This document shows positions 1 through 36,222 of a DNA stretch of 36,222 nt, piece after piece; the first letter of the stretch is position 1, and each line of letters opens with the position of its first letter. The stretch covers positions 1 through 36,222 of the forward strand of contig PRDH01000038.1 in NCBI GenBank assembly GCA_003345545.1, read 5' to 3'. The DNA is from Candidatus Thorarchaeota archaeon. GTDB lineage: Archaea; Asgardarchaeota; Thorarchaeia; Thorarchaeales; Thorarchaeaceae. The translations under genes and the position numbers were made by a program. The notes below the pieces were generated by a model. That model made no database searches. It was not told the origin of the DNA and saw only the letters and a program-made list of their open reading frames with translations.

Positions 1-1
1 T

Positions 2-262
2 ATTCTGGCAGTATCTCCAATCCTGTATTGTGGTGCAGTTGGTCGAGATTTACGAAAGAAGGTCCCAAGAGACTCACGGAGAGATGATGTTACTTCAGAC
101 TTGGCACTGTTGAAGGCAATCTCATCTGGAGTCTCATGCCCGAAATGCAGCGCAAACATAGACGTCAGGAAGATCGGAACGGACAGAGTCTACAACTGCG
201 AGTACTGTGGCGCCTCTGGGACGGTCGAGGTCGTCAAGACTTCTACGACAACCACGGCATGA
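2..262 (+). CDS. 5'-truncated Zn-ribbon membrane protein, paralog of 336..836 (runs off the window edge)
   Basis: Not in the ORF track. Manual frame +2 translation ends ...VPRDSRRDDVTSDLALLKAISSGVSCPKCSANIDVRKIGTDRVYNCEYCGASGTVEVVKTSTTTTA*, collinear with the C-terminus of 336..836. Confidence 0.85.
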   Translation: MLAVSPILYCGAVGRDLRKKVPRDSRRDDVTSDLALLKAISSGVSCPKCSANIDVRKIGTDRVYNCEYCGASGTVEVVKTSTTTTA

Positions 263-335
263 GCCGCACGAAACGAGATCGATGAAGAGGGGAATGAATA
301 TATCCCTTCGAGTCTAAGCTGACCTGAGAGGGGAA

Positions 336-836
336 ATGACAGAGAACAGAGAGCCGCTCCGGGTATATGTCGCAGTAGACCCTGCGAAGATTCTCAGATG
401 CATGTGGTGTGGGTTGGCCGAGAGCGAGACGTGGAAGAGGACCAAGTATGGGACTTACTGCTCAACGGAGTGCTTCTATGCGGCTGAGGCAAGTGGATTC
501 CTTTGCGTTTTTATTTTGGAAGTCGTACTGACTTCTGTCATGATTGGAGTAGCGACTCCATTTCCTTTGTTCATTGGTTTGCCATTTGCCATGCTGATTT
601 TTTCCCCATGCCTGGTCTGGGCTCGAGTTGGGTGGAGTCGCCAAAAGAGCGTGCCAAGAAATTCACGAAGAAATGAAACCTCTTCAGACATTGCCCTGTT
701 GAAAGCCATATCATCTGGAGTCTTGTGTCCGAGATGCAACGCGAACATAGACGTCAGGACGATCGGAGAGGACAGAATCTACCGCTGCGAGTACTGCGGT
801 GCCTCTGGAACCATCGAAGTCGTCAAGACTCACTGA
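336..836 (+). CDS. Membrane protein with N-terminal CxxC...YCSxxC (TRASH/MYM-like) motif, two TM helices and C-terminal CPxC...CxxC Zn ribbon
   Basis: CMWC, YCSTEC, a hydrophobic hairpin, CPRC/CEYC; GAGGGG RBS-like sequence upstream. Confidence 0.8.
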   Translation: MTENREPLRVYVAVDPAKILRCMWCGLAESETWKRTKYGTYCSTECFYAAEASGFLCVFILEVVLTSVMIGVATPFPLFIGLPFAMLIFSPCLVWARVGWSRQKSVPRNSRRNETSSDIALLKAISSGVLCPRCNANIDVRTIGEDRIYRCEYCGASGTIEVVKTH

Positions 837-838
837 AT

Positions 839-1495
839 CTATGGTTGAACACGCCGATAGACAGCGATTTGCCACATACCATCTTCCCGATAGAACCGCC
901 GCTCAAAGCCCTCTGCACGGACGACCTCCTCGACCACCTCGGGAGGATGTACAAAGATACGAAAAGGACTTCCGTGAAGACGATAGGAGGCATTCTCCAG
1001 AGCAGTGGCAATCCTGGCATGCCAATTGTCCAGAGGATAGACTAGGCCGTACAGTCTTCTGGCATGTGCCACGGACTTCTCCACGAGCCCCCTCACATCA
1101 CGGTAGCAGCAGATCACTCTGTCCAGCGTCACAATATCACACTGAGGGATGTCTTCGGCCAGGTCAACGAAGTCACCGTGCAGATGATTTGTGCGGTCTG
1201 CGTGTCCCTGACGTTTTGCCTCCTCCTTTGCCGCTTCGATGTATGCTTGTGAAGCTTCCACATCGATGCAGCTGCTCGCTCCTGCTTTCAGCAGTTCATG
1301 TTGGATGGCACCTATTCCCCCTCCGATGTCCAGAAGCGTCATCTCGGAGATGCCCCCTGCCAGTAGCGCATCAATCAATATCCGGGTTGTCTTCACCGGG
1401 CCCTCCTTTCGATACGCCAGAAGTTCTTTAGTTGCCGTCTTCTGGTCGAATTCGGACTCGATACCTGCGCATTGGCTGCAGTGGCTGCAACTCAT
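839..1495 (-). CDS. Class I SAM-dependent methyltransferase with Cys-rich N-terminus
   Basis: Motif I LLDIGGGIG, acidic end of beta2 (DVEAS), HGDF, DIVTLDRVICCY. Confidence 0.85.
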   Translation of the reverse strand: MSCSHCSQCAGIESEFDQKTATKELLAYRKEGPVKTTRILIDALLAGGISEMTLLDIGGGIGAIQHELLKAGASSCIDVEASQAYIEAAKEEAKRQGHADRTNHLHGDFVDLAEDIPQCDIVTLDRVICCYRDVRGLVEKSVAHARRLYGLVYPLDNWHARIATALENASYRLHGSPFRIFVHPPEVVEEVVRAEGFERRFYREDGMWQIAVYRRVQP

Positions 1496-1622
1496 GATTA
1501 TACCTTCTCACGTACGATAGACTCCAGTCTAGGAAAGAATCTGTCGGTCTACGGAGTTCAAGACACCTCTGGTGTTTAGAATGCAGCCAGAGAATTGGCT
1601 GTTAGGACACAAGAGTCCGAAT

Positions 1623-1949
1623 TCACTTCAGCTTTCCAAGAATAGCCTCTTGTACTTCTTTCATCGCGGCATCCTGCCGCTCGTTCAGGCGCGCGGCTTG
1701 TCTTCGGATGTCATCGAACAGATCTTCTCTCGATGATATTGCTCCCTCCACAAGAGCTGCTGCCGCCTCTGACCTGCTCTTGAAGACACCGATGGCCACA
1801 AGCGAATCAAGGGTCTCCACGACCTGCTTGTTCATTCTAGCGACTACAGGGATATCTCGTCCTTCTTCCCCGAATCCCTCTGCTGCGATGTTCTTCAAGA
1901 CCCTTTCGCGGAGAGAGGTCCGCTCTGGTTTCTCTTTCTTTTCAGACAC
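1623..1949 (-). CDS. Ribbon-helix-helix (CopG/MetJ-like) DNA-binding protein with C-terminal coiled coil
   Basis: PVVARMNKQVVETLDSLVAIGVFKSRSEAAAALV fits the RHH pattern (beta strand, LDxLV, G, SRSEA). Confidence 0.75.
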   Translation of the reverse strand: MSEKKEKPERTSLRERVLKNIAAEGFGEEGRDIPVVARMNKQVVETLDSLVAIGVFKSRSEAAAALVEGAISSREDLFDDIRRQAARLNERQDAAMKEVQEAILGKLK

Positions 1950-1993
1950 TGTAACTGACCCAGTCCGTATTGCAGACAGACTCCTTTTAAAAC

Positions 1994-2010
1994 TACGTAT
2001 CGTGTATCTT
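1994..2010. promoter_or_regulatory. Candidate RHH operator (GTATCnn heptads) next to a TTTTAAAA box
   Basis: TACGTATCGTGTATC matches 2448..2462 at 14/15 positions. Confidence 0.45.
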
Positions 2011-2035
2011 CCTTACGCAGTCATTGACTGCTGTC

Positions 2036-2419
2036 TTATTTTACGAACTGATCTTTGGGCCCTGTCCTCGTCACCTTCCGGTCGACCTCATCCTCTGGCC
2101 TCTTCCCAGCAGGCTCGCTTGAAGCAGATGACGTGGGATTACGTAATAGACTGAATTTCGAATATGTCCAATCAAGGAGATAGACTTCTGCAATCAGCAC
2201 TGGGATGACCATAGCAGGTAGGGTGACCAACGGGACACTGAGAAGGGCAATGATGGCTGCCAGACCGCCAAGAGACTTGGCGTAGAGATGCTTCTCGACT
2301 CGAGCTCGGAATATTCTCTTTGCCCTCTTTCTCGATTCAGTGACCGTTACCTCTTCTTGAATGTCAGGTACGACATCAAACTCAATTCCTAGACTTTCAG
2401 TTTCAACAGTTTTTTCCAT
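2036..2419 (-). CDS. Hypothetical membrane protein (two TM helices)
   Basis: ORF with hydrophobic segment LGGLAAIIALLSVPLVTLPAMVIPVLIAEVYLL; ATG at 2419 preferred over the TTG at 2443. Confidence 0.65.
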   Translation of the reverse strand: MEKTVETESLGIEFDVVPDIQEEVTVTESRKRAKRIFRARVEKHLYAKSLGGLAAIIALLSVPLVTLPAMVIPVLIAEVYLLDWTYSKFSLLRNPTSSASSEPAGKRPEDEVDRKVTRTGPKDQFVK

Positions 2420-2447
2420 TTTCCAGACCTCGTTCTGCAACACGTTT

Positions 2448-2478
2448 TACGTATCATGTATCGCGTATATTGTATAGC
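2448..2478. promoter_or_regulatory. Four tandem GTATnnn heptads, candidate RHH operator
   Basis: GTATCAT GTATCGC GTATATT GTATAGC at 2451..2478, between a TATATA box (~2488) and the 2419 start. Confidence 0.5.
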
Positions 2479-2557
2479 CGATATCGCTATATATGTTTTG
2501 TCTCTTTAGTTAGCCAACCATTTGATAGGCTGACATCTCTGGAGGGCGAGCTGTCTG

Positions 2558-4099
2558 ATGGAATCCATGGGGACTATAACGAAGTACTACCCGTTCATCG
2601 ATGAAGAGAGTAAAGCGATGCTCAACGTTCTCATGGAGGGGTCGAGCAGCTACTATGACTTTGTGAAACGATTGAGTGCTTTCGTTCTCGATAATGATGT
2701 TTCAGTCAATCTGGCCTATCTTGCGGCAGTTCAAGCATGGTGGGCCAGAACAGAAGACACAATGAAGCAGATCCAAGAGAGGTACAGAGAGGTTCCCTGT
2801 GTAAGGCCATGGGGGCATCTTCATGCAACCACCGGGACCGATCAGGCAGCCCACCATGATGCAGTTGTTAAAGCTATCGAAGAAGCGATGGACTGCTCCT
2901 TGGAAGACTGGATGAAGGCTGAGCTCTACCTTCTTCACGCCTTCTACCATTGGCCCTCACACGGTGATATTCCAAGTCTAGTAGAGCCCCTTGAAAAAGC
3001 AAAGGACCTGATAGAGGCCAATCCTGTTCTGAACTGTTTTGAACCTCTGGTCTGCACCTTTGAAGCGATGGTCAAACGGCGTGAGAGTGATAAGATGGGC
3101 GCGATTCCTGACTATCAGAGAGGTCAGCAGATTGCAGAAGCACGTGATGATTCACTATACAGGTACATGAATCTGATTGGTTTAGCAAATACCCTCAGGG
3201 ACCTCAATACTCAGGAGTCACTGACATTGTTCGAAGAACTCTACGATCTGGCTCTCGACCTCCAAGTGCCCTATTTTGTGGCTGAAGTCTTGAACGATTC
3301 AGCCCTCACATTTGAAACAGCTGGTGAATACGATCTTGCGATATCGTGCCACCAAGAGGGCATCAAGGTCTTTGGCGGGGGTGACGGGCCATCTCTCATA
3401 CTCTCAAGGATCTATTCAGCGTTGGGTGAGGGTCGGCTAGCTCTTGAATGGGCAAATGATGCCTTCCAGTATGCTGAGAATCGTGAGATTCCGTCATTGT
3501 ACCTTCGAAAGGCTTGGGCATTAGCAGTATCAGATATGTTAGAAGAAGCTGAAGACAATCTGGATATTGCCCATCCACTCATAATGAGGACTGGTGGGGT
3601 GGGCGAGTTGGCTTACTACTACCACATCTTAGGCATAATTGAGTTCAAGAGAGGAAATCTCTTGGCAGCACTTGACTTCCTCGAACAGGCTCACGAGATC
3701 ACAGAACAAGTGACTAGAGGAATAAGTCAGAGCAACGTGCTTCTCGATCTGGCACGGGTAGAGATAGCGATTGACAGTCACTCGAAGGACGGCACGAGTG
3801 GTGCAACACCCGGAGTGTGGCTCTCCAAGCTTGAAGAACATGCAAGGGAGTGTGACTATCCTGGCGTCAGAATGCTGGCTGCACTACTCCGGTCTGAGTT
3901 CTATCAGAACCACGGGCAACTCGGAGATGCACATGCAACGCTTGTAGATGCATTGGATATCACCGATTCTCTAGGTGTCAAGACCATCAGAAAGAGGATC
4001 TCTGACAGAATCCAGGAGCTGGACCTACTTCTGAGCGAGGGAGCGGTCCCCTCCAAGAGCGAGACGGTTCATCGCAGGCGTTCATCGCGCTCTTCCTAG
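2558..4099 (+). CDS. Tetratricopeptide-repeat (TPR-like) alpha-solenoid protein
   Basis: Repeated TPR-like helices, e.g. AEVLNDSALTFETAGEYDLAISCHQEGI and AYYYHILGIIEFKRGNLLAALDFLEQA. Confidence 0.75.
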   Translation: MESMGTITKYYPFIDEESKAMLNVLMEGSSSYYDFVKRLSAFVLDNDVSVNLAYLAAVQAWWARTEDTMKQIQERYREVPCVRPWGHLHATTGTDQAAHHDAVVKAIEEAMDCSLEDWMKAELYLLHAFYHWPSHGDIPSLVEPLEKAKDLIEANPVLNCFEPLVCTFEAMVKRRESDKMGAIPDYQRGQQIAEARDDSLYRYMNLIGLANTLRDLNTQESLTLFEELYDLALDLQVPYFVAEVLNDSALTFETAGEYDLAISCHQEGIKVFGGGDGPSLILSRIYSALGEGRLALEWANDAFQYAENREIPSLYLRKAWALAVSDMLEEAEDNLDIAHPLIMRTGGVGELAYYYHILGIIEFKRGNLLAALDFLEQAHEITEQVTRGISQSNVLLDLARVEIAIDSHSKDGTSGATPGVWLSKLEEHARECDYPGVRMLAALLRSEFYQNHGQLGDAHATLVDALDITDSLGVKTIRKRISDRIQELDLLLSEGAVPSKSETVHRRRSSRSS

Positions 4100-4202
4100 G
4101 TGGTCTTCGCTCGCATCCGAATCACAATCATGAAATGTGCGATCACGTAGAAGCTCTATCCTGTCATCATGATTTCAGAGGGGGAACTGGTATCATTCGG
4201 AC

Positions 4203-4667
4203 ATGCCAGACTATCGGCTGATGCTCAAAGGGCAGCGCATAAATGCGCGCGTCGCCTCGTCCCCGGCCATGGGAGCCAAGCGTGCGGAGGAAGTGTCAGG
4301 ACATATATGCGGTGTGCTTGTCGCTACAATGCCATCGGCTGAAGAGGCCTGCAAGACGGCAAGAGCTATGAGCGGATGTCCCTATGTCATTGCAACGGGG
4401 ACGACCGGGAACAAGTTCTGTAACGTGCTCGTCGTTCCTGAGAGCAAACGGTGGTGGCTGGAGTACCCTCAGAGAAGGCCTGATATTATCGGCGCTAAGA
4501 GAGTCAGTCTGACTGTGATCGATGAGTTGCTGGTCCCTGAGCTATTCGAGGAGAGAGTCAGCGGCAAGAAACTCGACACGGCGCCATGTGGAGCAGACTG
4601 CCTTGAGTGTCCGCTGAGGGAGGAATTCGACTGTCATGGATGCCCCGCTACGACACGTTATGTCTGA
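4203..4667 (+). CDS. Cys-rich hypothetical protein resembling the ligand/Cys-cluster C-terminal part of some archaeal Lrp/AsnC regulators, without an HTH
   Basis: CPYV motif and C-terminal APCGADCLECP...CHGCPAT. Confidence 0.55.
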   Translation: MPDYRLMLKGQRINARVASSPAMGAKRAEEVSGHICGVLVATMPSAEEACKTARAMSGCPYVIATGTTGNKFCNVLVVPESKRWWLEYPQRRPDIIGAKRVSLTVIDELLVPELFEERVSGKKLDTAPCGADCLECPLREEFDCHGCPATTRYV

Positions 4668-4762
4668 GGCAGCACAGAATCCGGAACGTGTCATGCTGAT
4701 CTTTCCTCTTGTACTGTCATATTCGCTCTCTCATGATGGAACCGAAAGGTTTACTAGGCTAT

Positions 4763-4794
4763 GTTAGAAATATATAACGTTAGAAATACCTAAC
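4763..4794. promoter_or_regulatory. Two tandem 16-bp quasi-palindromes GTTAG-N6-(C/A)TAAC, likely operator of the downstream XRE regulator
   Basis: GTTAGAAATATATAAC (4763..4778) and GTTAGAAATACCTAAC (4779..4794), overlapping a TATATAA box just before the 4799 start. Confidence 0.65.
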
Positions 4795-4798
4795 ATGG

Positions 4799-5143
4799 GT
4801 GAGAGTCATGCGGAAGAACGTTGTCAGTTACGTGGGGCTCTTGGGTTTCATAGGCCTTCTCGGGCTTCCCACGGGCAATTATGGGTTCTATGGCTTTTTT
4901 GGATTCTTCGGGTTCTTCGGTGCGCTCGAAGGAAGAGGCAGCGACGAGAGAGTGGACCAGAATGTCAATCGTGCGTGCAGGAACTCCTTCTTCCTGTACA
5001 TCGTCGTGATGGCGTTCTCTCTCACATGTATCGTGGCCCTCAGGGCAATAGATATCCTGCCACTTGCATTTGCTCTGCTCTTTGTCGGCAGCATGGTGAC
5101 TTTCGTTCTCTCGTACATCTTCTACGATAGAAGAGGGGACTGA
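4799..5143 (+). CDS. DUF3796/DUF2178-like small membrane protein
   Basis: [10 protein letters not shown]...[12 protein letters not shown] followed by DER...N..RA and two TM helices; typical partner of XRE HTH genes. Confidence 0.75.
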
Positions 5144-5150
5144 GTCGCTG

Positions 5151-5345
5151 ATGAGGACCAGGATGAAGGAGCTGAGAAAGGAGCATGGTCTGACACAGGA
5201 GGAGCTTGCGGCCATGGTGGGTGTAAGAAGGGAGACCATTGTGTTCCTAGAGAAGGGGAAGTACAACCCGTCGCTTCGACTGGCACGCGCTGTTGCAAGG
5301 GCGCTCAAGTGCACAATTGAGGATGTCTTCCTGTTCGACGATTAG
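5151..5345 (+). CDS. XRE/Cro-family HTH transcriptional regulator
   Basis: [38 protein letters not shown]...IEDVF. Confidence 0.93.
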
Positions 5346-5385
5346 GAACGCTATGTCCATACGAAGGGGGAATCTTGAAGCATCG

Positions 5386-5496
5386 AGTCCAAGGTGTGAC
5401 GCAGACATAGACAGCGGAAAGACTAGGGAGGACAGAGTCCAGACCTGTTAGTATTGCGGTGCCTCCGGAACCAGTGAAATAGTCAAGAACCAGTGA
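5386..5496 (+). pseudogene. Decayed 3' end of the Zn-ribbon gene family (copy of the end of 336..836)
   Basis: Translates SPRCDADIDSGKTREDRVQTC*YCGASGTSEIVKNQ* versus CPRCNANIDVRTIGEDRIYRCEYCGASGTIEVVKTH*; in-frame TAG at 5449 and first Cys lost. Confidence 0.8.
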
Positions 5497-5728
5497 ATCC
5501 GGCTTCTTCCATCCTTCTCCAGATGACTGGATTTCATTATGTCAGAGATGTCATCGTGAAACCCATTGGGCCATGGATACGCTATCGATGAGCTGGGATG
5601 AACTTGAGCAAATGAGATTATCAAGACAGTCTAGCTAAGAGATTCCACTTGTTGATCTAGGCTTGACAAATGTGATTGTGTGAATTGTCGATATTCATGA
5701 AATAAGATGCCGAGAATGATGATTAGAA

Positions 5729-5837
5729 TGGTGGGCCGGCCCGGATTTGAACCGGGGAACCTTCGCCGTGTGAAGGCGACGTATGTTAGAAGGTCAAGAA
5801 GTCTGACCCAATCATAACCGGGCTAGACCACCGGCCC
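5729..5837 (-). tRNA. tRNA-Val(CAC) with 30-nt non-canonical intron at position 23/24 (intron 5783..5812); CCA encoded
   Basis: GGGCCGG/CCGGCCC acceptor, TCGCC-TTCACAC-GGCGA anticodon arm, CCCGG-TTCAAAT-CCGGG T arm; BHB with central helix GTTA/TAAC and bulges TG^A and AT^A. Confidence 0.9.
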
Positions 5838-5860
5838 ATACACTGCGTTCTGGAGCCTGA

Positions 5861-5870
5861 TAGTTATAAG
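5861..5870. promoter_or_regulatory. TATA box (palindromic TTATAA) for tRNA-Val, possibly bidirectional
   Basis: TTATAA at 5864..5869, 27-32 nt upstream of the tRNA-Val 5' end. Confidence 0.65.
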
Positions 5871-5913
5871 AATGACGCTGTGAGGTGGCTCTGCTGATTT
5901 GAGCAAGGAGGTA

Positions 5914-5936
5914 TGCAAGTCGGCCCCGGCCCACCA
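5914..5936 (+). other. Orphan tRNA 3'-end fragment 1 (T-loop to CCA)
   Basis: TGCAAGT-CGGCC-CCGGCCC-ACCA has exact T-loop/T-stem/acceptor/NCCA spacing; no complementary 5' strands adjacent. Confidence 0.7.
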
Positions 5937-6057
5937 TTCCTCCATAATCGCGTTGTCTTCCCCTCTCCGCAGTTGACAGATTGGAAGGACATCATAATTC
6001 CTATCGTTACAGTTATAACCCAAGCAAAAGACCTCCGAATTAGCTGCACCGGATTGT

Positions 6058-6080
6058 TTCGAATCTCGTCCGGCCCACCA
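6058..6080 (+). other. Orphan tRNA 3'-end fragment 2 (T-loop to CCA)
   Basis: TTCGAAT-CTCGT-CCGGCCC-ACCA; AGTTATAA box at 6011..6018 upstream. Confidence 0.75.
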
Positions 6081-6105
6081 CCAAACAGCACAATGGGGCG
6101 TTGCA

Positions 6106-6327
6106 ATGCCAAGAATAATCACCGATGTTGACAAGTTCCTCAAGATGACCGAGGACGCAAAAGAGTGTCGTGTCAAGAGAGGCACTGATTCGGTCAAACT
6201 CAAGTTGCGTACGAATAGATACCTCTATACTATCATCCTTGAGCCCCAGAAAGCTGAAGAGATTCTCCAGCAGGTGAAGTGCCAGATCATCGAGGCCAGA
6301 ACAGAGCCCGAACCCAAAGAGGCCTAG
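6106..6327 (+). CDS. rpl38e: 50S ribosomal protein eL38
   Basis: MPRIITDVDKFL...A.ECRVKR....VKLKLRTNRYLYT signature. Confidence 0.88.
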   Translation: MPRIITDVDKFLKMTEDAKECRVKRGTDSVKLKLRTNRYLYTIILEPQKAEEILQQVKCQIIEARTEPEPKEA

Positions 6328-7589
6328 AACACTATCTTCTGGTTGAGCTCTGCAACATGAGCCTTCTTTCCTCGTTTTTCCAGTTTCTCAGCAAGTGCAT
6401 CACAGGACTCAGACTCACCGTGGACCAAGTAGAATTCAGGCTCACCGGGTATCATCGTGAGCATATCGAGCAGACCCCTGGAGTCAGAGTGTGATGATAG
6501 ATGGTGTTGACGGACATCTGCAGACACCTTGATCTCACGATTCCCCGCTGTGACCTTTCCTGTCCGGAGAAGCTCTTCCCCAGGAGTGCCTGGAATCTGA
6601 AAACTCACGAACACAATCGCGTTCTTAGGGTTATCATGAAGCATCTTGAAATAGAGAGTTGATGCGCCGCCCTTGAGCATGCCTGCAGGCGAAACGATCA
6701 CGCTGCCCGGTTTTACCGCATTCTTTCGGTCGCGGTCGTCGTTGATGATGAGCGCACGTCCTGCAGCCCTCTGAAGTGCCTGAGGGCTCTGCAGATATTG
6801 AGGATGGCGTACAAGTATCTCGTTGACATCCCGTGCCATTCCGTCGATATAGATCGGGTATTTCTTGGGGAGATTCGCTCCTTCTAGGATGCACAAAATC
6901 TCTTGACTTCTGCCCACACCAAAGGCGGGAATGAGAACAGTGCCCCCACGTTCGACAGTTTCAATCACCGTCTGAATTAGGGCCTCTTCGGTGGCCTGCC
7001 GAGGAGGGTTGATACGACGAGCATAGGTGCTCTCTGCCACAACAATATCATGTTTCGGAAGATTCTTTCTGGCACCGGGATTGAGATGAGTTTCGGTTGC
7101 ATTGAAGTCTCCAGTGAATAGAATTCGTTTGCCATTCACTCTGATAGAGACCATAGCACTGCCAGGTATGTGACCCGCATTGAAGAGGGTCATCTCGAAG
7201 TGACGACCAATAGGCATGGTTTCCTCGTATGATGTGGACTGACATTGTTTGCGCATAGCGGCAATATCCTTGAGAGTGAACGGCAGTCTACCATGTGATA
7301 TCTTGTACATATCGCGAAGAAGGAGGATACTAAGGTCACGGGTCGCCGGCGTGCAGAAGAGAGATGCCTCGGTCTGCTTGAGGACTAATGGAATACCTCC
7401 AGAGTGGTCAAGATGAGCATGAGTAAGAGCGACTCCCTGAAGGCCTTCTGTTGGTATCATATCGGGGAAACTTGGGGGTTCTGTGAACTTGACACCAAAG
7501 TCTACAAGAAAGCTCTCATCCCCTTCTTCGAGGAAGAAACCGGAACGGCCAACCTCTCTACAGGAACCAAGAAATGTTAGTTTCGCCAT
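6324..7589 (-). CDS. Metallo-beta-lactamase/beta-CASP ribonuclease (aCPSF2-like, no KH domains)
   Basis: LTFLGSCREVGRS, THAHLDHSG, AGHIPGSA, FTGD, ESTY, GRSQE, SSHSD, VHGE; start set at MAKLT. Confidence 0.9.
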   Translation of the reverse strand: MAKLTFLGSCREVGRSGFFLEEGDESFLVDFGVKFTEPPSFPDMIPTEGLQGVALTHAHLDHSGGIPLVLKQTEASLFCTPATRDLSILLLRDMYKISHGRLPFTLKDIAAMRKQCQSTSYEETMPIGRHFEMTLFNAGHIPGSAMVSIRVNGKRILFTGDFNATETHLNPGARKNLPKHDIVVAESTYARRINPPRQATEEALIQTVIETVERGGTVLIPAFGVGRSQEILCILEGANLPKKYPIYIDGMARDVNEILVRHPQYLQSPQALQRAAGRALIINDDRDRKNAVKPGSVIVSPAGMLKGGASTLYFKMLHDNPKNAIVFVSFQIPGTPGEELLRTGKVTAGNREIKVSADVRQHHLSSHSDSRGLLDMLTMIPGEPEFYLVHGESESCDALAEKLEKRGKKAHVAELNQKIVF

Positions 7590-7781
7590 CTGCAGACAAC
7601 ATCCAGCTGCACGCCACTGTCTGGCCAAGAAAAAGGTTTGCAAAGGTGTTGTTGTGAGGACCAAAACACCTTTTGCTTGGTTTACACATTCCTTTGAAGC
7701 CTATAGCATTACGAAATCTACATCAGTGAGGTACAACTCGTAGCTAAAAGTAGGTCCCAGTAGTAGGCGGAGAGACTTCGT

Positions 7782-8120
7782 GTGACGGAGGAAAACAATG
7801 GTAAGAAACCCAGCAGTAAGAAGACTGAGAAGAAAGAACTGCGGGAAAACAACAACATGGACTGCATCTTAGTGGGTAACAAGAATGTCATGTCCTATGT
7901 ACTGGCTTGTGTAACACTGTTCAATAAAGGCGCAAAGGAAGTCGTAATAAAGGCAAGAGGACGGCTCATCAGTCGCGCTGTCGATGTCGCAGAGATCACT
8001 AGACACAGATTCATAGAGGGTCTCTTAGTCAAGCATATTGAAATTGGCACTACCCAGGTCCAGACTGATAAGGGCAGTGACCTGAATGTTTCAACCATAG
8101 ACATCACACTTGCAAAATAG
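7782..8120 (+). CDS. albA: DNA/RNA-binding protein Alba with charged N-terminal extension
   Basis: [14 protein letters not shown]...[19 protein letters not shown]...NVSTIDITL. Confidence 0.93.
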
Positions 8121-8186
8121 ATGACTTTATGTTCTCGCCCGAAGTGCAGTCTCTAGTGAGCCTTTGACACTGGCGAGGAAGAACAA

Positions 8187-8774
8187 ATGCGACTGCCGGT
8201 CTGCAACTTTGATATAGAATCGGATATGTTGTGCGCAAATTGCCAAGCTAGGCTTGAACGAGGGGAGATTACAAAATTCGACATTGAGTTCAGCAAATGG
8301 TTGCTGGACAGGGAAACGGAACATCCCAATCTTGAGAACCTGGTTGTCTTGAAAGCTGCCAAGGCAGGAGACCGCCTAATCCTCGTGGTGAAGAAGAAAA
8401 ACAAGGAGCTCTTACTCTCAGAGGAATCCTTGATTCATGAGATGACTGAGCGATTCGGAGAGCTCATTGTGATAGAGGGACCTGCAAAACTACGGACTGT
8501 GGTCAAGGAGTTCATTTCTCCAGCAAATGAAGTGGGTGTCAATAGTCTCTACTCACCAGATGGAACCAAGGAGAGCATTGTCATACTCCGAGAAGCAGAC
8601 AAGGAGAGAATCAAGTACAGTAAGGAGGAGCTTCGTTTCATCATCTCAGCTATTATGAACGAGTCCGTTCTCTTCGAATTCCAAGATGACCGAAGGAAAC
8701 TAGTGAAGGACAAAGAGAGTAAGGATGAGTTTGAACAGCGCATGAAAGAGCTAGAGAATCAGCATTCTAGGTAG
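8187..8774 (+). CDS. Archaeal NusA-like KH-domain protein with N-terminal Cys motif
   Basis: MRLPVCNFDIESDMLCANCQARLERGEIT N-terminus, P..V.GVN.LYSPDG; adjacent to alba. Confidence 0.7.
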   Translation: MRLPVCNFDIESDMLCANCQARLERGEITKFDIEFSKWLLDRETEHPNLENLVVLKAAKAGDRLILVVKKKNKELLLSEESLIHEMTERFGELIVIEGPAKLRTVVKEFISPANEVGVNSLYSPDGTKESIVILREADKERIKYSKEELRFIISAIMNESVLFEFQDDRRKLVKDKESKDEFEQRMKELENQHSR

Positions 8775-8781
8775 CTACGAG

Positions 8782-10122
8782 TCACACTCGGTTGATTGGA
8801 TGGTTCTTCATTAATTCACGTAGAACTACTGTCGCGTATGACCCCTTTCTCAGGCTGAATACGACTCGGAGACCCTCATCTATAGGCGATACATCAAGAT
8901 CATCTATCACAATCGCTGCGAGGTGGAGTCCTCCTGGTGAGTCGAGAGACCTTATGTTTGGGTTTCTGAAGTCCCGGAGTATGATGTCTTCTTCTCTCAT
9001 GAGCGCCCTGAGTGAGTCTGTCTGTGGTGTTGGCGGAAGTCGAGTCGTGTACCCAGGTACTGGTAGCGCTAGTCCATACTTCCCCTCTTCTGTCTGCTTG
9101 ATTCGTTCCTCAAATGACCGCTCAGTCACAAAGAGCCACGAATCGCGCCCTGAGTGGGGTGTGTCCAGTTCAATCATGAAGTCACCAGGTATAGGCCGGA
9201 GCAGAGATAGTCCCGCCGCAGCTCGCTGGCTGAGAAGACGGTTGAAGAGATAGGATTGGTAGGCATGCACCATCAATGTGAGAACACGTGGTGGCACCCT
9301 CTGCAGAGCACGCTCGAATTCACCAGGATGCTTGATTAGTTCAGTCAAGATGGTCCGTTCATAGTTCAGGTCTCTTGGAAAGGCGTGAATCATATTCTCC
9401 GTGGGCATGAGATCTTCAGTCAGTTTCAGTCGAACCTGCTTCAGCTCCTCTGACTCAAATGCACTCTCAGTACAAAGCATGGTTCGAACTGCATCCTCGA
9501 AGTTGCGTCTGATGAGAGATTTCCCAGCAAGATGAGTGTTGGGCCTAGTAAGTCCGAACCGTTGAACCCCAAAGTAGTTGAGCAGAGGAGTTCCTCGAAC
9601 TGCTTCCACTGCTTGAATTGCTGTGGCAGGGTCCACTTCCAGATCCTTAAGGATGATTGTGAATCTATTCCCCCAGAGGTCACCTATCTGAAGAGGATGG
9701 CGAGTGTAACAAAAATCACGAAGATCTATCCGTGAGAGTTCTAGCTTTGTCAGCTCACCTGCTGCTTGAGAGGAAACTGACATCTGTTGGACTGTAATCG
9801 CACGCTTGTCTTTCAATCCAGCATATGAAACAAGATTGCGAGGAAGCTTCAATGACGATGCGAGTATGTTTGAAACATCCATAGTCGAGATGCCCATCTT
9901 TTGAACTGTGAAGATGACATACCTCTCTTTCTCCCCTGCAATGATCCGCTCCTCGACCGGTTTCTCTTGCCAGTCTCTGAAACTGATTACTTTGCCATCA
10001 GAAGCAATCTCCTCTACTAGAAAGTCCTCATATCTCCTCTTGAGTCTGCCACCAATTCCGATGGTGTCTGTGGAATAGAGCTCCATGCCAAACGGCTTCT
10101 CAAAAGGGTGACCTTCCTTCAC
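8782..10122 (-). CDS. truD: tRNA pseudouridine(13) synthase TruD/Pus7
   Basis: EDFLVEE, YAGLKDKRAITVQ, GDLWGNRF, NYFGVQRFG, HAYQSYLFN, KGSYATVVLRE; start placed at GTG 10122. Confidence 0.95.
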   Translation of the reverse strand: MKEGHPFEKPFGMELYSTDTIGIGGRLKRRYEDFLVEEIASDGKVISFRDWQEKPVEERIIAGEKERYVIFTVQKMGISTMDVSNILASSLKLPRNLVSYAGLKDKRAITVQQMSVSSQAAGELTKLELSRIDLRDFCYTRHPLQIGDLWGNRFTIILKDLEVDPATAIQAVEAVRGTPLLNYFGVQRFGLTRPNTHLAGKSLIRRNFEDAVRTMLCTESAFESEELKQVRLKLTEDLMPTENMIHAFPRDLNYERTILTELIKHPGEFERALQRVPPRVLTLMVHAYQSYLFNRLLSQRAAAGLSLLRPIPGDFMIELDTPHSGRDSWLFVTERSFEERIKQTEEGKYGLALPVPGYTTRLPPTPQTDSLRALMREEDIILRDFRNPNIRSLDSPGGLHLAAIVIDDLDVSPIDEGLRVVFSLRKGSYATVVLRELMKNHPINRV

Positions 10123-10132
10123 CAAAATCCCT

Positions 10133-10501
10133 CTATAATAGCTTGAGATCTCCGGTGACTTTGTCCATGATTTCAGACTTTGCAGGACCAATACCCAAGA
10201 CTGTTATTGTCCCAGGAGGTAGCTCAGTCATTCCGGCATCGCGAATCAAAGCATGCGACAGTCTGTGGTTTATGGCCTCTCTTCTGAGTTCTAGGAGCTC
10301 CTCCTCAGAGGCCACCTTGACTGCAACCTTTTTCTGACCCTCTCTATACCAGGCTTGCCAGATATCTTGGTGTGCAACACGGGCATTCTCCGAGGCACTC
10401 AGCGACCCATGTGCCACTTGTACTGCCATCTTCCCTCTGCTCATGCCAAGGTCAGTTCTGACAGCAATGACCTGTTTATACTGGAATTTCCCTGTTATCA
10501 T
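10133..10501 (-). CDS. pth2: Peptidyl-tRNA hydrolase Pth2
   Basis: KQVIAVRTDLGMSRGKMAVQVAH, GQKKVAVK, DAGMTELPPGTITVLGIGP. Confidence 0.96.
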   Translation of the reverse strand: MITGKFQYKQVIAVRTDLGMSRGKMAVQVAHGSLSASENARVAHQDIWQAWYREGQKKVAVKVASEEELLELRREAINHRLSHALIRDAGMTELPPGTITVLGIGPAKSEIMDKVTGDLKLL

Positions 10502-10573
10502 CGTGGGAGCTCCGAAGCTCTTCTGAGGGGAGAGTTAAAAACGTGCCCTCGGCATGTCTGAACGGGTACAACA

Positions 10574-11767
10574 ATGGATCATGATGCTATTGTCATTGGC
10601 GCTGGACCAGCAGGTCTCTTTGCAGCGACAGAGATAGCCAAGAGAGGATTCCATGTTCGTGTGCTAGAGGAACATGAGCGTGTTGGGGAGCCTGACCATT
10701 GTGCAGGACTTCTCAGCAGGTCAGGACTCGCACGCTTAGGACTGCGAATGCCAGAAGGCATCATACAGAACACCGTATCGGGTGCGAGAATCTATTCTCC
10801 CTCGGGCAACTCCGTGACCATTGAGCGGGGAGAAAGAGAGGCCTGTGTCATCGATCGAAGACGTTTTGATGCATGGCTCGCAGATAGAGCGATAGACTTA
10901 GGAGTAGACGTCACAACCAATGTCAAGGCAACAGGATTCACTAGAGAAGGATCCTTGGTCCGGACGATTCGGCTCAAGGACAAGAATGAGTTGAGATCTA
11001 GGTGTTTTATCGTTGCCGAGGGGTCTCGTTGTCGCTTGTCAGGAAGTGTGGGACTCCCTACTGTGGAGAAGTCCAGCATGTATCCGGCATTCCAGTATGA
11101 AGTTTCAGGCGCCGATCTTGAGGGCGATATGGTGGAGATGTTCTATGGACGAAATGTTGCGCCGGGATTCTTTGCTTGGATTATACCGCTAGGAGAGAAC
11201 AGAGCTAGAGTAGGATTGGCAGCTCGAAACAAGTCAAGGACACGTCTCGATGCACTCATTGTCCATCACAAGATTCTTGCAAGGAGGTTAGAGGGAGCAA
11301 AGATTGACCGATCACTTGGGGGTATTGTACTAGTCGGGATGCCCATTGCGAAGCTAACGCATCAGAATGTCCTGGCCGTTGGTGATACTGCGGGCATAGT
11401 GAAGGCGACGACTGGTGGAGGCGTAATCCTGGGGGGAATCACGGCAAGAATAGCAGGCAAGACAGTTGCTGAAGCTCTCTCTCAAGACGCCAAAGTAGCA
11501 AGCATCAAACAATATGAGAAACAATGTAAGTCCATGGTCTTCAATGAACTACGTGCCATGTACCTGACACAGAGAGCTCTATCATCCCTGAGCGATAAGG
11601 GATTGGACTCCATCATCAAGGATGCAGCAGTACTGGGACTTCTTGATGTTGTGAAGAGCGATGGGGATATGGACCTTCAGGGGAAAGTCATAAAGAGACT
11701 AGTGACAGACCCTCGGATGATCCTAATGGGACTTAGAGCTATTAGATACATCAATCCGTTTTTATGA
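10574..11767 (+). CDS. Geranylgeranyl reductase family FAD-dependent oxidoreductase (digeranylgeranylglycerophospholipid reductase-like)
   Basis: GAGPAG Rossmann motif, PDHCAG, IDRRRFD, PGFFAWIIP, VGDTAG...TGGG. Confidence 0.88.
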   Translation: MDHDAIVIGAGPAGLFAATEIAKRGFHVRVLEEHERVGEPDHCAGLLSRSGLARLGLRMPEGIIQNTVSGARIYSPSGNSVTIERGEREACVIDRRRFDAWLADRAIDLGVDVTTNVKATGFTREGSLVRTIRLKDKNELRSRCFIVAEGSRCRLSGSVGLPTVEKSSMYPAFQYEVSGADLEGDMVEMFYGRNVAPGFFAWIIPLGENRARVGLAARNKSRTRLDALIVHHKILARRLEGAKIDRSLGGIVLVGMPIAKLTHQNVLAVGDTAGIVKATTGGGVILGGITARIAGKTVAEALSQDAKVASIKQYEKQCKSMVFNELRAMYLTQRALSSLSDKGLDSIIKDAAVLGLLDVVKSDGDMDLQGKVIKRLVTDPRMILMGLRAIRYINPFL

Positions 11768-11804
11768 ATAGGTGTCCGTCAGGAGCGGCAAGAGGTCAAG
11801 GCCT

Positions 11805-13169
11805 ATGACTAGTGTCGAAGAGTATAGCATGCTGAAAACTGCACAAGAGATGCTCAATCAGCACACTCTCTGTGACGGATGTCTAGGCCGGCAATTTGCC
11901 TGGCTGGGTACTGCAACATCGAATGAGGACCGAGGTCATTCCATCAAACTGACCCTATGCATGATTGCCGATGACCAGCTAGAGTCTGGGAACAAGGACA
12001 CAGGAAGGCATTCCATTGAAACCCTCGCTGGCAATGGTATGTTTGCTCCCGCACAGGCCATAGCGGCTCAGAACTCAATTGACTATATAGCGAGAAGCAG
12101 TTGCTATCTGTGTTCCGTTGACGGTATCTCAGTATTTGACAGAATCCCGATGATTGCTCGACGGATGGCTGAATGTGCAGACCAGATTGAGTTTGAAACT
12201 ATTCTCGCCGGATCAGTACCTTCGCCTCACTTGGTGGAGCGGCAAGATGAGATGAGTGCGACCTACTCAACTCTGCATTCGGAGACCTTGAAATCGCATT
12301 TCAACCGTCTGACAGGCATCCAAATACATGAGCTTCTGGGGAAGGAGGTGGATTTTGAGAGGCCGGATGTCGTGTTCATCTATGACATGGACAATGATGG
12401 CGTGCGGCTTCAGATCAATCCAATATTCATCTATGGGAGATACCGAAAGCTGGTCCGAGGCTTGCCTCAGAGTAGGTGGGACTGCAGGAAGTGCAAGGGA
12501 AAAGGTTGTGGTTATTGCGGAGGAACTGGAAGAAAGTACCCAGACTCGATATCTGAATATGTCGGGATACATGCGCAACGCCTTGCATCTGGCACTCACT
12601 TCAAATTCCATGCTGCGGGCAGAGAGGATGTAGATGTCCTCATGCTGGGGAACGGAAGACCCTTTGTGGTCGAGGTGACAGAGCCGCGAGTTCGGACGCC
12701 AGACCTCCAGGCGCTCGCCCAGACTATTAACAGTGAAGCGGGTGGCAGAATCGAAGTTCAGGACTTGGAGCTTACTGACAGACATCGCCTGCAGAAATTG
12801 AAAGAGAATGCATCATCGAATGTCAAGGAATATGCTGCAATCATCCAGACTGAGAATCCTGTGACTGATGATGCGATTCAGAGGGTAGTTCAGTCGTTTC
12901 AGGCTGTTGTGATTGAACAGAGAACTCCCAATCGAGTCTCTCATCGTAGAAGTGACTTGGTGAGAAAGAAACGGATTCACCAGATTCACATGACACGTGA
13001 GAGCGATGGTACTCTTCAAGCATTCTTCAAGGTCCAAGGTGGTACTTACATCAAGGAGCTCATCTCGGGAGATGCAGGAAGGACCAAGCCATCTATCGCC
13101 GAAGTACTCGGCACAGGCTGTGTGTGCAAGGAACTTAACGTCACTGCGATATACAGTGACGAGCGCTGA
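11805..13169 (+). CDS. pus10: tRNA pseudouridine(54/55) synthase Pus10
   Basis: LCDGCLGRQFA, YGRYRKLVRGLPQSRW, FHAAGREDVDVLMLGNGRPF, QRTPNRVSHRR, GGTYIKELISGD. Confidence 0.96.
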   Translation: MTSVEEYSMLKTAQEMLNQHTLCDGCLGRQFAWLGTATSNEDRGHSIKLTLCMIADDQLESGNKDTGRHSIETLAGNGMFAPAQAIAAQNSIDYIARSSCYLCSVDGISVFDRIPMIARRMAECADQIEFETILAGSVPSPHLVERQDEMSATYSTLHSETLKSHFNRLTGIQIHELLGKEVDFERPDVVFIYDMDNDGVRLQINPIFIYGRYRKLVRGLPQSRWDCRKCKGKGCGYCGGTGRKYPDSISEYVGIHAQRLASGTHFKFHAAGREDVDVLMLGNGRPFVVEVTEPRVRTPDLQALAQTINSEAGGRIEVQDLELTDRHRLQKLKENASSNVKEYAAIIQTENPVTDDAIQRVVQSFQAVVIEQRTPNRVSHRRSDLVRKKRIHQIHMTRESDGTLQAFFKVQGGTYIKELISGDAGRTKPSIAEVLGTGCVCKELNVTAIYSDER

Positions 13170-13295
13170 TGGCACTTCTCGAAAAGAGTGACTGTTGCGA
13201 AATCCTTAAGTGGTGACCCAAGAGGTCATGCTGGACCTCAAGTGCAATTCAGCTCAGGCCGAGCACCGAGAGACAATAGTTCGTAGTGATGACTT

Positions 13296-13592
13296 ATGGT
13301 AAAGAAGAGTCATGGATACCGAGTCCGTACACGTGGCCTCATGACCAAGAGAGTGCGTGAGAAGGGTGTGAGTTCACCAGACAATGTACTCGTTCAATAT
13401 GAACCAGGCCAGCGTGTGAATATCGTCATTGATTCAGCTTTCCATAAGGGTATGCCTCACAAGAGGTATCAAGGAAAGACAGGGATTGCCACTGGAGTTC
13501 GTGGGCGAGCAGTTCTTGTCGATGTTGATATAGGGAAAGCCAAGAGAAGCCTCATCATTAGACCTGAGCATCTCCGAGTCAATAAGAATTGA
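13296..13592 (+). CDS. rpl21e: 50S ribosomal protein eL21
   Basis: KSHGYRVRTR, HKGMPHKRYQGKTG, IRPEHL. Confidence 0.97.
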   Translation: MVKKSHGYRVRTRGLMTKRVREKGVSSPDNVLVQYEPGQRVNIVIDSAFHKGMPHKRYQGKTGIATGVRGRAVLVDVDIGKAKRSLIIRPEHLRVNKN

Positions 13593-13595
13593 GGG

Positions 13596-13937
13596 ATGGG
13601 AATGCCCAAGGAGATAATCAGTGAGGAAGAGATTACTCTTCCACAGGTCAAGAAAGTCTTGGCCCAGCGAGCAAAAGAGGGAGAACTATCTTTTCAGCAG
13701 TCGATAACTCTCGAACATGCTACAACGTTTTCCAGGATGGCGCCTGCAGTAGCTACAAAGGCTGTTGAAAAACTAATGGATAGCTATGGCGTCACAAGGT
13801 CCCAGGCAGTCCAGATCGTGAATATTGCTCCTACTACAGTGGAGGAATTGAAGTCTATCTTCGATACCAGACTGACGAATCTCACCGATGAGAAACTTAT
13901 CGAGATTGTAGACCTGATGGTCAAGAGCCGATCTTAG
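13596..13937 (+). CDS. rpo4: RNA polymerase subunit Rpo4 (RpoF)
   Basis: EIISEEEITLPQVKKVL...ELSFQQ..TLEHA...AVQIVNIAPTTVEELKSI; conserved rpl21e-rpoF-DUF655-ksgA order. Confidence 0.93.
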   Translation: MGMPKEIISEEEITLPQVKKVLAQRAKEGELSFQQSITLEHATTFSRMAPAVATKAVEKLMDSYGVTRSQAVQIVNIAPTTVEELKSIFDTRLTNLTDEKLIEIVDLMVKSRS

Positions 13938-14072
13938 ATAGTACAGACAGGTCTTGATTGCTCTCACAGTGGAGCCAGAAGGCGGAGGATTGCTTCTCGG
14001 TCCGATTAGTTTTTATCCGTTGCCGGAAACCTATACCACAATGTACTCTAGTATAGCCGGATGTGGTGATGG

Positions 14073-14684
14073 ATGGAAGGACAACAAAACAGGATGTTTG
14101 AGACACATGCATATATCCTGTCAGTCATTCCTCCAAAAGAGTACCTGAGGGACTCCAGACCTCGCGGCGAGCCAATAGCACAGGGTATAGGCGAGTCTCA
14201 TTTTACACTCCTCGAGATGATACCCGAGAGAGGTGTCAAGCTGAACCCCCAGGAGAGAGTCTCAATCCAACAGAACGCAAAGGGTAGGATTGACCATGTC
14301 AAGAGGCGAATACTCTACGAGGATCTTACTCCCGAGAGCGCCACCGAGCTACCTCTTGTCGTGGAGATGATTGTGACAAAACACGAGCATAGGTTTGTGC
14401 AGTTCTTCAATGAGGCAGCTCCGCTGACCACAAGGAAGCACTCACTTCAGCTGCTTCCTGGAATAGGCCAAACGCTGATGTGGGCAATTCTGGAAGAACG
14501 AAAGCGAGAACCCTTCAAGACATTTGATGACATCGCAGCAAGGACGAAACTTCAGAATCCCAAGAAGGCCGTAACAGCCAGGATAGTTGAAGAACTCCGG
14601 GAGGACGTGAAGCGCTGGCTCTTTGTGAGGCCTCCAAAACGGGACGAAGAAGAGCATGAACGAGAACGTCCACTACGGCGATAG
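14073..14684 (+). CDS. DUF655 putative RNA-binding protein
   Basis: QGIGESHFTLLE, RFVQFFNEA.PLT.RKHSLQLLPGIG HhH motif; synteny. Confidence 0.92.
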   Translation: MEGQQNRMFETHAYILSVIPPKEYLRDSRPRGEPIAQGIGESHFTLLEMIPERGVKLNPQERVSIQQNAKGRIDHVKRRILYEDLTPESATELPLVVEMIVTKHEHRFVQFFNEAAPLTTRKHSLQLLPGIGQTLMWAILEERKREPFKTFDDIAARTKLQNPKKAVTARIVEELREDVKRWLFVRPPKRDEEEHERERPLRR

Positions 14685-14694
14685 AACTGTGAAC

Positions 14695-15591
14695 ATGCAG
14701 GTGAAGTCCCTGTCTGACAATGAGATTCAATCGCTACTCAGGAAATATGGGGTGAGACCAAGCAAGAAACTCGGGCAGAGCTTTCTAAAGAGTAGAGCTG
14801 TTGCACGAGACATAGTGGCTGCTGCAGATGTCACGAAAGACGACACGGTATTAGAAATCGGAGGAGGACTCGGCATTCTCACAGAAGAGATTGCGCATAG
14901 AGCAGGTCATGTACATGTGATTGAGCTGGAGGCGGGACTTGCAAGAGCTCTCCGCGATTTGCTGAGGGAGCATGAGAATGTCACCATCGTCGAGGGTGAT
15001 GCTCTGGTGGTTGCCCTCCCGGAAACGACCAAGGTGGTTTCCAATCTCCCCTACAGCATCTCTTCAGAGATAACATTCAGGCTGTTGCGCGAGCACACAT
15101 TCAATCAGGCAGTACTCATGTATCAGAAAGAGTTTGCACTGCGGCTGCGTGCAGACCCAGGAACACAGGACTACTCACGGCTCACAATCAATATCGGGTA
15201 CCAAGCAGAAGTGGACTCTCTCATGGAGGTTCCAGCGACTATGTTCTTCCCCATGCCGGAGGTTGACTCCGTTGTAGTGAGGATGAAGCGTAGAACACAA
15301 GGGCCTCGTGCGAAGCGTGATGACGTGTTCCATTGGATGGTGACAGGCCTGTACTCATATCCGAACAAGACTCTCAGGAAGGCCCTTAGAATATGGTTTC
15401 GAAACATAGGAGTGGAAAAGAGCCTCGCTGAGGAGATTGTTCGTAGTTGTCTTGGACACCTCAAGGGTGACGACCGCTTGAGAAATATCAGTATTGAAGA
15501 CCTCGTGGTCCTTGCTGACTCGATACTTGGTTCGATAGAGGAAGGAAATATACCGGATCCAGGAGGGCTGAGAAGTGAGAGAGTATCCTGA
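14695..15591 (+). CDS. ksgA: 16S rRNA dimethyladenosine transferase KsgA/Dim1
   Basis: KKLGQSFL, VLEIGGGLGILT, VSNLPYSISS, MYQKEFA.RL, F.P.PEVDS. Confidence 0.95.
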   Translation: MQVKSLSDNEIQSLLRKYGVRPSKKLGQSFLKSRAVARDIVAAADVTKDDTVLEIGGGLGILTEEIAHRAGHVHVIELEAGLARALRDLLREHENVTIVEGDALVVALPETTKVVSNLPYSISSEITFRLLREHTFNQAVLMYQKEFALRLRADPGTQDYSRLTINIGYQAEVDSLMEVPATMFFPMPEVDSVVVRMKRRTQGPRAKRDDVFHWMVTGLYSYPNKTLRKALRIWFRNIGVEKSLAEEIVRSCLGHLKGDDRLRNISIEDLVVLADSILGSIEEGNIPDPGGLRSERVS

Positions 15592-16180
15592 AATCGATGT
15601 TTCTGATGGTGTGTACCCTCCATCAGACGACACCTACCTCCTCCTTGACGCCATCAATTTCAAGGCTGAAGACAGTGTGTTAGATGTAGGGTGTGGCGCA
15701 GGACTAGGAACCGTCATTGCTGCATGCAAGGCAAGTAGTGTTGTGGGGATTGACATATCCCTTGATGCAGCAAAGAATACAGCTGCTAACCTCAAGAGGA
15801 ACAACATGGAGCGAACTGCAGGGGTTGTTCAATCTGATCTTCTCTCTGCTATTTCCAGCAGAAGCAAGTTCTCGATTATTCTCTTCAATCCGCCTTATCT
15901 GCCTGCAGATGACAATTCCACCATGATGGACCATGCACACATAGGAGGAAAACTTGGGAGTGAACTCACACAGAAGTTCATCGGTCAGGCCTCTCGACAC
16001 CTCATCGATGGAGGAGAACTCTTTGTAGTCGTTTCAACTCTTGCAGACACGAGCACCGTGATGAAGGCATTCAGGAACTACGGATTTCAGATCGAGCGCG
16101 TCGCAGAGAAATCCTTGTTCTTCGAGAAGATACAAGTACTGAGAGGCATCTTCCGAGGACAAAAGGAAACCGTTTTATAA
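15575..16180 (+). CDS. HemK2/MTQ2-family (release-factor glutamine) methyltransferase
   Basis: VYPPSDDTYLL, VLDVGCGAG, FNPPYLP, LFFEKI. Confidence 0.9.
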   Translation: MREYPEIDVSDGVYPPSDDTYLLLDAINFKAEDSVLDVGCGAGLGTVIAACKASSVVGIDISLDAAKNTAANLKRNNMERTAGVVQSDLLSAISSRSKFSIILFNPPYLPADDNSTMMDHAHIGGKLGSELTQKFIGQASRHLIDGGELFVVVSTLADTSTVMKAFRNYGFQIERVAEKSLFFEKIQVLRGIFRGQKETVL

Positions 16181-16231
16181 CACTCCAGTGGAGGACCTTA
16201 GACAGTCTGGAAACCTGAGAGAGAACTGGCC

Positions 16232-17062
16232 ATGACAGAGAAAGAAGCAACCGAAGAGACCGCCGAGAAAGCGGCAGCAGAAGAACCAGCCGCTAAGAAG
16301 ACAACAAAGAAGACGACCAAGACTCAGAAGGAGGACTCAGCTAAGGTTGAAACTGTCGTGAGCGACAAGAGCATGGTCTATCTTGATTTCGTTGCGAAGA
16401 CAAAGGATAATGGTATTGTATACGATACGACGCTTCTCGAGGTTGCCAAGAAAGAGGGACTGTTTAGAGAGAATGACCGTTACGAACCAGCCCTTGTTGT
16501 AGTTGGTTGGAACTGGCTCCTCTCGGCAGTTGAAGAACAGCTCATTGGTATGAAGGTCGGCGAATCGAAGACTATCGAGGTCCCTCCAGAAAAAGGTGCA
16601 GGGCCCAGAGACCCCAATAAGATTAAACTGATTGCAAAAGTAAAACTTGCAAAGCAGGGTGCAAAAGGCTACAAGGGCGAAGAGATCAAGTTCGGTAATG
16701 AACGGGGCTTTGTCACTGCGGACCTTGGTCGGCGAGCCAGAGTCGATTTCAACAGCCCATTCGCTGGAAAGACCCTGATTTACGATGTCACTATCCGAGA
16801 GATTGTATCGGACGAAATCAAGAAGCTTCAGGCAGTCCTAAGACGCAGAATCCCAGGAATACCTGAGGACAGATACAGTATCACCCACAGCAAGAAGGTT
16901 GTGACCGTAGAGCTTCCGCAGGAAACTCGATATATTGAGAACATTCAGTACGGAGAGATAGGTATAGCTGCAGATATTCTGAAGGCCGCTGAAGACATTG
17001 ATGAAGTAAAGATCGTCACAACATTCAAGCGTCCAGAACGAAAGGCAGAAAATCAGACCTGA
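16232..17062 (+). CDS. Long-type archaeal FKBP peptidyl-prolyl isomerase with low-complexity N-terminal tail
   Basis: YDTT..EVAK..G, VPPEKGAG.RDP, VDFNSPFAGKTL. Confidence 0.92.
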   Translation: MTEKEATEETAEKAAAEEPAAKKTTKKTTKTQKEDSAKVETVVSDKSMVYLDFVAKTKDNGIVYDTTLLEVAKKEGLFRENDRYEPALVVVGWNWLLSAVEEQLIGMKVGESKTIEVPPEKGAGPRDPNKIKLIAKVKLAKQGAKGYKGEEIKFGNERGFVTADLGRRARVDFNSPFAGKTLIYDVTIREIVSDEIKKLQAVLRRRIPGIPEDRYSITHSKKVVTVELPQETRYIENIQYGEIGIAADILKAAEDIDEVKIVTTFKRPERKAENQT

Positions 17063-17190
17063 GTAGCAGGTTGACCGTTCTGTCTATCGATGGCAGGAAT
17101 GTTCACTGAGAAAACCTTAATAATGCTCCAAAGAACGGGTGCTTGTCACTTGTTCTCTATAACTCTTCTTCTAGATGGAGTTTGTTAGCC

Positions 17191-17829
17191 ATGGAACCTG
17201 ACGTACATCCCCCGGCTGAGTTAAGCACGGGCACTACAACAATAGGCATGATTGCAAAAGACTGCGTAGTCTTGGCAAGTGATCAGAGAGCCACAATGGG
17301 TTATCTAATCGCATCCAAGACAGCAAAGAAGATCTACAAGATCACGGACCGTATTGGTGCAACCATTGCAGGATCCGTCGCAGATGCTCAGTCAATCATG
17401 GAACTATTAGCTGCGGAGGCCAAGCTCTTTGAGATTCAGAGGGGACGACCGATTCGTGTCAAAGCATTGACACGTCTCCTAAGCAACATCATGTTCCAAG
17501 CTCGTGGAACCTACATGCTGGGAAGCCTTGTCGGAGGTTTCGATGATGAAGGACCACAGGTCTACTACACGGACTTTGTAGGATCAGTGATTCCTGACAA
17601 GTACGTGGCCAATGGTTCTGGTTCACCGGTGGCACTTGGTGTTCTGGAGGCCGAGTACAAAGAGGATCTTACAAAGAAAAAGGCCATTGAGCTGGCTGTT
17701 CGTGCCATTGCAGTTGCCATCGAGCGAGACGCCGCTACGGGCAACTCAATCTTGGTCAGCGTGATCGACAAGGATGGCTATCAAGAGATTCCAAAAGACA
17801 CCATCATGAAGATTTGGAAAGGACCATAG
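17191..17829 (+). CDS. psmB: Proteasome beta subunit
   Basis: Propeptide ending STG|TTT, ASDQRATMG, IAGSVADAQ, GSGSPVALGVLE, RDAATGN. Confidence 0.96.
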   Translation: MEPDVHPPAELSTGTTTIGMIAKDCVVLASDQRATMGYLIASKTAKKIYKITDRIGATIAGSVADAQSIMELLAAEAKLFEIQRGRPIRVKALTRLLSNIMFQARGTYMLGSLVGGFDDEGPQVYYTDFVGSVIPDKYVANGSGSPVALGVLEAEYKEDLTKKKAIELAVRAIAVAIERDAATGNSILVSVIDKDGYQEIPKDTIMKIWKGP

Positions 17830-17950
17830 TGACAGTACTTGTTGCAATCGTAGTTCACTAGTTTGCGCTACATCTCACCCGACGAAGAGTTGGGTGCAAT
17901 ATCAGGCAATATGGGGCATAAATAGGCCTAAAGTTGTGATGTGATTATCC

Positions 17951-19864
17951 ATGCAGTCCAATGATGAACAAGAATATGTAGATATCAGAGAGGAAATCAA
18001 GAAGGCACTCCCTCGTTCAGCCGCGATCACCTCAGTCGAATATGAGGGACCTGAGATAGCCATATACTCCAAGGCCCCCAAGATACTGCTGGATGACGGT
18101 GATAGCATAAAGGCACTTGCTCGCAAGATGCGAACACGCATTGTCGTCAGATCAGATCCTGATGTCAGGTTGACACATGAAGAAACAGAGAAGGCAGTTC
18201 GTGAGTTGGTACCAGCTGAGGCTGAGATAACCACGATAGACTTTGACATCTCTCGAGGTGAGGTGATTATTGAAGCACAGAAGCCAGGCCTTGTAATCGG
18301 ACGAAGTGGGACCACACTCAGAGAGATCACTCGTCAGACATTCTGGCGGCCAAATGTCATGCGAACCCCTCCTATTGAGAGCAAGCTGATAAAACAGGTT
18401 CGCTACATCATTCAATCAGAGGCTGCAACAAGAAACAAGTCATTCCGTGAGATTGGCCGGCGAATACACAGACCTATGCTCTTCAATAATGGCTGGATTA
18501 GACTTGCAGCCCTGGGAGGGTTCAGAGAGGTCGGAAGGTCGTGCATGTTCCTGCAGACCTCTGAGAGCAATATCCTCATTGACTGTGGCGTGAACGTAGG
18601 AGCGCCCAACAAGGCATTTCCAAGGCTCGATATTCCCGAGTTCAATGTTGAAAATCTAGATGCGGTAGTGATCACGCATGCGCATCTGGACCACTCAGGG
18701 ATGGTCCCATTCCTCTTCAAGTATGGGTACCGTGGACCAGTCTACATGACTGCGCCAACTCTGAATCTGGCCACTCTACTACAGCTGGACTACATTGATG
18801 TGGCAGAGCGAGAGGGCAAGCTCAGGCCATACCGCGACCGTGATGTGAAAGAGACAATCCTTCACACAATCCCCCTCAACTATGGAGAAGTGACCGATAT
18901 CGCCCCCGATGTACGACTCACCATGCACAATGCAGGCCACATACTTGGCTCAGCAATTGTCCACTTCCATATCGGAGATGGACAGTACAATATGGCATAC
19001 ACTGGGGACTTTAAGTTCGGAAGAACCAGACTACTTGAACCAGCCACCTTCACATTCCCGAGACTTGAGACACTCATTATAGAGAGCACTTACGGACATC
19101 CTACTGATAAGATGCCTCCTAGGCAAGAAGTGGAGAGGAAGTTCGCCACGATATTGAAGAGAGCCCTAGAACGTGGTGGCAAGGTCCTCATCCCGGTTCT
19201 TGCAGTCGGTCGTGCACAGGAGATCATTCTTGTCATTGAGGACTTGGTATCCAAGGGGCGCATTCCCAAGGTTCCTGTATATATTGAAGGAATGATTGCG
19301 CAAGCCACTGCAATCCATACTACACATCCAGAGGCGCTCAGCAAGAAGATTCGCGAAATGATATTCCATCAGGGTATCAATCCATTCCTAGCAGATATAT
19401 TCGTGCAGGTCGACAACCCTGATCAGCGTGAGGAGATTGCAGAGGGTGAGCCATGTATCATCATGGCGACCTCAGGCATGCTCGCTGGCGGTCCCAGTGT
19501 CGACTACTTCAGACTACTCGCCCCGGATGAGAAGAACCTGCTAGTCTTTGTTAGCTATCAGGGAGAGAATACGATGGGAAGACGTATCCAGAAGGGATGG
19601 AAAGAGGCCAACATGAAGAACAGAGAAGGACAGACAACAGTTGTCCAGGTCAATCTAGAAGTCGCAACTGTGGAGGGATTCTCAGGACACTCTGATAGGA
19701 AGCAGATTCTCAGCTTTGTGAAACGGGTGAGTCCGGCTCCGGAGCGAATTCTTGTTGCTCATGGTGAGGCATCAAAGACACTCGGACTGGCATCCACCAT
19801 CCACAAAGCATTGAACATAGAGACAAGAGCACCAATGGTGACCGAAACAATAAAGCTGAGATAG
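17951..19864 (+). CDS. fttA: aCPSF1/FttA beta-CASP ribonuclease with KH domains (transcription termination factor)
   Basis: N-terminal KH domains (EYEGPEIAIY, KPGLVIG), HAHLDH, AGHILGS, GFSGHSD, HGE; follows psmB. Confidence 0.96.
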   Translation: MQSNDEQEYVDIREEIKKALPRSAAITSVEYEGPEIAIYSKAPKILLDDGDSIKALARKMRTRIVVRSDPDVRLTHEETEKAVRELVPAEAEITTIDFDISRGEVIIEAQKPGLVIGRSGTTLREITRQTFWRPNVMRTPPIESKLIKQVRYIIQSEAATRNKSFREIGRRIHRPMLFNNGWIRLAALGGFREVGRSCMFLQTSESNILIDCGVNVGAPNKAFPRLDIPEFNVENLDAVVITHAHLDHSGMVPFLFKYGYRGPVYMTAPTLNLATLLQLDYIDVAEREGKLRPYRDRDVKETILHTIPLNYGEVTDIAPDVRLTMHNAGHILGSAIVHFHIGDGQYNMAYTGDFKFGRTRLLEPATFTFPRLETLIIESTYGHPTDKMPPRQEVERKFATILKRALERGGKVLIPVLAVGRAQEIILVIEDLVSKGRIPKVPVYIEGMIAQATAIHTTHPEALSKKIREMIFHQGINPFLADIFVQVDNPDQREEIAEGEPCIIMATSGMLAGGPSVDYFRLLAPDEKNLLVFVSYQGENTMGRRIQKGWKEANMKNREGQTTVVQVNLEVATVEGFSGHSDRKQILSFVKRVSPAPERILVAHGEASKTLGLASTIHKALNIETRAPMVTETIKLR

Positions 19865-19870
19865 TGAAGG

Positions 19871-20269
19871 TCATAGCTTCACGAAGTTGGGTGTGACAAT
19901 CATGCACGCATCATTGACAAGAGCGATGTCAGCCTCATAGCCTCTTGTGGCACTTCTGATTCTCTCGATGATACGACGCAGTTCAAGATGAGTCTGCTCA
20001 TTTCCGTCATTCAGACCGGAGATATCAAGCAAGACAATATTGCCACCCTTGATCTCATCGACCACGAAGGGAACATCAGCAAGTGACTCCAGTTTCTTTG
20101 ATCTGACAAAGATCGTTTCCAGTTCATTTAGCTTCTTGAGTTCCTTGCGAGGATCAGATTGGGAGGTCTCAACAACGGGAGAGAAGACCCCTAGACTTGG
20201 ATATGTCCGTCTAGTGCTCTTTTCCTGGGAGACTTCATCATTTTGTTTTCGTCTGAAGAGAAACCTCAC
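19871..20269 (-). CDS. sepF: Cell division protein SepF (archaeal type)
   Basis: LESLADV..V.DEIKGGNIVLLDI..L...ELRRIIERI......DIALV....MIVTP..V. Confidence 0.85.
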   Translation of the reverse strand: MRFLFRRKQNDEVSQEKSTRRTYPSLGVFSPVVETSQSDPRKELKKLNELETIFVRSKKLESLADVPFVVDEIKGGNIVLLDISGLNDGNEQTHLELRRIIERIRSATRGYEADIALVNDACMIVTPNFVKL

Positions 20270-20392
20270 TGTTATGCCACCTCAGTTCTTCAAGACAAGA
20301 GTCCCGTCGAATAAAGAAAAGACCGAGTATTATGGGGCTAAAACAAGGAGCTAATCCTTATCACCGTGACAACATATGATGCACTGAGCTAG

Positions 20393-23059
20393 ATGTCCAT
20401 GCACATAGAGGAGGAAAATGACCCGCTATCTCGACTCCGAGGACAATTGAAGGCGCTCAGTAATAGGCATGCAATTGAGATTCTTCAGGTGTTGAGTCCT
20501 CAGACTGGAGAGATGGTACCCACACTTGGATGGGACTCGATTGTGGAAGGTCTCTTAGCCCTTGATGGAATCAGTAGACCTAAGTCAAATCCAAGAGGAG
20601 AGAAATCCCAGGAAGAGGTAGAGTATGAACTCGCACGCCGGGGGCTAATCTCTGGCGGAACAGTCTATGAGACCATGAACAAACTTGTGAGGGTCGGTTT
20701 TGTAGTGACCTCTGGCGACAGGGGTCGAAAACAGAGAGGGTTCATGATAACTCATGACGGAAGGCTTGCACTGGCATCTGTCGGACGACTTGAAGAGCCG
20801 ATAGGAACAGGGACAGAGGTCCAGAGAGCTGCAAGAATACTTCTGAAACACAAGAACTTCGTTGCCCTTCTTCCAGCACAGGAGAAATTCCTCCGCGAGA
20901 TTGGCGACATCAATGACAACCTCGTGATCCAGATGCCTCCTGGCTCAGGAAAGACATTTCTCGCAATGATTGTGATTCTCCTGCGGTTGCAGAGAGGTGT
21001 TAGGTGTCTCTATCTCAGCCCCTATACGTCACTCAGCAGGCAAATCATGGATGAATACGGAGCCCTGTTAGAAGAGCTTGGATATGCTGTCGTCCGATAT
21101 GATGGGCTATCGCCTGTCACCGACAGCGAACTGGAAGAGACCAATCTTATTGTTGCAATGTATGAAACCTTTGCCTCTGCGGCACTTCAGAAGAAGAAGT
21201 GGACATCGAAGTTGGGTCTTGCTGTCGTCGATGAATTGACAGAACTTGATTCCTCACAGCCTGAGATGCAGTCCCAAGACCTTGGTACCGATAGAAGTGT
21301 AAAACTAGACTGTATCATCACCCTGCTAAAAGGCCAGATGCAGATTCTGACACTCTCCTCGAGATTCGGTGAGACTGAGAAGATCACAGAATGGCTCAAC
21401 GCAACGGCATTTCGACCTGACTTTAGATTGACCCCCGACGAATTCATTGTGAGCAAGAGCGGTCAGGGAATCAAGATTGTGAGCAGTGATGGAACTCAGA
21501 GAAGTACATCTCAGCAGGAAGACGTGCTTGACGCAGTCATGGAGCATATAGAGGACTACAAGAAGAAGTCGATACTCTTCGTTGTCGGATCGAGATACAG
21601 AGCCCAAGGAATCGCCAGAAGGCTCGCAAGAAGTCACCCAAGAGAGATAGGCTCAGAGATAGTGAATCAGATAATAGGGACAGGGGAGAGCCTCCCTCTG
21701 AGTAGCAGACTGTCAAACACGTTGAGATACGGAGTCGCATTTCATCATTCAGGTCTAGATGCAGGTGTACGAGAGCGACTTGAGAATGCAATCAGAAGTA
21801 GAGTCGTAAGAACGGTCGTTTCGACAACTGGCATCACATCAGGAATGAGTTTCCCGTTTGACTGTGTTGTCATCTTGCTTGATTCCAACATGTATTTCCT
21901 TTCCGCCAGGTCGCGCTATCTACAGATTGCCGGGAGAATTGGTGAGTACCATCTCAGACAACATGGGGGCAGAGTGTATCTCGTCTTTGAGGGGCCCACA
22001 CAGGAGTTCCCAACTCCAGAAGCAATGGAAGAGATCCTCCTTCATAGGCCCCTTGAGGCTCTTAAGCCAGGTGTGATGTACCCGAGCCTAGCAGTCAGTG
22101 TGTTAGTCAGGACGCTCATCAACGGACGCCCAGCAATTCTGGAAGATGTCCGGAGGATGTTCGTGGAGTTTGTCAGAGGATCGTTCAGAGGAACAATTGA
22201 TCAAGACTACAGCTCGAGGATGGACAGGTTCTTTGATGCCTTAGTCCAATGGCTGATTGATGAAGGGGTGCTTGAGAGCGGCAAGAGCGGCCTCGTCTTG
22301 ACCAAGGAGGCTCGCGATGCAGTACTCTCAGGAATAGATCCTGTTGATTACATGCAGAGAAGAGAGGATTTCTCCGAAGTCAAGGCAGACACCGCAGTTA
22401 GCGATCTTGTTGACTTGCTGTTGAGGTTTCGACTGCCGCAGTCGGTCAGACCGAGAACTCTGGCACCGTCACAGACAGAGATTGAGATGATGGGACTAAG
22501 GACCCCTGAAGACTGGTACATGAAACTGATACCTACACGGCTGAGAATCAAGAAATCAGTGCTCACTAGATGGTTAGATGAACAGAACATTGCCTCGATA
22601 ATCAATGAAACTGGAGAGATGGTCAAGGGTATCAGTCTCGATGAAGGAGACCTGGATTCGCTCCTTGGTATCTGCAGCAGTGTAGCAGAGAGTCTGAACA
22701 GGTTTTACCTGACTCAGAAGAAGAGAAGCATTGCTGAACGATTCCGTATCTTGGGCAGGCAGTTGCAGTACGGTGTTCGGCCGGACTTGGCAAACTCGGA
22801 CTTGCTTGAACTCCTTCTCATCCAGAGTGACAACTCGCCATCAAGCAGACTGTCACGAAACGCTGCACGAGTCCTGTACGAACATGGATACAAGTCAATC
22901 TCAGATGTTGTGAGGAAGGACATTGATGCAAGTCTGAAGGGATTAGCAAGGGATAGATTCTCCAGGAACTGTGGTCTGGAGCCGGAGCGGGCAAAAGAGG
23001 TCTACAAAGCTGCCATGATGCATATTCGCTCGAAGATCATCGGAGATGATGATGAGTGA
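20393..23059 (+). CDS. N-terminal winged-helix domain fused to a divergent Ski2/Hel308-like SF2 helicase
   Basis: LKALSN...ILQVL and GTVYETMNKLVRVGFV...ITHDG (wHTH); Q motif LLPAQ, MPPGSGKT, VVDELT, GVAFHHSGL, QIAGRIG. Confidence 0.8.
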   Translation: MSMHIEEENDPLSRLRGQLKALSNRHAIEILQVLSPQTGEMVPTLGWDSIVEGLLALDGISRPKSNPRGEKSQEEVEYELARRGLISGGTVYETMNKLVRVGFVVTSGDRGRKQRGFMITHDGRLALASVGRLEEPIGTGTEVQRAARILLKHKNFVALLPAQEKFLREIGDINDNLVIQMPPGSGKTFLAMIVILLRLQRGVRCLYLSPYTSLSRQIMDEYGALLEELGYAVVRYDGLSPVTDSELEETNLIVAMYETFASAALQKKKWTSKLGLAVVDELTELDSSQPEMQSQDLGTDRSVKLDCIITLLKGQMQILTLSSRFGETEKITEWLNATAFRPDFRLTPDEFIVSKSGQGIKIVSSDGTQRSTSQQEDVLDAVMEHIEDYKKKSILFVVGSRYRAQGIARRLARSHPREIGSEIVNQIIGTGESLPLSSRLSNTLRYGVAFHHSGLDAGVRERLENAIRSRVVRTVVSTTGITSGMSFPFDCVVILLDSNMYFLSARSRYLQIAGRIGEYHLRQHGGRVYLVFEGPTQEFPTPEAMEEILLHRPLEALKPGVMYPSLAVSVLVRTLINGRPAILEDVRRMFVEFVRGSFRGTIDQDYSSRMDRFFDALVQWLIDEGVLESGKSGLVLTKEARDAVLSGIDPVDYMQRREDFSEVKADTAVSDLVDLLLRFRLPQSVRPRTLAPSQTEIEMMGLRTPEDWYMKLIPTRLRIKKSVLTRWLDEQNIASIINETGEMVKGISLDEGDLDSLLGICSSVAESLNRFYLTQKKRSIAERFRILGRQLQYGVRPDLANSDLLELLLIQSDNSPSSRLSRNAARVLYEHGYKSISDVVRKDIDASLKGLARDRFSRNCGLEPERAKEVYKAAMMHIRSKIIGDDDE

Positions 23060-23062
23060 GTT

Positions 23063-23566
23063 CTACTGCTTGCTGAAGTCCCAGAGCTCATCGTTGATGT
23101 GATGCACTGACCGCACTACTTTTCCACTGCTAGCAGCTCGAAGGTCAGCTGCTGAGAAACTCGATATTCCCACAGCCAGAGGCTTGCCATGCCGCTCATC
23201 AACGACTGAAACAATGCCATTTGCTTTGACCTCATCATCCACTTGCGTAATTCCGGGCCTCATGATATCAGCGCCATTCACAACAAACTTCACTGCACCC
23301 ATATCGACTGTGACCTTTGGGATGTGTATTATGCCAGTGAGAAGAGCATTGAGAGTGGGAAAGAATCGACCTTCTGATTCAAAGAAGACGATATCACCAT
23401 TCAAAAGCAGAATCCTTGAGCCATCATCAAGAATACCGCTCTCAAGCTGCACGTCTGAACCCAGGCCTATGGATGAGCCGACGTCGTTCTCTAGCCTCTC
23501 GAGCTCAAGCTTCTGTTCACGCTTCTTCAAGAGATGACGTTTCTTTATACGTTCAATCTTAGGCAT
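23063..23566 (-). CDS. PUA-domain RNA-binding protein (MCT-1/Tma20-like, DUF1947)
   Basis: FPTL, VTVDMGAVKFVVNGADIMRPGI, HGKPLAVG, GKVV.SVHHINDELW. Confidence 0.92.
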   Translation of the reverse strand: MPKIERIKKRHLLKKREQKLELERLENDVGSSIGLGSDVQLESGILDDGSRILLLNGDIVFFESEGRFFPTLNALLTGIIHIPKVTVDMGAVKFVVNGADIMRPGITQVDDEVKANGIVSVVDERHGKPLAVGISSFSAADLRAASSGKVVRSVHHINDELWDFSKQ

Positions 23567-23726
23567 CTTGTTTGGACTGGCGCACTCTAGCCTTTTGAAG
23601 CCTGCGAAAGTACTGTTTGAAGAAACCAGGGGGCGTCGCCATCGTCATGTTTTTAAGCCGTGCCCAAGGACTAGCGGAAACGTCGTATGACCTAGGTCAT
23701 AGACAGTCTTCTGTGTTGGTGAATCT

Positions 23727-23972
23727 ATGAACGCAGGTAAACCCATGGAACTACTTCAAACCTCGATTGGCTCACAAGTTCTGGTCGAACTAAAGGGCAG
23801 AAAGAAGATCAAGGGAAAACTGCGAGGCTTTGACCAACACCTCAACCTCATCCTTGAGGATGCTGAGGAGATCTCAGTCGACCCAGAAACAAATGAGCAG
23901 ACCGTCGTTCAGGTAGATACGGTCATCGTACGAGGCGACAACGTAATCCTCGTTTCACCTCCGCCAAAATAG
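23727..23972 (+). CDS. Sm-like archaeal protein (SmAP1/Lsm)
   Basis: VLVELKG..IKGKLRGFDQHLNLILEDAEE, VIVRGDNVILVSP; directly upstream of rpl37e. Confidence 0.95.
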   Translation: MNAGKPMELLQTSIGSQVLVELKGRKKIKGKLRGFDQHLNLILEDAEEISVDPETNEQTVVQVDTVIVRGDNVILVSPPPK

Positions 23973-23989
23973 TATAGGAGAAGGGACCC

Positions 23990-24178
23990 ATGGGAAAAGG
24001 AACTCCAGCAAAGGGAAAGAAAAACAATCCAAAGATGATTCGCTGTAGAAGGTGCGGCCGGAGGTCCTACCACGTCAGACACAAGAGATGCGCCTACTGT
24101 GGTTATGGAGCCTCTGCAAAGCTCCGTCAGTACAACTGGACACACAAGAACCGTCACGGTATCCGTATTCGCGGGTGA
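23990..24178 (+). CDS. rpl37e: 50S ribosomal protein eL37
   Basis: MGKGTP, CRRCGRRSYH....CAYCGYG...KLRQYNW. Confidence 0.97.
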   Translation: MGKGTPAKGKKNNPKMIRCRRCGRRSYHVRHKRCAYCGYGASAKLRQYNWTHKNRHGIRIRG

Positions 24179-24340
24179 GTCTTATTCCTTCCTGTGGACT
24201 CGGTAGTCCCAATTCAGTTCTTTTAGCAGTGAAAGAGAAGGCCACTCGTACTGTATAGTCGCATTTCAGACATGCGCGTGCGGGATTTGAGTAATAGCAG
24301 CTTCTTCAGTTGGGCAGTGCCACAGATGAGTCCATCGGAC

Positions 24341-24664
24341 CTATTTCTCATGTTTGTGCTCCTGTGATTTCGTTCTGGGATTGGTGTAGCTCGAGAATGA
24401 TCTTGTGGGCGGTCGTTCAATCTTCCCTCCAAGCGGTAGAGGGCCCGCTGATGATGCACGAATCCCGGGCGAATAGGAGGTTTCGAAACCATACGAAGCC
24501 TGTATGACAGTCAAATCCTCGGTCCGTGGCGTTCCACCTTGTCGTTCGGTCCTGACCTGAGCACCGCTTATACAGGTCTTTACAAACAAATATAGTGTAA
24601 AGAGAAGGCAACCTCCAACAAGAGCACCCATCAATATGGTCTGAGTAACAAGTTCTATCTGCAT
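24341..24664 (-). CDS. Hypothetical protein with single N-terminal TM anchor
   Basis: Hydrophobic N-terminus, GGGGG RBS-like sequence, upstream TCCTTAAGTGG identical to the box upstream of rpl21e (13203). Confidence 0.55.
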   Translation of the reverse strand: MQIELVTQTILMGALVGGCLLFTLYLFVKTCISGAQVRTERQGGTPRTEDLTVIQASYGFETSYSPGIRASSAGPLPLGGKIERPPTRSFSSYTNPRTKSQEHKHEK

Positions 24665-24940
24665 CTCGTTTCCCCCAAGTCATCACAGTATCGGAACCAC
24701 TTAAGGATTCCTCACAAATAACGAGTAGCGCGAGAGTGGAGCAGACCATCATAGGTTATTTAGAATGACAGCCTCATGGAACTCAAGGAGAGAGCCCTCT
24801 AAAGGCAAAAGTCAACCTCATGGAGTAACGGAAATAAGTTACCCTAGGCACAGTAGCAATCGGTGGGAATACGATTGAAGAGGCAGCATAGAGAGAAGAA
24901 AATCCCAACTCCATGCACTGATGAGGAAACCGAGATAGGT

Positions 24941-25075
24941 ATGAAGGTCGTAGCAATTATGCAGACCATTACTGAGGATCTAGACGACGCTGGAAAGAGA
25001 GCGTGGCGCAAGATACTTGGCATGAATGGAGCGGTATCTAGGGGTAGCAAGCGCGTTGATGAAACTGATGAATAA
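24941..25075 (+). CDS. Possible small protein or gene remnant (44 aa)
   Basis: ATG with AGGT upstream inside track ORF 24863..25075; no recognisable motif. Confidence 0.25.
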   Translation: MKVVAIMQTITEDLDDAGKRAWRKILGMNGAVSRGSKRVDETDE

Positions 25076-25156
25076 GGTGGTTTGAACTCGATGAAACTCA
25101 TTGACATACTAAACCAGATAACAGATAGAAAACTCGCGAGATTCTGAATAGCATCT

Positions 25157-26101
25157 CTATATCTTTATGATGCTATTCGGAATTCTGGGGAACAGCGTAA
25201 TCTCACAGATGTTTGAACGTTTTGTCAGAAATCGAATCAGTCGTTCAATTCCAAGCCCGCCTCCAGCACTTGGCCCCAGCATTCCAGCTCTGGCGAGTTC
25301 AAGATACGGAGCAAAATCATCCAGTTTCTGTCCGCGTTCTCGTATCTTTCTGACTAGAACATAATACTCGTAATCGCGTTCCCCGCCTGAGAGTGCTTCC
25401 TGATATCCTTCTGGGTAAACTAGGTCATAGTTGACATAGTGTCCGTGATGTTCCGGGTCTTCTCTGTCGTAAAACTCTCTCTGAAAGTCAGTAATCCAGA
25501 ACAAGTCATCTTCGGAACGTGATATCTCTGATTCGTAATGAGGGCCGTATTCTTCCAATAATGACCAGCTGGTGTGAGTGCGAAATGGTCTTCGTGGAAT
25601 CCTGAGAGTAGCATTCAGTTTCTCGAGTTCATCAGCACATGTTGCCTTGACCTGGGATATGATATAGATCATTAGATCCTCGATGAGTGTCATGAACTCG
25701 CTTGCTGTCGCGGTCTTAAGCTCAATATCAAGCTGGGAGAACTCTAGGAGATGTCTGTCGCTACTTTGAACTCGCTCTAATCGAACATTAGGTGAAACAA
25801 TGTATATACCTCTAGTATCAAGAGCTGACACAGCAATCTGCTTGTGAAGGATCATGCTCTTTGTGAGCTGTAGCTTTTGCCCGTTATACGTGATATATGC
25901 GTCGTCAACTGAATGATTGAGAGGATCTGTGATGGGAGAGAGAATGACGGGCATCAACTGAATGAGTCCTCTGCCACTCAGAAAGTCATGCATGGCTCTC
26001 AGTGCCTCAGTCTGTACTCTGAATATCTGAGAATAACTCCCGTTTCCGTTTTGAGGATGCGTTGTTGTTTTCATTAAAGGCTCAGTCGTCATAGTCATCA
26101 C
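25157..26101 (-). CDS. asnA: Archaeal ammonia-dependent asparagine synthetase A (AsnRS-like, no anticodon-binding domain)
   Basis: Class II aaRS catalytic core only: PVILSPITDPL, LTKSMILHKQ, SPNVRLE, HLLEFSQLDIE, EALSGGER, SAGGGLGIERL. Confidence 0.9.
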   Translation of the reverse strand: MMTMTTEPLMKTTTHPQNGNGSYSQIFRVQTEALRAMHDFLSGRGLIQLMPVILSPITDPLNHSVDDAYITYNGQKLQLTKSMILHKQIAVSALDTRGIYIVSPNVRLERVQSSDRHLLEFSQLDIELKTATASEFMTLIEDLMIYIISQVKATCADELEKLNATLRIPRRPFRTHTSWSLLEEYGPHYESEISRSEDDLFWITDFQREFYDREDPEHHGHYVNYDLVYPEGYQEALSGGERDYEYYVLVRKIRERGQKLDDFAPYLELARAGMLGPSAGGGLGIERLIRFLTKRSNICEITLFPRIPNSIIKI

Positions 26102-26160
26102 AGGTTAGGCTACTCTATAGAAACACAGACAATGAACTTCTCTACATAAGAATTTGCAGA

Positions 26161-26219
26161 GAAAAATGGAATGATTGTCAAGAAGGACAGGTTTAAGTCT
26201 GAAAGATGGAATAATTTTC
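26161..26219. promoter_or_regulatory. Two 19-bp direct repeats flanking a TTTAAG box; candidate Lrp/AsnC operators
   Basis: GAAAAATGGAATGATTGTC (26161) and GAAAGATGGAATAATTTTC (26201), 16/19 identical, 40 bp apart. Confidence 0.5.
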
Positions 26220-26223
26220 CATT

Positions 26224-26673
26224 ATGATCCAGCTTGATGATAAGGATTACAGGATACTGGCCCTCTTACGAGAGAATGCCAGACTTACGACAGGTGAGAT
26301 GGCGAAAGAACTCGGTATCGCTCAGACTACAATTCACAATCGCATAAAGAGGATGAGAGAGAGCGGAATCATCAAACGCTTCACTGTGGATTTGGATAGA
26401 AAGAAGATTGGCAGAGGCCTTGTAGCATATATTCTGTGCACTGTTTCATATCACACTTCTCGCGGGCAGAAGATCGACCAGTATGAAGTAGCTCGACTAG
26501 TCAAAACATTGCCTGAGGTAGAGGAAGTCTCGATAGTGACCGGAGAGAATGACATTATTGTCAAGGTAGCGCTGAGAGATGTGGATGAACTGAACGATTT
26601 CATTATTTACAAACTACGAAATACGGAAGGCATAGAAAAAACCAGGACAAGTGTTGTACTATCAGAGGTGTAG
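26224..26673 (+). CDS. Lrp/AsnC family transcriptional regulator
   Basis: LDDKDYRILALLRENAR...TIHNRIKRM.ESGII, PEVEEV..VTGENDI. Confidence 0.95.
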   Translation: MIQLDDKDYRILALLRENARLTTGEMAKELGIAQTTIHNRIKRMRESGIIKRFTVDLDRKKIGRGLVAYILCTVSYHTSRGQKIDQYEVARLVKTLPEVEEVSIVTGENDIIVKVALRDVDELNDFIIYKLRNTEGIEKTRTSVVLSEV

Positions 26674-26910
26674 AGGTTTCTTGGAGACCAGTCTCGGAAT
26701 CATTCACTTGATTCTCAATCTCCTAGATAGTGGAACTGTGCTCATCCGTCCCTAGCGTGCTGAGTACCCTTTGATGACTAGAGAGAGAAGTTGCGGACAG
26801 GTCGAGATTTCTCAAGGATGAGCTGATGGACATGCAATAACCCAGCTGACTTATATCCATCTAGCTAATCATCTGATTTCAAATAGACCTGCAACGTGGT
26901 TTCCGTGTCG

Positions 26911-27372
26911 ATGGAAGACAAGATTCAGATGAATCCAGTTGGGTTTGTGCAACGTGAGAAACCTGATGAGGATGTCAAAGATAGGAGAATCATATCGAGA
27001 GTGGTTCTTGATGCCAAGTTCTCTGAGGGCCTGTCGGGAGTCGATGAGTTCTCACATATCTATATCATATTTTGGTTGAATAAGGTCAAGCAAGCCGATA
27101 TCGGCACGCTAGAGCGCCATGTCTTTGACGATCCAAAACTGCCGCTCGTTGGTATCTTTGCCACAAGGTCGCCCACTCGACCAAACCCCATAGGTCAGAC
27201 CTTGGTCGAGCTAGTCAGACGGGAGGATAATGTACTCTGGGTCCGGGGTCTTGATGCCTATGATGGCACACCCGTCTTGGATATCAAACCATATCCAGAT
27301 TGGGAGCGAGGACAATGGATAGTTGTCAAGGATTTTAGAGCTCCAGATTGGTTGAGGAGTATCAACAAGTAG
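26911..27372 (+). CDS. trmO: TrmO/TsaA-family tRNA (t6A37)-N6 methyltransferase
   Basis: PVGFV, FSHIYIIFWL, GIFATRSPTRPNPIG, GLDAYDGTPVLDIKPY. Confidence 0.9.
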   Translation: MEDKIQMNPVGFVQREKPDEDVKDRRIISRVVLDAKFSEGLSGVDEFSHIYIIFWLNKVKQADIGTLERHVFDDPKLPLVGIFATRSPTRPNPIGQTLVELVRREDNVLWVRGLDAYDGTPVLDIKPYPDWERGQWIVVKDFRAPDWLRSINK

Positions 27373-27548
27373 TGCCATCTGATATGACAGACTCTAATCG
27401 CAAATCAAGCAGTCGCCAAACGGAGTGAAGTCTATTAGGGTCTTCAATGTGAAGTGCCCTTCAGCAAAATTCAATTGCCAATGGTAGAAATCGCTAAGGG
27501 TACTCTCAAGCATGTTGCCTTCGTTTATTGACAAGAAAAGAGAGGATC

Positions 27549-29960
27549 ATGAGTTCCATGAAGACAAAGGCTTTTGCTGATATGACTGTCGAACAGGCAT
27601 GTTCCCAGGTGGGTTCAGATTTAACTGGACTCTCACAGTCAGAGGCGGAGTCGCGGCTTCAGAAGTATGGGTACAATGAGATATCAGAGGACAGGAGAAG
27701 CCCCCTGATTGATCTGCTTTCTCGGTACTGGGGACCGATGCCATGGTTGCTCGAACTGACAATAATCCTCTCATTATTGCTGAACCATTTAATTGACGCT
27801 ATCGTAGTCTTTGTTCTCTTGACAATCAACGTTGTAGTGGGCTTCATCAACTCCGATCACTCACAGAAGGCGTTGGAGCTTCTGAAGAGCAAGCTCGCTA
27901 CTAAGGCCAGGGTGAAGCGAAATGGTTCATGGACTAGAGTCGACGCTCGTCAACTCGTCCTTGGTGATGTCATATACTTGAATCTGGGAGATGTTGTTCC
28001 TGCAGATGCCAAGGTGACTAAGGGAGAACTGCTTGTTGACCAGAGCTCTCTAACGGGCGAGTCGCTACCAGTTCATCTTCATGACTCAGATGTTATCTTC
28101 TCAGGGACTGTGGTGACTCAGGGGGAAGGAATGGGACTTGTTGTCAATACAGGAGAGGCTACGTATTTTGGCGCAACTGCAGGTCTCGTCAAGCTCGCCA
28201 AGCCCCAATCGCATCAGATGGATATCGTGATAGGCGTATCAAGGTACTTGCTTTACGCGAGTCTATCTGTATTGGCTGTAACTGCGCTGTATGTATGGCT
28301 TACTAGCGGCGACATGGTTCTGATTGTCACATTTGCAGTTCTCTTTCTCATGGGCTCTATTCCAGTCGCATTACCAGCAGTCACTGCTATTGTTGAGGCG
28401 AGAGGCGCAATGGAATTATCTCGAGAAGGGATTCTTGTGTCTAGGTTGGACTCCATAGAAGATGCTGCATCTATCGATGTCCTCTGTTTCGACAAGACAG
28501 GAACGCTTACTCAGAATCGCATCTCCGTAGTGGATGTCCTCCCTCAGCGTGGTCATGATACATTTGAGGTGGGGATGCTCGCGGCACTGGCATCAAGCGA
28601 GAACAGCAAGGACCTGATTGATTCTGCAATCATAGATTACGCCAAGACCAGGGCGATCGACTATTTCAGTTTCAAGCAGACAGTATTCACGCCATTCACA
28701 CCAAATACAAAGATTGCCGAGGCTATCGTTGAAAGGGGCGACTCACGTTTGAGAGTCATCAAGGGCGCTCCTAGAGAAGTCCTGTCCCGATGCAAGGACG
28801 ATCCGGATAAAGTACAAGGCGTGGAAGACCAGATTTCTCAGATAGCTACTCTGGGTTATAGGACATTGGCTGTTGCACGGTCTATTACGCATGAAAACTC
28901 AAACCTAAGCTACTGCGGGCTGATAGTCATGTCTGATCCGATACGACCAGAATCGAAGGAGATGATTGAACGAATCAGGTCTCTCGGAGTCAGACCATTA
29001 ATGCTCACCGGAGATAGTCTCAGCATCGCCAAGGAGGTGGCCATTCAGACTGGAATCGGTGAGAAGATTGGACTAGCATCAATGCTCAGAAAGGAAAGCC
29101 ACAATCTTCGCTTCGAAATCCTGGACTATGATGGATTTGCTGAAGTGTATCCTGAAGATAAGTATCTAATTGTGAAATCGCTCCAGTCTCAGGGCCACAT
29201 GCTTGGTATGACAGGCGACGGTGTTAACGATGCTCCCGCTCTGAAACAGGCCGAGATGGGCATTGCAGTGAAAGATGCTACTGATGTGTCAAAGGCTTCA
29301 GCAAGCGTTGTCCTCACTAGGGATGGCATCGATGTGATCACACAGGCTCTGATCACAAGCAGAAAGATATACCAACGAATGCTCAGCTGGGTCATCAACA
29401 AGATTGCCAAAGTGATCCAGTTCGTAGGACTGCTCTCATTGGGTTACTTCTGGCTTCACGGACTCGTTTTCCCAGTGATTGGAATGGTTCTACTAATCTT
29501 CTCAAATGATTTCGCCACCATGTCTCTTGCCACAGATAATGCTGCGGGGTCGACCAGTCCCAATCAATGGAACCTGAAGAATATCAGCATCCTAGGCGGC
29601 GTAGTTGGCCTTCTCTTGGTTGCCCAGGGTGCTCTCACAGTATATATTGGCATGACCGTGTTCGAGATGGATTTGAACCAGGTTGGAAGCCTTATTACAT
29701 TCACATTAATCTTCACGAGCCAGTTCAGGATATTGGTCGTTCGAGAGAGGCGGCGATTCTGGGCCTCTCGCCCCGGAAGAGAACTAATGCTCTCTGTAGT
29801 GGGAGTGCTCTTCAGTTTCTCAGTTCTGGCGTTCATTGGTGGTCTCTTGGCTCCTTTGACACTCGTCGAGATTGTTTTTGCAGTGCTATTCTCGGGAGCT
29901 TTCACTTTCATAGTTGTAGATCCTGTCAAGTTCTCTCTCGCAAAACGCTTCGGTCTGTAG
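27549..29960 (+). CDS. P-type H+-ATPase, P3A (plasma-membrane proton pump) subfamily
   Basis: WGPMPWLLE, DQSSLTGES, IPVALP, DKTGTLT, KGAP, MTGDGVNDAPALK, M6 NDFATMSLATD with the proton-acceptor Asp. Confidence 0.93.
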   Translation: MSSMKTKAFADMTVEQACSQVGSDLTGLSQSEAESRLQKYGYNEISEDRRSPLIDLLSRYWGPMPWLLELTIILSLLLNHLIDAIVVFVLLTINVVVGFINSDHSQKALELLKSKLATKARVKRNGSWTRVDARQLVLGDVIYLNLGDVVPADAKVTKGELLVDQSSLTGESLPVHLHDSDVIFSGTVVTQGEGMGLVVNTGEATYFGATAGLVKLAKPQSHQMDIVIGVSRYLLYASLSVLAVTALYVWLTSGDMVLIVTFAVLFLMGSIPVALPAVTAIVEARGAMELSREGILVSRLDSIEDAASIDVLCFDKTGTLTQNRISVVDVLPQRGHDTFEVGMLAALASSENSKDLIDSAIIDYAKTRAIDYFSFKQTVFTPFTPNTKIAEAIVERGDSRLRVIKGAPREVLSRCKDDPDKVQGVEDQISQIATLGYRTLAVARSITHENSNLSYCGLIVMSDPIRPESKEMIERIRSLGVRPLMLTGDSLSIAKEVAIQTGIGEKIGLASMLRKESHNLRFEILDYDGFAEVYPEDKYLIVKSLQSQGHMLGMTGDGVNDAPALKQAEMGIAVKDATDVSKASASVVLTRDGIDVITQALITSRKIYQRMLSWVINKIAKVIQFVGLLSLGYFWLHGLVFPVIGMVLLIFSNDFATMSLATDNAAGSTSPNQWNLKNISILGGVVGLLLVAQGALTVYIGMTVFEMDLNQVGSLITFTLIFTSQFRILVVRERRRFWASRPGRELMLSVVGVLFSFSVLAFIGGLLAPLTLVEIVFAVLFSGAFTFIVVDPVKFSLAKRFGL

Positions 29961-30142
29961 AGTGAAACGAAGCTACACTGGTATGGGGAATCCTATGGCA
30001 TCATCATTTGGGCAGCCCACATACGACATTTTCAAAAGAGCCAAGGCAGGCCAACCGAGATTTGAGCTCAGGACCGCCTCCTCTTTGTTCATCTGGAATC
30101 TGACATCTAGAGATAAAAGAGGAATTATCATGGATAATCGTA

Positions 30143-30832
30143 ATGTCTTCACGCGACTCATCCAGTTTTCATGATAAGAGAGGTGGAAAGTTCATCTATG
30201 TCAGTAGCTGTCTTCTCAATCAGAATCGCCGATTTCCAGGTATCGCAGTCAGTGAAGGTGCAATACCGGGTCTTTTTGAGGAAATCATGAGAAACGGAAT
30301 TGGTATTGAACAGCTTCCATGTCCAGAATGTCTCGGATGGGGAGGAATATCTCGTGACTCTGTCTTTAGATTCATTCCTATCTTTTATCGATATAGTGGT
30401 TCAAGATTGTACCCTCTGATTAAGGCCATGGGAAGAGTATGGTTGTACAAGTACAGAAGGCTGTGCAAGAGGAGAGCACATGAGATTGTCAGAGATATCA
30501 AGAGTGCCCGGTCAAGCGGGTATCGTATTCTCTCCATAATCGCTATGAATGACAGTCCTACATGTGGCGCGACCCGGAAATTGAGCATTCTGGATATGGT
30601 TGCCAATCTCAAAGAGAGAGGTCTGCGAGTCAAGGATATCGAGTGTCCGCAGTTTGACATGATGAGAAAGCACTTGCCGAATCTGCTGGTGGCAGGACAG
30701 GGGCATTTCATGAGTGAACTGATCAATGGGCTTAAGCAGAATGGCATAGTAATACCAGTCTTGGCGTACGACCCTTGGAGTGACCCTCAGAAAGAAACGG
30801 ATAGACTAACTGAAGCACTTCTGGAATTGTGA
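30143..30832 (+). CDS. DUF523/TudS-like (2-thiouracil desulfidase family) Fe-S protein
   Basis: VSSCLLNQN, QLPCPE...GG, DSPTCG, G.G.FM..L. Confidence 0.75.
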   Translation: MSSRDSSSFHDKRGGKFIYVSSCLLNQNRRFPGIAVSEGAIPGLFEEIMRNGIGIEQLPCPECLGWGGISRDSVFRFIPIFYRYSGSRLYPLIKAMGRVWLYKYRRLCKRRAHEIVRDIKSARSSGYRILSIIAMNDSPTCGATRKLSILDMVANLKERGLRVKDIECPQFDMMRKHLPNLLVAGQGHFMSELINGLKQNGIVIPVLAYDPWSDPQKETDRLTEALLEL

Positions 30833-30837
30833 AGAGT

Positions 30838-30865
30838 GAAGGAGTGGTGGACCGGGCGTGATTTG
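30838..30865 (-). repeat. 28-bp copy of the tRNA-Ala 3' end (att-like), distal copy
   Basis: GAAGGAGTGGTGGACCGGGCGTGATTTG, identical to 32230..32257 and 24/28 to 33416..33443. Confidence 0.9.
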
Positions 30866-30971
30866 GCATATGAGCTCTCTTGGCCCTCATCTGAGTTTGA
30901 TTTCAATAGTCATGCTTGTTAGAATATCCTAGTTCCCTGAAGGGAATCTTGTTCTCCGCTAGCTCGGAATA

Positions 30972-32099
30972 TCACTCTCCCTCAAACTGAACGCATTCTA
31001 CCTTTCCTCTAAGCCCTGCTACAAGGCAACGGTTACAAGAAATGCATCGAGCTGGTTCCTGTTTACTGATCTTCGCTTCTTCAGTCCAACGCTGCAAAAG
31101 CGCGGGTTCACTAATCAACGGGCGACTAAGCTGAATCACATCGAAAGCAGCCTTTGGATTTCCGTTCCCTGTCAGTAGCTCAACAACAGTTTCCGGCGAC
31201 CGGATTCCACCTACCAATCCGAACAAGAGACCACTGTCATGAGCTATCGAACGGATAATCGTTGCGTCATCCAAGAAATAAGCCTCACCTACATCCTTCG
31301 GATTCTGACTTGGGTTGGGCCCACTGAATATGACGCAATATGCTCCCGCTTCAGCGAGCCTCTTCGTCAACTCACCTACTTCCTCAGGTCCGACCATTTT
31401 CGAGCTTGAGTCCACCTTCACCTGAATGGGAATATCAACCGCATTCTTCACAGCTCTCACAGCATCCACCATCGCCTTACAACGTCCTTCGATTGTTGCT
31501 CCGGTATATGGGTCATCCACTGGGCGTCTATTGAACGATGGGTCAAAGAATTGCCAAAGCCCATAGTTGTGAGCTCCATGTAGTTCAATCACATCAAATC
31601 CGGCTTTAACTGCACGTTTGGCTGCGTCAGCATACGCCTGAGTGACTCTCTCTACATGGTCCACTGTCATAGCCTTGACTCGAACAACATCCCCCCTAGG
31701 TTGAGGGACCTCCATATCACTGGGTCCAAATGCTATATCGTTGCCAGTGTATTTTGGCAAGCTCCTGCTCCCGCAATGAACCAATTGAGCTGCTGCCAGA
31801 CCACCTGAAGCATGAATCGCCCCAGCAAGGCGTTTCAGGCCTTCAACATCGCTTGCCTTTGAATTAGAGATCATGCGCTTAATCGTCTGTCCTTCATACA
31901 TTACATATTGAAAACCGGTTACCACGACGCCTGCTCTGATCTTGCCATAAGTTTCGATGATGGCCTCCCCGCATATTCCATTCTCTTCCGCCTGACTCAT
32001 CCAGGTAGCGGCCCGCATGATTCGGCTTGATGCAATCATGCCATTTGGCAATTCGAGTTTCTGGAACACAACACGCTCCCAAGTTTCTTGGTCTACCAT
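30972..32099 (-). CDS. NADH:flavin oxidoreductase / old yellow enzyme family with C-terminal Cys cluster
   Basis: RIMRAAT, QLVHCG, RAVKAGFDVIELHGAHNY, VGGIRS, SRPLISEP, CISCNRC...C. Confidence 0.9.
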   Translation of the reverse strand: MVDQETWERVVFQKLELPNGMIASSRIMRAATWMSQAEENGICGEAIIETYGKIRAGVVVTGFQYVMYEGQTIKRMISNSKASDVEGLKRLAGAIHASGGLAAAQLVHCGSRSLPKYTGNDIAFGPSDMEVPQPRGDVVRVKAMTVDHVERVTQAYADAAKRAVKAGFDVIELHGAHNYGLWQFFDPSFNRRPVDDPYTGATIEGRCKAMVDAVRAVKNAVDIPIQVKVDSSSKMVGPEEVGELTKRLAEAGAYCVIFSGPNPSQNPKDVGEAYFLDDATIIRSIAHDSGLLFGLVGGIRSPETVVELLTGNGNPKAAFDVIQLSRPLISEPALLQRWTEEAKISKQEPARCISCNRCLVAGLRGKVECVQFEGE

Positions 32100-32229
32100 C
32101 GAATCAGCTCACATTTTCTAATCCCTCGTGCTCGAAACACAGACTTTTCCACTTTCTTTCATTCGAGTATGAAGGAGCTTCTGATAGAATGATATTCGAT
32201 TAGCATATAGGCTTGGTGTGATGACACGA

Positions 32230-32257
32230 GAAGGAGTGGTGGACCGGGCGTGATTTG
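32230..32257 (-). repeat. 28-bp copy of the tRNA-Ala 3' end (att-like), proximal copy
   Basis: GAAGGAGTGGTGGACCGGGCGTGATTTG, identical to 30838..30865. Confidence 0.9.
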
Positions 32258-32372
32258 ACCCTGTTGTCTTATTCGTGCCCAACGCCTCTTGCAGATTAGA
32301 GTGCAGGCGGGAGATAGATCGAGTTTGATTCTTTTCCGTACATCCAAGAGTAACTATCTAATAATCATGGAA

Positions 32373-33350
32373 TCATTTATGCACTACTCGAAATCCAACC
32401 ACCAGCAGAACTACGACGATGGCTGATAGTGATCCTATCAAGATGATTGCCAACACGACATCGCCGTTATTCTGAGATGATTGGCTATGATTAGGATACG
32501 GATCAGTATTGTCTGCAGGTCCATCAATTGCATATGATCCCAATCCGGAGTAGTCGCTCCACCAGTTGCCAGTATTGGTATTCATGTCGTACCAGTGATT
32601 ATTATCGCCCTCATCATATCCTTGACTGGTCAGGGTGCCAGTTCGCTCATTATCAATAACGTATTCGTCAACATTCCCATTATCGATGAAAGTGTTGTCG
32701 TAGGCTACGTTGTTACTTGAAGTCCCTACAAATACAAGCCCATGTTGAGTGCTATTGGTTATTCGATTGCTGGTAATGATGTTATTATTAGAATAGCGAA
32801 TGTTGATTCCCTGATAGGTGGAATCTGAGATGTTGTTTCCTGAGATTAGACACTGAGATGCTTCATTGAGATGGATGCCCTGAGCCCAGTTCTCACATCT
32901 ATTCTCTAAAACTGTTAAGTTGTCAGTTCCAATGACAATTCCCCCGCCACCTCCCGAACTGGAGATACATGTGTTATTGATTATGGATCCTGTTCCAACA
33001 GCAATGTCAGCTACAAGAATTCCGATATACCTTGACATTATGTGGCAATCACGAATGATGAAGTATGCACTAGTATCTCTAATCGAAATTGCGTTACCAC
33101 GGAGGATACTCGACGTGACATTCAATTGTTCAAGAATGAAGGGATTTCCCTTACTTCCATTTCCAGCAAAACCACCGTCTATGAAGTCTTGATCAGATTC
33201 AATACTGATCGGTTCGTGTAGAATATAGTACTCCGAACTCGGTGTGGAGAGAGCGACAGCTATGGTTGAGGAATTCATTTCGACAGGGATTTGTAAACCC
33301 CAGAAGCAGAGAATCCCAACTAGAAGATAACTGGCCCATCGCAAGTTCAT
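32373..33350 (-). CDS. Cell-surface right-handed beta-helix (NosD/CASH-like) protein with signal peptide and C-terminal TM anchor
   Basis: HEPISI.SD.DF...G.G....PFILE, repeated GI.L..S.N..I..N.I.N, GNWWSDYSG, D.YP, terminal TM helix. Confidence 0.88.
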   Translation of the reverse strand: MNLRWASYLLVGILCFWGLQIPVEMNSSTIAVALSTPSSEYYILHEPISIESDQDFIDGGFAGNGSKGNPFILEQLNVTSSILRGNAISIRDTSAYFIIRDCHIMSRYIGILVADIAVGTGSIINNTCISSSGGGGGIVIGTDNLTVLENRCENWAQGIHLNEASQCLISGNNISDSTYQGINIRYSNNNIITSNRITNSTQHGLVFVGTSSNNVAYDNTFIDNGNVDEYVIDNERTGTLTSQGYDEGDNNHWYDMNTNTGNWWSDYSGLGSYAIDGPADNTDPYPNHSQSSQNNGDVVLAIILIGSLSAIVVVLLVVGFRVVHK

Positions 33351-33422
33351 GGTTCCTCTCCCAAAGGGTCGAATGATTCTATTATTTATTTAAGGTATGA
33401 TTTACGCAATGGTTCCAAGAAG

Positions 33423-33562
33423 TGGTGGACCGGGCGAAATTTGAACTCGCGCCCCGTGAAAACTAGATTCACAGAGTTTCGCGACCTCTTCCATGCCAAG
33501 GAAGCGATCTTTGCCGGCCGCTGCGACAGTTCGCAGCGACTACCGGGCTAATCTACCGGCCC
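33423..33562 (-). tRNA. tRNA-Ala(GGC) with two non-canonical introns: 29 nt in the D loop (33512..33540) and 32 nt at 53/54 (33446..33477); CCA encoded
   Basis: Acceptor GGGCCGG/CCGGTCC gives G3:U70; CTTCC-TTGGCAT-GGAAG anticodon arm; both introns form 9-bp hairpins plus 4-bp central helices (CCGG/CCGG and CGCG/CGCG) with 3-nt bulges; TTTTAA box ~27 nt upstream. Confidence 0.92.
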
Positions 33563-33788
33563 ACAGTCCGTTATGCTGGATGAAGTGGTTAAAAGAATTG
33601 TGGAGCGTTGACAGGATATTCACTTAGAAAACCAAACTTAATCCATTGGGTGTTCCCGGTCTATGAGTACTTTCGCAAGACCGCTACTTTGAAGGGACAA
33701 GAGACTACAAGATTTGCATCAAAATGAGAAAGAGTGAGGCTCTAACCTAGGTCAGAGCCCGCATTGTGAATCCATGCACGGCAACATC

Positions 33789-33992
33789 TTAGTTACTGTT
33801 CCGTTTTGCGATTCTATCTCTGCTGTACGAACACGCTATTACACCTACGAGTACGAAGACCAAGATTCCGAGTACGGCGACCCAAATCAGGTCAATCGTG
33901 TAGGTGCTGTAGTACGTACATGCTACTCCACCTATGGCCACGAAAATCAAGATCCCGAGTACTACGACCAGAAGTTTCTCCTTCAGATTCAT
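33789..33992 (-). CDS. Small membrane protein made of two 29-aa repeats
   Basis: LVVVLGILIFVAIGGVACTY / WVAVLGILVFVLVGVIACSY; 87-bp period at DNA level; GGAGGTGA RBS. Confidence 0.7.
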   Translation of the reverse strand: MNLKEKLLVVVLGILIFVAIGGVACTYYSTYTIDLIWVAVLGILVFVLVGVIACSYSRDRIAKRNSN

Positions 33993-34255
33993 TCAGACTC
34001 ACCTCCCGCACATTTCTTGACTGCATCTACGACTGTGATTTCGCTCATCCTCAGGTTTACCCTCAGGACGCCGCAATTGCCCTTCACTTCAAGTATCTCA
34101 GGTTCGACAAATGAAGCACGTTGCAGTCTTCCAAGCGTTCCTTCGATCAAGACGCCGCCATTCGCGCCGTTTGAGGAACTTAAGAACCGGTGCTCGCTAG
34201 AATTGAGTTCAATTGAGAAGTCGCGTTCACCGTTTTCATTTTCCCGGGAATTCAT
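33989..34255 (-). CDS. Hypothetical protein
   Basis: 88-aa ORF with GAGGGG RBS-like sequence; ATGA overlap with the next gene. Confidence 0.65.
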   Translation of the reverse strand: MNSRENENGERDFSIELNSSEHRFLSSSNGANGGVLIEGTLGRLQRASFVEPEILEVKGNCGVLRVNLRMSEITVVDAVKKCAGGESE

Positions 34256-34349
34256 CTTTTGCCCCTCGTGACCGTCAATCGCGGGTATTTGTGATAAGTT
34301 TTAATTGACGTGGATACGAAACGTTTTGTAAGGATGCGAAAACACTACT

Positions 34350-35123
34350 ATGTCAAGCAAGGAAGAAGACGGGGACATCTCGAAGGTTCTTTTTGAGCTT
34401 GCCAGCAACCGAAGAGCGAGCATTCTTTTTGAAGTGCAAAAGCAGAGTCTCAAGATGCAGCAAATAGCAAAATCTCTTGAAATGAATGTCACCGAAACTT
34501 TCAGGCACTTACAAAGACTTTGTGATGCGAAACTTGTAGAGAAGAGAATTGACAGTACCTATGCAGTGACCTCTCTGGGCAGCCTCGCGATTGGCCATCT
34601 CTCAAGTTTGAATTTCATTTTGAAAAACGGGAATTATTTCCTAGAACATGATCTTTCTTGTCTGCCTTATGAGTTTGTCAATAGGCTTGGTGAGTTATCA
34701 AATGGAGAGTTTTGTGGTGACACTGTAACTCATTTTAATCGAGTCAGAAACATGGTATATGAAGCAGAGGAGTACATCTGGGCTATGTCTGAGCAAGTTG
34801 AATCGAGTCATATTCAAGCAACAAACGAGAAAGTATCTAGAGGGCTCAAATTCAGATTCATTATGCAACAGGACCTTGCTAAAACAGTCAAAATTGCTCC
34901 AGAAGTCGAGCACTTGAAAGAAAGAAAGTATCTCGAACGAATCTGTGTCACGTTCTTGATCAATGAAAAAGAATCAGTTGTTAATCTTCGCAGACGTAAC
35001 GGAGAAATGGATTACATTGGCTTTTTTGGAAAAGATGAGACATTCCACAAATGGACCCGAGACCTCTTCATGTATTACTGGGAAAGAGCTGAACGATGGT
35101 ATCCAAGCATCCAGAAACCATAG
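34350..35123 (+). CDS. Winged-helix (ArsR-like) transcriptional regulator with DUF1724-like C-terminal domain
   Basis: LFELASNRR..IL, ETFRHLQRL....LVEK....Y.VT.LG, YF..HDLS.LP..F..RLGEL, W..DLF.YYWE. Confidence 0.85.
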   Translation: MSSKEEDGDISKVLFELASNRRASILFEVQKQSLKMQQIAKSLEMNVTETFRHLQRLCDAKLVEKRIDSTYAVTSLGSLAIGHLSSLNFILKNGNYFLEHDLSCLPYEFVNRLGELSNGEFCGDTVTHFNRVRNMVYEAEEYIWAMSEQVESSHIQATNEKVSRGLKFRFIMQQDLAKTVKIAPEVEHLKERKYLERICVTFLINEKESVVNLRRRNGEMDYIGFFGKDETFHKWTRDLFMYYWERAERWYPSIQKP

Positions 35124-35150
35124 AAGGCAAATAGGAAGCTGTCAGCGCCA

Positions 35151-35723
35151 ATGGAAGATTGTCCTAGCATCGCATCATCACCTGTCCAAACGATACACTT
35201 AGACGAGTTACCGAAAGACGGGCGCATCCTTGACATAGGCGGCGGCGGTGAGGGCTTGGTATCCCGGATTGGTGGGAGGCGCGTCTGTGCCGTTGACTAC
35301 AGAATGAGTGAGATTCTTGAGGCCAAGATACATGATCCGCCTGCGAACTGGTTCGTTGCAGATGCCAGGAGTCTGCCCTTTCGAAACCGTTCTTTTGACA
35401 TGGTGACACTATGGTTCTCTCTGGAGTACGTGGCTGACCGGCATACCAAAGAACGCATCCTGGCGCAGTCATTTTCAGTCCTCAAGACAGGCGGCGATTT
35501 GTCCATCTATGCCGGCCGAATTGACTGCAGGGAGGACTGCTTCATATTCAATGCTCTGTTCATCCTGCCTGATGGAGCAGTCTCAAAGGTCGGATATGGA
35601 GTGCGGGGGAATCAAGGACAGACGATAGATCGCGTGTGCCCACTACTGAGGAGGGTGGGCTATGATGACCTTCAGATTGAAGACAACGATTGGTGGTTCA
35701 AGATTCACGCACACAAGGCGTAG
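35151..35723 (+). CDS. Class I SAM-dependent methyltransferase
   Basis: ILDIGGGGEG, ADARSLPFRNRSFD.V, VLKTGG. Confidence 0.88.
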   Translation: MEDCPSIASSPVQTIHLDELPKDGRILDIGGGGEGLVSRIGGRRVCAVDYRMSEILEAKIHDPPANWFVADARSLPFRNRSFDMVTLWFSLEYVADRHTKERILAQSFSVLKTGGDLSIYAGRIDCREDCFIFNALFILPDGAVSKVGYGVRGNQGQTIDRVCPLLRRVGYDDLQIEDNDWWFKIHAHKA

Positions 35724-35798
35724 CAATATTCACTTGTTCCAAAACCTTAAAGTGCAGACCGATGTCCGCTCTGGCATTCACACACCTGGTGAGAAGCA

Positions 35799-36222
35799 AT
35801 GAGCCTAGCAGTCTGGTGGAGACGTGGCAGTAAGCCCGGACTCATAATCATATTTCTGGCAATAGCCGGTTTCGTACAGATTCCGATTCTATGGCATGCT
35901 CAAGTCTATGTGAACGTTCTGAGTGCAGAGTTGCAGATCATGGTCTCACTGGGAGCGATGGCTGTTCTTGGGGGAGGATATGTTCTCATGGCAGAGGCAA
36001 TGTACCGCTGGGCACATATCGTATCCAAGAGAAGGCAACGACGGCGTCAGAGAGCACAGTTCTCGTGGATTGGTAAGCTCTCAGCATTCGCACGTTCCTG
36101 GTCAGATATGCCAGCGTTTGTTGGGGTTGGCCTGCTGACCTGTCTGTTCTTCCTATTCTATTTCATCCCGTTTGGCGTGGCAGACTTGGGTAGTCTTCCA
36201 TCATGGATTGCAACGGCAGCTT
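35799..36222 (+). CDS. Membrane protein, 3'-truncated by the window edge
   Basis: Not in the ORF track. Open frame MSLAVWWRRGSKPGLIIIFLAIAGFVQIPILW...VGVGLLTCLFFLFYFIPFG to the end of the window; AAAACCTTAAA promoter-like box at 35741. Confidence 0.75.
   Translation, partial: MSLAVWWRRGSKPGLIIIFLAIAGFVQIPILWHAQVYVNVLSAELQIMVSLGAMAVLGGGYVLMAEAMYRWAHIVSKRRQRRRQRAQFSWIGKLSAFARSWSDMPAFVGVGLLTCLFFLFYFIPFGVADLGSLPSWIATAA

Follow-up and report, generated by a model that had tools for sequence, protein, structure and literature searches.

Two orphan tRNA 3′ ends upstream of rpl38e in a Thorarchaeota genome as probable relics of earlier tRNA-Val(CAC) genes

Between a minus-strand tRNA-Val gene and the gene for ribosomal protein L38e, a Candidatus Thorarchaeota genome carries two short plus-strand stretches that end in CCA and resemble the 3′ ends of tRNAs. 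What are these orphan ends, and how did they come to lie there? The first-pass annotation of the window, that is, of the whole 36,222-nucleotide stretch of DNA that was analysed, had noted them, each behind a AGTTATAA box, and had offered three readings, namely 3′ pieces of split tRNAs, small tRNA-like or decoy RNAs, and fossil att sites. Here, we examined the two ends, called units 1 and 2, together with their boxes and the homologous loci of related genomes. Table 1 gives the features of the locus. Throughout, G000 denotes the genome that carries the window, and other G and L codes denote the genomes and loci of relatives.

Table 1. Features at the tRNA-Val(CAC)/rpl38e locus, in window coordinates.
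Feature	Position	Strand	Basis
Decayed C-terminal remnant of an HTH-repeat/HNH-like gene	5483..5638	+	51 codons after the last in-frame stop
tRNA-Val(CAC), live, CCA encoded	5729..5837	-	Rfam tRNA, 43.7 bits; spliced form is tRNA-Val(cac) by ARAGORN
Box 1, predicted tRNA-Val promoter	5858..5870	-	CATTCTTATAAC on the minus strand; TTATAA 27-32 nt before G1
Unit 1, orphan tRNA-Val(CAC) 3′ end, C56 to CCA	5916..5936	+	20/21 against the tRNA-Val of G003
Box 2, BRE/TATA-like predicted promoter CGTTACAGTTATAAC	6005..6019	+	Most likely for rpl38e
Unit 2, orphan 3′ end of the ancestral tRNA-Val(CAC), T54 to CCA	6058..6080	+	23/23 against G007 and G023
rpl38e (ribosomal protein L38e), locus anchor	6106..6327	+	PF01781, E 4.5e-12

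The live tRNA, the two orphan ends and their boxes

The tRNA that had been named tRNA-Val is a genuine minus-strand tRNA-Val(CAC) running from 5837 to 5729. Its 30-nt intron (5811-5782) interrupts the 3′ strand of the D stem at about position 24/25. When the intron is removed, ARAGORN calls tRNA-Val(CAC) with a normal cloverleaf, and Rfam returned the tRNA match at 5732-5837 in both focused and genome-wide scans. Run over the whole window, default ARAGORN and Rfam at the gathering threshold reported no tRNAs. The G000 assembly (2.69 Mb, 82 contigs, 93% complete) yields just 27-29 tRNA genes with introns allowed, the majority of them interrupted, and hand inspection found more multi-intron tRNAs, including some with T-loop introns ending in GGAACA; neither tRNA-Val(GAC) nor tRNA-Val(UAC) is present in the assembly. 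This agrees with the heavily interrupted Asgard tRNA genes described in a 2026 preprint (10.64898/2026.10.13.758758). With 27-29 genes detected in a 2.7-Mb genome, standard tRNA finders overlook many genes here. Orphan T-loop-to-CCA copies were also seen at two other tRNA genes: one lies 7.2 kb after tRNA-Gly(UCC/TCC) on contig C22, with a 1701-aa ORF and a TnpB-like gene in between, and one follows tRNA-Leu on contig C27.

Three copies of the 3′-end sequence CCGGCCCACCA are present in the 36-kb window, at 5729-5739 (minus strand), 5926-5936 and 6070-6080 (both plus strand), all within the ~350 bp of 5729-6080. The expected number was 0.01, and none of 100 shuffled windows held three copies. 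The box AGTTATAA, found in the window at 5862-5869 and 6011-6018 only, is unremarkable by count alone, as 0.53 copies were expected and 10 of 100 shuffles reached two. The first-pass coordinates of the shared layout were right, with AGTTATAA starting at 5862 and 6011, GCTG at 5893 and 6043, and the terminal ACCA at 5933-5936 and 6077-6080, and the inverted repeat claimed between unit 1 and the tRNA-Val 3′ end was borne out, in that a direct repeat and both inverted repeats were detected. The finer elements of the layout fared less well: GCTG does stand 29-30 nt past each box but is not kept in relatives and looks like chance, and the D-arm-like hairpin described upstream of unit 1 is missing in G017 and G013 and also looks like chance.

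Both boxes can be assigned to genes other than the units. By motif and position, box 1 is the predicted promoter of the minus-strand tRNA-Val, read from the opposite strand, since it shares motif and spacing with tRNA promoters of the same genome: ATTCTTATAAC is found at this spacing ahead of tRNA-Pro(UGG) on contig C81, and other G000 tRNA genes have TCTTAAA- or TCTTTTAA-type boxes there. Box 1 is also homologous to CA(T/C)TCTTAAATAC upstream of the forward tRNA-Val in G003, G018 and G016. Box 2 is a predicted promoter that most likely drives rpl38e. It occurs as one exact copy per genome, always before rpl38e, and the start predicted from it near 6041-6045 would give a 5′ UTR of ~62 nt with unit 2 inside. 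Two caveats that the first-pass annotation had attached to its own readings, that box 1 is the tRNA-Val promoter and that box 2 may serve rpl38e, were therefore well placed. At least six relatives have a near-identical box, CGTTAGAGTTATATC, ahead of a conserved non-coding region, which fits box 2 as a strong promoter; this region has no Rfam match. Two other origins of box 2 were considered and rejected. It is not the end of a repeated element, as each genome holds a single exact copy, nor was it copied from the downstream flank of another tRNA, as the similar box precedes the non-coding region and not a tRNA.

The locus in related genomes

The comparison covered about 28 Thorarchaeota genomes of the same genus together with outgroups, and the locus was read in 23 genus genomes and 29 wider loci. 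In the common layout, rpl40e, a forward tRNA-Val(CAC) and rpl38e lie on one strand, the identities of L38e and L40e having been confirmed. The tRNA-Val of this layout is intron-less or carries a canonical intron, a T-loop intron or both, and its 3′ end lies ~25 nt upstream of the rpl38e start. An intact forward tRNA-Val(CAC) stands immediately upstream of rpl38e in 12 genus members, and the same intact arrangement was found in outgroup Thorarchaeota, Hermodarchaeota and ‘Promethearchaeota’ records; the linkage of rpl38e to tRNA-Val(CAC) spans Thorarchaeota and neighbouring Asgard lineages. Because the outgroups keep the unbroken layout, the broken layout is the derived one. In the G000 assembly rpl40e was not found, which places the left junction of the window locus out of view.

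Over all its 23 nt, unit 2 matches the 3′ end of the intact tRNA-Val of G007 and G023, in which the downstream flank is identical too, and it has no 5′ T-stem strand upstream. The box 2 motif, CGTTA(C/G)AGTTATAAC, precedes rpl38e in 13 of 28 genus members, comprising 11 genomes read at the locus and two added by the count of box 2. In all 11 read genomes, box 2 is followed by a leader of 45-70 nt and then by a tRNA remnant that starts at the T loop. Ten of the 11 also have a complete tRNA-Val(CAC) farther upstream, in one orientation or the other, and in the remaining one (G009) the contig ends there. Genomes with the derived state are scattered over a tree built from the adjacent 1.45 kb, where G007 (ancestral) is sister to G017 (derived).

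We compared sequence identity along the derived locus. Mean pairwise identity among 12 derived genomes is 97% for box 2, 80% for the first 90 nt of rpl38e, 69% for the relic (unit 2), 60% for the spacer from relic to start codon and 46% for the leader. Every live tRNA-Val(CAC) copy that was read in the genus has CCGGCCC as its acceptor strand, whereas in the relic this strand is mutated or lost in 8 of the 12 derived genomes: it reads CCGGCTC in G017 and L056, CCGACCC in G018, CCAGCCC in G013 and CCGGTCC in G016, has a 1-nt deletion in G005 and is unrecognisable in G009 and G011. Constraint on the relic is thus relaxed relative to the live copies.

Unit 1 (CAAGTCGGCCCCGGCCCACCA) and the 3′ end of the forward tRNA-Val that is intact in G003 are the same but for one base. 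In five genomes (G003, G018, G016, G011 and G005) the forward tRNA-Val(CAC) is intact and lies 15-50 nt upstream of box 2, with its 3′ end at the place of unit 1. In five others (G000, G001, G017, G013 and G012) nothing but a 3′ remnant occupies this place, behind an inverted tRNA-Val that has a promoter of its own. The closest relative of G000 is G001, at 88% identity over the matched part of the region; for this pair, the unit 1 segment shows ~55% identity and the flanks on either side 95-98%. The unit 1 acceptor strand reads CCTGTCC in G001, where the CCA is absent, and CCGGCGC in G017, and in G013 and G012 the remnant is scarcely discernible. Conservation across relatives had been put forward as a check on the first-pass readings, and by this check both fragments lose their tRNA features.

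Two relatives also keep the other end of a tRNA-Val. Directly after rpl40e, G017 and G012 carry orphan tRNA-Val 5′ fragments, 2.6 and 3.6 kb before the relic, that stop near position 46 and have no 5′ T-stem strand; in the G012 fragment the anticodon is mutated to TAT. Judged by their sequences, the 5′ fragment and the 3′ relic of each genome are the halves of a dead gene and not a working pair.

Origin of the fragments

These comparisons suggest that the units are non-functional relics of two earlier forward tRNA-Val(CAC) genes, left behind by insertion and replacement, and we put the probability of this account at about 0.85. The status of units 1 and 2 as relics is itself very likely. The comparison shows the homology of the units to intact tRNA-Val genes, their position, the polarity of change, their decay and the promoter assignments; the agent is something we infer. 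In this account the cluster began as rpl40e, tRNA-Val(CAC) and rpl38e in the same orientation. DNA first inserted where the T loop begins would have left unit 2, the stretch from T loop to CCA, joined to rpl38e, with box 2 now standing ahead of it as a new promoter that most likely drives rpl38e. The new upstream tRNA-Val would later itself have been cut in its T loop, and a cassette with an inverted tRNA-Val and a promoter for it, box 1, would have taken its place, leaving unit 1 behind.

Several points count against this explanation or against the units being pure relics. The T arm of the live tRNA-Val is unlike that of either relic, and the order of events is not fully reconstructable; with 5′ fragments that reach only to about position 46 and relics that begin at 54-56, a single clean insertion cannot explain both. 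Unit 2 of G000 still matches the ancestral sequence at 23 of 23 positions, a possible sign of constraint or of recent gene conversion, and it is probably transcribed within the rpl38e 5′ UTR, in which it may have a role. A simple inversion between the inverted 3′-end repeats was also considered as the origin of the minus-strand tRNA-Val and was rejected, as the T and D arms of the live gene represent another allele than the source of unit 1.

As for the agent, the context of an HNH-like gene family, the layout of the locus and the absence of an integrase make a mobile cassette the likeliest candidate. Such a cassette would have been led by an HTH and HNH-like (homing-endonuclease-like) gene whose end is the remnant upstream of the tRNA-Val; we hold this attribution tentatively, at somewhat less than even odds. 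The remnant is convergent with tRNA-Val, ends 91 nt from its 3′ end, is preceded by in-frame stops and is 65% identical (E 9e-17) to the C terminus of a 367-aa protein of G003. Family members are intact in G003 and in G012, where the protein has 557 aa. Kinship of the remnant with a Zn-ribbon ORF at 336-836 of the window was rejected, the two being unrelated.

Members of the family combine several HTH repeats with two copies of a Cys/His module, whose invariant columns are Cys-x2-Cys, His, Gly, His, Cys and His. PHROG families of HNH endonucleases match the family at E 1e-5 to 6e-16, the best ones partly via the HTH part, and matches to Pfam HNH families are weak, at E 0.03 or worse. A profile of the HNH-like module found nothing below E 1 among PDB sequences. 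The structure was modelled confidently (pLDDT 90.9); a Foldseek search with the model gave no match at E 0.001 or better, and the solved structures nearest to it are HNH nucleases, with Z scores of no more than 4.8 and an rmsd of ~5 Å over 75 residues.

The distribution of the family is patchy and multi-copy, with one to eight matches in each of 15 of 28 genomes. At 13 of 24 loci the stop codon faces the CCA end of a tRNA, across a gap of 14-42 nt in 11 of them, where by a rough estimate ~0.02 such loci would be expected by chance; the tRNAs faced are Val-CAC, Val-GAC, Ala, Leu and one other. The full layout of 5′ fragment, cargo, gene, inverted tRNA with promoter and 3′ fragment is present on contig C20 of G012. 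Partial layouts were found on contig C1 of G043 (5′ fragment, gene and inverted tRNA) and, at a tRNA-Ala, on contig C38 of G008 (gene, inverted tRNA and orphan 3′ end), and the window fits the cassette layout as well, its left side lying off the contig. It is possible, if doubtful, that Thorarchaeota cassettes consisting of an HTH and putative HNH-like gene tail-to-tail with a tRNA enter a like tRNA gene at the T-loop region, by insertion or by copying, break it into a 5′ and a 3′ part, bring a replacement copy and have once brought an outward promoter for the ribosomal protein gene downstream, in which case units 1 and 2 would be their footprints. Counted against the cassette are that G000 holds nothing of the gene but the 51-codon remnant and that the tRNA-Ala repeat array of the window has no HNH-like gene nearby. 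The introns or altered T arms of the incoming tRNA might confer immunity to the putative nuclease; if true, such immunity would tie these elements to the heavy interruption of Asgard tRNA genes.

The reading closest to this one keeps the units as relics and changes the agent alone: they would be att duplications from integrase-mediated integration at the 3′ end of tRNA-Val, with a core running from T loop to CCA and the element since mostly lost. In G005, G018, G016, G011 and G003, an intact tRNA, a short insert and an orphan T-loop-to-CCA copy at the original flank are arranged as this would predict; in addition, one gene in G012 is bracketed by 19-nt direct repeats, AATCTCCTCCGGCCCACCA, the tRNA-Ala of the window is followed by two identical 28-nt copies of its 3′ end, and integration at tRNA genes is documented for Asgard elements (PMC8813620). 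We nevertheless consider it unlikely. The live tRNA of the window is inverted relative to the units, and neither the inverted replacement tRNA nor the orphan 5′ fragments of G017 and G012 would be expected from simple integration. Box 2 is single-copy and hence not the end of a repeated element. The tyrosine integrase family PF00589 was not found in G000 or in the inserts of G012, G017 and G001, and a Pfam search of ORFs in the upstream 5.7 kb and in the same three inserts found TPR, HTH, DUF3796, methyltransferase and PrcB_C domains but no recombinase. Of the proposal that the units are fossil att sites, then, the insertion scars in a tRNA gene stand on the comparative data, a recognisable integrase does not, and a strict att site is putative.

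The readings that give the units a present function find less room. Were the units working 3′ pieces of trans-spliced split tRNAs, with their 5′ pieces elsewhere, the order of promoter, ~24-nt leader and 21-23-nt exon ending in CCA would be apt, since it resembles a 3′-half gene; G000 is moreover rich in non-canonical introns, T-loop introns among them, and its assembly is just 93% complete and lacks tRNA-Val(GAC). This is nonetheless extremely improbable in light of the intact tRNA-Val(CAC) that adjoins the units and of the fact that every 5′ start in G000 that pairs with CCGGCCC has its own 3′ end, the complete genes being those of Gly (C7), Val (C38) and two Pro tRNAs (C78 and C81). Two checks suggested with the first-pass readings turned up no partner in G000: a search for 5′ portions ending in ACGAG or GGCCG with a T-loop start and trailer gave only coding sequences and complete tRNAs, and blastn-short searches with the leaders gave complementary matches of 13 nt at the longest, with E of at least 0.9, which is chance level. 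As the assembly is 93% complete, the absence of a 5′ piece is not absolute. The acceptor mutations of relatives have no compensating partner, and the trailers of the G017 and G012 5′ fragments have no complementarity to the leaders. With an intact tRNA-Val(CAC) adjacent, no 5′ partner and decay in relatives, promoter-driven CCA-ending RNAs, whether split-tRNA 3′ pieces or decoys, are unsupported.

A newer role is also very unlikely, be it that unit 2, perhaps with unit 1, has been kept as a processing, stability or regulatory element of the rpl38e 5′ UTR or as a short CCA-ending tRNA-like RNA. Its attraction is that unit 2 lies within the predicted rpl38e leader, that CCGGCCCACCA of unit 2 and the 30 nt downstream are 100% identical between G000 and G001, and that a similar relic stands upstream of rpl38e in a distant Thorarchaeota lineage (L055); TTATAA, furthermore, is a palindrome, so that box 1 could fire in both directions. 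Yet the unit 2 relic is unrecognisable in two genomes (G009 and G011) and bears acceptor mutations or a deletion in six more, and unit 1 is ~55% identical between the two closest genomes. RNAalifold on 11 leaders gave no shared structure and no pairs. Neither of the putative RNAs, of 44 and 38 nt, was more stably folded than shuffled sequence (z of +0.33 and -1.13; from -1.13 to +1.50 with longer versions included), and the Rfam scan returned no plus-strand partial tRNA matches.

Relation to known systems

A split tRNA at this locus would have been the first in Asgard archaea; the units are not one. By themselves the fragments are ordinary, and the locus is of moderate interest for the repeated replacement of a tRNA, the captured promoter and the candidate nuclease family. 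Across close Asgard genomes, one tRNA gene can be followed through a well-resolved series from intact to interrupted, broken and replaced, and rpl38e likely gained a new promoter from inserted DNA. The 2026 preprint on Asgard tRNA genes (10.64898/2026.10.13.758758) reports no general route by which their introns arrive and no tie to known mobile elements, and an unannotated nuclease-like family at tRNA 3′ ends provides a concrete test case for this question.

Fragments of tRNA genes scattered by a mobile element have been described in Caldiarchaeum subterraneum (Sugahara et al. 2012, PMC3293823). There, as here, a tRNA fragment of an older allele lies close to a newer, more intron-rich copy, with inserted DNA in between, in a heterogeneous set of populations or lineages. 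In C. subterraneum, however, the piece comes from the 5′ part of the tRNA and a recombinase gene lies in the insert, whereas the window locus and its relatives show 3′ and 5′ pieces, an inverted replacement tRNA, no recombinase that could be seen and an HNH-like neighbour. Integrative elements duplicate att sites at tRNA 3′ ends (Williams 2002, as cited in PMC8813620), and Asgard examples are given in PMC8813620. The units share with such duplications an orphan direct T-loop-to-CCA copy that abuts the original downstream flank and is patchy in relatives, and differ from them in having no integrase, a ~100-nt insert that carries a promoter and, in the window, a live tRNA on the other strand.

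With the split tRNA genes of Nanoarchaeum equitans and Caldivirga maquilingensis (PMC2237900), the locus has in common short tRNA pieces set apart from the rest of the gene and a promoter-like box upstream. In contrast to those genes, a whole tRNA is present, there is no partner and no pairing leader or trailer, and the pieces decay.

The closest parallels to the candidate cassette are homing endonucleases. The free-standing homing endonucleases SegB, in a tRNA gene cluster, and MobE of phage T4 (PMC2988022, PMC2790892, PMC13096335) are likewise HNH- or GIY-type genes next to conserved genes (for SegB, those of tRNAs), patchy in distribution, with co-conversion of flanks. The present case departs from T4 in its cellular archaeal host, in a nuclease that is putative, in the pairing with an inverted replacement tRNA and in the broken target copies left behind. 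Finally, in ‘fractured genes’ (Dassa et al. 2009, PMC2677866) a free-standing homing endonuclease gene likewise lies inside a host gene and divides it in two. Fractured genes are rescued by split inteins; here, if our reading is right, rescue would have come from the second tRNA copy brought by the cassette.

Orphan copies of tRNA 3' ends

The tRNA-Ala gene of the window is followed by two identical 28-nt direct copies of its 3' end, lying 1186 and 2578 bp downstream (window 30838-33443), each spanning the T loop through CCA and a further 7 nt. The T-stem strand of these copies, CACGC, matches tRNA-Ala(UGC) on contig C70 and not the adjacent gene. In the same genome (G000), tRNA-Gly(UCC) has an orphan copy from the T arm to CCA 7.2 kb downstream (contig C22:3057-10323, L070), and two more such copies are found on C40. 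The C22 stretch between gene and copy holds a TnpB/Cas12f-like gene and a 1701-aa ORF that matched no Pfam family.

One gene family combines HTH repeats with a pair of Cys/His (HNH-like) modules; within the genus it is multi-copy and patchily distributed. In 13 of 24 loci, its stop codon faced a tRNA gene at the CCA end. In two relatives (G003 C145, L039/L088; G014 C22, L076), a complete tRNA-Val(GAC) is followed by the HNH-like gene in convergent orientation, and ∼105 nt upstream of that tRNA lies an orphan 5' fragment of tRNA-Val(GAC), consisting of the acceptor and D arm only, whose acceptor stem differs from that of the complete gene. tRNA-Val(GAC) is present in relatives and was not found in the G000 assembly, where only 27 to 29 tRNA genes were detected genome-wide. 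Over the full window, ARAGORN with default settings and Rfam at the gathering threshold reported no tRNA, though two are present. Immediately past the 3' end of tRNA-Val, at 5611-5705 on the minus strand, Rfam gave a weak match resembling a C/D-box snoRNA (19.5 bits, E = 0.74), probably due to chance.

Features in the window and in compared genomes
Feature	Location	Strand	Remark
tRNA-Ala	window 33562-33423	minus	gene with 3'-end copies in region 30838-33443
HNH-like family members	window 5483-5638; L005:2040-3143 (G003); L017:1220-2893 (G012); loci L071-L100		
T-loop introns	G000 C78:21508-21647; C44 near 96079; C81 near 16540		in tRNA genes
T-loop introns	G001, G008, G010, G017		in tRNA-Val
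L101-L106	G017, G013, G003, G018, G007, G002		box CGTTAGAGTTATATC and conserved non-coding stretch

Shared T arms and T-loop introns

The T arm and acceptor 3' strand of tRNA-Val(CAC) (window 5729-5757) are identical over 29 nt to those of tRNA-Pro(UGG) (G000 C81:20308-20336). In the closest relative, G001, the T arm is different and contains an intron. This pattern suggests gene conversion between tRNA genes. Several different tRNAs contain T-loop introns of 26 to 30 nt, which follow TTC(A/G)A and have GGAAC(A) as their end; they look like a single intron type at a single position.

A box resembling box 2 and the layout at L055

A box nearly identical to box 2, the probable rpl38e promoter, is CGTTAGAGTTATATC, found in at least six relatives upstream of a conserved non-coding stretch of ∼190 nt or more. 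This stretch had no match in Rfam, and it may represent the leader of an rRNA or a stable RNA that lacks annotation. A distant lineage, Thorarchaeota Yap125.bin7.129 (L055), shows such a layout independently: behind tRNA-Val stand the promoter CACCCTTATAAC and then a leader, and the relic of a tRNA 3' end comes next, ahead of rpl38e.

Follow-up and report, generated by a model that had tools for sequence, protein, structure and literature searches.

A probable tRNA-anchored stack of small, precisely recombining cassettes without an integrase in a Thorarchaeota genome

No known organisms are more closely related to eukaryotes than the Asgard archaea, whose routes of gene gain are poorly understood. 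Integrative elements found at archaeal tRNA genes, with SSV- or pNOB8-type integrases, as a rule carry their own recombinase and are larger than the units described here. In the accretion-mobilisation of Streptococcus ICEs, att-bounded elements without recombination genes of their own (CIMEs) pile up in tandem at a tRNA-type site; they are decayed ICEs lying beside a related ICE whose integrase moves them. In the tycheposons of Prochlorococcus, new arrivals integrate at a tRNA gene and older ones are pushed outward; neighbours are separated by a partial tRNA copy only, and further partial tRNAs lie deeper in the islands (bioRxiv 10.1101/2020.12.28.424599). Tycheposons carry accessory cargo, count tRNA-Ala(GGC) among their targets, are many kb long and encode a tyrosine or large serine recombinase together with replication genes (bioRxiv 10.1101/2020.12.28.424599). 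Integrons and integrase-less attC clusters (CALINs) have been reported in Archaea, Asgard included (PMC9668308). The integrated elements described in Thaumarchaeota include proviruses, casposons, IS-like and other mobile elements (PMC6563490).

The stretch analysed here (the window) comprises 36,222 nucleotides of a Candidatus Thorarchaeota contig. A repeat search of the window returned identical 28-mers at 30838-30865 and 32230-32257 and a third copy at 33416-33443, 86% (24/28) identical to them, with spacings of 1392 and 1186 bp. The chance of one exact 28-mer pair in 36 kb was estimated at about 1e-8. This search confirmed an earlier note on the same DNA, made from the letters alone, according to which the tRNA-Ala 3' end recurs as two identical 28-bp repeats 1186 and 2578 bp downstream; as also claimed there, both copies differ from the resident tRNA end at the same four positions. 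The features of the locus are, in the direction of the tRNA:

33774..35123, plus strand: variable module 5' of the tRNA, a 165-aa ORF and a wHTH FilR1-like regulator
33423..33562, minus strand: tRNA-Ala(GGC), the array anchor, 140 nt with two non-canonical inserts, 77 nt once spliced
~33511-33541, minus strand: insert 1 of the tRNA, 31 or 32 nt, in the D-arm region
~33452-33483, minus strand: insert 2 of the tRNA, 31 or 32 nt, in the 5' strand of the T stem
33416..33443, minus strand: resident site, from T-loop to CCA (33443 down to 33423) plus a 7-nt tail from cassette 1
32237..33422, minus strand: cassette 1, 1186 bp, with a pyrimidine-rich leader, a NosD-like gene and its own tRNA-end copy
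32373-33350, minus strand: NosD-like right-handed beta-helix gene of cassette 1, intact, 325 aa, Beta_helix/NosD
32230..32257, minus strand: site copy 1, 28 bp, whose left part (T-loop and CACGC) moves with cassette 1
30845..32236, minus strand: cassette 2, 1392 bp, with an OYE gene and its own tRNA-end copy
30972-32099, minus strand: OYE-family FMN oxidoreductase gene of cassette 2, intact, 375 aa, Oxidored_FMN
30838..30865, minus strand: site copy 2, 28 bp, closing the OYE cassette on its distal side
27373..30844, strand not assigned: distal variable segment with a P-type ATPase, a 70-aa ORF and a DUF523-like gene
30143-30832, plus strand: DUF523-like gene of the distal variable segment, 229 aa
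27528-29960, plus strand: P-type ATPase of the distal variable segment

The tail of site copy 1, CTCCTTC, is the start of the OYE cassette, and homology to close relatives ends at the CCA of site copy 2. At the position of the distal variable segment, relative G001 carries 819 bp closed by a third site that has decayed, and contig L211 has other cassettes; a distal site of the window was looked for between the ATPase and TrmO, and none was recognisable. The module on the 5' side of the tRNA is missing in G001, and the same two genes form a site-flanked unit within a tRNA-Ala array in G011.

Because of its two non-canonical insertions, the unspliced tRNA-Ala(GGC) gene is invisible to both ARAGORN (default mode) and Rfam. 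The limits of the inserts were set by alignment to an intron-less orthologue, and ARAGORN called a 77-nt tRNA-Ala(GGC) with G3:U70 once a 31-nt and a 32-nt insert had been removed. At the level of the genus, the T-stem intron lies 2 nt from the fragment boundary, the point where homology to the gene ends. tRNA genes with several introns are found in this lineage. The earlier note had proposed looking for a tRNA with the T arm GCGTG/CACGC, and two were found: the tRNA-Ala(TGC) of the same genome (G000:C70:35815-35891) and a tRNA-Ala(GGC) allele in sister species G006.

An empty site and the product junctions were observed directly in a near-identical strain. The two alignments of metagenome contig L212 to the window overlap by the 28-bp site, so that this contig, 97-99% identical to the window, is without exactly the 1186-bp beta-helix unit. 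Identity is 99.1% as far as CCA+6 of the tRNA and 96.7% from site copy 1 on. The L212 junction consists of the left part of the tRNA (TTTCG), the core and the OYE leader (CTCCTTC), and is the hybrid expected of reciprocal recombination inside the common 16-nt acceptor/CCA core. Reuse of the same slot by different cassettes was observed directly as well: it holds an 871-bp FMN-reductase unit in G001 and L213, so two different units occupy it in sister lineages, and in L211, G014 and G020 the OYE gene follows the tRNA immediately. Since a near-identical strain lacks exactly one unit, units are gained or lost precisely. The variation in content among relatives for which the earlier note had proposed to look is present, units differing by strain and by sister lineage. 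The array of G011 mixes the T-stem alleles CCCAC, CACGC, CGCGG and CTCAC, which places the crossover 3' of the T stem, as the tRNA would otherwise be broken; a crossover at the T-loop had been suggested previously, and the junctions place the exchange in the 16-nt acceptor/CCA core instead. The gene order around OYE is the same in five assemblies with an identical OYE protein, so turnover is not fast.

The arrays show the pattern to be spread over the genus and the family. Of the 28 species of the genus, 21 have such arrays, with a total of 79 units delimited by 94 fragments and shuffled in order. The units have a median size of 1.16 kb and a median coding share of 0.85, and in 57/79 there is exactly one ORF, which is intact. 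The earlier note's reading of small units that mostly have one gene and no integrase and that are stacked at a tRNA 3' end is supported; its further statement that each interval holds one intact gene on the strand of the tRNA is correct for the window and does not hold generally, ORFs of the 79 units lying 58 with and 54 against the tRNA (binomial p=0.78). At least 13 species of the genus have the OYE cassette next to tRNA-Ala(GGC), in several of them with nothing in between, and its leader stays the same whichever of nine left parts precedes it. Six TM146 cassettes were compared: their homology runs from the CCA of the upstream site to the downstream site, and the neighbours differ in 6/6. 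Both series show directly that left parts and leaders of sites are cassette-specific, each staying with its own cassette in different contexts. Modularity was judged on these explicit OYE and TM146 series, a 70-nt homology threshold being too loose for linkage between site halves and neighbours.

The beta-helix protein of the window has no homologue at E<=1e-30 in any of 27 sister species, and its nearest homologues (52% and 45% identity) belong to genus g27, where they are flanked by tRNA-Ala fragments. Neither this gene nor the FMN-reductase gene was found inside a large integrase-bearing element with the same att ends in 86 family genomes. In sister genus g18, defence-like genes are surrounded by tRNA-Ala fragments spaced at 0.5-10 kb, in islands that hold a UvrD helicase and a HerA-like ATPase and in which no recombinase was found. 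The cargo of the cassettes is accessory, with no mobility genes found. According to Pfam and PHROGs, the recurrent families F00, F04, F06, F08, F11 and F14 consist of small proteins of the membrane or secreted type, and F02 resembles methyltransferases; the recurrent proteins were also considered as hidden recombinases, and none resembles one. Arrays at tRNA-Ala(GGC), tRNA-Ala(TGC) and other anchors share cassettes only at the level of distant family similarity. In the same genome as the window, copies of a ~115-nt 16S trailer bound an array on contig C81, a 20-mer array lies on C31, fragments also occur behind tRNA-Gly and tRNA-Leu, and a 7.2-kb island with ~65-bp repeats stands behind tRNA-Gly(TCC). 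Relatives have arrays of 5' fragments of the same tRNA (promoter and first 22-33 nt).

Aligning 107 unique fragments delimited the site. Conservation starts sharply at T54/55, continues to CCA and is followed by nine positions with at least 78% pyrimidine, and nothing is conserved upstream of the T-loop. The conserved span of about 32 bp has the size of a simple recombinase core site; neither dyad symmetry nor a common left arm beyond the tRNA sequence was found in the fragments. Fragment boundaries cluster in the T-loop in this genus and in the anticodon loop in sister genus g18, both of which are reportedly classical sublocations for integrases that target tRNA genes. Many distal sites decay at a roughly neutral rate, and therefore not all are maintained.

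The locus resembles tycheposon islands in its outward stacking at a tRNA, its partial tRNA copies between units and its accessory cargo. However, the units here are much shorter (median 1.16 kb), mostly one-gene (57/79) and all without a recombinase, none being detectable in most of the genomes, and the hallmark tycheposon module (recombinase, primase/helicase) was not found in the arrays of the genus. CIMEs are likewise tandem units bounded by att copies at a tRNA, with no recombination genes of their own, but the present units are far smaller, and no partner bearing an integrase was found for them. With archaeal integrative elements the locus shares the archaeal host, the tRNA target and the direct repeats of part of the tRNA, while its units are smaller and encode no recombinase. 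Direct repeats of the tRNA 3' part flank the insert and an intact tRNA is regenerated, as is typical of tRNA-integrating islands; the element-encoded integrase that also marks such islands was found neither among the cassette proteins nor on the array contigs. Unlike a casposon, the arrays have Cas1 (PF01867) on none of their contigs among the matches listed. Unlike a split tRNA gene, the locus has an intact tRNA-Ala(GGC) and no conserved sequence upstream of the copies. It also differs from the trailer copies on C81 and the 20-mer array on C31 in having a tRNA as anchor and a repeat of only ~23-32 bp, and it adds an empty site at the level of strains and a mapped interval of exchange. With integrons it has in common small, mostly one-gene cassettes with their own site at one end, exchange inside the site, an order shuffled among relatives, and a cargo of unknown, membrane and enzyme genes; in contrast to them, it has a tRNA end as its site, no IntI or attI that could be found, no common orientation or promoter logic, and many distal sites that are not maintained. 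The outcome is integron-like, yet the locus is not an integron.

Taken together, the locus is very probably a tRNA-anchored, precisely recombining stack of small cassettes without an integrase. Each cassette starts with about 9 nt of pyrimidine-rich leader, carries in most cases a single accessory gene and closes with about 23 nt that mimic the tRNA-Ala 3' end from T-loop to CCA. In the mechanism we propose, it would enter by one reciprocal exchange between this mimic and the tRNA 3' end, within the invariant acceptor/CCA core, which for the newest unit of the window measures 16 nt. The exchange would regenerate an intact tRNA and set the newcomer beside it, older cassettes would shift outward and one extra copy of the tRNA end would remain. 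Entry probably occurs at inner sites of the array too, and an exchange between two copies would delete a cassette. The intermediate may be circular or looped-out.

We take the most likely catalyst of this exchange to be a site-specific recombinase acting in trans, encoded on an unbinned extrachromosomal element or belonging to a family not yet recognisable, a reading to which we give slightly less than an even chance. No candidate carrying PF00589 was found in the genome of the window (92.9% complete); the candidate integrase that the earlier note had proposed to locate was thus found neither there nor on array contigs. Eight of the 28 genus genomes are positive for PF00589, none on an array contig or beside a tRNA-Ala-like site, and none of the 18 PF00589-bearing contigs of the genus has a tRNA or tRNA-Ala-like site. 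Serine recombinases occur in 8/28 genus genomes, Cas1 (PF01867) in 1/28 and TnpB in 19/28, in each case with none on array contigs among the matches listed. TnpB was rejected as the catalyst, being absent from several array-rich species. Both TnpB copies of the window's genome adjoin tRNAs. A search for a carrier in IMG/VR gave no match to the 19-mer site, and a looser 15-mer matched 96 stretches, of which the 80 screened were chance matches in genes or unrelated tRNAs. No circular single-site contig occurred among 32 metagenome matches, and no terminal overlap in 18 whole metagenome contigs with the site. Points against a recombinase in trans are that no recombinase, viral carrier or circle was found, that distal sites decay, that the fragments show no dyad symmetry and that turnover is not fast; moreover, the other repeat types, the arrays of 5' fragments and the fragments of other tRNAs would each need a recombinase of their own. 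The mobilisation in trans put forward in the earlier note is still conjectural, no helper recombinase having been found, with recombination between short homologous stretches as a real alternative.

This alternative, which we consider a serious if tentative one, holds that the same stack forms with no dedicated enzyme, host homologous recombination using the near-invariant tRNA end (16-32 bp of identity). Small circles would enter by a single crossover, or linear DNA from relatives by two (at the tRNA and at a site copy), and crossover between direct copies would delete units. It agrees with the lack of any recombinase of a known family on or near the arrays, and of any at all in many array-rich genomes, and given the varied anchors in this genome and its relatives, a single general mechanism asks for less than a whole series of missing integrases. 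Homology between species requires strongly conserved anchors, and no more conserved sequences are available than those used here; the fragment boundary also lies 2 nt from the T-stem intron, where homology to the gene ends. The lack of orientation bias among the genes and the decay of distal sites also point this way. However, a homology of 16-28 bp at best just reaches the length that homologous recombination usually needs to be efficient, and may fall short of it. The sharp left boundary in the tRNA loops is unlike that of random donor fragments, unless all sites go back to a few founders, cassettes unrelated to each other have retained the pyrimidine tract that follows CCA, and the origin of new site-bearing cassettes is left without explanation.

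Erosion of tandem islands is an improbable source of the pattern. Here, integrase-bearing elements of many kb would have lost their integrases and most of their genes, leaving single genes between att scars. The g18 fragments spaced 0.5-10 kb apart around defence-like genes, the 7.2-kb tRNA-Gly(TCC) island with its ~65-bp repeats and the decay of distal sites would suit this history. Against it, a six-frame search for PF00589 that read through stops detected an integrase remnant on no array contig; the earlier note had already held the perfect identity of the repeats against long decay. The units are compact, with one intact ORF in 57/79, the same small cassette recurs with different neighbours, and the precise gain or loss of 1186 bp between strains 97-99% identical, together with different one-gene units in the same slot, fits poorly with erosion.

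A true integron or CALIN is very improbable. It would account for tandem short, mostly one-gene cassettes with a recurring site, and integrons, mostly CALINs, are reported to be enriched in Asgard genomes (PMC9668308). The sites here are nonetheless plain tRNA 3' ends, the array begins at a tRNA and not at attI, and the defining features tested (IntI, attC fold, co-orientation) all failed. When folded as single-stranded DNA together with 47 nt of flank, the two window sites do worse than shuffled controls on either strand (z +0.84 to +2.39), and attC-like folding was rejected on this ground. No IntI was found, although one may also be missing from a CALIN, and gene orientation is 58/54. Equating the array with an integron, towards which the earlier note had leaned, is therefore not supported, given the absence of IntI, of an attC-like hairpin and of co-orientation, and many distal sites are decaying. 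Equally improbable are copies that work as RNA parts, whether as 3' halves of split tRNAs or as processing or termination signals: although the lineage has tRNA genes with several introns and the pyrimidine tract after every copy could serve as an archaeal terminator, the copies begin in the T-loop, and the sequence upstream of them holds neither a conserved promoter or leader nor a complementary partner. They also decay the further they are from the tRNA, the genes face either way, and a complete tRNA-Ala(GGC) is present.

Returning to the cassette stack, the locus offers a concrete route of gene gain, with a site of ~32 bp, an exchange interval of 16 nt and a pair of strains in which a unit is present or absent. 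A pool of small cassettes, with genes for membrane and surface proteins, redox enzymes and defence-like functions, turns up at this site in different genera. We tentatively suggest that Thor-type Asgard archaea capture genes without an element-borne integrase, short copies of the ends of ultra-conserved genes, here tRNA-Ala, serving as portable attachment sites at which one-gene cassettes are inserted, removed and traded among species and genera; catalysis would fall either to host recombination on ~16-32 bp or to a recombinase of an as yet unrecognised family. If so, archaea would have a functional counterpart to the integron whose sites follow another logic, and it might serve as a tool for targeted insertion in archaea. 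Whether the catalyst is host recombination on very short homology or a new recombinase, it would constitute a new mechanism of horizontal gene gain. An old idea holds that introns shield archaeal tRNA genes from integration, and the present case bears on it, as the intron here lies 2 nt from the fragment boundary.

A repeat search of the window revealed three copies of the tRNA-Ala 3' end in register, spaced 1392 and 1186 bp apart, and each of the two intervals contains a single intact gene co-oriented with the tRNA. The tRNA-Ala(GGC) gene is undetected by default ARAGORN and by Rfam. Inserts of 31 and 32 nt were cut out by aligning it to an intron-less orthologue from a sister species, and ARAGORN identified the spliced 77 nt as a tRNA-Ala(GGC) with a G3:U70 pair. 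The locus comprises:

30838-30865, site copy (repeat search), 28-mer identical to 32230-32257
1392-bp unit, strand same as tRNA, 375-aa OYE-type FMN oxidoreductase
32230-32257, site copy (repeat search), 28-mer identical to 30838-30865
1186-bp unit, strand same as tRNA, 325-aa NosD/right-handed beta-helix protein
33416-33443, minus strand, site copy matching the 28-mers at 24/28 positions, 3' end of the tRNA gene
33423-33562, minus strand, tRNA-Ala(GGC) gene, ARAGORN call after removal of the inserts

The host genome (2.69 Mb, 48% G+C) has introns in many tRNA genes. One insert of the tRNA-Ala(GGC) gene is in the D-arm region; the other (33452-33483) interrupts the T stem on its 5' strand, 2 nt ahead of the T-loop and 2 nt from the fragment start. 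Species of the genus differ in the presence of this T-stem insert, a pattern that, together with the insert's position, agrees with the notion that introns restrict how much attachment sequence can be used. The T stem of both downstream copies has the allele CACGC, shared by the tRNA-Ala(TGC) of the window genome and by G006, a species of the genus, in its tRNA-Ala(GGC). The tRNA with a GCGTG/CACGC T arm that the earlier note proposed to look for was thereby located, and its description of repeat coordinates, genes, tRNA and allele proved correct in every particular. A 165-aa ORF and a wHTH regulator are present 5' of the window tRNA. They are absent in species G001, and form a site-flanked unit within the array of species G011.

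Several public contigs encode proteins with 90% or higher identity to the window OYE, which allowed the locus to be compared. The metagenome contig L212 (JGI, 3199 bp) aligns with the window in two stretches: one, 99.1% identical, begins upstream of the tRNA and ends at CCA+6, and the other, 96.7% identical, extends from site copy 1 across the OYE gene into a 229-aa gene. These two alignments overlap by the 28-bp site, showing that L212 corresponds to the window with precisely the 1186-bp beta-helix unit missing. Its junction, which reads tRNA left part (..AAATTTCG), core, OYE leader (CTCCTTCT..), is the reciprocal of the window's two junctions. The identity common to both window junctions is the 16-nt CGCCCGGTCCACCACT, and the exchange took place within it. 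In contig L211 (92-95% identical), OYE also lies directly behind the tRNA, followed by a different series in which a site closes every cassette, among them a 582-aa NosD cassette and one of 93 aa. In G001 and contig L213 (93-94% identical), the slot is occupied by an 871-bp FMN-reductase unit that has a left part of its own (..GAGTTCAAATCTCGA), and G001 has a third short unit with a decayed end site where the window has 3.46 kb including a P-type ATPase. Thus, within a few percent divergence, the same slot is empty, holds one gene or holds another; cassette content does differ among strains, as the earlier note had suggested checking. Content beyond OYE also differs, implying exchange at inner sites or a swap of whole segments. 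Turnover is not rapid, since the window gene order was kept in all five assemblies with an identical OYE protein.

Cassettes behave as modules across the genus. The commonest one encodes a 146-aa three-helix membrane protein, and alignment of its six copies starts at the upstream site's CCA and stops at the downstream site, with unrelated flanking sequence and different neighbours in every case. The OYE cassette leader (CTYCTTCT.. then TGTYATCACA) is constant behind nine different left parts, one of which is the tRNA itself (G014 and G020, two further species). Among 107 unique fragments, information content is close to zero upstream, climbs over 2-3 nt at T54/T55 and remains high as far as CCA, and the nine positions after CCA are 78-96% pyrimidine, as they are behind real tRNAs. 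In a minority of fragments the T arm is retained in full. No folding of the sites was detected. T-stem alleles are mixed inside one array (CCCAC, CACGC, CGCGG and CTCAC in G011), so a crossover at the T-loop, as the earlier note describes for tyrosine integrases, would have broken the resident tRNA, and the exchange must instead fall within CCGGTCCACCA, which is invariant. Consequently, the T-loop and T-stem portion of each fragment goes with the preceding cassette, and the tail after CCA with the following one. Many distal sites have 2-4 mismatches, and orthologous distal sites diverge between sister species about as much as genes do, so inner sites are largely scars.

A search for the site in related genomes, also proposed in the earlier note, showed that the pattern is general in the genus. 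In its 28 species, the 12-nt site core occurs up to 9 times per genome, against three tRNA-Ala genes expected and 0-1 occurrences of the reversed control. Across the 40 loci examined there are 94 fragments, distributed over 21 of these species (two or more in 16) and delimiting 79 units of 285-6291 bp (median 1158 bp) with a median coding share of 0.85; 57 of the units contain exactly one ORF of at least 80 aa. Genes in the units are oriented with the tRNA in 58 cases and against it in 54. Further arrays were found on 32 metagenome contigs. The cargo includes small membrane or secreted proteins, oxidoreductases (OYE, FMN reductase, aldehyde:ferredoxin oxidoreductase), beta-lactamase-fold proteins, NosD and LVIVD surface proteins, a methyltransferase-like protein, a PLD and TIR pair, CAAX protease, peptidase C25, APH and SatD. 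No replication, packaging or recombination genes were found among the cassette cargo of these arrays. The PLD-family nuclease-like protein adjoins the TIR-domain protein in the tRNA-nearest unit of the G011 array (L023:10048-11691), and together they resemble a defence pair. This array also retains the original intron-bearing tRNA-Ala as a decayed pseudogene, 1.85 kb behind an intron-less copy that is newer. At another locus (L028, G012:C146:2072-4131), three complete tRNA-Ala(TGC) genes stand in tandem with one fragment; two units there are identical 849-bp repeats, each also containing a gene for a 159-aa membrane protein.

No beta-helix homologue was found at E<=1e-30 in the other 27 species of the genus. 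Among 86 genomes of the family, the three best matches (52%, 45% and 45% identity) are in two other genera. Both matches in genus g27 lie inside tRNA-Ala fragment arrays, one as a single-gene unit between two fragments and the other as the first gene behind the tRNA, which indicates that this gene family lives in such arrays. In the sister genus g18, most fragments begin at the anticodon loop or stem and are 0.5-10 kb apart, around defence-like genes. A conserved g18 pair, encoding an 852-aa HerA/TraG-like P-loop ATPase and a 902-904-aa protein without a Pfam match (L169:11014-16287, L171:3189-8456, L170:4073-6631), ends exactly at the tRNA-Ala(GGC) 3' end in two species.

The candidate integrase sought at the suggestion of the earlier note did not emerge. 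Tyrosine recombinases (PF00589) have no candidate in the window genome; the matches, in 8 of 28 species, are all on contigs other than those with arrays, and none adjoins a tRNA or a tRNA-Ala-like site. PF00589 is also absent from the g18 islands. Resolvase-type serine recombinases (8 of 28 species), Cas1 (one species) and TnpB (19 species) have none on an array contig among the matches listed. The window genome, G004, G006, G011 and G013 carry arrays without PF00589, serine recombinase or Cas1. Zero PF00589 matches in 20 of 28 species, including genomes 95-97% complete, means that archaea of this genus seem to lack a recognisable XerA-type recombinase. No carrier element or circle was found in IMG/VR or among the metagenome contigs bearing the site.

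As the junctions show, the end of the tRNA and a mimic of it borne by the cassette have undergone reciprocal exchange. Both leading readings share a stack of integrase-free cassettes that recombine precisely, and this common part is very probable. In one reading, the exchange would be catalysed by a site-specific recombinase supplied in trans, to which we give nearly even standing. The site, which is compact (about 32 bp), has sharp bounds and takes in a pyrimidine tract outside the tRNA, suggests such an enzyme. Known integrase classes reportedly use tRNA loops as boundaries, and the clustering of fragment boundaries at the two tRNA loops points the same way; precise tRNA-end duplications are, as a general rule, made by integrases. 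The other reading, plain homologous recombination on short identity, we regard as somewhat less likely. In its favour, a recombinase is completely lacking, genes show no orientation bias and the fragment boundary coincides with the T-stem intron, where homology to the gene ends. The window genome also has arrays with other repeats (16S trailer; a 20-mer on its contig C31), relatives have 5'-fragment arrays (promoter plus first 22-33 nt), and the proposed search for other tRNAs with repeated 3' ends found fragments behind tRNA-Gly and tRNA-Leu of the window genome. Eroded classical islands are very unlikely, given the absence of integrase debris, the compact, intact units and the turnover of one-gene units between near-identical strains.

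The closest system in working is that of the tRNA-anchored additive islands of Prochlorococcus, tandem elements separated by partial tRNAs (bioRxiv 10.1101/2020.12.28.424599), from which the window locus differs in having no recombinase module. Integrons and CALINs (PMC9668308) are alike in outcome; an identity with them fails on their defining features, as the locus has no recombinase module, attC, attI or common gene orientation. The analysis contributes a near-identical strain whose site is empty, the interval of exchange, and a cassette that recurs across genera at one and the same anchor.

Other repeats were observed in the window and its relatives. A second intron-bearing tRNA (5729-5837, minus strand) is labelled Pyl/cta by ARAGORN with introns, probably wrongly. 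Upstream of it, two inverted T-loop-to-CCA-like fragments (5903-5936 and 6046-6082, plus strand) end in CCGGCCCACCA, the acceptor end of that tRNA. Elsewhere in the window genome (L208, G000:C22:3053-10323), a stretch of about 65 bp at tRNA-Gly(TCC), running from the T arm through CCA into 35 nt of flank, is directly repeated 7.2 kb downstream, and the island so enclosed holds a 1701-aa protein without a Pfam match and a 557-aa TnpB-like gene converging on the tRNA; an additional copy of the tRNA-Gly end is on C40. The only other TnpB of this genome (C16, ~24.4 kb) abuts tRNA-Ser (GCT). The tRNA-Ala 5'-fragment arrays, with no copies in the window, occur at L031 (G012:C125), L030 (G009:C151) and L022 (G004:C110). 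Their repeat joins a conserved promoter region (~50 nt, ..CCACAATTCTTTTAAC..) to the first 22-33 nt of the gene, and copies recur at intervals of 0.9-3 kb on the upstream side of the real tRNA; part of the first intron is included in one of them. Finally, two cassette-like arrays of the window genome are built on copies of ~115 nt from after the 16S 3' end, 1.2-1.5 kb apart (G000:C81:68406-78800), and on seven copies of a 20-mer (AGAGCCTCATACGAAGGAAC), 0.5-2.5 kb apart (G000:C31:150-7400).
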